A DNA stretch of 64,000 bases from Styela clava (taxonomy: Eukaryota), in assembly GCF_964204865.1 (NCBI RefSeq), contig NC_135261.1, positions 12,400,001 to 12,464,000 on the forward strand, written 5' to 3'. Position 1 is the first letter of the stretch, and each line of letters begins with the position of its first letter. Position numbers and translations under genes: made by a program. Of this stretch, positions 1 through 64,000 are shown one piece after another. The notes beneath the pieces are model-generated. The model had not been told where the DNA came from. It saw only the letters and a list, made by a program, of their open reading frames with translations, and did no database searches.

Positions 1-748
1 AGTTGTCGACGGATATCAAAGAATTCAATCATCCCAATATTCCTAGAGTTGTGTTTTTAGAACTTTTAGACAAAATTTACAAACGTAAAAAATAGTACAA
101 ATCATCTACATGGTCAGACCCATCCGAATCACGACTTACATTTGTCACCATGATTGCACATGCACATATATTTAATAAAGACCTGGGCTTTGAGGAAGTG
201 CTACACAAAATAATTGAAAACCCTTTTTGACTAAATGTGATTGCATTGTTCAATTTCATGTTATTTTTATTTTATTTTACAAATCATTGAGCACGGAAGA
301 TTTTGTTGAAAATATGAATGTTATTTATATAAATAATTTACAAATGAAGAATTTTAGTAATGTTATGAATTTGTCGCATATGACATGGATTATTTTGCAA
401 TGTTAAATTACACTCAAAGGTGGAACGTTGTGAAAAATTGTTTTTGGCTAGTCAAAAAACTTTGAGCGAACAAATTATGGACGCCAATATGACAAATGAA
501 CAATCAATCTTCTTCGAAGTGTTGCTTGCTCTAATTATTGTCAATATTGCCGTTTTCATACCCTTGCCGATTCATTCACTGAGATTCAAAATACCCAATT
601 TTTGTAAAAACTTTGTGTATACACACAATTCAAAACATCATAGTAGTTTTAAATATTAATTGCCAGAAATAGTGCTTTCGTGCTAATTGTTCATCAATTA
701 TCACACAATGTCACTTATCACAATTAGCATGTCTTTTTTCCACCCCTG
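1..748 (+). mobile_element. Possible 3' end of a decayed hAT DNA transposon (left part outside window)
   Basis: Broken plus-strand peptide ESRLTFVTMIAHAHIFNKDLGFEEVLHKII (~126-226) weakly resembles the hAT C-terminal dimerisation region; segment ends in ...TTCCACCCCTG (748), a CAGGGG-type hAT terminus on the minus strand. Confidence 0.3.
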
Positions 749-1401
749 CTCAAGTCAAAGAATCTACTGCCAAACAGCAGCAAGGAGTAGAGGTGGAGGT
801 ATTAATTGTCATTTGAATGACCTCCTACATTGAGTTCAAGATATCTATACATAACTACAGGGTGACCAAAAAATAACCCAGATCCTTTGGAACATATTCT
901 AGAGAAAACACCAACTTTTGTGCGCCCTTTGTTACTGACACTTTTGGGTACAATCATACCCAAACGGAAATTAAAGTGTTAAATTTTCGGGACAAAAATT
1001 GATCAGCTCACCGCATGTCAAAGTGCTTCGCATAAAATTGTAAATGCATCCGTGCAAGGATTTACGAGGAAAAATCTATTTGGATTGTTCTATGTACTCG
1101 TTTTGTATGTAATTTGCATATGTGTGTCAACATTCTTGTACATCCGTAGCAACGGCCATTTCTGGTGTATCTAATCGCTGTGATGGATGTATGCAATTCT
1201 TTTTCAAATATGTTTATTGTTAATTTGTGGCCAGTGTGTATTTAATGGAATTCAATTTATATGTCATTTTTAAAAACAAAACGTAATAATGTGAGCATTG
1301 TTGAAGAATTTTTAATGTGAAGATTTGCACTGACATAGTATAAATTATTGTGTTGAGCTGTTATTGTCACTTTGAAAAATCAAACAATTTTCATGCAACA
1401 C

Positions 1402-1610
1402 CATTTTAATGGACCATCATTATTATATTGGGTTATCGGGCTTAACAAAAACGTGCTGCAGAGTTTAGATCCTGAGATTTTTGGTGATTTTGTTTCTACT
1501 TCAGGATTGCTTTCTGCAAATCGCACCATTCAGAAAAGTATACCTACCTAATCAAAGAAAAACTAAAAACATAATCCCAACCTATACATATTATGATGGT
1601 CCTCAAAATG
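1402..1610. repeat. Short foldback element / MITE
   Basis: CATTTTAATGGACCATCATTATTATATTGGGTTAT pairs imperfectly with the reverse complement of ATAATCCCAACCTATACATATTATGATGGTCCTCAAAATG. Confidence 0.5.
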
Positions 1611-2186
1611 TCATGGGTTATTACTTGAACGGCCATAGATCTCTATAATCTTTAATTTGCTATTCTAATATTGTTTGGTCATTGCCAGAATCTCGATTTC
1701 TATGGTTATATCAGGTTGGGGCAAAAAACATTTTTTTGGCCCATCCATTATATCAACTTAAATAATATATCCTTAGTCATATTGTATTGTCATTTTTGAC
1801 CATGTGTACCTCTATATTTGTTTAAAAATATTATTTTATCCGATTTTAGCATGAATCTGACATGTGATCAAGTTTTAAATGAGAAAATTGAGCAAATAAT
1901 TAAATAGTAAACCAGGTGCTTGTGTATGGGAAAAAAACTTATCATCAGCACAGCGGTGGACGCGTTGTTTGAAGATGGTTATATCCATACATTACTCTTC
2001 AGGCACAATTTACAGTAGTTATATATGTTTATATTAATTCTCACGCGGCTGCCGGGAGTCGTGCTCCAGTTGTGTTGCCAGTAACAGGGTCCATGGCTTG
2101 TGGTGCTGTAGTGTTTCAAGGACGCGCCCCGAGATGAGTTTCAGGTCAATCGCTCCAGAACTAACACTAGGTTGCAGATATGTACG

Positions 2187-4877
2187 CAGGGCCGGATTTA
2201 TCATAGGATAGGATAAAATTCACATATTTATCCCGGGGGAGAGGAAAGTTGATAAGACGACTTAATCATATGGCGAACCACGGCCTCTCATCCGGTTACC
2301 AGGTCGGGTATGGGATTAGTTAGCCAGTTATTTGTTTTTGGAAGCATGGACTTTGGCGGTGGAGAAGCCGTAACCGACCAGCGGTTATGTGAACCCCCCA
2401 CGGCGCCGAGGAGTCCAGCAATTCTCTCGCACATGATCATCCCCGCATGGGATTCGAACCTGCGATCCCACGAAGGGTAATCAGAGATGCGGTGGCGAGC
2501 GTATTCCTAACACGATGCGCCACACCGCCGATCATTAGGCCAAGGCGCCTCGATATTCAATTTTGGTCTAATATTCATTTTTAAGACGTTTTCAAATTTC
2601 CGGAATGAACCGGTTCGAAATTTAATACCAGCTTTATAATGCTTGTCCCCAACATTACCCATTTGAAAGGTTTGAAAATTTCTATCTCTATGGCCTTGAA
2701 AAGAAAATGTGCTAGTTAGATTAATTGAACAGTTTTTCCCTAGAATGACTTTTTTTAAAAAAAACGAGCTTAGATATAAGTAGTTTCAAAGCAATTGGTT
2801 TAAGAGAAAAGTGATTTTTTCACAGCGACATCACAACACCAGAACGGTCCATAGGTCCACATCCTAGGTTGACGAGTGTTTCCTACCAAGCGTTTTCAAA
2901 GTAAAACTTGCGTCAATCAGTCCAGCGACGGTTATATAATGATTTCTCATGAAGCACCTCTCATAAGAAACCAGTTGAGATCACGTACTTTTACATTATT
3001 ATGTAAAACTCGCTGAAGCAGTCAGTAAGTAATTCAGCTTCAAATAAAAAATCTCAATTGAATTTTTACGAAAAATGGGCAATGAAGAGCTATAGTGAAA
3101 GATTATGATGGTGCTGTGCCAAAATTTGACCAATCAAGGTTAGTATAACTTACATGAGGAATGTAGTCTTGAAAACAAATCTTAATGTTGCCATTTAGAC
3201 CTATGCCGATATGACTTTTCTGCTGTAGCAGGAATTAGAAATGAAAATCAACAAGGTTTGCGAATCTGCTTGACAATGACGAAAACTCGCTTTAATTTTT
3301 TAATATATCAAACACAGACAGGTCCGGATCAGGGCCTTTGGGGGCCTAAACGATTAAGACTTGGTGTATATGACAAAAATGGGAATCTAACTAGTGTTTC
3401 GTGTTATCTGAAATTAAATAGGTAAGTTCCAGTAATCGATATTGATTGATTAAGGCCAAATTATGATTAGCTTACATGATATTTTTTGGAAATAGTTCTC
3501 ATAACAACTTTGGGGGTACCTTCTTGTTTTTGGTAAAGGATGCGCTGTGAAATTGATTCATATTAGCTGTTATTTTTGCTGATATTGTTGCATTTTACTG
3601 TGATATTTATATACTGTGCTATTTTTGTATTTGCCTGTGTGATATGATTTCTTTTTGCTATTTGATATTGATGGTCTGGTGTACTAAACAATTTCTTTTT
3701 ATCATGGGTACAAGCATCTATAATAGTATAGATTCAAGGTCTTGAAAATATAAATTTTAATTTGATAATGACAGAACTTGTTATGTTCTTAAACGTGGAG
3801 AAATTTGATTCATACTAAAGTCTTTGTTCGAATTTTTGGAAAAACTAACTTTGTTTTCGTAATTTTAACTGAAATGGGAGTAAAACTCCGAAATCGGGGT
3901 AAAATCATGAGGGTTATTGCTATAGTCACAGTCAATCAATTCTAGAAGAAATCGAGATGTTTTACATCATCAATATTAGTGATTTTCAAAAAAATGGTTA
4001 TGTTTCTGGCATCTGATCATAACCTAATCTCCCTCTAAGGAGTACTGTAAGGTGGCTGTCTCGTCATTTTGCTATAAAAGCGCTTGTAATAAACTATGAT
4101 GTATACTTATTGAATACTGCAAAGAACAATAAATTCGTGATCCAGTGGCAGTTTTCTGCTTTGAAAAACTGGAATGCAAATCAAAGCTAATTTGTTTGTG
4201 CTAAACGATATTTTTTTATAAGAGCTTGCAGATTTATCAAGGGCATTTTAAAAAAAGCGATATCACTCCAAGCACAAGCAGTCACTCACAGCAAGATTGC
4301 CAAGCTTCAGACGCATCATTTGAGTGAACACAAACACTGGAATATGACTGCCCAAGAGTTGATAAATTGAGCAACATTAACTATGGAAAAATTACCTCCA
4401 GTAGTCAGATTTATTGAAAGACTCTGTACTCACTTGAAAGACCTATCTTCAGATGATAACAAAGTATCTTTTTGGTGCATATTTAACTGCAGCCACACGA
4501 AAAACAAGCCGATTTTTATTTTGACTTCAATGAATTAGGAAAGCTCTGTAGGCAGGCAATTCAGCTCACTCTTACACTGCTTGCCGGCCTTGGGCATGAA
4601 AGCGATAACAAGAATGCCTACAATGATTTCAAGTTTTTGGCAGAGGAAATTTTCGAAGCAAGTGGCAGCGTTGGATTGAGTAACTTGGTCAAAATCTGTT
4701 TTAGGCGTGTCAAAGTTTCAAATTTCTCCTTTAAATATGCTCTTCCTTCCAATCCTACAGTGCCGACTGTGAACGAGGGTACAGGCTCATGAACAGAATT
4801 TAGACAAAGAACAGGCATAGGCTGGAGTCATATCATCTGAACCACCCAATTTTGGCCTAATGGTTAATCCAGCCCTG
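2187..4877 (+). mobile_element. Decayed hAT transposon (ZNF862-like transposase remnants), left TIR split by a SINE
   Basis: With the SINE removed the left end reads CAGGGCCGGATTTATCATTAGGCCAA; the reverse complement of the right end reads CAGGGCTGGATTAACCATTAGGCCAA. Internal frameshifted peptide STVRWLSRHFAIKALVINYD / LIEYCKEQ..DPVA from 4041 carries the hAT RW motif. No matching 8-bp TSD remains. Confidence 0.7.
2205..2530 (-). mobile_element. tRNA-derived SINE, full-length copy
   Basis: Minus strand: A box TGGCGCATCGTG, B box GGTTCGAATCCC, variable-arm-like hairpin CCCTTCGTGGG, (ATCCT)n tail; ATCAT direct repeat on both sides (2200-2204, 2531-2535); homologous to copies at 40097 and 53211. 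Confidence 0.9.
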
Positions 4878-5035
4878 AACACAGGCACACACCAATGTTT
4901 GTCGAATATATTATTTAAAAACATTTGGTCTAACCCCTAGAAAAAAGATTATTGCGCTAGACTGGGCTTAGCTCTCTAAATTTACGCTAATGTCAGAAGA
5001 TCGCATGAAATCCACATGTGTCGACAAATGTTACA

Positions 5036-5326
5036 AGATCAACTGTATCATGTTGATAGGTATTTGTCTGTTAGACACTTTTGTATGTTACGCAATATCT
5101 CACGAAAGAGAAGTTGAATATTGAATATTTTGCATGTGCACTCATCATATCTTGGACCAGAAGCCTATTGATTTTGGATGAATTATACTGTATAATTAGC
5201 GAGTTATAAATTAATTAGTGATGGGACACACGGTAAGGACGGATGAATCAAAACCGCAGTTTCTGTTTTGGGAGATCCCCTAACTTTCGATCGATAAGTC
5301 TTCGGTCTCTGACCGATATTCTCGTT
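5036..5326 (-). mobile_element. Helentron-associated (HINE/DINE-1-like) non-autonomous element, copy 1
   Basis: Reverse-complement homology over ~280 bp to 8205-8501; 3' hairpin degenerate in this copy. Confidence 0.7.
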
Positions 5327-6202
5327 CAGCATTTATTAGGGCTTAATTCTTTCTGTGTGTAAGCTGTAGGTTATTCATTACGATTGCTATTTTAATTCTT
5401 AATGAGGTTGGCATGGTAATGCTTATTTTGAACGTTAAATACGCAATAACTGAAACATTAATTATTTATAACTCTGCACGTATGTGAAACGATTTTTTCT
5501 AACCCCTTCCAAGATTAAAGATAAAATAATACTATAACGCCAAATATATTTACTTTTCCCGATCTTGTCGGCTTAAAATTTTTTCAGGTTTCGATTCACT
5601 TGGCATTAATAAACTGGTGCTTAATGAACCACTAAAATTCTTTTTAGTTTCAATAGCTCTTGATATTTCAGTGATTGCATGTAACAATGCCCAGAGGTGA
5701 GCAAACGCGTGACTTTGCATTAATCATATAATGTTCAAAATTCAAACACTGGCACCATCTAAAACACCAACTTCGGCTCTCATATTTTCAAATTTTCTCT
5801 TATGCTCTGACTAAAATAAATAAGTAATTACAACCCATATCTGACTCAAATAACGACCAAATATTAAAAGCCTTATACCACAGAATGGTCTATGATGCTT
5901 ATGGATAGCATCCCGTTTTCTTATAAAATAGGAAGGGAACCTATGAATCGCTATGCTATTGCTGTTGTTCTTGAGCAAATATTGCTTGATGACACACAGT
6001 CAATCGATCTCAAATACTCAGCTAGGAGGCTACCACTTTTTCGATCCGATCTCTTCAGCAAACACAGTGCTAAACTAGTGGAGTGGAATATTTTTAGACA
6101 CAAGTGGGTTGTTTCGCCAAATATAGTTATTCTTAGGATTTTTGTTGTGAGTAATTGGGAATCTTTTTGTACAAAGCCCCTAAGTCAAAGATGTCAGATT
6201 TG

Positions 6203-6363
6203 AGAAAAACACCTCCGCTACGTTTTAAAATAAAAAATTAGTAATATGCAGTTAGGGTTAGAAATGATTTAAAAATTTGAATTTCCAGCGCAATCTACAT
6301 TCCTAACCCTGAATGTATAATTACTTATTTTATTATCTTGAGCGTTATCGGGGGTGTTTTTTC
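6203..6363. repeat. Foldback MITE with long imperfect TIRs containing (T)AGGGTTAG
   Basis: GAAAAACACCTCCG...AGGGTTAGAAAT pairs with the reverse complement of ATTCCTAACCCTG...CGGGGGTGTTTTTTC over ~60 bp. Confidence 0.6.
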
Positions 6364-6770
6364 GCCTTCGTACAAAAGATCCGAAAATAGCTTTTCTTCG
6401 CGACTAATGAATTTTGCTGTTGTTTGTTGTACATCAAGTAGAAATCTTCATATGAAAACTGGTACTCGGATTCATATTACATTGGAACAAGTCGAGATGT
6501 TGCAGATATATACTGCGATACTGTATCAACATTTGGACACTCATTTTGGTTCGATTTGTAGCCTACCCGATTGAGATTGTGATGATAGTAATTAAATCTT
6601 GAATCATTAGCTCATTTGAAATAAATATGTAATGAGGATAAACACGATATTAGCGACGGTAATATCTTTTTATTGCTTTCCTTCAGCACCTGTTGCATAG
6701 ATTTCTAAGCACAAGGCGCATAATCCGTCAGTGAAGACAAGCGCTCTTGCGATACATAAATAAATGAAAA

Positions 6771-7940
6771 ATGTTCTTTTCAAATTTGTTTAATCTCGGT
6801 GAGGTTCACCCGTCTGAGATTCATTTCACTGTAGATAGATTTGCTATTTACGTGTCAGAAATCGAAACAACAAATAGAATGAATTTCACCGCTATGAAGG
6901 CAATTCAAGAAAGTACGATGCAGGTTGATGCTCAAGTGTCAGAAATCGAAACAACGAATAATATGAATTTCACCGCTATCATGGACATTCACGAGAGTAC
7001 GTCTGAGGTTGATGCTAAAAACTATACAAAGTCTTATTTTTCTAACAACTCTACTTTGACTTACTCGCTTCATATGTCGTTGAGGGCTGTGCTAACAATA
7101 GTCTGTGGATATCTCCTGGTTAACAGGGTGTCAATCTTTATGAAAGAAGGACATAACAGAAATAAGAATGCCTGGAACAAATGGAGCAAATTATCTACAA
7201 TTACCGCAATTGCTTGTCATGTACTGTCAGGTATAAGCTCTTGCACAAGCCTCACTCTGGATTATTATTTCATAGACTGTTGCGATGTCTTCAAATCCTT
7301 TACGGTCGTTTTATTCGGTCTTGTTAACATGGCAGTACTGGTGTCAATATGGTGTACACAGCGAATAATTTATACCAATTCATTTTTGGATCCACTAACG
7401 AACAAATTTACAAAGTTCCTGAGCAAATCATCTGCAATTTGGATCTTGTCGTATCCGATATTAATCGCGATGGTATTACATGCCGTGATAGGTTCATCCA
7501 CTTGCCTCGAGAAAGGATCGTCTCCGGGAATTCGACAATCGACCGTGTTTATGGGTGTTGTAAGAATTTTTGAGAAGTCAACTATTTTCGGCTTGCTCTT
7601 TTTTCCTATGATCAAGCATTGGTACAACAGGCAGAATAGCACGACAAATATAATATCGCCTGTGATTCCAATTATAAAACGCTATTTGAAGGTATGTGTT
7701 GCTTTGGTAGTCATTAAGACCATTTTCACTATTATGTCTGTAACGTTAGGCGCGTATGAATGGTATGACTCCACATCAACCACATTTGTTAACCAAACCC
7801 TCAACGTAATTGCATGCGTATTCACTTTCTACGAATGGAAAACTGTTTTGTTCTCATGTAAGAAACATTCGCGAGTTGACCCAACCGATATTCCCATGAA
7901 AACACTTCATCGACCTTACCCCCTACCAGCATTGGCATGA
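6771..7940 (+). CDS. Intronless orphan 7-transmembrane (GPCR-like) protein, 389 aa
   Basis: Long ATG-TGA ORF in AT-rich DNA; Ser/Thr-rich N-terminus with N-x-S/T sequons; seven hydrophobic segments; Cys at start of TM3 (CCDVF) and in ECL2 (STCLE); WCTQRIIY at TM3 end in place of DRY; LFFPM in TM5. Confidence 0.8.
   Translation: MFFSNLFNLGEVHPSEIHFTVDRFAIYVSEIETTNRMNFTAMKAIQESTMQVDAQVSEIETTNNMNFTAIMDIHESTSEVDAKNYTKSYFSNNSTLTYSLHMSLRAVLTIVCGYLLVNRVSIFMKEGHNRNKNAWNKWSKLSTITAIACHVLSGISSCTSLTLDYYFIDCCDVFKSFTVVLFGLVNMAVLVSIWCTQRIIYTNSFLDPLTNKFTKFLSKSSAIWILSYPILIAMVLHAVIGSSTCLEKGSSPGIRQSTVFMGVVRIFEKSTIFGLLFFPMIKHWYNRQNSTTNIISPVIPIIKRYLKVCVALVVIKTIFTIMSVTLGAYEWYDSTSTTFVNQTLNVIACVFTFYEWKTVLFSCKKHSRVDPTDIPMKTLHRPYPLPALA
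6852..7019 (+). repeat. In-frame 84-bp (28-aa) tandem duplication in the receptor N-terminus
   Basis: VSEIETTNRMNFTAMKAIQESTMQVDAQ / VSEIETTNNMNFTAIMDIHESTSEVDAK, also matching at DNA level. Confidence 0.95.
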
Positions 7941-8204
7941 TGTTTCCTCAAATAAATTAGGATTTCCGTCTTTTTTCCAGTGAGCTTTCTTAGTTCTTTC
8001 AATATAATATGACGACCTAACGGACTTTTTCCTCTTAAAAGGTACGAGTCCGCTATGGAATAGATAGCCGAAATTTAGTATGTTTTGATATCATTAGCAC
8101 TGGAGTCGTAATTTCGAATTCGTTTAAATCCGATTGTAATAGTTGAAGTCAGAATTTCCGAGACTCAAAATGTTCGAGTTGACTAAGCATTCTAAACAGA
8201 CAAT

Positions 8205-8501
8205 CAAACGAGAATATCGCTCAGAGACCGAAGACTTATCGATCGAAAGTTTGGGATTCCCCAAAACAGTGCTCCTACTCCATAGTGACACCTTGTGTCC
8301 CATCACTAATTAACTCGCTAATTATACGACATAATTCATCCAAAATCAATAGGCTTCTGGTCCGAGATATGATTGCTCATGCAAAATTTGGAGCAGATTC
8401 AACCTCGCCTTCGTGAAATATCGCGTTCATCTAACAGACAAACAAACAAACAGACAGACAAATACCTATCAACATACTTACCGATCTTAAGATCGATAAG
8501 T
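8205..8501 (+). mobile_element. Helentron-associated (HINE/DINE-1-like) non-autonomous element, copy 2
   Basis: 5' sub-terminal ACTTATCGATC, internal (AAAC)n/(AGAC)n microsatellite, 3' hairpin ACTTACCGATC-TTAA-GATCGATAAGT whose right arm is the inverted repeat of the 5' motif. Confidence 0.75.
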
Positions 8502-10380
8502 ATAATTAATTATGTGAAGTTTGGATATTTATTTTTTATCGCTTAATAGTCAACTAACTTTACTTAGTATAGAGAGATTGAAGTGCACTAAACACTCAGT
8601 TTAAGATTAATTTAGATAATTGATTATACAAAAGTAATTTGAAAAAGCCTTCATTGAAACAGAAAGAAACGGTTTGACTAATGTGTAAACGATAATACAA
8701 AGATTATATTCATTACGAGTTTAGAGCTACGGAAATAGAGGATCATTGACTAATTTTAACAATCATTGTTTTTTCGATACGCTTGAAGTTTTTGTCTATC
8801 TCTTTTAATTCCTGTTCAATGATTGGTTTTCAAACAATCTAACAATCATATTAATGGCGGCTAAATATTTTATTCAAAAAGTTTAATCTGCATTAAAATT
8901 AAAATAACGATTGACTGACAAAACATTTTTCGATGTCAGTCATTAAGAACGCTGTTGATTATGCGATCAGAGAAAAATGGTTCATTTATAGCAAAAATCG
9001 GAGTACATGAAAATAGTTAATGTGTACCTCATTACTTTTCACCACTTATTGTTAATAGTGCATGTCATTTGCCTGAAACAAGGTCGTTGCTCGATTTCAT
9101 TTGCCATATTAGATTTTTTCTATGCAACATTTTATGCAAAAAGTTGATGACGTATTTTCCCTCGCCCAAGTGATGCTTGTCTTTGTTTCATGGTTCTTTG
9201 TTAGTCGAAAATTTGGTTTCACCCCATATAGTTGCGTTGAGATTTTGGGTGTATTTCGTTATCTGTTATTTGGATCAATTCGATTGTGCAACTTTAAAAT
9301 ATACCAATATTTGGCATCAAAATCTTTTGTGTGCTCATATAACCTCTGAAGGAGTCAATCGGGTTTGCTCGAAATATCGAACGAATAAAGGCAATTGCAA
9401 TGAATTATCCGGATATCGAGTTTGAAATGTGACAATATGAGAAAGAAAACGGAAAACTTATTGTTGGGGTACCAATAAGTTTTTGTTTTATTCGAGTTTG
9501 GTCAATGAATGATGGATGATGGCCAGCAAAAGTTCTCCACATATATTCCAAATTTACAAATGTACGGGAAATGAGAATCATGTTCATCTAACCACAAATG
9601 TTCTAACTGGACAGTCTTAAGACTTAGGCGACTTGTAAACAAAAGATAGAAATGATGTAGAACAGAGTAAAACCACACGGAGACACAAAAAAAAATCTTC
9701 CGTGGAATCGTAAGCACGTGCATGAGCTACTGGGAGTTCATTGCGAGCCTAGACGCCGAGATGATATATATGCTTAGAATTCGATAAATCTTTTCGAATT
9801 GTTGGTAAATATTCATCGATCACAAATCAAGAGGAGTCATGATTTGTCTCCCAAAAAGCATCAGACTGTTGTTCATCGTAACGTACGTTTGACCGTCATT
9901 TACAAAAAAGCAGTGGGTTGGAACGGGTTCTGAAATTCCGCTTTCAGAATATCATAGTATTCAGCGAACCCGTTCTTGTTTTTTCGTTTTGTTTTGTTTT
10001 AAAGGTTATATGAGCAAATCAAGTAGGTAACATACGCTGCAAATGATGACCAGCGTTATATTCTAGGTTTCGATAATAGGTATGTATTTTATTAATCTAA
10101 TATTGCCATTTTAATGTAGCTGATGTGGTGCAGAAATAAAAGCAAGCAAGCACCTTGGCACTCGAGATTTTGTTTCTTTGTGCTGTTATTTACTAGGTTC
10201 AACATGGGTCATGCGATTATTTTTAGTTTCAATATTGGCCTCGTGCCGAGCAAGAGGTTCCAAGTTGAATATTCAACAGGGGTATACTTTGATGCCGAAC
10301 GTTAGATTTTTGATGCAACCTCAAATCCAACGTTTTTTTCTGTTCGAAGTTTTGAAATTACCAATTTGAAGTTATAAGCT

Positions 10381-11825
10381 ATCTAATCTATATATGAAAG
10401 CATCATGAAAATTAAGTAATAGTTTGATTTATTTTTAAAGTCATATTTCAAATGTGAGATATTGATGATTTATAGTTCATTAGATCCTTTGGGTGATGGT
10501 TACATAATCAATAGAATAATTGAAGCTCTTATAATTAGCAATTAGTGTTTTACTTCTTCAGCTATGCAAATACAATAAAATTTAAAGCCAACGACATTTT
10601 GCGCATGTTTTAAATATACTATAATCAGCCCCTTCTCATTACTAAAGAATGAATGCGCAATACCTCTCTACAAATTCCGATTGTTTATTTGCATTGTTAA
10701 ACAAAAAACAGTAATCCCTAAAATTTATTCCTTTTTGGACACGTAGTGGACATAACGATCGTTTTAAAATTTTGTTGTTATTGTTATTATTTGTCTCTGT
10801 CAACACGTTTTGAAGAAATCGCTTTTCTCTTCGAATAATGGGCTTTGAAATTTTCAGTGGTTAAAGATAAAAATTTTCTTCAGAAGGCTATTACTTTTTT
10901 TTTGCTATGACGTCATCAAAATTATGTGACTCTACGTGTCCATATATTTGAGCATAGCTCTCTTATTCTTTTATTCGAAGTTCTTCGTTTTCACACATTT
11001 TCAAATTTTTGTTTCACCAAGACAGTACTGGCCTATTCAACTACCATCAAAATAGGAAGGCAGTTCAAGCAATAAAGTCGAAACTTTTCGGATTATTATA
11101 ACTACGTAAAGTTGCAAACTTCAGAGTCATACTGATAAATATTAGGAACAATGTAGGTCCAACAATTGACCCTTGGGAAACTCCAAAAAATAGTGTATAT
11201 GGCCAGGAGCTCTGGACACCGAGAACAAAATATATTTTGTGATCAGAATTTATATTTGAGTTTTTATTATACTTAAGTTATTGTAATCACTTTTAATCGG
11301 TAACTGCGACTAGGCGTAGACTATTAACAATCTATTCTATATATAAAAGCATCATGAAAATTAAGTAATAGTTAGATAGATTTATTTTCAAAGTCATATT
11401 TTAAATGTGAGATATTGATGATTTATAGTTCATTAGATCCTTTGGGTGATGGTTACATAATTAACAGAATAATTGAAGCTCTTATAATTAGCAATTAGTG
11501 TTTTACTTCTTCAGCTATGCAAATACAATAAAATTTAAAGCCAACGACATTTTGAGCATGTTTTAAATATAATATAATCACCCCCTTATCATTACTAAAG
11601 AATAAATGTGCAATATCTCTCTACAAATTCCGATTGTTTATTTGCATTGTTTAACAAAAACCAGTAATCCCTAAAATTTATTCCTTTTTGGACACGAGGT
11701 GGACATAACGATCGGTTCAATATTTTGTGATCAGAATTTATATTTGAGTTTATTATTATATTTAAGTTATAGTAATCACTTTTGTTTTAATCGGTAACTG
11801 CGACTAGACGTAGGCTATTAACAAT
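10381..11825 (+). repeat. Two head-to-tail ~495-bp units (Helitron-like); first unit carries a ~470-bp insertion
   Basis: 10381-~10765 plus ~11234-11330 match 11331-11825; units start TCTA(A/T)TCTATATAT(G/A)AAAG and end with a short hairpin followed by CTATT. Confidence 0.75.
11133..11230 (-). pseudogene. Decayed LINE reverse-transcriptase fragment
   Basis: Minus strand encodes GVSQGSIVGPTLFLIFI, the non-LTR RT 'GVPQGS.LGP.LF' motif; no surrounding ORF. Confidence 0.7.
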
Positions 11826-14800
11826 GACTTGTCCAACAAGATGCTGCGCTGTTTTAATACAATCTGTTATGTATATGTATTGCCAGTTGCGGTAAAGTTA
11901 AATCATATGAAGGTTGAGACCACATACCCGTGCCTATTCATAACTTATGTATGGAAATGGAGGCAAGGAACACAATACGACAATTGGTCATATTATGGTC
12001 ATAGCAGAAATATTGCTATATAGGTCCACACGGTACTAATATTCGTAATAATTATCCAAAATTATCAAGGAAATATAATTCAGTCAGCGAAACCTAGCTG
12101 CTCAAAATACCTGGAAATATCGCAAAGAAACAATGTCATAATATAATAACTTAGAAATACACAATCATGAAAAAACATTGATATGGTGATTAGGATATGT
12201 TTCAAGACAAAAATATCCAAATAATGCTGGCTAATGTGCTCAGCAACGAGTATGAATATTTAATAGAAAATGTTTTGTGGAAAGTAGTTGATAGAAGATT
12301 ACTGGCTCAATAAAAATATGGAGTTGGAGTGCCGGTATGCATTCTGCAAAGGCGATATATTAAGTACTCAGGCCATAACAAAACGAAGCATCTAATCTAA
12401 GTTTTCTAAATACCAGTTACATGATTCACTAAACCTTATGACCACATATTGTCATTAATGACAAAAACGTCATTGCAACTGGATTAAAAACACTGAAAGA
12501 AATGAATATCTTGAGAACATACTGTGCCGATTTGTTTTTGTACATATACGATGGCCGTCATGGCGCAAAATCTAGTGTAGCCACGGCATCATGTTGCATT
12601 AGAATATTGGATTCTATTCCCGGCAATGGTATCTACATTTTAATTGAGATCTGTGCTTTTTGAGGTAAACACATGGGTATGTAACAGCACCGAGGACGGG
12701 AACTGTCCCAACAGTTGGTATAACCCTTTGAAGCACACTAAAATCATTTTTTTGCATATTCAATATTTTTTGACTCGGGTCATAGCTGACTCGATGATAA
12801 ATCTGTCACTCACGAGCTCTTCTATTTTTCTGATATTGAATGGTTGTTTAACTTTTATACGAAAAAATATATATGTACGACTTGAATTGGATCGGCGCCT
12901 TTACGGTTGCTTACTCGGATAAGCGTTAAGAACGACTTCGCCATTGTACTGCTAATTACTTCCCGTCCCGTACATAGTTCAGGCAATTGCTTCGCCATTT
13001 TCGCCGTTTTACGTTGTCGTTCCGGGGTTCTATCATCTTTCTCGTCCAACCTATCTGACTTGATAGTTATTAAAAAAAAACTGCCGAACAAACTGAGGGC
13101 TTTTGAGTCTTGAATTAATCCTTGTTATCGGCTTTCATTTCGATTGGATAGATGCGAAATATATCCGATATTGCTTTAAGGCCGATTATATGTATATGAT
13201 GATGATGATCAGTAAGTCAAGTAAGTTCTCAGAATCGATAATATTATGGAAAAAAGACGATAGACATATGCTTATTCAGCGCTAGTGATCATCATGTGTA
13301 TTCGAGCTTTGGCTTCTGCATGGACGGTTATAGGGAAATGACTTGTGAGGTATTAAAACAGGCGAGTCGAATTGACATGAGTTGACAAAATGAAAAGCTG
13401 TTTTTAGTGTTTAAACCTTCGGAAAAGGTTACAGGAATTTACCAACCATTTAGTATCACGTATACAGCTTTCTCCTTTCTTCTGTGTCGTTATTTTTAGG
13501 TTCAACATAGCTCAGTTTTACCATTTATGTTGCGCATGCGGTTTAAACTGAACACTGAACACTAACAATTTGACGCTTTGAAATGGCCAATTTCAAATTT
13601 CAAATCATGTTATATATATTATACGCACTCGGAATACCATTTGTAATTAATATCTTAAATTTTTCTAAAATGGAATTCACGAAGAGAGATGCTTGACAGA
13701 TGATTAGATCCCGTGGGTCATAATTAGATTAGATTTAGCCTACAGAATAATTTAAGCCCTTAAAATTAGTAACCGCTGTCCACAGTCAGCGCCACTCATA
13801 GATGAGATCCCGAGCAAATCTTTTCTCAACCCGGGCCATTCAATCGGAAGGCCAGACTTTAATTCGAAAAGGCGAAAAGAATAAAATTCTATCAACCAGG
13901 ATTTTTTTGAAACATGATCGAAGTAATATATCAATCCATGTATATTCTTGAATGGGGAATGTAGAATAATACTAGTCAAACTAGGATCGTTTGTTTGCAT
14001 TGTCAAGGGTATAGGTAAAACCATTAATCTCTGAAATTTATTCTTCTTACATCGGGTGAAAGTGTCGCGCTTTACGCTATTTCAAATTTTTGCTCCGCGG
14101 TGATGCTGAGAAAGATCTTTTTCATGTGTGTTTACACCCAAGTTTAAAATAAATGAGTACAGTAATTATGTTTAACAAAAGGACTTTAGATTAGTTAGAA
14201 CGTAGTGCATGCAGACTCCATCTAGTAATGAAGTATCCGACAACCTTAATATGCATTGCTTTTTAAACATCAAGGATGGTAACGATATACCACTATGCCG
14301 ATTTATTCTGGGTAGAAGTTGTGTAGTGCGCAGCCTAATAGCCCTCCAAGGATGAGGCCATTCAACGGCGAGAGGAACCATACACGCATCCCCGTTCCTA
14401 TAGTTAGTACTAAATGGCGATCATAAACACAATACTATAATTGCTCATACCATCAATTTCGCTGTATTAGTCCATACGTTATTAATGTTGATACAGTAAT
14501 TATCCCAAATAATTACCGATAGATAATATACATAATGGGTTTAGATCGATCGGGATTATTTAGGTTTTCTTTATTTGTTGAGGGTGAAAACGAATGAAAT
14601 AACTTATCGGCAAACGGTTCCGACGACGACAAGCTTGCCAGACTTAATGTGCGTCTTTTCTGGACGGCAAACAATAGGTTTCGTTCGTTGTTATACAGGA
14701 CTGAATGTTTGCTCTACTTGGGTTAGCCAGTGGGGTCAAGACCTTCGTCGGCTTGCGAACAATTTCCGAATTCCTGACGATGTGAATTTCGTATAGGTTA

Positions 14801-16977
14801 AAGTTCTATAAATAAGGAGATTGATTCTTCCTATTCGATAAAATATGTTTACATTATCCTGTATCAAACGAACAATGTATTTTCTTTCATACTCATGTAT
14901 CTTATTTGAACGAACTTATGTAGTGACTTGTGAGCGGTTAATCTTTTTGTAACTACAATTATTAGCGAATACGTCAAAGATGTTCAATTCTCACTTATTC
15001 AGATAGAGGCACCGATATCGGACTTACTGTTTCCCCCATTATCAAACTAGGAGAGTTGGTCTAATTTATTCTGATATGGCTTATGCGATTCAACGAGACT
15101 TACGAGAGTGCGCTGCATATGCATTTGTAAACAATTGCCCTATATCCACATTTCACCGTTTCTGGAGAATTTGGTCGAACTTTGTATAGAGATAGTTCAG
15201 ATTGGAATATAGCATGTGTATTGCTAACACATACTTCCGGAGGTCCCTTTGAAGCATAACAAAGCATTACTTGTATGAAATTATTTAGAAAAGTTCAGTT
15301 TGGTGATTACAGAACATAATTGTTTAATTAACTAGCTCGCTGACTTAAGGATTCTTTCACAACGTAATAATTGTCTTAGGGATTTATAAAATCTTTATTA
15401 AAATCTGTTTATGAGTTAGTGACATGTATATTTTAACACATTGCTATGATATTTTTACCGAGCTGGATCAATTTTACCGACGCCATCGACACTCTAGATA
15501 TATGAATCTTCACATTAGTTGGGCATTAACCTCGTATTTATGTAAAATTGGATTTGAACTCTTCTGCCTCACCATAACTTTCATTTCATTACGAATTCAC
15601 ATGACATGGCGACTTTTTGACGGATTACCTCAATATATATACTGTATATTATGCAACCAGTTATCAACTATATAAAAAATTGTTTCAACTTGTTTGGGGC
15701 GTGATTTGACGACACGATGATATACTGAGTGCTTGTTTGCTTTGTGCATGTCGACTGCCGATTCCATGCTTCCGCTCCACAATATTTTTGTTTGCTTAAG
15801 TCAAATAAAGAATTAATGGTAAACCTAATGGGTGCGTGACCGGTGACAGACTTCTTCAGGCAAGCATTTTTCAAATATAACAGTGAGCAACAAGCTTCTT
15901 GAATCAAATAGTATAACACTTACCAGATTTCAGTTTTTCTGAAGAAATAATATAGGGCTGATTTTCGCGTTGAATAGAACTTGGAGGTATGTTGCATGTT
16001 GTTAGGATATGTTAAAAGGAAAGAATATTTCAAATTGTCAATGTGGAATGGTACAAATCTATATGTATCACATGAGATTTTCCGTTGGTAAAAACCAGTT
16101 TGTACCATAGTACAATTTTTAGAATATTAAACGTTCTATTAATGGAGATAGGATCAAAAATATATATAAATAGACAATATATGGTACAGACTGAGTCTGA
16201 AAGTCTGAAACAGGTGTTTATATGTCTGAAAGAAAGATAAAACACAGCTTCACCAGGTATGAATATTTAGTATGTACTAATACAAACATGTACTAATTTC
16301 TAATTAAAGTGGTGACTATCTGATGCTCATGTTTGTGAAGGGTGTAATACAAGCTTAAGCAACACCCGGTTTTCTTAAAGTACAGTATTGTTAGACAAAG
16401 GTCAACATATCTTTGGCCCATTGTCCTAGCATCGCATTATTTTCCTAATCGCTGTACAGTATATAGCATTTTATGTGCTCATATTATTCTAAACTAGCAA
16501 TCTATTCCCAAATGCGATAACTAACATTTATACTTGAAACGTTCATAATAGCCGGGGGGTAGTTACATTGCTGAACAATTAAAATTGCACAAACGTTAAA
16601 AAAATAATAATTGCAAGTCAATTAGTTGTCGTCAGCTAATTTGTCGACAATAATGCAACTTCGTTGACGGCCTATATAACCTTCACGAATTTAGATTTAA
16701 TTATACACGATCGCAGACCCAGATGGATGGACGTCTATGTTCTGATGTTATGATTTATTCATGCATAACACCGCACTGTAAATATAATTAAAATCGCAGA
16801 GCGGGAAGATATTGAGAATAGTTTGAACTATCCACAGAGGAAGTTTTCGATTACATTGATTCATCAAAGCTTGGGGGCGATTTTTTCGAAATTTCTGCAC
16901 GGATGCAACATACTGGTGCGTAGCCAATACGTGCTTTCACCAACAGACAGTTAGAGTATAGAATTTATATTGTAGTT

Positions 16978-17489
16978 CAGCGGTTCCCAAAAGGTGCGGC
17001 GTGTTGCTAAGTGTGCGGCGAAAATTAACAGACTTGTGTTAAACATAACTAAAATATAATTGAATATTTTACATATTGAATTTGTTAAAAATGTTTCATT
17101 GTTTGCTATTTTAAAAGATGTGTATATAAACCAGTTTTAGCTCAGTAAAATGAATTCATTTTACCTTTCTATGTTGTTTACTTTCTGATACGTAGTGTCT
17201 GCATCTATTGACACGTAACAATACAGATAGACACAACTTGCTGCAATTTCGTGAACTTCGGTTTATTTATAGGCTGAACCGAGTTCGGCGAACATGTGAT
17301 TTGCGAGTGATTTGTTCAGCATTTCAGAGGAAAACCAGGCAGATATGAGGATGAAAAGTTGACCTTTTTAATCCGTTTACTCCGTAGAATTTTATTTAAA
17401 AGCAGCATTTTATTTTTGTGTACGCGCGCCGTGAGATTTTTTACTCTGATGATTTGGCCCCACACGAAAAAAAAGTTCGGGAACCGCTA
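16978..17489. mobile_element. hAT (Buster/Charlie-type) MITE
   Basis: Ends CAGCGGTTCCCAA ... TCGGGAACCGCTA; 8-bp TSD TTGTAGTT / TTATAGTT with central TA. Confidence 0.85.
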
Positions 17490-18873
17490 TTATAGTTTAT
17501 GTATTATTAAAAGGCAAAAATTTGATACAGCTGTAAGACTTGCTTTTAAGTACGTGCCTCAGACTCAGTAAAATTCGAATGACTCTTTAGTACAGTACTT
17601 AAACAGTTTTTTATGCTCGTACGAAAAAATTCAGTGTTTTAGATTAGCATTGCTACTTGATTTAAGTATAAGGAGCTTCTAGTCATGTGTTTGACACTAT
17701 TTTATGTTATTGAGAATAGCATCTGTTTTGTAATACATAACACATACTGAGATTTGAAACAAACAACTAAGGGTTTATATCAGTTTGTATACAGGAAAGT
17801 CTTTATCGGTTCAGTAATCGCTGAGAATAACTTTGTTTGCGCCACATTTTAATCTGGTTCCGAAACTGTTTATCACGAAAACTCCTTGAGCTATGACCCC
17901 ATTAAAGGATTGGATTAGAATCTGTATTTTGACTGAGTTGATCCGCGTATGAAATAATAATTTAGAATAATTAGGATTACCCCAAAGTCCACATTTTTGT
18001 TAATATTTGGAAAAGACGCGTCTCTATGATTAATGCAGTTATTATGGAAGTTAAGCTAATGGACTGTGTATTAATCTAAGTGGGAAATCATTGTCATTTC
18101 TGATACTTAATTTGTGTCAGTGTTCTAAACCGCAAATTGGTATAAAATATAGTAAAAACTGCTCAAATTTCACAATACCATCCCGGTATATTCAACTTCA
18201 GTATACAGAAAATCTATTTGCCCACGACCGGAAGAGTGATGCTCAATATAAGTGTCCTTCTTGACAAATATCTGCTACAGTATAGGTTTTTCAAGTTTCG
18301 AAAGGACTTTAATCAAAGTTACCGTTACAAATATTGGTTCATGCCCTATGATTGAGTTAATTAACTTCCGACCGTGCTAAAGAATTTAAATATTCTTTAT
18401 GTTCTAAATTTGTATTTTTAGCTGTAACGCCCTATTCCATTTTTGAGACTGTTTTGTAGCTAAAGTTTCAATGTTGTAGGCGGAAAAAACCGGATATACT
18501 CATCAACCGCAACGTCTTCCGAATAAAAACATATTTATGTCAATCAGTATTGTTTTTAAAGAATTTCGAAAGTTATATCCCATCAATTTGAGACGTCAAT
18601 CACCATACAATGAAAGCGATACTGCATTGTGATTTTTGGTATAGGTTTTTAGATTTAGGATGCGAATTTAATTCAATGATTTTTGTTAAGGTTCGCTTGT
18701 CACTTGATTTCGGTTTCAGTTAATTTTAAGCATTTGTAGTTTTAGGCATACGGATAACGCACGTTAGGGCTTCCAATGAAGTCTGTTCCTGAATGCCTTT
18801 AAGCTGTTAATCGTGGTTGATTTTACGGATCAGCGTATAACTAATTGAACACGCAAACTTATCCCACGGCGAC

Positions 18874-19769
18874 GCGCGCAACCTGTTTTGGAAAAACATT
18901 TAAGAATGCATGCGTGCTCACCTGCGACATTGGAAACTCTATCAGATTAGACATTTTAGGTGCGAATAAGTTTGCAAGTGATATAAAATGCACATTCCAT
19001 CACAAAATTACTTCTTCATTTCTAAATGTCGTGTATCACTGAGTATTATAAAATATTCCAACCCATTTCCAACGGATAAAGTGTGAACAATTGTAGAAAA
19101 AGTTGACGTATTATGTTCGTATGAAAATAAGTCCTCACTATTCAAAGATTATTTGACAATATTAGCACATATAAAGTTCAAAGTGTGTATCGAATTTTAA
19201 CAAAGTATTTTATTAATAAAAGCAAAATAATGGCTAAGACGCCTCGACTTTTGAAAGTTGTTGGTAATTCCTTCGCTAAATTGTAATCCTGACGCGACAG
19301 TAATCCCTCATTTTCGTGCTGGTTGGATAAATTTCAACGCCGTTCAGTGCAGTTAGCAAGGCCAAATTTGCACACCTTCGTGAGTACCTGTCAGGTGCCT
19401 GGGGCTGTTTTGAAACAAGTTTGGGCATATCTATTCTATAGCTTGAATTTGGGTGAATCGTAGTGTAGTGAAATTGGAGGAAGCTTTATTTGAATAACAA
19501 AGGTTCAGCATACAAAACAAGGTAGCAAATCCAAAGCTGTCTACAACGTATAAGTTACTTGGACATCATCAGCAGTTTTCAACCAAATTGTGGTTTGAGG
19601 CAAGTGTATGCAAGGTCATACACACAGACCCGGCATATTGAGTTACGTGTCTCTATAAACACGATCTCTGGTGGCCAAAGTGATTCGGTTGCATTTTCTG
19701 AGTGTTTGAAGTGAACGAGATTGACCGCTTGATTCGAAAAACGAAGAATCAGCAGCAAAAAATGCACCC
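18874..19769. promoter_or_regulatory. Three metal-response-element cores upstream of the ZIP start codon
   Basis: TGCRCNC matches: TGCGCGC (18874-18880,-), TGCACAC (19369-19375,+), TGCACCC (19763-19769,+). Motif match only. Confidence 0.35.
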
Positions 19770-19990
19770 ATGTGAACGTGCTGATGAATGTTGTTGTCTA
19801 CATACGAACAGGATCCCGTTATATATATTACAGCATGCTTTGTAGATGATTCCTATCCAAATTCCAGTCGAGATGCAAGAAAATTTGGTATATTGTTTGT
19901 ATTTTATATATTGATGAAACATAAACTAAACTAATAGTCTATTTTCCAATACATTACAGTTTTTGTACACTTTTATAATAGATATTAAGT

Positions 19991-22900
19991 ATGCAAAACG
20001 TCTTAGTTACTTTGTTACTGGTTTGCCTTATAAGAAAATCCTATTGTTGGTACACAGGACCGGATGGAAAAATTGCTTTAGAAGGAACGGTAGGTAAATT
20101 TAAATAAAAAGCTTCTTTCATAAACAATATACTAAAACATTTAAAAAATATTGTTGGTTGTTTCCACATTTTCGTCCGTATTTAAAGTGAAAAACACGTC
20201 CTATTTTATGGTCAGAAAATAGGCCTATTTACAATTTTTGACAAATTAACAAGAGTAAGACAATTTTTGAAGCGCAATGAACTCAAGACGCTATAAACAT
20301 CATGATGGCATTTCATAATTTATTTTTGTTAATTTTCGTTTCTTTCTTTATATTAAATATGAATTAAATTGTTTCTAGCCTGAATTTGAAGCCAACAAAT
20401 ATATCAAGAAAATATTTACAAAGTACGTGGTCGATTTCAAAATTAGCGACAAAATGAGTGAACAGATGCTGGCGGAACTGATGAGTAATCTCGGTCTTGG
20501 GATCATCCACAAACTGCCCAGAAGTGACGATATTCCTCACCATGATGAAGACGAAGAAGATCACCACGGTTAGTTGAAAATTTATAATATTATTGCGACA
20601 AGTGATTGATTTTGTTATATGCTTTCATGATGAAAAAAAAATAATGTCATTCCAGGGAACGTATTTTTCGTTTCAATTTATCTATTTATTTTTTTTTTCA
20701 ATATTTTTCATATTGCTACTTCTGAAAATGAAACACGAATTTTTCGCTAATTTTTGTCAGATCGACGAAGAAGAAAAAGAAGCAATCCTGGCAATCGTGA
20801 TCATGATAAACAGGTACAAAAGTATTTCTTGACGTTTTTTTGGTGGTTAAATTTGAAAATGAAACGCATCTGTATGACTCACAAAACAGGTTGTCGGAAG
20901 TGTGAAGATACTACAGTTGGAATTTGCAGGAATAAAAATAATTTGATCTGAAATAGCCCTATCCTAAAAGAAAAGCCTTATCTGTTATCTTATAACCGCA
21001 ATAGAAAATGATTAAAACAAAACCTAGCTCTGGACCCCAAGCTTAGTAAAGCTCAAATATCAGTGCATTCGGCCCAAACAGATGTTGATTGATAATTGTA
21101 GATACATTTGTGTTTTAGTTTATATAGAAGTTGAGGCATTCATTTTTAAATTTGGCAATGTGCCCTATTGATTGCTCCAGCAAAGAATCATTTATAACAG
21201 TAGATAATTAATAATACACTGTTTTGAATAAAACAATGAAATTGATTATTATTTTAGCCTACTGATGTTACTAAATTTGCCGACTCCGTATCGTCAATTC
21301 CACATTTTCATGAAAATGTAACTGAAAACTCAAACAATTCTAACGTAAGTTGTTGTTGTTGTTGAAATTTTTGTTAAAACTAATGACAACGCTTAATTTT
21401 TTTGTTTATCTAAATAAACGGTATCAAATGTGATGCAGTGTTTCAAAATAAAAAACTTGTATTGGAAATAATAGCATGCATTCTTGTTGCAATATTCATA
21501 CGAATAATTTTATTTTAAACACGATGCAGTTCAAATTCTCCTTTTTAGATTTAGAAATGGCCGAAATTCATGTGTTGGATTTCTATGTCATCCTCTGGTA
21601 CTTAACTATCTATTAAATTTTCTTCAAATTCAATCAGTCATTTAGTTACCATAACCTAATACCTTTTATTTGTTAGTCTTGCCATATAAGATCTTAATAC
21701 CTTGATTATATAATTCTTGCACGGACTAGAAAATTATTTCATAATGACACCTTTACAGATTATTCTTAACTTTCAAATACTTACGTTTATTTACCAGTGT
21801 CTCTCTGCTTCTATCCTAATTCAAGATTATGGAATTAACAAGGAAGGAGGAATCGGAGCTTACCAGTTTGGGATGCTCTGTCCGGCATTAATATATCTAA
21901 CGGATGAGAAAACCTGCATCGAACGTGAAGATGATGGTTAGTATTTAAAGAATTCTGCTGTCGCTGCTAACAAAATAGTGTAACTATGTACCCAAGATGC
22001 CGACATAAACTTAGATGTTTCATATTTTTAAGACACGTGTTATTTTTAGCCATGAATGTCCGAGTGGTATGTGTTCAATAATACCTTCAAATATACTTTT
22101 TAGCTTGTTACAACCGAAAATGATACTGTTTGCGTTCACAGTCATTACCTCTCCTCCAGTTGGAAAATTTGGTTGCCAGGTTTTGCGAGCAATAGGTGTT
22201 TTGTAAAGGGCAAATTACCTGAATACCTGAGAACGTTTGGTTTTTACCGCCGCTAATCGATGTCATAGTTAATGTGATCAATCTTTTCAATCTTGATAAG
22301 AATAGAATAACAGACTATTTCAGATAAAATGTTTTGTCGGTATGATTCTTCAGCTAGTTCGGTAACCAACCAGTAAACTTTCAATAAGTTAGTCTTTGAG
22401 TTTCCTCGCCCGGCACTAAACTCACTTAATCTAATGTGATAGGAACCGATATGACCTTATGTCTTTTTTAATATTTCGCAATGCCATAGGTTAATACAGA
22501 AACAAACTTAAATATACGTTTGCGTTTTAAAACGATAAGTTGAATCATCAGGGAATATACTCATGCTCCTAGCGGTTATAATCATGAACCGAAGTCTTAT
22601 TTGCGGAGTTCAAATAAGAATAACACTCGTAATTTAAGCGCAGTTCATAGCTGATATCGTGTTGAAATCCGAGTGATATTAAACATTTTAAAAATACAAT
22701 TGCTTTATTTTATCGAGCATGAGCTATTATAAAGAACGATTTTTCTTCAGTGTAAATATCCATAAATACATTCTTTACATATTTAATTAATTCAATTTAC
22801 TTATCTCCGTATAGAATAGTAAATAGCCTTAGAGAGCAAAGTAATACTGATATAGCCGGATATAAAATTTTCATAAGATAAAAATGTAACAATTCGTTCC

Positions 22901-25900
22901 AGTCAATGCTACACTAATTCAGCCATATGGAGTTTGTTGTCGATTTCACTTTCAGGTGCATTCTATACTTTACGCCTCGATCCTAATCGTATTTGATCTA
23001 GTGAAATAAATATGGGCTGACGAGGCTCTCGTAACCGAACAAGTGAAATTTGAGGTAATAAAACAATGATAAATGTTACCTTGCACAGGCGTTGGAGCAA
23101 AGCGTCATTCACAATCTTGTTAAAACTGCTTATTTTCATTTTTGAAATAAATGTCAGCCTACGCATTACCCTTCAACTTTATCTACTTATACTGTTGTGC
23201 GGATTTTCCGCATTTTTTGATAATTTTCAAATACTTAATAAAACATTTTTGTCACACTTTCGTCTTCAAGGTAAAATGCTGTAAAATTAACGCAAAACCC
23301 GCAATTACTCATTTAACGCAATAGGACGCGCCATTATTTGTATTCATTCAACCAAAAATGCACCAATTCTTGCCGTCAAAAAAATTAACAATCTTGATAA
23401 TGCTTTTGTATCGAATGTGAAGTATATGCTATTATTTCAAAAAAGTTAAATAACATTAAAATCCATATTTATATTCCACATTCGCTACACTCTAATCACG
23501 AGTATTACCACAAGATATGTGAGATACTACAAGCTAAGCACAACTTATTTAACTTCAACAAACTGACATTTATATTCACTGACGCATTCGACCGACATAG
23601 AATATTTTCAACAGTTTTTATATAAGAATGTGACTTTAATGCACTGCGTTAACTGGGCATTAGGTAACTGGGCAGGCTGCATTGGAGTTTTTACTTGTTT
23701 CTCATATCATTCACGATTGATCCCCTCATAGTAGTCTCAAGGACCTATGTAGACAAATTAGCCATAGTTGAGTCATTTTTTAGAATATTTAGCAGCAATA
23801 TGATCAGGAAATACTTTTTTCAATACCATATTAAAATCGACATACCATGTTTTTATGAAACTTCAAAATCTTTATACTTACAGACGAAACCAGTTCAAAA
23901 TCAACTTCCGCGCAAGTGTGGGGATATGGCTTCTTGTCTGTTACCGTAATTAGTTTATTGTCATTTCTTGGAGTCGCTATTGTTCCTCTGATATCGGCTT
24001 CTTTCTTCCAAACACTGTTGTCCGTTCTGGTTGCTGGCGCCGTAGGAGCTTTAAGTGGAGACGCCCTACTTCATTTAATCCCACATGTAAGTGTTTTAAC
24101 TTGATCGAATTTAGATCGAAACTTTGTGATTAAAATACAAACGGTTTGTACCCCAAATTGTCGTCGTTCAGTTTTTCAATCATTGTAAAATAGTATTCGC
24201 AAAGTAGTTGTTATCAATCTCCACTTTTGAACTTTACATAAGTGTAGACACGTCATTCGGTGAAGGTGTCGTAAAGTTTGTTTGTCCCTGGACTGTTTGA
24301 ATTTGGTGAACAGTATTTGTATCATCAAACCTAACAATGGCGAGTTTATATTGTCAGTGAGGAAACTATACCGTGCTTAAATACGAAGCCCCCGTTGCAG
24401 TATACTCAGTGAAATTTCCCTTGTAATATGTGAGACAGAGACTCTGTCTATAGAATAATCGCCGGCATGAAAATTGTTTAGTCCGGATCAAAATCGGTAA
24501 TTCGAATTACCATTTTAAACTTGCATCTTTCACTTTATTATTTGTCCAGTCTCAATCATCATCTCACGAACACAGCAACGAACCAATTTTAAAAAATCTC
24601 ACCGTTCTTGCTGGAATCTATTTTCTGTTTGTAGTCGAAGGTATCATGAAAATAATGCAACACAGAAGGGAGAGAATGAAACTAGTAGGGAAATCATAAA
24701 TTTTTTTATTGCTTTGCATGTTGTGATAAAGTCGATAAGCCTTGGTAGTTTTTGAACATGAATTAGGCATATGCATCGTTTTGAAAAAATCGCAATCCAC
24801 CTCTTCTTTTTCTTGTTACCAAACAAATCGCGGTAAAAATTCAGTAATTCAGTAATTAGCAATGTAAGTGTAAGCTTTTCGGAGTCCACTTTATTATCCA
24901 GAGATTCACTTGGTTTAAAAAGGCGCGCCACTGAGCGTTTTTTTCAGTCGGTTCAATTTTTGTAAATCAAGTTTCAATAATTTGACGATACCGGTAGAGC
25001 ATCACCTACGTGTATATATATATATGATTAGGCATTTCTCTTTAGTTTAATATATCACATCGCTAAAATATTGGCATCAAATGGATGCTTGCTGAAGATA
25101 AATCGTTTTTCAATCAAAGGTTCTCTTTCATTTCATTTTTTTTGCATTCAGCAGCTCGAGCATTGAATAGCTATTTAATTTGATTGCCGAATATCGGGAT
25201 TAGAATGTCGGGTTACAGTAACTGTAACAATACAGTTCATAAAATAAGTTACCAATGACTATAAATACCCCAAACGTTTTATTTATTTCAGAACAGGAAA
25301 CATAACGATATAAAGGACAACAGTGACGAAAAACTACGTAGTAAAACCGGGAATGATTATGTTAACGATGATGTTGAAGATGGTGATAGGCAAATACAAT
25401 TATCAAAAGAAAAGTCTCACTCACATCACCATCATCACGAGACTGATCCTCATGGACATCACCATGATCATGAAAATATGGAAGGTTAATTTGATTCGTC
25501 GTGATTTTATTGCTCATAGGTTGTAGGTATTCATGATCGCCCAGAATTAAATAAAATAAGTATATATGTTTCTTAACTATGACACCCTATGGAAATTCTT
25601 CTGTCTCATCTGTTGTCGCTACCTGACACCCAGCTCTGATTCCACGCGGCTTCCTTTCCCCAGTAAAATTGTGTGTCCCATTTCGATTTACCTTAACTTT
25701 ATATGCTATTTTACTGGTTGAATTATAATCTTGACTATAATTATAGCAGGTATATCATGAATATGCTCATTTAAATGAATTTATATTGCAGACAAAGGCA
25801 TTGCAAGTATGGCTTGGATGGTGATTGCAGGCGATGGAATGCATAACTTTAGTGACGGTGTTGCCATCGGTAAGATGTTTGTGACAATGGCATTCTGACA

Positions 25901-27467
25901 TAAAATAAATTTAATTAGTAGTACTTGAATTTGGTTAGAGATTTCGATATATTTGCATTGCAATAGTAGTAATATATAATTTGATTATTTCCTTTTTTAA
26001 CGATTCTTTATTTTATCTAACGTGTACGCTAAATCAGGAATATGTTAAATTTATTTTACAGGTGCTGCGTTTTCAATCAGTCTTGTTGGTGGGATGAGTA
26101 CATCAATCGCAGTATTTTGTCATGAACTGCCACACGAACTTGGTGATTTTGCCATGTTGATTAAAGCAGGAATGTCAATAAAGCAAGCTTTATTTTATAA
26201 TGGATTTGCAGCTTGTCTCGGTTATTTTGGACTCATCGTTGGAATTTTGATTGGTACATATATGTTATGTCTTAATTACTTTTTGAAATTTATTTTCCTA
26301 CTATTGAGTAGAATAGTGCGTGATAAGAGGGTGAATTTGAATTTCCCAATTCAGCATGTAATTCTTTAGAATCACCATTCTGCCGGTTCGTTCTTTCCTA
26401 TTCAGTACAATATTATTTTACAGGGAATTACGCTGCTAATGTAACACCATGGATATTTGCGGTCACTGCTGGAATGTTTTTGTACGTTGCTCTTGTCGAC
26501 ATGGTGAGTAAACTGTTTTACAACTTGAAACCAAAAGACATTTGAACAAAAAGATCAAAAATTATATGAAATTGTCCCATAATCATAAAATATGCCACAT
26601 AAAATTATAGTAGCTGCCTTCTAGCAGATTCAATTATCTTTAGCTCGCGATGCCAACAAAAGTTTTGTGGCTCTCAAACTACCTAACTTCTGATGCACAA
26701 AAACAAAAATTTCTAATCTATTTATCATTATCTACGCACGAATGAATGTCATAACGATGACTGTTTCGCCCAGCGTCTGCTTTTTAGTAATTAGCGTGAT
26801 CGAAAACACTTCTCAGTTGTAAGTCGTTTACTTGCCGAACGTGCTTACCGTTAGTTTTACATAATACAGAAGTTGCAGTTGGTCAAATTAAGTGCATGTG
26901 CAGTTGGTCCAGCAGTGCATAAAGTTCGCTGGCCACAGGCCAAAACAATGCTAGATGTAGGGTGGCTCACCCTACTTTGCCGAGGGATTAAGAAATAGTC
27001 TTGCAATTGAGTTTTCCCGGATTTCTATCTTTCATAGCAGTTAGTCAACTTTAAAATTCTTCATAATAAACATCAAACAGAAATTTGTGTTAGTTTTTTG
27101 AACGTTTCAATTTGATATATGATGTAAGTCCCGAATTAGAATATGCTTGTTCCGCCATCATCTCATTCCAAATAAAACAGCTTGTATCTAACCTTTACAA
27201 GTTCCAATCTTATCTTGTACATTGGTATATATATTCCGCTCATGGCTAACTTGCCCTTACCTTAATTCAGTTTTGGTAAATGTTCGTGAATATAATGTTC
27301 TTGATATATTTTATTTTCACAAGCTACCTGAAATGAATTCCGGAAACTATGCTTCGAATACGAAAACTGAGGTCACCAATTTTCTACTCCAGAACGTTGG
27401 ATTATTACTCGGGATTGGATTAATGCTCATAATTTCTGTTTTTGAAGATGAATTTAAATTTGAATAG
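19991..27467 (+). CDS. SLC39A10: LIV-1 family zinc transporter, ZIP6/ZIP10-like (~530 aa, 12 coding exons)
   Basis: Exons 19991-20089, 20379-20568, 20761-20813, 21258-21344, 21798-21936, 23884-24086, 24550-24684, 25292-25484, 25792-25869, 26062-26253, 26424-26503, 27324-27467; all GT-AG with consistent phases (1593 nt). Signal peptide, CPALIY motif, GDALLHLIPH, His-rich TM3-4 loop, GDGMHNFSDG, CHELPHELGDF, AGMFLYVALVDM. Probably co-orthologous to vertebrate ZIP5/6/10, so the symbol is approximate. Confidence 0.95.
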
Positions 27468-28741
27468 TTTTGATATGAGAATATTCAAAGGATATGCTGT
27501 GAGTCGACCAGAGGATTGATCAGCATATGGACCAAATAGATGCAAGTCAACTATGCATAAAATTTTTCTTTTTGCCATTCCAAACAAAATACATATGTAC
27601 ATTTACGTTACATTTATGTCTAGGTGTCATAAAACCGTTTTTACAGAAAACTACAAGTGCGTCAATAACAACATTGCAATAATAGGATTTCGCTACAAAT
27701 ATTTCTATATTATCTTGATGATTATTTTTGTTGTCACATACCATCTTTTCATTACATATCTGCATTGCTCAAATGGCCGAGCAAACAAAGCGCATCGCAT
27801 AATATTTACTACTAACCAGAATAAAATAGAAGCAGTTGCTCACCCAAAGACATCATTTCAAAGCAAATATATTATATATATGTATATATATATAATGCTT
27901 GTATGTCTTGTTTTTATTATTTTTATAACGTTTAGTTATAGTAGGTTATCAAACTATAAATATATTTATATGGTTGAGATATGGTTTGTCTTTATTAATA
28001 TCACATATAAAATCTTCACAAACTGATAGCAAAATTGTTTAGGAAACATGATATCACCCTTTCAACTGCAAATTCGAGTTTAGGATAGCCATAGTCGGCA
28101 TATTGCTTAAAGATTCCGGTACTTGGCAACGAAGATTTACGTCAGGAAGACATGTTGTCATGCATGTAATTAAATGGAATGACCCGATTTTTGCTTCATT
28201 GTTTGATTTTCTAACTTTACTAAATACAATAAAATATAAACCACTTGATTCAATTTGGGATTTAAAGTTGATACGGGGTGGATTTGAATAACAGAAGCTC
28301 AAATATTGAATTTGCGAAGTTTCGATTCGTTAGTCGATCGATATGCTTTGTTATGTGAGATGTTTTCTCAATTTTTTCAACCTTATTCCATGAAAAATGT
28401 CTTGTCGAAGTTAAAAGTAATAAACCACAAATGACAATTTTTTTGCTCTACTGGGTATTGTTTTCACTAATGGCGGGTTATAATATACATGAGTACTTTG
28501 TGAAAGGATTTTAAACCGTCACTATTGCTTTGGTTGTGTTTGGTGTCGTGATCAGTCATGCAGTCTTCGACATACGCCTAAAAATGCCTTATTATTCAAT
28601 AAATAATGAGATAATTTTTAAAGCACCTTCCGTCATATTAAAATATTAAGGAAATTAAATTTGATTTTTTGTTGTAGCATACCATGCTATCCTACAACCC
28701 ATCATATGTTAGGTTTAAAAATCTATTGTGTCATAACTATA

Positions 28742-29240
28742 AGTTGAAGTTTATTTTGACTTCATGATCGGAATAACAGGCGATAAAATAATTAATTGAT
28801 AAAAACAGATGAATAAAAACAGAAATATTAGATGTCACAAATAAGCCATCTAAAACTAAACAACCATAATAACTGTCCTTGCGTAGTATAATTTATTTTG
28901 AATCTATTGTTGTTTTTCCATGATTTTGTATTTTTTGAGATAATTTTTCATCCGATTGCTTCGTCGCTAAATTAGCTGCTGTAATTCAGCATCAGACTGT
29001 TGCTGACTGTATGGCTCATTGAGAATTTGGCGACCTCACGTCAACTGCTATAAGTCATTGTTTCCATTTCTTTAGTTTCACTGTGTGTGTTTTTTTGCTT
29101 CATATTGATGCTTGTATGACAAAAATAAATCTGAATATAAAATCGGGGAAAGCAAACAAAACCTCAAATAAGTTTTATGGCGTCCAGAGTTTAAGTTGGA
29201 ACGTTTTGCCAAAAGAAATGGTACGTGTTGAAATATTAGA
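28742..29240 (-). mobile_element. Probable 3' end fragment of a second LINE family (B), interrupted by the family-A fragment
   Basis: 28742-28829 and 29138-~29225 align collinearly with 39601-39770; minus-strand end AATAAACTTCAACTT. Confidence 0.6.
28830..29137 (+). mobile_element. 5'-truncated 3'-UTR fragment related to the long LINE (family A)
   Basis: Aligns to ~39080-39560 with fewer internal repeats; ends ATGACAAAAATAAATCTGAAT. Confidence 0.8.
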
Positions 29241-30141
29241 AAAGAAATATTACAGAAATATTATAAAGGAAAAAAAAAACGAAAAACTTAAAATAAATCA
29301 AATAGTAAACCAAAAAAATAATAGAAAAATATTTGCCACACCATATTAATAATTGTATAACGGTTCGCAAACTAAATTTTGTAAACAAGAGTGAAGGGTA
29401 AAGAAAAATATTTATCAAAAGAGATATCGCAAAGCTGATTATAGTTGAAGTCAACTGCCAAACTGTCTAATCAAAGTCGGATGGATGACAAGGTGAGCTA
29501 GTTTAGACGACAGAAAAACAACAAAACTCATCGTGGACCGACAAAAGGCTTCGCGGATCAGCGGTTGGGAACCGCTGAGCTTGACCACATTATTCACCAA
29601 ATTAGATCCAAATTATACTCCAGATTACATCATGTGTTAATTGTTGCCCTTAACAGTATAAGTAATATATAAGTAAATTAAAGAATTATGGTTACAATAA
29701 TAGTCTTTTTTTATGAAGTGCTTTATACCCGGGTCGAACAGCCAATACACAATAAAATTCGATTTGCACATTGGAACACGATAATTAGAGAATTTGATTC
29801 CATTGATTCGGTGTAAAGTGATAGAGAAGATTTGTTTATTTTGATGAGTTGTATAAAACCTTCTCTTTCTAACAAGGCAAAAATGACAATATGAGTTGAG
29901 TTGTAGAGCATTGAAATTATGGTATTGGTTTGTCTACTATATATAAATGTTTGCATAACATAAAAAGCGTATAAGAAAAAGGTTGATAGCATGATAGGTT
30001 TTCAAATTATCTGTCTAATTTTTTAAAATCTGTTTTTAATAATAATAATTAGTTATCAACATTATTATGATGTGCTGACAATATTCAATGCAAATGGATA
30101 TATGACGAACACCGGATTATCAGCCTTGGATTTCATATAAA

Positions 30142-30424
30142 CCGTGTTCCCCCGAAAATAGAACCCAGTCTTATATTTGTCTTATGTCTTATATTTTCAT
30201 TTATCAAAAACAAAATTACAAAGTAGAGAATTACGGGATTTCCATATATAAAAAATATGAAAACCGATATCCATTTTACTTATGAATACACGTTTTTATT
30301 CAAAATAACTGCAAAACATAGATTATTAAACATTCAAAACGTGTAGAAGAAATTTCTTGCTATCGACTAGGTCAAAAAATGTTTCGCATTATTGACTAGG
30401 TCTTATTTTCGGGGAAACACGCGG
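30142..30424. mobile_element. Tc1/mariner-superfamily (pogo/Tc2-like) MITE
   Basis: CCGTGTTCCCCCGAAAATAGAACC ... GGTCTTATTTTCGGGGAAACACGCGG followed by TA. Confidence 0.75.
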
Positions 30425-32769
30425 TATATGTATATATATATATATATATATGAATAGTTGTCTGTATTACTATTTCATTCCTTTGCAATTGACTGTAACT
30501 CAATATATGCAATTGTTTTCCCAAAATAAATTATTTAAAATTAGTCTGAAATTTACAGTCTTATTGGCTTAAAAATATAATTGAATAATTCCATATTGGC
30601 TCTGGAATTCAATTTGGCACAAAAAGAGTATTGTGCCTCCCCTTCCCAATGCATCGGAAACGACAACTTAGAGAAAGTGAAAGAGAGATTTATTGTTTCG
30701 TCAACCAAAAACTATCATAAACTAATGCAAAAATATAATAATTATCAGATGTGGTTTATTTTGCAAAAAAGTATATTATACTGTCTACAAACCTTATAGG
30801 GAAATACCACCACTCCAAAAGAAAACAAAAGTCATGCATGTGTATTATAAAAAAATATCACATCTGCACATCAAGAAAAGAGTGTGAAACATGCAAATGC
30901 AAACTAGGATTAAAAAACTTATTGCCGTATGGTAAAAAACACAGTTCCTACAAGCACCAGAACGGACCCTAAATAACCGAAACGGAGTAACATTTCAGCA
31001 TAGACCTATCGGAACGAACCTGTAGCTATCTAAAAAAGGGTCGTTTACACACTTATATGCCATTTCAGTTAAATCAACGAACATGGGGGTGGAAACAGTG
31101 GTCAGAATCACGTTCTTGGGTTGCGGCGCCCAGTGGTTGTAATCTCCTTCAATGATCAGTTACATGCTATTGACTTACATTTAATGCTGTATTTCGATGT
31201 AAAAAAATTTCGGACATATAAACTTAAAATACAAATTACGAAACAAACTTGAACTTCGGAGCCCATAATCACTGTTGTTCCTGCGGTGCAGGTTTTTGTA
31301 TTATACAAGTTTAAAAGGAATAGAAAAGTACGACAAACAGACGCGCGTACTGAAAATAGATAAAAAAATATGTATAAACAAAAAAATGAATATTAAAAAC
31401 CAACAAACAGGAAGTGGAAACGACTAAATTTATATATATATACACTTTAAAAGATCAGAAAGAGAAAAATTAAATAAATGAATAAAATAAACAATTGGAA
31501 ACACGTGAAATTTAGCTTAGTTTGTGTTTTTGGATTTTCTTTACAGTTCGTTTTTTAGATCGAGGTCGTTTTTCTGACTCTTTATTTCAGTAACTTCATG
31601 ATTTGACCCGATTATTAACACTCCATTTGAGCATCTGCTGTTTGTATCGTAAAGCATGAAACTGTACTTCTCAATTTGGTGATGTCTCGTTTCGTAGGGA
31701 TTTGTTCAAAAAGAATTGTTCTAAAACAGTTGTTTTAAATCAATTTTTTTACCTGTTTATGTTCAAAATGGCTGTACTATTTGATTATTTTTTGTATTAA
31801 ATAGGTTGAAGGAAAATGGATGTAAAACTTGCCAAGCGCTTCTTATATACAATAAATACTTCGAAACGCCACAAATATAATTGATAAAGGCCCTTACACA
31901 CCTTCTCAGCTGTAGTTCAGTGCGACCCCAAACGCGGTTGGCATAGTAACACGTAACCGATAAGCATCACGTGAACGACCCTGCGACGAAACCACCTCGC
32001 GAAAGTTGATGTAATGTAGTATAACTTTGAGAAAGCGTATGCAGCTGCCAGAACGCAACGTTTCGGCGTAGTTTAGCGGCAATGCAGGGGGTATTTCAAT
32101 AAAAAATACAGAAAAAAATGATTTAAAACAAGCCCTTGTTTCCGTATACGATATGCGAAGCCTATTTCTTCTTTTACTGTTGTTTTTATCCCCACATGTC
32201 CAAATATCATTCCAGTAGTAGCCTACGTTTCCGTAGGTTTTCTTTCATCCATATTTAAGCATCGATATCTTTATTTGTTTCTGTAACAATCAGCAAATAG
32301 TAAACGATGACGTTTTACAATGGCAACTTTTTAAAGTCGGGCTCAGGAAGATATTGTAAGCACGGTTGTAAACATTACTTCGTTTTCGTGGTTTCGCGTG
32401 TTATTTGTCTGGTTTCAGTTGTGATTTAAAAAATAGTTATAGATAAAGTTATTTAGTTGTTATTTTGTCTTCCGATTAGCTTTAGTTTAATCGCAGTAAT
32501 CATAAATTAGCCCTGGAAAATCTGCGAAAGACTATGCTGAAATTAACTATCAGTACCTGTTGGTTGGAACATTTTGGTAAACTAAAATAAACTATTTTTC
32601 CAGCATCCCGAAGTTACCGAATCTATTGTATGGTTTTTCAGCACCTGAATCTCATAATTTTAGCGTTCGTAGTGATGGGATGCAATAAATTTAATTAGGT
32701 CTGGAAATAACGCATTTGAAATGAAAGCTGAAAATGGAGCACTGGTGAAACGAATTTGGTGCGGTAACA

Positions 32770-32947
32770 AGTGGTGGGGTTCAAATTTTATGTCAGCCGG
32801 TTCCATCGCACAAATGTCATTTTTTTCATCTGGTTCTGTTACAAAAAGTCATGCTATTTTCAGTAATGCTAACCGGTTCGCTGATCTCATAAAATTCCGT
32901 GAGACTCTTCTATAGAACAGGAGCGAACCGGCTGGATCTCACTACTG
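32770..32947. mobile_element. Short hAT-like MITE
   Basis: AGTGGTGGGGTTCAAA ... GGATCTCACTACTG with ACCGGTTC/GCCGGTTC sub-terminal motifs; a related copy begins at ~51485. Confidence 0.6.
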
Positions 32948-33502
32948 GTGGTAACTATTCTACATTTTGCTTTACAACACAATCTCGGAGACAATGAATA
33001 CATCTGGACCACAGACATCATTTTTGTAGAATATGGAATATTCGTTCTCATGTTGGTCAGCTTGGAAGATGAGACAAAAACGCTTGAGGATTGTGATGGG
33101 ATTGGTGCTGGTAGCTTCGGTTTTGCTATGGCACTCTACATTCCGGTGTAGTTTGCCTGCTCTTGTCAGTCAAAAAGGGAAAGCAATTTGTCGGTAAACA
33201 TGTCAGTGAAAAACGCAGCATTTGGAGAATCTAGCTAACATTCAGTCTCGAGCGGTGTGTCAATTGACATAGTTTTGACACGGATATAGGTATCTATTCT
33301 GGACCAGAACTTAATTTTAAAGCCCGAATTCACGCTTATGTATTTTTATTTTTTAAGCTTCAAGGCCGAATTCAACAATTTTCGTATATATACTTTTCTT
33401 TCTCAAGAATCAACGCCCAAACTCTTTGAATTTGTGTCTTATTATCAACGTATATATTAAAACTAAATGTTTTGTGTGTCAAACGGATCTGATGACACAT
33501 GG

Positions 33503-33709
33503 TGTTATGTCCTGACAAGGCAAGGAGACTACTGTTTGAAGTAACGAAGTATATTACACAATATATACAAAAGAAACAGCGAACGGTATAAGATCAAATA
33601 CCAAGCAGCCAGCAAGCTTAACAGAAAACACTAGAATGAGTAATAGCCCGGGAAATCCCCTGACGTCACAATATGCTATATACAAGACTATGCGCATGAA
33701 TATCTACCA
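33503..33709 (-). mobile_element. Solo LTR (207 bp)
   Basis: TG...CA termini with perfect 5-bp TSD CATGG (33498-33502, 33710-33714); contains TGACGTCA; orientation inferred. Confidence 0.7.
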
Positions 33710-33729
33710 CATGGTTTATATACAATAAC

Positions 33730-33885
33730 TGTGAATCTTAATAGTGGATTTAGGATGAGCTGACTTTGATGATCTTATGGTTGTATCGTTCCCTCCAGTC
33801 TGTACCGAATTAACTTGCATTTTGTGTATATATTTGATTGTACCATTGCTTGTTTTCTGGTTGACGAAATAATAAATCTCTCTCT
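33730..33885 (+). mobile_element. LINE-like 3' end fragment, family C, (CT)n tail
   Basis: Homologous to the reverse complement of 46218-46372; ends AATAATAAATCTCTCTCT. Confidence 0.65.
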
Positions 33886-34728
33886 ATATTAATCCCTCTG
33901 CAGTTGATCGACCCCTCAAACGGAATGATTTTACAATATAATGACAATGTCGTCGGTAACTTGACACTAGGCTCAAAATCCTACTGTGTCTGCTCGAAGT
34001 ACTGAAAAAGATCTCCAGGTTTCTGAATCTTGCGAGATTTGATAAAGCGCATTCGCGACGAATCGGAGTCGAAAAAGCGAAAAGTGATTACTCGGCGCCA
34101 AGATGTCGCGAAAGACGTTGCCAAGAAGCTGCAATATATGACGGCGGAAGAGAAATTGTGTAATAAATTACCGCGACCTCGTCTTTAGTAAAGCGATTGA
34201 GACGGCATAAAAACAACGAAATTTCACGCGGACTGAGGCCGGCGTAGGGAACCACTGTTTTAAATCACCGGAAAGTTATGGAAGAAATGATGAATGAAAT
34301 TTCTTGCATTTTACAGAAGAAGACGAGTGAATGTACAAAGGTCCGAGCATAGTAGGCCGCAGGCGGTCTTGCTACTTACTGAATAGCGTGCGAAACACCG
34401 CAAAGCGCGCAGAACAGAGAGAAACAGCGCAGAACAGAGGGAAACAGCGCAGAACAGAAGAAATTCTGCAACAACATTCATTATTTGCTGTCCAAGGTTT
34501 GCAGATATAGCTTTATGAACTTATATTAATAGAGTACCTACTATAGTCTATAATATCTTCTCTGCAATGAATAATTGAAACGTCTGAGTAAACCTACCAA
34601 CTTGAACTCAAAACATCAGTTACGACCTGTGGTTTAGGATCTGGAAAGATGTCAACTTCAAAATCTTGTGATGTTCCTCCAGACCCTCCAAAAGCCCCAC
34701 CGATCGACAAGCTGGTAGTACTTTTACA

Positions 34729-35619
34729 GTGCCAAAATTGTCGGAGAGTAAAATCTCTGATTTGGTTACAGTGCTTGAAAGCACAATATTAAAAACATTG
34801 CGTTTAGAAATACCAGCAATCATTGAACAACATCTGGAAAGACTTGCTCAAGATGTCTCTTTAACCACTCCCACCAGCATTGGCATCCAGCAGTCCTTGT
34901 CTTCACTGGATGAATCACTGAAGGAAGTGAAAACCCAGCTGTCCTCCTTCAGTATAATAAAAGATGAAGTGGGAGAGATTAAAAGAAGCCAGGACTTCAT
35001 TTCAAAAAAATTTGATGACCTTAGTGCAAACTATAAAGATCTGAACAACACAACAGCAAAAAATAACAAAAAAATTCGCGAACTCGAACTTATCGTCGAA
35101 GATCTTGAAGAAGAAATAGATATCTTGACCGAACGCCAGCAAGATCAAGAGCGCAGATCTAGACTAGATAATCTAGAGTTTCACAACATCCCATACTCCA
35201 CAGATGAAGACTGCGAAAACATAATCATGAAAGTAGCAGCTCGAATCAATGTACCACTTCAACCATTCGACATATCGAACTGCCACAGGATGTCGAAAAA
35301 CAACAAGAAGAAACCATCACCGATCATAGTAAAGTTTGTCAACCGAAAAACCAGACATAATATTTTAAAAAATCGTCGTCAGCTAAGAACAGCCAACTTT
35401 CGTACCGACTTTCCACAATTACCATCATCCACCAAAATTTTTGTTGTGGAAAATTTAACCGACACTAATAAAGACTTATTTTATAAAGCCAAAGATCTCA
35501 AAGTCATTTGTGGATATAAATTTTTATGGACGCACAATGGGAGGGTACTCATTAAAAAGAACTCAATGACCAAAACCATCCCTATTGTCACTGAAGATGA
35601 CCTTTCATTCATCAAGTAG
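34729..35619 (+). CDS. LINE ORF1 (coiled coil + Tnp_22/RRM-like + C-terminal domain)
   Basis: Coiled coil then RRSRLDNLEFHNIP, CHRM, PIIVKF, IFVVENLT, YKFLWTHNGRVLIKK. Likely true ATG at 34649 (MSTSKSCDVPPDPP) is out of frame by one indel. Confidence 0.85.
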   Translation: MPKLSESKISDLVTVLESTILKTLRLEIPAIIEQHLERLAQDVSLTTPTSIGIQQSLSSLDESLKEVKTQLSSFSIIKDEVGEIKRSQDFISKKFDDLSANYKDLNNTTAKNNKKIRELELIVEDLEEEIDILTERQQDQERRSRLDNLEFHNIPYSTDEDCENIIMKVAARINVPLQPFDISNCHRMSKNNKKKPSPIIVKFVNRKTRHNILKNRRQLRTANFRTDFPQLPSSTKIFVVENLTDTNKDLFYKAKDLKVICGYKFLWTHNGRVLIKKNSMTKTIPIVTEDDLSFIK

Positions 35620-35754
35620 GTTTTTTGATTTTATGTCTGGTCGTAATAATAATAATAATTCAGTTGTATGTCTATACAATTATTGATAGTTATATATGTT
35701 TGACTTTCCTCGATTCTGTATTTTCCTTACAATTTTTTTTTCTCACCCTTTTAA

Positions 35755-38728
35755 ATGGCTTGTGATAGTGTTAGTAATAGTGAATTCCAATTAGATCATC
35801 TTGATAATTCTGTCACATGCAACAATGTGGAAGTTGCAAATTTATATTCAATTCAAACCCTGTCAAACTCAAAGTATTTTTCATGTGAATATCAGATCCC
35901 TCATGAAAAATTTAGACGAATTGACCACGCTTCTATCCAATTTTTCTTCACCTCCACACATAATTGCAATAAGTGAAACAAAATTATCTGATAACCATGA
36001 TTTTAATATACCTATTGATGGGTACAGCTTCATACATGCGCCATCTGCCACTAAAGCAGGTGGTGTTGGTGCATTTATAAGAGATGATATCACCTACTCT
36101 GAAATTACAGAGCTTGACTTTAATAATTATTCTAACTGCGAAAATCTGTGGTTCGAAGTCAGTTTGGTGAACACTTGCAATAACCTAGTAATCGGCGTTA
36201 TATATAAACATCCTCGCAATGATATTTTAAATTTTACTGATGCATTTGAAACCTCTTTATCCAAAATGGCACATAAACACTTTTTGATTGTAGGGGATTT
36301 TAATATTAATTTATTTTCAACTTCTACTAATACCCAAGTTGCCAGTTATGTTAACATGCTTATGTCACATAATGCCACTTCCCTGATAACAAAGCCCACT
36401 AGAATAAGTCGTACTTCAGCAACGTTAATTGACCACATCTACACTAATATGAGCAATTCACAAATCAATTCTTTTGTCATTCTGTCTGATATCACAGACC
36501 ATTTTCCGATTATGTGTTGCCTGAATGGCATAAAACCAACATCTTCTAATAATTGTGTATTGTCAAGGGACATGTCCACATTCTCTCTGGACACTTTTCG
36601 TTCAGATATAATAGGCATTCTTAACAACCAATTCACCACACTTCAATTAAATTCACAAAACTTTGACAGTGTCTTTGACGAATTTGTACAATCATTTGTT
36701 TCTTTGATTGATCGACATGCCCCTTTACAACCACTTTCACGTCGTCAGAAAAGGATAAGACTAAAACCCTGGCTTACTAAAGGATTGATTACTTGTATTC
36801 GACGCAAAAATAAATTATTCAAATCTCATTTTTTGAGGGGTAACAGCTCTCAATGCTCGTACTTTAAAAATCATCGGAATGTTCTGACAAGAACTGTAGA
36901 TATAGCAAAGCAAATTTATTACCAAAACCTTATTGCCCAAAACAGAGGCAACCCGAGATCGACATGGCAAATAGTTAACCAAATTACGCACACGCATAAT
37001 AAATCAAGACAAAAAGTTAAGGAAATTTATCTGAAAAATGGCAGTATCACCAAAGATGACTTTTCGATATCAACTGGATTTAATGAGTACTTCTCAACCA
37101 TAGGGTCCAGCCTCTCAGAAAAGTTTTCTAATGATTCGGGTAACTTCAAACAACTTCTTCATAATCCTCTGAGCCAGTCTATATTTTTGAGTCCGACTAC
37201 TTCTAATGAATTGTTGGTAGAAATTCAAAATTTGAAGGATAGGAAGGCAGTTGGGCCAGATAATATTCCAGCTCGCTTTCTTAAATTAGTTGCTGACCTC
37301 ATCGCTCCATGTCTGACAGAGTTCTTCAATTGCTCACTCTCTCTCGGCATATTTCCTTCTTCTCTCAAAATTGCAAGAGTAATTCCTCTTCTTAAATCTG
37401 GAAATAAAAAACTCGTGTCAAATTATAGACCGATATCAATCCTTTCAACGATTGATAAAATTTTTGAACGCCTGATTCATAAGAGGCTTACTAGTTTTTT
37501 CAATAAATATGATGTCATAAATAAATCTCAATTCGGTTTTCAAAACAGTCATTCCACATCGCATGCTATTTTAGACACTACATCATTTATCTATGATAGA
37601 CTAGAAAAGAAAGAGTATGTTAGTGCAACTTTTTTAGACTTAAAAAAAGCTTTCGATACTGTAAATCATGACATCCTGATTTACAAGTTGAAACATTATG
37701 GTATTAGGGGTATAGCAAATAAACTCATTTCTAGTTACTTAAGCGGTCGATCACAGTATGTTCAAGTAGGTTCTTATTGTTCTCCTCCCTTACCAGTGAC
37801 TCATGGAGTTCCACAAGGTAGCTGTTTGGGTCCATTGTTATTTTTAGTATATGTTAATGACATATCTCATTGTTCTTCATTATTCTCGAAATTATTTGCA
37901 GATGATACCAATCTCCTTGACAGTGACAAATCCTGTGCAGCCCTTGAATTAAGGGTGAACACTGAAATTGCTAAAGTAGCAAACTGGATGCGATCAAACA
38001 AATTAACAATAAACATAAATAAATCTAAAACTATGTTAATATCACCTAAAAGTAAAGCACAAAATGGTTTAGTAGTCCAAATTGATGACACATAACTTGA
38101 AAATGTAAATTTTTATAAATATCTGGGTATTCATATTGATAACAAAATGAAGTGGGACATTCAAATATCCAAACTGGCTGTTAAACTATCCAAGTCAGTT
38201 GGGATACTATATAGACTTCGGCGATTTGCTTCACTCACAACATTACGTATGGTCTACCACTCCTTATTTCAGTCACACATTCAATATGGCATTGTTGCAT
38301 GGGGCTTGGCTGATAAAAATTTATTACGTAATATTGAAATTATGCAGAATCGAGCAATTCGCGCTATCTCCAATGTCGGTTATCGCACTCATCTGACTCC
38401 TATTTACCACAGTATTCGCATAATTAAAATGGTGGATATGCATAAATTCGAAGTGCTAAAAATAATGCACCAACATCACAACAAAAAACTCCCTCCTGCA
38501 TTCACTAATTATTTTATGAAGCAGAGTGATGTTCACTCATATGGAACAAGGTCCTCGACCAGTTGCTCATATTTTTTGAATCGTTTTTCTACCAAACTAA
38601 CCCAACGCTCAATCAAGTTCATTGGAGTAAAGTTATGGAATTTGCTTCCTGAAACAATTCGTACAAGTAACTATAATTCTTTTAAATGTAAATTGAAAAC
38701 TTTATACCTTGAAGCTTATAGGTGCTAG
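35755..38728 (+). pseudogene. LINE ORF2 (AP endonuclease + reverse transcriptase) with one frameshift and one in-frame stop
   Basis: HVNIRSL, ISET, GDFN, IDHIY, TDHFPI (APE); YRPIS, FLDLKKAFDTV, GVPQGSCLGPLLF, FADDT, YKYLG (RT). Frameshift near 35870 between the ATG-35755 frame and the main frame; TAA at 38093-38095 is in frame with the 38147-38728 ORF. Confidence 0.92.
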
Positions 38729-39600
38729 CAGTCTAACTTGTTCCGTTATAAGTAAGATTCCTGTACCCATCCATGTTCCTCTACTGAACAGCTGTATCCA
38801 TTATTTTTTTTTATGACAGCTGAATGCTGTACCTCTTTTGCTGGCTGTTTCATGTTTTACTATGTCATTTTTTGCCAACTTCTCATGTGCAATTTATATA
38901 GTGCATACCGGTACTTCACCTTACTGTGACGGAAACTTGTCGTCGTCTACTTTCCACATATAATAGCTATCAAATGGCAACCCAGTTGCTTGGGACGCTA
39001 CTTCAGTCCTTTTTAGTGCTGGGTCGTAGGACTCAGCATTATTTTATGTTTTGAATTCATCGATGCGCATCTTAAACACCAGATGTCGCTAATGAGCCTT
39101 CTTCTGAATGAATCGTACTGGCGGTTCTTGTAGTGTGGTTATTTACAATTAAATTTATTTCGAATCTATTGTCTTTCCATGATTTGTGCATTTTATTTCG
39201 GATCTATTGTTGTCTTTCCATGATTTTTGTATTTTTGAAGATAATTTTTCCTTTTTTGTTGTCGAATCCACTGTTGTCTTCCCATGATTTGTGTATTTTA
39301 TTTCGAATCTATTGTTATATTTCAATGATTTGTGTATTTCTGAAGATAAATTTTCGTTTTTTTGTTGTTCTATATGCTTCATTGCTATATTTGCTGCTTT
39401 AATACAGCACCAAGGTGTCGCTGACTAGATGACTCATTGAGTCTATTCGCGACCCCGCGTCAATTGCAATGAATCAATGTTTTTCGTTTTTTCAATTTAC
39501 TGTGTTTTCTTTTGCCTCATATTGATTCTTGCATGACGAAATAAAATATCTGAATCTGAATCTGAATCACTGTGGCAGATCTTGGTAATAAATATTTTTG

Positions 39601-39770
39601 AAGTAGAAGTTTATTTCGACTTCATAATCAACATACTGGATGATAAAATAATGGATAAAACAAAACAAATAAAACTGATTATAGAATCTGGGGAGCAAAC
39701 AAAATCACAAGTATGGTTTAATGCGTAGAGATTTTAGATGGAAAGGTATATTAAAAGAAGTAGTAAATTT
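39601..39770 (-). mobile_element. Probable 3' end fragment of LINE family B, tail-to-tail with the long LINE
   Basis: Homology to 28742-28829 plus 29138-29225. Confidence 0.6.
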
Positions 39771-40096
39771 GGCTCACCTAAAAGTGGGTAGGCCTACTCC
39801 GTTTCGCGCAGAACCATGGCCGCTATCGTCCAACCATGGCGGCTGACTTTTTAGCTGCCACAAACAAATGGCGTGAGGAGGAGTACCAGGGCAGCAAATT
39901 GAAGCCAAGGAATGTAGGCTGTAATGGCAGAACTGCCCCAGCTGGTGACCCTTTGGGTACCGTAATTTAGAACATTTTCCTTATGGATACAGTTTTGATT
40001 GATATGGGGTTAGGTTTAGGTAAATAAAATTTCGCATGCTAAACTTATACGGTATCCGGTATAGCCTATTACCTTGTGAATATAGCGCCATAAAAC

Positions 40097-40300
40097 CGTT
40101 GGGTGGTTCACGTAACCGCTGGTCGGTTACGGCTTCCTCCACCACCAAGTCCATGCTTCCGAAAAAAACAAACAATATAACTAATCCCATACCCGACTTG
40201 GAATGGTAACCGGACGAGAGGCCGTGGTTCGCCATATGGATAAGCCGTCTTATCGGCTTTCCTCTCCCCCGGGATAAATATGTAAATCCTATCCTATCCT
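40097..40300 (+). mobile_element. tRNA-derived SINE, 5'-truncated copy
   Basis: Matches the 3' two-thirds of the 2205-2530 element; (ATCCT)3 tail. Confidence 0.9.
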
Positions 40301-40319
40301 AAACCATGGCAAGAGGCGT

Positions 40320-40418
40320 CTGTTTCCCTCTGTTCTGTGCTGTTTTCCTCTGTTTCGCGCTCTTTGCGGTGTTTCGAGCTGTGTTCAGTGAGTAAGTAGT
40401 AAGACCCGGCCGTAGGCG
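40320..40418 (-). repeat. Inverted copy of the LINE 5' region (34355-34447)
   Basis: Reverse complement GGTCTTACTACTTACT...CGAAACACCGCAAAGAGCGCG...CAGAACAGAGGGAAACAG versus GGTCTTGCTACTTACT...CGAAACACCGCAAAGCGCGC...CAGAACAGAGGGAAACAG. Confidence 0.85.
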
Positions 40419-41273
40419 ATTCACCTCTCGTTTTGTAATTTGTTCGTGACAGATAAATTCTTGAATGTGGTCACTGTCACGTGAATCTCGCACAGATTGG
40501 AAGTTACGGTGCCGTATGTCCAATCGTATCTTTTATTTGATCTTCCCTGAAGTGACAGTGAGGAACCATTGGTTCCTGCTGACGCGACGCAACAACGCGC
40601 AACGTTCCTTGGGTCTCATGTACTTATTTACCTGAGAAGATTTTTTTCGATTTTTGGACTTACCGGTACGGTACCGTAGTCTTCAAATTCAGAAATTCAA
40701 GGGACCGAGGCTGAGGGGAGAGAATTCCAACGTTTGGGCCCAGTCTGCCAGTAGATAAAATAAATGTGTTGAATTAAAACGGCCATTAACTCTGTAATAT
40801 AGTACCGGTACCGGTAATAAAATAATATCGGAATATAGAATTTATAAGAACAGGCAATGAGTAGGCTCATTGGAACAGGTAAACGAAACAAATTCCGTTC
40901 AGTCAATAGGTAGGCTATCCACTGCCTCATGTAATACAGTACTGCAGTATTCTGGTATTACGGTACTGATATTGTGGTTAATTTCAGTAATTCTGAATTT
41001 GGTGTACAATTTCTATATGTCCATGCCTGGTAATTATAACACAGTAATAGGATAGGAGTTTCATATTTATAGAGGGAAGAAAAGGATTGGAATTTTTCAT
41101 GTTACCAAATTAAATAAATATAATTTATTTGGATATAAAGAATTGTCAATGGATTTTAATTTGGCGAAAAATTGAACAAAAATTATGACTATTTTTTATG
41201 CAAAGTTCTGTGTTTTTTACATCCTGTAATACTCAATCAGACGTTTTCTGTAAATACTATATTATTCACAGTG

Positions 41274-44200
41274 ATGTTAGATTATTCCATGGTATACGCG
41301 AGAAAGAAGACTGTCCTTTTTGTTTTTTCTGTTCTTTTCCTATCACTGTTAGCATCCATAAGATACCAAAGTATTCCACAAATAATTGCCTTCGACGTGA
41401 GGCTAGAAGAGCACGGAGTCTTTAGGAATTCAACTCATTTACCAGGTAACTTTTCCGAAAAGTCTATTTCCAGTTTTAAGTTTTTTTAAATAATTTCTAA
41501 TGCCTGAATATTTTTTATTCCAATTTTTTATTATTTCGAGATGAATTCTGTTTAAATTGTTAGTGGCGCTATGTACCGCAATTAATGTATATCAAATATC
41601 TGAATATGTTTATTTTATAGGCAAAATAAACTGATCTTGTGTTTCTGTTTTACAGCCTCTTATCGGCCGAAAATTTTAATATGGGCGAAACAGTACCATA
41701 AAATTGACTGGACATTACCAGATTTACTCGCTTTTCACGGTGGGTGTGACGTTTCATGGGACAGAAATGAATACGCTACTAGTGATGCTATTTTATTTTA
41801 TATGAAATCTTGTAGTAGTAGAGATCTTCCAAATGCTAGGAAAAGGTTTGCACTGATATTTTGTTTTATATATCACAGTATCACACACTTTCCTATATGG
41901 GTTGTGTATTTTTCTTGTTTTACACTAAGGTAAATTGTGGCTTATATTAACATTCGGGAGTATAATTATGTTCTATGATCCATTATGACTATAGGCAATA
42001 GGAGGAAAATGTTCTATATCGATAGGCATTTTAATTAGGCCATAGCATAAATTACTGGAAATTGTGATGGTGGTTGTAGGCTGCATTGTCGAACCTAATT
42101 AGTAATATTCACTATCAGGCTTTGTCAAAACCACTCTGCATTCTGATAGTGGTTTTATGATATTTATTAGTGGTTTTGTAATTTTTATTATTATTCTGGA
42201 TAGCCTACAGAGATTGAATTTGATGATATGCGAAAGTTAGATAAACAGTGTTTTAATTGCATTTTCTATTTATATAATTAGGTTATGTTAGTAAAGTAAA
42301 AATTGGGTTATTTGGAAATGTTTCAAATGTTCAATTGTTTCAAATTCATTATTCATACTAAAGTTCAGCTGTAAGTGTATTTGGAATTGTGAAGGCACAT
42401 GTGCCTGATTTTATCATAGGATATTGGTCTCACATTGATAGTCGCGCAACGGCAGAAAAAATCAACCTTACAGGATAATAGTGATGGATGATCTACTTTT
42501 GATACATATTATTTAAGGATGAGCAATACATTGGAATGGAAATTTGAAGACAGTTGAAAGATATTTTTCAATGGTGATGTGAATCTATCGAACTTGCAGC
42601 ATTAGTAATAAGAAACATGTTCTTCTATTTCCACAGGAAGATTTGAGTGTTAATTAAGGAAGAAGTAGATTCAACCAGGATACATTTTAATTAATGCAAG
42701 GTGGATACAATATCTTGATATATATTATATAAAGGCAGATAAGCAATGTTTTTGAATAGCCTCAGTACAAAGTAAAAATTAGTAGCTGCAGAATAAGGTT
42801 AAATTTGAAGTCAATTAATGAAAGATAAAGTTATTCGTATACTGACTTGATATTTCCTTCTTTGGCAGATTCTCGAGAATTTTGATATCAGGAAAACGGG
42901 AGTTTACATTAAAAAAAGGGAATTTTAATGTTTACCTTGCATTTAATCGAGGTCATTACATGCGTCATAGGTCATGACCGTACTTTTCCTTTTTTATATG
43001 TTCAGCTTAGTAGTAAATCCCTATTTTTTGCTAGAACATATCTTAGTTTATATTTACAGGTTACCTGCTTGTATCTCTTTTTATATTGTCACTTTTTTCA
43101 TAACGTGGTCTATTTGAATTTACCGTCTCTTCCATTAACAGTTTTGTTATATGTTGATAAGAAGCCTTATTTTTGTTCTATTCAGAAGCAGACATCAAGC
43201 ATTTGTATGGTGGGCTCACGAATCACCATGGACTGTTCTGCATTATTATGGTCACAAATTAGAAGATTTTAATAATTATTTTAATTGGACAATGACATAT
43301 CGACGTGATTCAGATATTCTGGCATCGTTTGCTCCTACTCCAAGTATGGACTATTTGCTGTATAGGTTTGACAGGTCTGTATTCTTTATGTATAATTTCA
43401 TCTTTACATGTTTACTGCATATTAACTCAAATGTTTAAAGTGAGCAAATAAAATACATTCTGATTGTAAATGCTAAATGGTATTTGTGAAATTCAAAGCC
43501 TCCATTCATAATCCCATATTTAATGGTGTGATGTCCGCTATGGCCTAAACTTTTGGTCTTAGATCTTTTCGATTCAGCGCAGCTTAGTCGTTTACCTTCA
43601 AAAGGGTGATTGACAATGTGTTTGAAGTAAGAACTCAAGATATGGAACCTTTGGTTTGATAGGACATCTTATTTACAAACTATCACTAATCTTGATATCA
43701 TATTTTCATATTCATACTAGTCTTTTTCTTCTGACAAATAACATGCTTCATCTTTCATAGCGGCCTATGAATAAAGTTAAACTCCAGTTTGATTGCACAG
43801 AAGAATTTTACTATTAACTTTTTCACGTAATACTTATATATTCTTGTGCTTGAATGACTGTGTTCATACTTTTAAATTCGATCAAATAATTTTTTTCATT
43901 TTTTTTAATGTGACAGCTGCTCAAATACTTACATCTATTATCATTTTTCGTTTTATTGTACTCAAGTATAAAGATATTGCATATTAAGTTATCTATCCAA
44001 GTACCCGTAATCTGATAGCCTATTGACTTAAAACTTGATATTTGTTGTAACAAATATGGTACCTCATTGTTTTAGTATTTGGAGAAAATTCATAACAATT
44101 GAGTTTCATGCTCAATAGAATGAAGGTAAGATGCACACAATGCAAATTGTTTTGTAATTTAATTCTGAATATTAACTCTTATATATCTTTTTTTCATTAG

Positions 44201-47200
44201 TTTATAATTAATAAACTGTGTTGCGTAGCTCTTAATTTTTTTTCTTGTGTGTTATTATTTTTCTTACTATGGCATGTTATATTCTGTCAATATTTTCAAG
44301 GCATGAAATGATTGGATGAATAGGAAATTATTTAATTATTCAACTAAGTAATCCTTGGCAATTATTTGTTTACAATTACATGGGATAGGATAGGATTTAC
44401 ATATTTATCTTTGGGGAGAGGAAAGAGATAGAATAGAATGAAGGTAAGATGCACACAATGCAAATTGTTTTGTAATTTAATTCTGAATATTAACTCTTAT
44501 ATATCTTTTTTCTCATTAGTTCATAATTAATAAACTGTGTTGCGTAGCTCTTAATTTTTTTATTGTGTGTTGTTATTTTTTTATTATGGCATGTTATATT
44601 CTGTCAATATTTTCAAGGCATGAAATGATTGGATGAATAGGAAATTATTTAATTATTCAACTAAGTAATCCTTGGCGGCAATTATTTGTTTACAATTACA
44701 TGGGATAGGATAGGATTTACATATTCATCTCGGGGGAGAGAATATTTAGGAGGTATTAGTTTAATTCTGATCATGTTTTGAGTAACTAAATTATTTACTG
44801 GTTTGAAGGACTATTTACGAGGCTTTTCCTTGGTTTAATATATTCTTTTTTCTAGTAACTAAAATAATTATTGCGATTGAGTGGATAATTGGTTTCATTT
44901 TTTAATCATGTTTTGATAACTAAAATTATTATTACATTTGAGTGACTATTTGGTAGTAAGTAGTTTCAATTTAATCATGCTTGGAGTAACCCAAATAATT
45001 ATTTTATTTGAGTGGATATCTGAGAGTTACTGGTTTTAATTTAATCATGATGTGAGTAATTAATATAATTATTGCATTTGAGTTGATATTTGAGAGTTAT
45101 TGGTTTCAATGTACTTCTGTTTTAATTAAATGAAATAGTTATTGAGTTTGATTGGTTTTAGTTTTATTATTTTTTTTTTATTATTGTTTTGAGTAATTGA
45201 ATTGTTACATTTGGGTGTTCATTTGTGAATAATTAGTTTTAATTTAATTATGTTTTGAGTAACTGCTATAATTATTGGGTTTGAGTTAGTATTTGAGTGT
45301 TATTATGTTCAATTTTATCATTTTTTGGGTGACTAAAATAACTATTCCATCTGGCCGACTATTTGGTAATAAGCAGGTTCAATTGCATCATGTTTTGAGT
45401 AACTAAAATATTTACTGGTTTGAATGACTATTTACGAGGCTTTTCCTTGGTTTAAATGTATTCTTTTTTCTAGTAACTAAAATAATTATTGCGTTTGAGT
45501 GGATAATTGGTTTCATTTTTTAATCATGTTTTGATAACTAAAATTATTATTACATTTGAGTGACTATTTGGTAGTAAATAGTTTCAATTTAATCATGCTT
45601 GGAGTAACCCAAATAATTATTTTATTTGAGTGGATATCTGAGAGTTGCTGGTTTTAATTTAATCATGATGTGAGTAATTAATATAATTATAGCATTTGAG
45701 TTCATATTTAGGAGTTATTGGTTTCAATGTACTTCTGTTTTAATTAAATAAAATAGTTATTGAGTTTGATTGGTTTTAATTTTTTTTTTTATTATTGTTT
45801 TGAGTAATTGAATTGTTACATTTGGGTGTTCATTTGTGAATAATTAGTTTCAATTTAATTATGTTTTGAGTAACTGCAATAATTATTGTGTTTGAGTTAA
45901 TATTTGAGTGTTATTATGTTCAATTTTATCATTTTTTAGGTAACTAAAATAACTATTCCATCTGGCTGACTATTTGGTAATAAGCAGGTTCAATTTCATC
46001 ATGTTTTGAGTAACTGAATAAAAATTGCATTTTAGTGGATATTTGGTAGTTATTGATCCAAGTTTTAATTTAATCATGTTTTGTTTTGAGTAACTAGAAT
46101 AATTACTACATTTGAATGACTATTTGGTATTAATTAGTTTTAATTTACCGTAATCATGTTTTGATAACTAAAAGAGTTTGGCTTCTGGAGTGATATTTCC
46201 TTAAAATCCCTTGTATCCTGAGAGAGTGTTATTGTTCCATTAACCAGAAAACAAGCAATGGTACAAAATTTGCAAATTAATTTGGGATAGACTGGAGGGA
46301 GCGATACAAGTACAACCATAATAAGGTCAACAGAGTCAGCTCCCCCCAAATCCACCATTGAGATTGATAGTTAAAGTATATAAACATTGATCAAAAAGCT
46401 ACTTGTTGGAGGGATGACTATACCTTCTACAGAAAAATATTGGGTTTTAGTTAAGTAACAAAATGGTTCAATCTATGGACCCTTACTTGGCGTTGCAGAT
46501 AATAGATCAGGGGTTCAACTCCAGTAGTCAATCTGATATCCTGGACAATCCAATGAATTGAGATCTTTTCTCACGGTATCTCGATCAAATAGCTTTTAGA
46601 ATGTCTTTTGACCACATGGAAATAAAGGTCTTTACTTGGTGTCATAGTTGCCAAAAGACTCGGCGTGAACTTGTTACTTCTTACAGGAAAGGTGAAATGG
46701 TGAATAAAAAACTACTAAAGCGTCCTGTAATGTCAAATACGTCATTTGCGATTCAAAAGAAAAAACTTTTAGATAGCAAGTCACGAATGATTGCATGGGT
46801 TGCTAGCGATTGCGATGTTACAGAGGGTGCAAGTGAAAGACTAAAATTGGTTGAAAAACTGGAACGTTTAGGTTAGTACAATTGAGATTTCTGTTCTAAT
46901 GATTTTGCATGTTTTTAGCTGGGAAAGATAAATTAGCCATGTTTGCATTAACCTATTTTCGACATAGACATTTATAAATCGAGCTTTCACTTTTTGCAGG
47001 TAATATTCATTTAGACAAGTTTGGAAAATGTGCCAATGCTGAAATTCCTTACAACTACACAGTGTTATTTCAGACTTTGAAGCCTTACAAATTTTATTTG
47101 GCTTTTGAAAATTCTTATCATTGTAGGGATTATATAACAGAAAAAGCTTTTTATAATGGTTTGGTTGCTGGTACAGTTCCAATAGTCCATGGGCCAACTA

Positions 47201-47613
47201 TTGGAGATACAGAAAAAATACTTCCTAAGGGTTCTTTCATACATATCGAGAGTTTCAAGAATTTGACATCCCTTGCTGAATATTTGGTATATCTGGATTC
47301 AAACGACACAGCTTATTTAGAATATTTCAAATGGTGGAAACTGCATGGAACTCGCATCATACCCAGATTTGGATTTAATTATGGTTCTAGGCCTATTAAT
47401 TACAATAGAACTGATCCAGAGGACTTCCAAACTGTTGCGCAGCACAATGTTTGGACTTCTGCTATTCAGGATGACATGATGGAAATAGAAAGATTTGGGC
47501 TTTATCATTTGTGTAGAAAACTGTTGAAAATGGATCATATTAAGACTTCAAAATCGATTTCAAATCTTAGTCATTGGTGGTATGGTACTGAAAATGAAGA
47601 ATGTCTCAAATAA
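41274..47613 (+). CDS. Alpha-(1,3)-fucosyltransferase, glycosyltransferase family 10 (~449 aa, 5 exons)
   Basis: Exons 41274-41445, 41656-41845, 43186-43374 (same-phase alternative donor after 43365), 46687-46871, 47000-47613; GT-AG, phases consistent (1350 nt). Type II anchor RKKTVLFVFSVLFLSLL; ESP; FNWTMTYRRDSD; AWVASDC; YKFYLAFENSYHCRDYITEK; YLEYFKW. Start could be ATG 41289. Confidence 0.93.
44114..44740. repeat. Tandem duplication of ~310 bp in FUT intron 3; each unit ends in a minus-strand SINE tail fragment
   Basis: 44114-44420 is nearly identical to 44432-44740; both end GGGATAGGATAGGATTTACATATT..GGGGAGAG. Confidence 0.9.
44770..46170. repeat. ~69-bp satellite (~20 monomers) with a 9-mer higher-order repeat
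   Basis: Monomers begin ATCATGTTTTGAGTAACT; blocks 44770-45386 (617 bp) and 45387-45997 (611 bp) are far more similar to each other than adjacent monomers are. Confidence 0.92.
46218..46372 (-). mobile_element. LINE-like 3' end fragment, family C
   Basis: Reverse-complement homology to 33730-33885. Confidence 0.65.
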
Positions 47614-49684
47614 GGCGGCGTTGTATCACCTGATTCCAAACCTTTGCAATTCTGTCCATGAATTATGCATGTTGGAAAAAGGCGATACATGCAATTGGCT
47701 TCGGTTTGAAAATATGATTTATAAGTCGGCAGATAAACAATTGTCGAAATTAAAAGCAGAGGTGATTTGTTAAACTACATCGCTCGTACTATCATGCAAT
47801 ACCCATACAATGCACTTTTCACCATTTACCTTGATCATGCCATGAAATTTTTTTTTAATGGAATTTAGGACTTGTGTAATCCATCACAAATTGAGATCTT
47901 GAATTCTTTTTGTAGGTATGTCGTAAAACTGTTATACAATCTACAGTGTTAATAATATTTGTGTAGTCTTTGACTTTTTCTTTTGATTTACAATTTGTTG
48001 AATTATGAAATTTTATTCGGTACGATGCAGGTCTGATTGGACACGGAGTTTTCGGACAACAGTAGAATAAACTTAAACTCACCTTGTGAGGGTCAAGTCT
48101 ATTTTCTCAATTTGTGATTTTGTATCTTTTTTTCATTCACTTGTTTTTAAACAATTTATTTTCAAATTACAGTTGATCTTTCTTTTAGAAAATAAAATAG
48201 AAGCTTTTTCAGTATGATATAAATAAGTTCAAGGGTGTGCCCTGATTGGTACTTGTTCAGTAAATGTTTTCATTGTTTTGATATTTTACTATTTTATAAT
48301 GAGTTTACTTGTTTTTAGAGCGTATTTGCTTGGTGGCAATTTTCTATCAAATTAAATGAACCCCAAAAGTTATATATTTTCGAATATGTTACCACCTAGA
48401 TCTAATTAGACTTGAACCATTAGCCATTATGGTACTGATTATTTATATTTCTTTTATTGACAGACACTTATGATAGCTCATGAACTAGTACAACTTTACC
48501 TCGTTCAATGATTCGTTAATTTCTCATTTGATTTACCTTTTTAACATCACTGTGCTTCACTCTCAGCTTTATAATTGGTTGATTTACCTTGAAATGCAAG
48601 TTGTTTGTAATATTTTGGCATTTGTTAGAAGCTTAGCGGAGACCTGAGAAATCTTTTCATGTACAAGGCCTGTGGTACCACACATCAAATTTAAAACTCG
48701 TAGCATTTTTTATTTGATTTTTCAGCTCAAGTAATTTTAACCGTTTTTATTTATTCGCATAGTTGTTTTGATTCTCGTACCCCAATTCCACGACTTCGAG
48801 GCACGCCATTATTATTTTATGGCCTTCCTTTCGTCGTAATACTCTAAAAGTTGACTGATCTAAATTAGACCCAGACCAATTGCATCTGGCATTTTAAATC
48901 AAGCCCATGATTTAATGACTATTAGATCAAGAACTTTAGATCATGATACAACTATTCACTCCCAAAGCAAGTAAAATTGCTAGCGACGACCGGCGTGCCA
49001 AGAGCTGGAAACAGTTATCAAATATTTATTGACTCGAGACTAGATGCAAGCAGTTATCCAGTATATGAATATTTAATATGAAGAAATAATATTCACAAAT
49101 GTATACCACTCAGAATTACGACGTGACTTTTGCCGTTGTATTGGTGCTGTTTGGCACGGTGATTTTTAAAATAGAAAAATATATTCAAAATGTCTTGTAA
49201 GGTTAGTTCTTCCCAACCGTCGGTGTTAAGACTTCATCTCATTTTAATAGAAGGCGAAACATATTCGCGTGAAATAAAACTCTCAAGTAGTGGTAGACTT
49301 ACTGAAGATTTTAATTTCACGTTCTCGACGTACAACAATTTTCAACTAATTTATTTTTATTGTACCAGTGTTAATAAGAATTATATCTTGTGTATTGGAG
49401 TGTGCCATTACAATCATTAATTCAACATAAATACTGTCTTGTATTTTTCTGTCTGTTTCTTGTGTGTTACATTGATTAGCCTCGGCGCACGAAATGCTTT
49501 CTTTACCTGTAGGCCAAGGCTGCCCAACCCACGGCCCGCCATGCTGTTTACTGTGGCCCGAAATATAATGAGTTTAGACCTAAGCAGACTTTTAAATTTT
49601 TATAGGCTAGGGGGGGGGGGTCGTGATTTTGGCTTGATTATTTCGCCATCTACATCCAAATGTCAGTTTTATTTGTTATGGATG

Positions 49685-50943
49685 TAGGGATGGGCAATAT
49701 AGAATACCGAATCCCAAAGTATTCGAATCCAACAGGATTCGTTTTCCGCCTCTCCAACGCAATGCCTCAATTTCGGTTTTCTTATTCATAAATCAAATAC
49801 GAGGTTTTTTTCTCGCGTGGAAATTCCTCTCGTTTACTTAAGCTTGTGCCTGCTCACAAAGAACCCGTAAAATCGGTAAACATCAAACACGGTAATATCA
49901 ATCGGCATATTCAGACAAGAAGACAGCAAAGTACACCTCACGCCGAAGACCGTCGTTATCGCACGACTTACTGCGATATTCCGACAATCTCATGGCAACA
50001 ATCTAATTGTTTACAGATGCCTTGCTTCATTTTACATTAAATGACTTTTCGCGACCTGCGAGTTTTCCCAGAAAAATGCTATAAACCAAACGTTAAAAGT
50101 TATAACATTGCTTGCGATTAATATTATTACGCTATTTTCCGAAATACAAAGTTATATCGCAAAACACGACAATCTGTCACATATAAATTTCACTGTCAAA
50201 AGATCACGCATTTTCGGTCTGTTTTTAACTTTCAAGATAGACGCACGTTTGACCGAGTGTTCGTTGCATTTTAGTCGCCGATAAATTTAAAAAACTATTC
50301 AACTATTCTAGAATAGTAAATTAGTCTACGGGTCTAAGACAATTATGAAAATGAATCTGCAACCTAATTAATGTTATTGTGATTATGATCTTTCGTGTTG
50401 GCTTTGGTCGTTTCTGTTTCTTTCGTATCTGTGTTATTTTTGCGTTATAAAATATAAATACTTCTTAAATACGGTCACAGTCTATCCGTTAAATTTCTAA
50501 AAATATTATTTTAATATTTTATTAAATTATTATTCTCAATAGCATTTCTACTCATTCAAATTAATATATTCATTCAGAAATCATAAAAAAGTTACTTTAT
50601 TAGGTATTGATGTTTCGAAATTTATAAAACAGACCACTAAAAAGTTGTTGAAACTCACGCGATATTGACGCAAGTTATGTTCATTTAAAAATTGAAACAA
50701 TATCTTAGTCACTGGAAGAAAATAAATTTAAACATAACGCAAATATAACACTCTATTTTGACATCTTTGTTGACGAAAGTGTGTCCAGATTCTCGTGTGC
50801 TCGTCTGAAATCAGAAAGTGAGTTGTGCAATGCAAGCGTTTGGTGCAGCGACGAGCAACTAACGTGTCATGTCCAGGTCACGTGTTAAACAGCAAGTATT
50901 GAATTGTGAGCCGCTATGTATTCGAATATTTTGCCCAGCCCTA
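49685..50943. mobile_element. hAT (Ac-like) non-autonomous element inside an older CA(A/G)G..CCCAACC-type MITE (~49515-51103)
   Basis: TAGGGATGGGCAA ... TTGCCCAGCCCTA termini with sub-terminal ATTCGAAT motifs; TSD not recognisable; duplicated in copy B (~55470-56702) with the left tip deleted. Confidence 0.7.
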
Positions 50944-51858
50944 CTCAGTAATCATTGACTTTATGCAATTAAACTTGCTTTTGGGTATTATGTAAACTCA
51001 CGTGAATCAGCTGGTATATCAGTCAGGTGAAAACGTTTGCGTCCCGCAGTGAATTTCTTCATGTGAAAGTGGCCCGCGACACTAAAAAGGTTGAGCGGGC
51101 CTGCGGGGCCAAATCCGCATGAGCCCGACTTTCATGAAGAGCGATTCCTAACGTAGCATCTACATTTTGGATCATAGGTGAGGAAGTCAGTTTCAGAATA
51201 TCTGTAAATTCTCAGAAAACACGGATTCAATCGGAGCTGATAACACGGGTCGATTTCACGACGCAGTGGCATTGTAATTAGGGTTGGATAAATGATTATC
51301 CGAATGATTGATTTTGCTATCTGATATCCGGATATAATTGTGACGATTAACCGGATAATAAAGTGGCATAAATAATGCATATATATGCTCATTAGTGATT
51401 TCAATGTTTTTTGAGTGGCGGAGCATATCCCTCAGAGCATATAATAACAACCTTTATTCACACTTCTTGGGTATAATGTAGGCCCACTGGTGGGATTCAA
51501 ATTTTTTGTCAGTCGTTTCCATCACAAAATTCATATTTTTCAGCCGGTTCTGCTACATATTATTTAAGCAAATGAACTGATTATTCTTAATTACTTCCTA
51601 ATTAACATTTCAAAATAATGGTTAGGTAAGCATTAATTTGTCAAAATTAGCATCGGAATTTTTAATGATGTTGATGATTGTCCATATTGCTGTATATCAG
51701 GGGTCACCAACCTTTTCGAGGCCGAGGGCTACTTTCTGGGTACAGATTAAGCTGCGGGCTACCAGTTCAATGTACTATTCTAAAAAAGCCAGTTTGCTGG
51801 ATTAAACTTCAATTAATTACTGGTATTTAGTCAAGTAGAGACACTGATAGGATTAGTG

Positions 51859-53035
51859 CAGAGGTCTCAAACTCAATTTACTTGGGGGCCGCTAGGGCAG
51901 AGTCTGGATGAGTCCGGGCCGCATCAGGTTTTCCACAATAAAAGCTTAGCAATTCGTTTAAATTGTATTCCTTGTGCACTGCATCTTTAACTGTGCAGAT
52001 AAAACATGTCGGGATGCTCCTATGCTCAACAAAGAAATATTGCATTTCCCAGTTTTTTGAAATTGTCTGTGCTCATCACCAACCTTTCTGTTTACTGAAA
52101 CTTCACTTCCAACGACACGTTTAGGGATGTGCGAAATTATAAAATTCCATTTTGTAATAACTGTTGCTCTGATGTTTCAATCAAGCATTTAGCCGATGGA
52201 CAGTGATGTTTCGCCACATGGGAAACATGGTTACAATGTATCAAGATAAATCTAAGCGTTAGTGATTGTGACGTCAAAAATCATGGAACATTGTTTTTAA
52301 ATTATTTTAGGCGGTCCCGCGATCGAATATCAGGCCTACAGGTATGGTACTGGTAGGTTAGCGCACCGCATATTCCTTTCAGGGAATAGAAGATAACATA
52401 TTTTGTTTTGCACTAGTGAGAGTTTCCCTTTTTCGGCCACGCAACACTTACACTTTTTATATCTCTTCGCGGAACATCAAAAAATGAAAGGGTGAAATTG
52501 ATAAAGAAAAACGGTGCAATGTAGCGGTTCCCAATGGTTTCGCCGTGGCGAGTTGCAAATGCGCGAAAAAACTTTCAGCATTTCAAAGTAAAACCAGGTA
52601 GAGATGGAGGAAGAACGGTTGACCTTTTGCCTTTGTTTGTCTTTAACAAAGTCAATAGTTAACAGTCAAAAAGCTAACCGACGGTTAACGAAAATGTCAC
52701 TACCCTAACTTAGTTAGTCCACTTTAGGCCGACGGTGACGCAATTTTAAACGGTCAGTTGGGCAACAACTTCATGATTCTCAGATCGCCATGGCGACCAA
52801 TTTAGATGTATTTTTGATTTTTTTCCACGCAACACTCGGGAGATGCTCGCGGAACATTAGTTTTCTGCGGAACACAGTTTGGGAAAAGCTGTTATATTAA
52901 AAGCATTAATCATGCTAACTGAGCTAAGTGACTTGCGGGCCACACTAACATTAAACTTCAATACCAAGGCGGGGGCCACAAACTATCATCCCGCGGGCCG
53001 CAATTGGCCCGCGGGCCGCGAGTTTGAGACCCCTG
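51859..53035. mobile_element. hAT Buster-type MITE nested in the outer element
   Basis: TIR CAGAGGTCTCAAACTC ... GAGTTTGAGACCCCTG; TSD GATTAGTG at 51851-51858 and 53037-53044; GCGGGCCG sub-terminal repeats. Confidence 0.9.
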
Positions 53036-53210
53036 CGATTAGTGGATCCTTCAGAAAGTCAAACGATTATCACAACGTAGCAAATTAATTTCTATCAATG
53101 ACACTTGCATTCAAAACTTCGACGTGTAACTTGACACTGTAACTCTGAGCAAGTCTTGTACATTTTCATTAGTGAGGCGTGTGCAGTGTTTGTTTTTGGT
53201 GGAGTGAGTC

Positions 53211-53500
53211 GCGGCGGTGTGGCCCATCGTGCTAAGCGCTAGGTTCGCAGGTTAGAATCACATGCGGGGATAGTTAAGTGCGAGAGGATTGCTGAACGCC
53301 TCGCCGCCATTGGGTGCTTCACGTAACCGCCGGTCACGGCTTCCTTCGCCATCAAGTCCATGCTTCCGAAAGCAAATAACTAACTAATCCCATACCCGAC
53401 ATGGAATGGTAACCGGACGAGAGGCCGTGGTTCGCCATATGGTTAAGTCGTCATATCGGCTATCTTCTTCCCTGGGATAAATATGTAAATCCCATCCTAT
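53211..53500 (+). mobile_element. tRNA-derived SINE copy (internal deletion in the head) nested in the outer MITE
   Basis: GCGGCGGTGTGGCCCATCGTG head, body homologous to 2205-2530, ATCCCATCCTAT tail. Confidence 0.9.
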
Positions 53501-56500
53501 TCTGAATTAATGTCAAAAATGTTGATTCGCAAAGATAGGTTGAACCAAACAATGGTCTCGTAAAATAGAATTGCTGTATGATTTGAATCGCGAGCTGCCC
53601 GTACAGCGCCGACCAGTGGGTAGTTAGCGCGGAAGATTACGTGACAAGATGTGAAATATCTCTTCGCTTTGCCGTCGCTACAATCGCCCCACAAATGAGA
53701 CACACGCAGGCTGTTTTATGGTGGTAAAAATATATCCACCTCTCATTCATCGTGAAAATGGTAGGTTTTTCATCGTTTCCTGCCATTTTTCTTTGGAATC
53801 TATAATTGTATTACTGCTGCTCCACAAACTAGCGGACAAGAAAAAGCGCGGGTTCGTGGAAAGTGATATCAGTGTGATGTCATAATTGGAAGGGTGTTAA
53901 CTGACCCGTCACATTACTGAGGTCAAATAAAAATCAGATTGATGGTTACAATAAATAATATAGTGTCATTCTCAGTTCCATATAAGTGTGATTTATACAA
54001 GAATAGCAGGACAAAATTTAGTTGATGTGGCTTACTTATAAGCGCCGTTATTAAGCTTAGTTTGGAACACGCCTGCGGGCGACTTGTATGATCTTCGCGG
54101 GCGACTTGGTGCCCGCGGGCAACGCGTTGGTGACCCCTGCTGTATACATTATATACTCGTTGATAATGAACTTAAAAACCTGAAAGTGTATGATTACTGA
54201 AAATACATGCTTGAATGTTGATATATATTCTATAAAAATGCTGTTATTCTATAAAAAAAATAAACACAAGAAATCTTTAACAAAGAAAAAAAAGTTTACT
54301 GAAATTAAACTCAAATTTTGCAGTTTATACATCAAATATTTCCAAATGGCGACCTGATTGTGATCAATTCCTTGTCTGTCATCTCATGACTTGTACCTAT
54401 GACGTAACAATTCAATTTTCAGACAAACAATAACAAAAGGAAAATTACTACAATTATAAAAATTAACTTTAATTAAATAATAAAATTAATTTTATTTGAT
54501 TTTTCAGCTCAAGTAATTTTAACCGTTTTTATTTATTCGCATAGTTGTTTTGATTCTCGTACCCCAATTCCCCGACTTCGAGGCACGCCATTATTATTTT
54601 ATGGCCTTCCTTTCGACGTAATACTCTAAAAGTTGACTGATCTAAATTAGACCCAGACCCATTGCATCTGGCATTTTAAATCAAGCCCGTGATTTAATGA
54701 GTATTAGTTCAGAACTTTAGATCATGATACAACTATTCACTCCCAAAGCAAGTAAAATTGCTAGCGACGACCGGCGTGCCAAGAGCTGGAAACAGTTATC
54801 AAATATTTATTGACTCGAGACTAGCTGCAAGCAGTTATCCAGTATATGAATATTTAGTATGAAGAAATAATATTCACAAATGTATACCACTCAGAATTAC
54901 GACGTGACTTTTGCCGTTGTATTGGTGCTGTTTGGCACGGTGATTTTTAAAATATAAAAATATATTCAAAATGTCTTGTAAGGTTAGTTCTTCCCAACCG
55001 TCGGTGTTAAGACTTCATCTCATTTTAATAGATGGCGAAACATATTCGCGTGAAATAAAACTTTCAAGTAGTGGTAGACTTACTGAAAGATATTAGAGCA
55101 TTCTAATTTCACGTTCTCGACGTACAACAATTTTCAACTAATTTATTTTTATTGTACCAGTGTTAATAAGAATTATATCTTGTGTATTGGAGTGTGCCAT
55201 TACAATCATTAATTCAACATGAATACTGTCGTGTATTTTTCTGTCTGTTTCTTGTGTGTTACATTGATTAGCCTCGGCGCTCGAAATGCTTTCTTTACCT
55301 GTAGGCCAAGGCTGCCCAACCCACGGCCCGTCATGCTGTCTACTGTGGCCCGAAATATAATGAGTTTAGACCTAAGCAGACTTTTCAATTATTATAGACT
55401 AGGGGGGGGGGTCGTGATTTTGGCTTGATTATTTCGCCATTTACATCCAAATGTCAGTTTTATTTGTTATGGAGGGGCAATATAGAATACCGAATCCCAA
55501 AGTATTCGAATCCAACCGGATTCGGTTTCCGCCTCTCCAACGCAATGCCTCAATTTCGGTTTTTTTTCTCGCTTGGAAATCTCTCTCGTTTAATTAAGCT
55601 TGCGCCTGCTCACAAAGAACCCGTAAAATCGGTAAACATCAAACACGGTAATATCAATCGGCATATTCAGACAAGAAGACAGCAAAGTACACCTTACGCC
55701 GAAGACCGTCGTTATCGCACGACTTACTGCGATATTCCGACAATCTCATGGCAACAATCTAATTGTTTACGGATGCCTTGCTTCATTTTACAATAAATGA
55801 CTTTTCGCGACCAGCGAGTTTTCCCAGTAAAATGCTATAAACCAAACGTTAAAAGTTATAACATTGCTTGCGATTAATATTATTACGCTATTTTCCGAAA
55901 TACAAAGTTATATCGCAAAACACGACAATCTGTCACATTTAAATTTCACTGTCAAAAGATTACGCATTTTCGGTCTGTTTTTAACTTTCAAGATGGACGC
56001 ACGTTTGACCGAGTGTTCGTTGCATTTTAGTCGCCGATAAATTCAAAAAACTATTCAACTATTCTAGAATAGTAAATTATTCTACGGGTCTAAGACAATT
56101 ATGAAAATGAATCTGCAACCTAATTAATGTTATTGTGAATATGATCTTTCGTGTTGGCTTTGGTCGTTTCTGTTTCTTTCGTATCTGTGTTATTTTTGCG
56201 TTATAAAATATAAATACTTCTTAAATACGGTCACAGTCTATCCGATAAATTTCTAAAAAATATTATTTTAATATTTTATTAAATTATTATTCTCAATAGC
56301 ATTTCTACTCCTTCAAATTTATATATATTTATTCAGAAATCATAAAAAAGTTACTTTATTAGGTATTGATGTTTCGAAATTTATAAAACAGACCACTGAA
56401 AAGTTGTTGAAACTCACGCGATATTGACGCAAGTTATGTTCATTTAAAAATTGAAACAATATCTTAGTCACTGGAAGAAAATAAATTTAAACATAACGCA

Positions 56501-57638
56501 AATATAACACTCTATTTTGACATCTTTGTTGACGAAAGTGTGTCCAGATTCTCGTGTGCTCGTCTGAAATCAGAAAGTGAGTTGTGCTATGCAAGCGTTT
56601 GGTGCAGCGACGAGCAACTAACGTGTCATGTCCAGGTCACGTGTTAAACAGCAAGTATTGAATTGTGAGCCGCTATATATTCGAATATTTTGCCCAGCCC
56701 TACTCAGTAATCATTGACTTTATGCAATTAAACTTGCTTTTGGGTATTATGTAAACTCACGTGAATCAGCTGGTATATCAGTCAGGTGAAAACGTTTGCG
56801 TCCCGCAGTGAATTTCTTCATGTGAAAGTGGCCCGCGACACTAAAAAGGTTGGGCGGGCCTGCGGGGCCAAATCCGCATGAGCCCGACTTTCATGAAGAG
56901 CGAAATTTTTTGTCAGTCGTTTCCATCACAAAATTCATATTTTTTCAGCCGGTTCTGCTACATATTATTTAAGCAAATGAACTGATTATTCTTAATTACT
57001 TCCTAATTAACATTTCAAAATAATGGTTAGGTAAGCATTAATTTGTCAAAATTAGCATCGGAATTTTTAATGATGTTGATGATTGTCCATATTGCTGTAT
57101 ATATTATATACTCGTTGATAATGAACTTAAAAACCTGAAAGTGTATGATTACTGAAAATACATGCTTGAATGTTGATATATATTCTATAAAAATGCTGTT
57201 ATTCTATAAAAAAAATAAACACAAGAAATCTTTAACAAAGAAAAAAAAGTTTACTGAAATTAAACTCAAATTTTGCAGTTTATACATCAAATATTTCCAA
57301 ATGGCGACCTGATTGTCATAAATTCCTTGTCTGTCATCTCATGACTTGTACCTATGGCGCAACAATTCAATTTTCAGACAAACAATCACAAAAGGAAAAT
57401 TACTACAATTATAAAAATTAACACAAAGTATAATTGTTACGTGCGAACTTTATCATTTCACATTTTGAAAAAACACGTGAGCTATTTGGTTTTAATTAAA
57501 CCCTACCCTTATATTGAATTTAAAATGTGTGGGAGAGAAAAGGTTCATTGACTTGGGGTAAGGTGGAGATCACATCACTATTCAAGATTGTGTGATGTCA
57601 CAATCACAATTATGATATTTGTCACTTGATTTTTATAT

Positions 57639-60596
57639 CCCCTTCGGTCACGGCATGTACAATTGTACCAGCGACTTTCCGCGGTAGATATAGCACACGT
57701 GATACACCTAACCGAAATTAGTCACGGTGTGTTCAATTGAGCTTTCTCGGTTCTATCGCGCTATGAGTTTGGTTTTATGCCTCCCGCTAGTGGTGAGTCG
57801 TCTGGCAGCGTGAAAATTGCGATGGCTGAAGCATGCTCAACAAGCGGTAAGTTGGTGTAATTTTTTTACCATTTTCTTGTGTGTAGAGCCAATAAATTAG
57901 GTTTAGACTGCAATTAGGACTACTTGGGGTGACGTTTATCCAGTTTTTGGTTTCGGTTGAGCTAATATGTAGATGGTAGAATTTTTTAAAAATTGGTGTG
58001 TACAATTGTACCTTTCGTGACTAACATGAGAAAAAAGCACAGACTTTCATGAAATAAATCACTTTGTTTTATATGTTTTTAGGGCCTTGAATTTTACCAG
58101 GAAAGTTCACAATCATGTGTTGCAGTGTTATTGAAAGTTCTGTTATCGGAAGTCTCTCTATTATATTGATTATAGCAGAAAATTTCATGTTAAAATTATC
58201 CAAAACTGTAGCCTAACTTGGTATTTTTATGGTAGTGCAGTACAGCTTAGGGTAATGTAAATCAAGGTCTAAGTTTTATAGAACAGTGATTGGGAGATAA
58301 TAAGCGTATATAGCAATAGTGAAAGCTTTAATTTTTAAAGGTATACTTTAATAGTACTGAAGCTAAAATGTTTTTCCAGGCTGTAAAGTAGCAAGTGTTA
58401 TACCAACCCTGGCAATGAAATATGTTTTGTTTTAGTGAGGCAGGAGATATTGAATGCAGAAGAGGTGTTAGATCGACTAGATGAGTCTGACATTGACCTT
58501 TCTGGATCCGAAGATGATATGGAAGAAGAATACGATTCAAATTCCTACAGTATCAATAACAGACTGGTAGTTTCGACCAGCAATGAAGACGTGGAAGAAA
58601 TTGAGGAGCCAGCTGATGCTGTAAACAGTAGTAAGCAACAGGAAAAAAAGTTCAAAATAAAGTGGCATTCGCCAGATAGAAATCCATTTCAGCCTGGATT
58701 TCTGACCTGGCAAGAAAGGCCAATTGCTGCTGATCCTCTAGATACACCTGCAAAATATTTTTTCAACTACTTCCAACCAGAACTATTTCAACTTTTTGCG
58801 GATCAAACAAATATTTATCACTTGCAAGCAAAGGGCAGAATTCTTGGTACCAATTCAGTCGAAATATGTCGCTTTTTTGGGGCGTCGATTGTGATGGCTA
58901 ACTTGGGTTTCCCACGACTTCGGATGTATTGGCAAAAAGTGAATCGTGTTGACAAGATTGCTGAATCCATGCCCGTTAATAGATACTTCCTGCTTCGTAA
59001 TAGCTTACACGTGAATGCGGCTAGACAACCTCCTACTGGAGAAAATTGTAAGTTTTGGAAGGTGAAGCCAGTTATTAATGCAGTTCGAAATCGTTGCATC
59101 CAGTTGTCTCGTGAGGAATTCAATGCGGTTGATGAGCAAATGATTCCTTTCACTGGTAGACTACCTGCTAAACAATTCGTCAAAGATAAACCCAATCCTG
59201 TTGGTCTCAAGAATTTTGTTATTTGTGGTAAATCTGGGCGAGCAGTCGATTTTGAAATTTATCAAGGTGCCGGCACAGGAATTCCGGATGAAACTAAGCA
59301 TCTTGGTCTTGGTGCATCTGTGGTTCTACGCTTGGTGGAGACCATACCAAAACAAAAGAACTACAAAATTTGTTTTGACAATTATTTCACCGGAATTCCA
59401 CTGATAAGAGAATTAAAATCAAGAGGCATTCATTCACTTGGAGTTGTTAAAAGCAATCGACTGATGGGGTGTGAACTAAAATCTGAAAAAGACCTCAAGA
59501 AGAAAGGAAGAGGTGCAATCGATTACAAGGTATCAGACAAAGGTGATATTTGTGTAGTCCGTTGGATGGATAATGGCGCTGTAACACTTGCTTCAAGCTT
59601 CGCTGGCGTTGACGAAAAGGATCAGGTGCGACGGTGGAGAGCCAGCACAAAAGAACACATCATGGTAGAAAGGCCAAAATGTGTTCAGGTGTACAACGAT
59701 AATATGGGAGGAGTCGATAAACTAGATTTCCTCATTTCGCTGTACAGGACCAAAGCTAAAACAAAGAAGTGGCCAGTTAGAGTAATTTTCCACTTCATGG
59801 ATTTTGCGCTAGCAAACTCGTGGCTAGAATATCGCGATATTGAACGAGCAAATGGAACTCCAAGGTCACGCATCATGGACCTACTGGAATACAGAAGCGA
59901 GGTTGCATTTGCTTTGCTCAAAGCTAACGTGTTTACCACGGCATTGGTGAAGAGTCCCACTGTCGGAAGACCGCGTTCTACTTCACAACAAGTTCAAACA
60001 GAAAGACAAGTGCCACATTTGGCTAAGAGGCGCAAATCATCAGAGCGACCTGTTGGAGATGTTAGATATGATGGTTTTATGCATTTTCCATCTTGCATAA
60101 ATGGATTAGGCCAGAGATGCAAATACGAGGGTTGCAATGGAAGAAGTAGAGTTAAATGCAACAAGTGCAACGTCTTCTTGTGCCTCACAAAAGAGAAGAA
60201 TTGCTTTTTGAGTTTTCATAGCAAGTGAACTTTTAAAAAGAAAAAATTTGAAAAAAATATTAACAGATCTGTGCTCTAGAAACTTGATCTTTCAATCAAG
60301 ATATCATTTATTTTGGTCGTTTTCACAACTTTTGTGCAGCAAAAGACAATTTTAAGACGATTGCAAATTAACTCGATGTTTTTTTAAGAATTTTCTTTTG
60401 TTGATTTCTTTTAATTTTCAGCAACTTTTTCTTGACTTTGACACAAAGTGTACATTTGTACACATCCCCTAATTTGCATATGGGGGGTAGAAAAAATTTT
60501 TTTTTAATATTTTTGTCAAAGATGACCAAAAATGAGTCAATTTGTAATAAAAAATAATTTTTTTCTGAATTGGATATATGTGCGTGACTGAAAGGG
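57639..60596 (+). mobile_element. Full-length piggyBac transposon (2958 bp) with ATAT flanks
   Basis: TIR CCCCTTCGGTCACG / CGTGACTGAAAGGG (12 of 14 match); ATAT at 57635-57638 and 60597-60600; sub-terminal GTACAATTGTAC palindromes; uninterrupted transposase. Confidence 0.93.
57822..60228 (+). CDS. piggyBac transposase (PGBD2/PGBD3-like), probably spliced: 57822-57846 + 58436-60228 (~605 aa)
   Basis: Acidic N-terminus; DDD triad (AVDEQM, CFDNYF, GGVDKLD); C-terminal Cys-rich domain CKYEGC..CNKC..LC..NCFLSFH. The main ORF has no ATG at its start and begins directly after TTTTGTTTTAG; upstream ATGGCTGAAGCATGCTCAACAAGCG|GTAAGT joins in phase 1. Transposase identity is firm; the splice model is inferred. 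Confidence 0.9.
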
Positions 60597-61153
60597 ATAT
60601 AGGAAATACAAATAAAAACAATGGATGTCGGTTTTTATACAATGTTTATTGAAAAGTCTCGTGATTTTCTACAGTGTAATTTTATTTTTGATAAATGAAC
60701 ACAGGAGACTTCTTCCAAAAAAAACGTAGTGTTATTCTTCAAAAGAAAATAAATCTAAATCCTGTCTAAGTTTCGGGGAAAGACGGTAAGAAGTGCTGTA
60801 CAGTGTACAAAACTGCTATGCGTAAAAAAGCCACATGGTCATTCTTTGTGTAGCAAATTTTTGTTCCTTTGAGGAGATCGTAAAAAGGAAACTTTCACAG
60901 ATTAGAATTTAAATTCAATTTGATTTTTTTTTTTTTTTGAAGATTCACGTATTCGAGTCGCCACCGATCCTAATAGCCAATATAATTAATCAAAGCTTAC
61001 TACATCTTTTCACGACCCACTAAGTTTCCTTTTGCGACCCATAGTTTGGGAACCGCTAATCTAAAGCATTAGTATTTATTTAAAATAAAAAGAATGAAAT
61101 ATATATGTGGGATATGAGCATGTTCGCGAACAAAATCATCATTGCGTTTTGCA

Positions 61154-64000
61154 TTATATCTGTACATCTTCTTCCGCATCTTCTATCTTATCTTTTTCAA
61201 ACTCATCCTCATCGACTGGAGTGTACCTGAAAAGTACGATTAAAAGTTACCGCTGAACCGGTCAGGGAACTTTTAATTTTCGAACATTACACCTGCGTAC
61301 AATCCTACCAAAGATTCCTAGCGTAGTCTATCTATTCAAAAGATAGGTTACTCCGCGAAGATGAAACTATTCAATCAGAATGAAAAAGATATGCATAATA
61401 CTTTCTGATTAGTCAGATCAGACTCATGCTTTCGAATAGTGGGATAAGCATAAATTTGAACCAAACCAGTACAGCCAATGAATTTACCTGCGTCCAAGGT
61501 ATATGAATACAATTGAAGCTATAGCAATCAACCCGGCGAACAACAGAAACTCGTGAGCTTGTCTTTTGATCGATTTCATCTGAGCTACCATAATTACGAT
61601 AACGTTTCCAAGAGAAATTGTTAATAACCAAAAGCTTGTCATAACCGACTTCATATTCGGTGGAGCCTTGAAAATTGGAATAAACGAGGTAATTTCAAAA
61701 TTTCTTAGCAGATCTAATTGCACAGCAAGCTACTCATTCAGCATGTCCGTGTCATACGCACCTATTAAAATGGATATTTTGTTTAAAAATTATTCATTTG
61801 TATGTGTCATAGGGTTGAGCTTGAATATTCAAACCTCAACGATTCTCAAATAGAGAGAATGTAGCATGTTTTATTTCAAATGCCGCTTTTTAGATTAGGC
61901 GCCTTAAAACTCGGCGCCTTCAACAACTGTTGATTGGAAGGAAGTAATTACAGTTAAAATAAAATGTCAAAAGTAGATTAAACGTCACAAAACTTACCCC
62001 ACACCCTGTGCTATTTTTTAATCACCAGTGGCTCTCTTATAGGCATACCTGGGTATATGCGAATTCTAGTCCTGTCACTGATAGAAATACTTCTCCAACC
62101 GTGATTAAAACATATTGTGGTATCATCCATGCAACACTGACGCGAAAGTGATTGACGTCCTCTATTTGATTAGCATTTTCGTATTCCATGGAATGTATGT
62201 TTTTCTAATTAAATAAGAGACAAGCATACAAAGATGAAGCATTAGTACAAGAACACTCATTAACGAAATTGAGCGTTAAATCGAAATCTCAAATCATCTG
62301 AAAACAATGATCTTTGATCAACCTTTTCATGTTTTGAGCTTATTAGAACAACACTGTATATTCCACTTAACTTTATGTCAACTTCGCCTTTGAAAAGCAT
62401 TTCCTTAGTATTGTTTCCGGTTTCGCCAATATCGTAAACAAAATAATAATTACTAAAGAAAAATAGATACGAGTATTATTTCTCATTTAAGTTTGGAAGT
62501 TATATATATTTATAATCTCAACTTCCTGTTCCCTAAAGCTCTCCCGAGTGGAGACAGAGATGAAAATATAGTGAAAGCAAAATTCTTACGCATAAAAGTT
62601 AACACATAATGTTATTTTATCATCCCCAGACACAAAATAATACCTTCCCACAGGAAGTCTTATTCCACGTGATCTTGACATTGGTTCTAATTGCATTGTC
62701 AATCCAGGATCGTCATCAAATTTTACATAATATTTTCCTCGATCACTATTTACAAATCCTACTATTCCCGATCCATCTTCCGGTTGTTTGCTCAGCAAAT
62801 CGGACTGTGATCAAATAAAAACGGATACACAGTAAGAAGGTAGAATAATAATCCCAAGTACCAAGTACGAGAAGAATGAAGGTAAATAAAATTTTGTTCT
62901 CAAAACTTGATTTAGTCATCCTTCTAAAATTACCTTATATATATATACTTCTGTATATAAAAAGTTTAAACGATGCAGTACATCAATTTTGCATTTAAAT
63001 AATAATATTAAATGCAATAGAAGTTGAAAATGTATATATCGAAAAGATTGCACCACAAACTGAAACGAAAAGATCAGAATTTTCAATGCTGACAAATGCC
63101 TTTTTTCGTCGTGAAGAAGAAATAGATTTATGCAAAGTCTATAGTTTATTTAATCCAGTGGTTCCCAACCCGTCTTTGTTAAATTACTCCATTTGCCTAT
63201 TTTGAAACTCTTTATTCCTCTTCCCTGTGCATAAAACTACCGTACTTTGATTGTTTAATCTTTAATGGACCATTTTTAGTGTTATGTGCAAGTCGCATTC
63301 TCGATTCTGTACAGTTTAAGTAGTTTATTATGTGTTCAACAAAATTCTTCCGCCGAAGCAGCCAAATATCTCCCTGGCGTATATAATTCCTCCCCGTTGA
63401 GAAACACTGGCTTAAATTTGTTTGCTAAAGGATAGCGTTATGAACCATATTGAGCATGATCTGTATTCCCGCTTCCCAAAAATGGATGCCAGTGAAAAAT
63501 ATTACCTGAAACCATATATCTGCATCTTCTCCTGAGATGACTACTTCTGTTATTTTTGAAGGCTTAACAGCAATGGATATTGATTGACTTGACGATTCTT
63601 TGTTTTCAATTGAATACGTCAAGTTTAAGAATTTCCATTCATTCGTCTCCATAAATTCCGTTTGTGTCTTACTAACCTAATGAAACAAACGACAAACTAT
63701 ATATAACAATACTTATTTCGTATTGTAGCTTATTTCTGTTTATATTTTGTTACATTTTACTGCTTTACGAATGCTAGAATGACATAAAATTATTTTCTAC
63801 AACAACTTTTTTCTCGGCCAAGCATAGTAATTTTTTTTAACGTTGTATCGTGTTTGAACTTCTCCACTTCACTTACCTCGTTTGGTTTCAATATCAAAGC
63901 ATCGAAGATTGAATGGTCCGATTTAAAGTTAATAATGTGTGGTGAAGTATTTATGATTCTCACAGCAAATTGATCTGTACTTGGCAGAGGTGTCAGCGTT
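61154..64000 (-). CDS. SLC15A1: SLC15 proton-coupled oligopeptide transporter (PEPT1/PEPT2-like), 3' part; gene continues beyond the window
   Basis: Minus-strand exons >64000-63877, 63676-63506, 62804-62644, 62452-62323, 62204-62049, 61666-61488, 61226-61154; GT-AG, phases consistent. WMIPQYVLITVGEVFLSVTGLEFAYTQ-APPNMKS..WLLTISLGN signature after a large extracellular domain. SLC15A1 versus SLC15A2 orthology cannot be resolved here. Confidence 0.92.
63156..63409. mobile_element. hAT MITE in an SLC15 intron
   Basis: CAGTGGTTCCCAAC ... GTTGAGAAACACTG termini; flanks degenerate but both have a central TA. Confidence 0.65.

Follow-up and report, generated by a model that had tools for sequence, protein, structure and literature searches.

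Insertion at TTAA is regarded as a hallmark of piggyBac transposons, yet in the 64,000-nucleotide stretch of DNA analysed here (the window) an intact-looking piggyBac element lies between two copies of ATAT. The initial annotation saw in this a possibly still active family that has shifted to ATAT, with a target set different from that of known piggyBacs. Whether ATAT is the target of such a family, one of several sites accepted by a looser enzyme, or the product of an unusual single event is a question that can be put to the other insertions of the family, to its relatives in the same genome and to the site as it was before insertion.

The element and its boundaries

The element spans positions 57639-60596 (2,958 bp; Table 1). 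Its terminal inverted repeats (TIRs) are imperfect, CCCCTTCGGTCACG and CCCTTTCAGTCACG being identical at 12 of 14 positions; on the plus strand the element ends with CGTGACTGAAAGGG up to 60596, followed by ATAT. The subterminal motif TGTACAATTGTACC recurs at 57999-58012 and, at 86%, at 60449-60462, and these repeats are likely to be additional, putative binding sites for the transposase.

Table 1. Features of the element and of the host repeat that it interrupts (positions in the window).
Feature	Position	Strand	Basis
Interrupted host repeat, left part	57487..57634	.	paralog comparison
Target duplication, left copy, ATAT	57635..57638	+	window letters; single 4-mer (GTAT) in empty paralogs
TIR left, 14 bp, CCCCTTCGGTCACG	57639..57652	+	L002 begins identically; pattern search
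Subterminal motif TGTACAATTGTACC	57656..57669	+	repeat family and inverted pairs
Predicted first coding exon, 8 codons and 1 base, donor GTAAGT next	57822..57846	+	both full copies
Predicted intron, 3' pyrimidine tract and AG	57847..58435	+	acceptor in both full copies
Transposase coding exon: acidic N-terminus, DDD core, Cys-rich C-terminus	58436..60228	+	ORF, Pfam, alignments
TIR right, CCCTTTCAGTCACG on minus strand	60583..60596	-	end comparison, pattern search
Target duplication, right copy, ATAT	60597..60600	+	window letters
Interrupted host repeat, right part	60601..61057	.	paralog comparison

A second full copy in the genome, L002 (98.6% identity), has the same first and last bases in flanks unrelated to those of the window. 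The window copy interrupts a dispersed host repeat of about 0.8 kb with at least 82 copies, and in every one of the 18 empty paralogs that were fetched its two flanks are joined by a single 4-mer, GTAT. The element's boundaries are not due to chance, since the same termini occur in unrelated flanks in L002 and a single 4-mer takes the place of the element in 18 of 18 host-repeat paralogs. The latter observation also identifies the flanking ATAT as a 4-bp duplication, a feature of the superfamily that is likewise seen in L002, with TTAT on both sides. The 14-bp TIRs fall within the 12-19 bp, with a C[CAT][CAT] start, that characterise the superfamily (PMC5381638). The element is a member of the piggyBac superfamily, yet the TTAA hallmark fails.

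The transposase

An open reading frame at 58519-60228 (+) is free of stops, encodes 569 amino acids from its first ATG and aligns to the Pfam model DDE_Tnp_1_7 along its full length of 349 positions (E 2.8e-63). In an alignment, the catalytic D268/D346/D447 of the T. ni piggyBac correspond to its D205/D288/D400. The C-terminal Cys-rich domain is complete to the stop, with a His/Cys pattern that aligns with the other piggyBacs of the genome. These observations bear out the description, in the initial annotation, of an uninterrupted DDD transposase with a complete Cys-rich domain between ATAT flanks. Among named proteins the closest, at 96% identity, carries the label Styela clava PGBD3-like, which makes an ascidian host likely.

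The 569-aa frame is probably not the whole protein, since it is open from 58387, 44 codons further upstream, and the stretch before the first ATG is similar to the acidic N-termini seen in homologs. The predicted splicing would yield a transposase of about 605 aa, and its acceptor would, in addition, suit an exon trap as described for PGBD3 (PMC2268245). No RNA data set was listed as carrying the element. In a read run presumed, as a guess, to be RNA, one contig is unspliced where the donor is predicted, and among the joints listed (a further 21 were not) the expected one is absent, which speaks neither for nor against the splicing.

The two full copies differ at 42 of 2,958 bases (1.4%), with 7 silent and 9 changed codons, among them G397E beside the third aspartate in the second copy. 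This small divergence points to recent movement, and to that only. The element appears to be young as well as intact-looking, in agreement with the initial annotation.

Insertions of family A

The element's family, here called family A, is small, comprising two full copies and fragments, with all search counts being lower bounds. Its readable ends, 3 left and 7 right, represent seven independent insertions. The window copy (ATAT left and right) and C17 (TTAT left and right) are readable at both ends; the other five are C1 (5' TTAT), C9 (3' ATAC), C4 (3' ATAA), C2 (3' ATAT) and two tandem copies on C1 with one shared flank, merged as a single insertion (3' ATAA). Older fragments with unreadable ends (two on C9, and those on C18, C19, C4 and C17) were left out. 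No MITEs of family A were found with the TIR pattern (9 ends) or with end searches (5 and 10 matches), and wider regions scanned for more family A ends yielded no further one.

The initial annotation had raised the possibility that other members of the family sit mostly in TTAA. The tabulated flanks show otherwise: TTAT/ATAA occurs at 4 of the 7 insertions, ATAT at 2, ATAC at 1 and TTAA at none (upper 95% bound 35%), with the reservation that 5 of the 7 are one-ended, so that a flank may be donor-derived or later mutated. The central TA is kept in all seven. TTAA in nearly all copies, as expected of a canonical family, is thus not what is seen; nor is ATAT found in most copies, as expected of an ATAT-specific one (2/7, 95% interval 4-71%). 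A modest preference for ATAT is compatible with this interval. Nevertheless, ATAT as the specific target of the family, as first proposed, does not hold.

Other piggyBac families of the genome

A strict TIR scan located ends at 1 of 20 other loci, and a looser scan led to two further families, B and C. Family B, whose elements are about 2.83 kb long and have 36-42% protein identity, gave 30 pattern matches, of which 23 proved true ends by a 40-base match and 7 were dropped, leaving 15 insertions. Their flanks are TTAT/ATAA in 11 and TTAA in 4. The two-ended pairs are ATAA-ATAA (2), TTAT-TTAT, TTAA-TTAA (2) and two asymmetric ones, ATAT-ATAA and ATGA-ATAA. Family C, which is also PGBD3-like (about 40% protein identity), gave 31 matches, of which 30 were examined, 20 ends kept and 10 dropped, for 14 insertions. 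TTAA flanks 11 of these (one with TTGA opposite), the others having TTCC, TTTC and CTAT; TTAT, ATAA and ATAT occur in none of the 14. A more distant family, D (far clade, 25% identity; 12 matches, 11 ends, 9 insertions), has TTAA at 4 insertions, TTAT at 1 and flanks without a central TA at four, and shows that single-end flanks are noisy.

In the use of TTAA, family A differs from family C (Fisher p = 0.001), as does family B (p = 0.009), whereas A and B do not differ significantly from each other (p = 0.26). A shift away from TTAA at the level of the family, as the initial annotation suspected, is therefore upheld. The shift is family-specific, being neither unique to the element of the window nor host-wide, the latter because the genome also contains the canonical family C.

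The site before insertion

piggyBac elements are excised through hairpins, carry 4-nt 5' overhangs derived from the donor site and are joined to the target at a 4-nt stagger. By analogy, the element of the window would have left its donor with the 4 nt of that site attached, and its flanks may thus reflect the donor as well as the target. Exact-flank pattern matches to the host repeat genome-wide (n = 82) have GTAT in 79 cases, TTAT in 2 and ATAT in 1. The expectation that the empty site would hold a single ATAT was therefore right as to the single 4-mer that joins the flanks, and wrong as to its letters. In the raw reads of run X12, the empty joint shows 3 shared letters (12 read starts), which fits GTAT, while 8 reads depart from the left end at 57636, corresponding to xTAT with x other than A.

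Given that 79 of the 82 paralogs have GTAT at the empty site, the ATAT of the window may be partly donor-derived. Two routes to ATAT on both sides can be envisaged, and are rated about equal. The element may have entered a rare variant of the host repeat that was already ATAT, for which the prior is about 1-2.5%. Alternatively, it may have entered GTAT, with both mismatched ends subsequently repaired to the ATAT carried from the donor; one-sided repair of a donor/target mismatch at an ATAT site has been described for piggyBac (PMC8717057). The host-repeat copy in the window has 24 private changes over 520 positions and, with the target site excluded, G-to-A at 2 of 81 G. The only ATAT paralog was considered as a sister of this copy and rejected, as 3 of 23 private alleles are common to the two.

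Residues that read the target

In the structure of the T. ni transposase the target is unpaired, with T1 held in a pocket formed by V414, L416 and Y439 and A2 read by N440, while the outer T0 and A3 are hydrogen-bonded and stacked on Y283 of the omega loop (PMC7351741). Sequence alignment indicates that the equivalents of V414, L416, Y439 and N440 are retained in family A, which would fit the invariant central TA, the inner T being held by the first three and the inner A by the last. The omega loop has changed: Y283 is replaced by F, K290 by P and the next residue by V, as against Y in 13 of 14 proteins outside family A in the alignment. These changes would loosen the outer positions and are a candidate cause of the relaxation. 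Families B and C, however, have the loop QY..KPHKWG, and because family B is relaxed despite keeping Y283 and K290, the changes would not be required for relaxation and may be irrelevant to it.

The F/P/V-or-E loop is found in most of the nearest homologs, in 29 of those rows among 120 that the pattern could read (many were unreadable), and these homologs form a supported group in a quick tree. This tree has 53 rows, 37 of the 120 homologs and 16 proteins of the genome (L112 and L120 were left out), and does not include T. ni or human PGBD3, so that placement as PGBD3-like rests on source names. Family A groups with PGBD3-like-named proteins (SH-aLRT 100), apart from the genome's 10 other piggyBacs, and its homologs include named proteins of an ascidian, a snail, a brittle star and ticks. 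Families A, B and C are three separate lines within one group, in which A and B are not sisters.

Interpretation of the target shift

It is probable that family A is a low-copy, complete PGBD3-like piggyBac whose transposase is strict at the central TA and accepts A or T, and rarely G or C, at the outer positions. The ATAT of the window is then likely to be a single sample of a less strict set of targets, and the relaxation would be a property of the enzyme. Such a set looks wider than that of known piggyBacs, and not different from it as had been proposed: an enzyme accepting WTAW would find about 4.6 times as many sites in the window as one confined to TTAA (2,650 vs 572), which makes it broader but not orthogonal.

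It is also conceivable, although rather unlikely, that the enzyme has switched its preference to ATAT, tolerating one outer mismatch and disfavouring TTAA, which is two changes away. None of the seven flanks is more than one change away from ATAT, ATAC being two changes from TTAA, and 9 of the 14 outer bases are ATAT-type (4 are TTAA-type and 1 is neither), giving ATAT as the per-position consensus. The window site would call for a host variant seen once in 82, or for a donor already in ATAT, and the omega-loop pattern is special to the family A subclade. Such a switch is hard to reconcile with the tally itself, in which TTAT/ATAA is found at twice as many insertions as ATAT, and with the comparison with family B, which is not significant for ATAT (p = 0.23) any more than for TTAA. 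Avoidance of TTAA by family A is suggested by the flanks, yet for the six insertions at WTAW sites, with no preference assumed among such sites, finding no TTAA has p = 0.23; the data thus show neither that TTAA is excluded nor that ATAT is preferred. The broader proposal, in which the omega loop (QF..KPNP[V/E]G) of a widespread subclade has moved its target from TTAA to a site centred on ATAT, is more doubtful still. If true, transposases with seamless excision would have a second, natural target code, and the structural account of how TTAA is read could be tested directly.

That family A is an ordinary TTAA-specific piggyBac, its copies being rare off-target events or having mutated flanks, is largely refuted and very improbable. 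There is precedent, in that T. ni piggyBac has about 3% non-TTAA insertions (PMC3064801), ATAT has been seen once (PMC8717057) and mutation was blamed for single-copy ATAT, TTAT and ATAA flanks in a survey (PMC5381638); the flanks of family D show that damage is possible. However, both two-ended copies of family A, only 1.4% apart, have identical non-TTAA duplications, and 0/7 TTAA would be highly improbable under any of the rates published (4e-11, 4e-7 and 2e-5 at TTAA rates of 0.967, 0.88 and 0.79, respectively), while family C keeps TTAA in the same genome. Family C, with TTAA at 11 of 14 insertions and TTAT/ATAA at none, also speaks against a host factor or host repair as the maker of the non-TTAA flanks, an explanation that the relaxation of two distant families, A and B, in one genome might recommend but that deserves very little credence. 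Finally, a TATA duplication around an element with T..A termini, a parse that the window letters permit and the initial annotation had mentioned, is ruled out: it would give L002 the termini T..T and flanks that do not match, and would demand a 2-base deletion in the empty site, where the ATAT parse calls for one substitution.

Family A stands beside two others in one protein group whose target spectra are very different, with TTAA at 0/7, 4/15 and 11/14 insertions (A, B and C), a natural series in which to look for the residues that read the outer bases. Families of this kind may be under-counted by surveys that filter on TTAA, although the largest survey tolerated two mismatches and would keep the element of the window (PMC13461360).

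Relatives outside the genome

Part of the element is present in two other organisms. Searches of metagenome contigs with a single protein query, and of viral contigs, found no relative. No both-ended relative of the family A subclade was found outside the genome among the 29 of 53 metagenome loci scanned or in the viral contigs. The closest metagenome loci, L214, L215 and L233 (50-60%), are without ends, and the distant loci with both flanks readable, L223, L243 and L248, have TTAA on both sides.

Comparison with known systems

The Leap-In system that uses TTAT derives from a piggyBac-like element of the silkworm, whose elements are tied to TTAT, and the Repbase/Dfam subgroup label piggyBac-A is tied to ATAT duplications. 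If the latter association holds, ATAT has been catalogued as a target before; both associations would lower the novelty of the present family. A list of elements with ATAT flanks in the supplement of PMC5381638 may also bear on novelty. Single elements with ATAT, TTAT, ATAA and other flanks have been described and ascribed to mutation (PMC5381638, PMC10813416); a survey of Hymenoptera gives TTAA only (PMC13416829), and TTAA specificity has been named as a limit of piggyBac as a tool (PMC13461360). The available parts of PMC2872659, PMC9004415 and PMC5753468 contain nothing further on non-TTAA use. In the literature searched, which excludes Repbase and Dfam, no report was found of a natural piggyBac family with a non-TTAA majority, nor was any publication on the piggyBacs of this host. 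What is already known, then, is non-TTAA use as a minority (3-12%) and the use of TTAT in a commercial system.

The T. ni piggyBac (PDB 6x67) has in common with family A the DDD triad, the equivalents of Y439/N440 and V414/L416, CCC..GGG ends, the 4-bp duplication and the C-terminal Cys-rich domain. It is nevertheless distant from the family A transposase (E 1e-19), differs from it in the omega loop at R275, Y283, K290 and Y291, and inserts into TTAA in 96.7% of cases (PMC3064801), compared with 0/7 in family A. In fission yeast it used non-TTAA sites at 3.3%, and was precisely excised from TTAG (PMC3064801).

The named homologs of family A are mostly called PGBD3-like, and the splice acceptor just upstream of the transposase exon in PGBD3/MER85-like elements (PMC2268245) is also predicted in family A. 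Unlike family A, however, MER85 and PGBD3 duplicate TTAA (PMC2268245). The Leap-In transposons, commercial tools compared here by description only, duplicate TTAT or TTAA, and ATAT is not among the targets named in the available part of PMC8252637. Pokey of Daphnia is a natural piggyBac for which TTAT, ATAA and CTAA duplications are reported and only the middle TA is considered essential by the authors (PMC3849761). Pokey, however, is found at TTAA in 88% of cases and elsewhere in 12% (PMC3849761), whereas non-TTAA sites account for 7 of 7 insertions in family A and 11 of 15 in family B.

Target-site flanks in two further piggyBac families

A second young piggyBac family, family B, is present in the genome, and relaxed targeting is better sampled here than in the family of the window's own element. 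The ends of family B are near-identical among copies, at least one copy (L107) retains an open frame of 610 codons, and TTAT/ATAA was found at 11 of the 15 insertions. In another piggyBac family, D, the flanks of four of nine insertions (TTCC, TTGA, CTGG and TTTC) lack the central TA. Ten right ends of this family were recovered, along with only one left end, and the right ends show no difference across 40 bases.

Sampled words of the window's element (57639-60596) were also present in two other organisms, at 32% and 18% (sequencing runs X9 and X10, respectively), and this sharing may reflect related species or horizontal transfer.

Other features of the window

The frame of the LINE-like element is interrupted by a stop at 38093-38095. 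The 390-codon open frame contains an 84-bp tandem duplication and has no Pfam match. The tandem array displays a strong G/T skew.

Locations of the piggyBac families and of other features of the window
Feature	Location	Strand	Details
Family B piggyBac	L107, L108, L109, L111, L119, L125-L154		TIR CCACTTAACGACG
Family D piggyBac	L202-L213		
Open frame	window 6768-7940	+	390 codons
LINE-like element	window 34672-38728	+	ORF 1 with Baculo_FP_2nd match, then endonuclease and reverse transcriptase
Tandem array	window 44901-46173		~18 copies of a 70-bp unit
Family-10 fucosyltransferase gene, exon	window 46978-47613	+	

The interrupted host repeat

The dispersed repeat interrupted by the element is about 810 bp in length (L170:1029-1841; window 57487-61057), and some 200 bp at the left are missing from the window's copy. 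Among the 24 changes private to this copy (57487-57634 and 60601-61057), 13 are A-to-G on the + strand, as against two T-to-C, a strand-biased pattern. The termini of the repeat appear dissimilar to one another; one may resemble hAT ends and the other pogo/Tigger ends, and the repeat is possibly a composite non-autonomous element.
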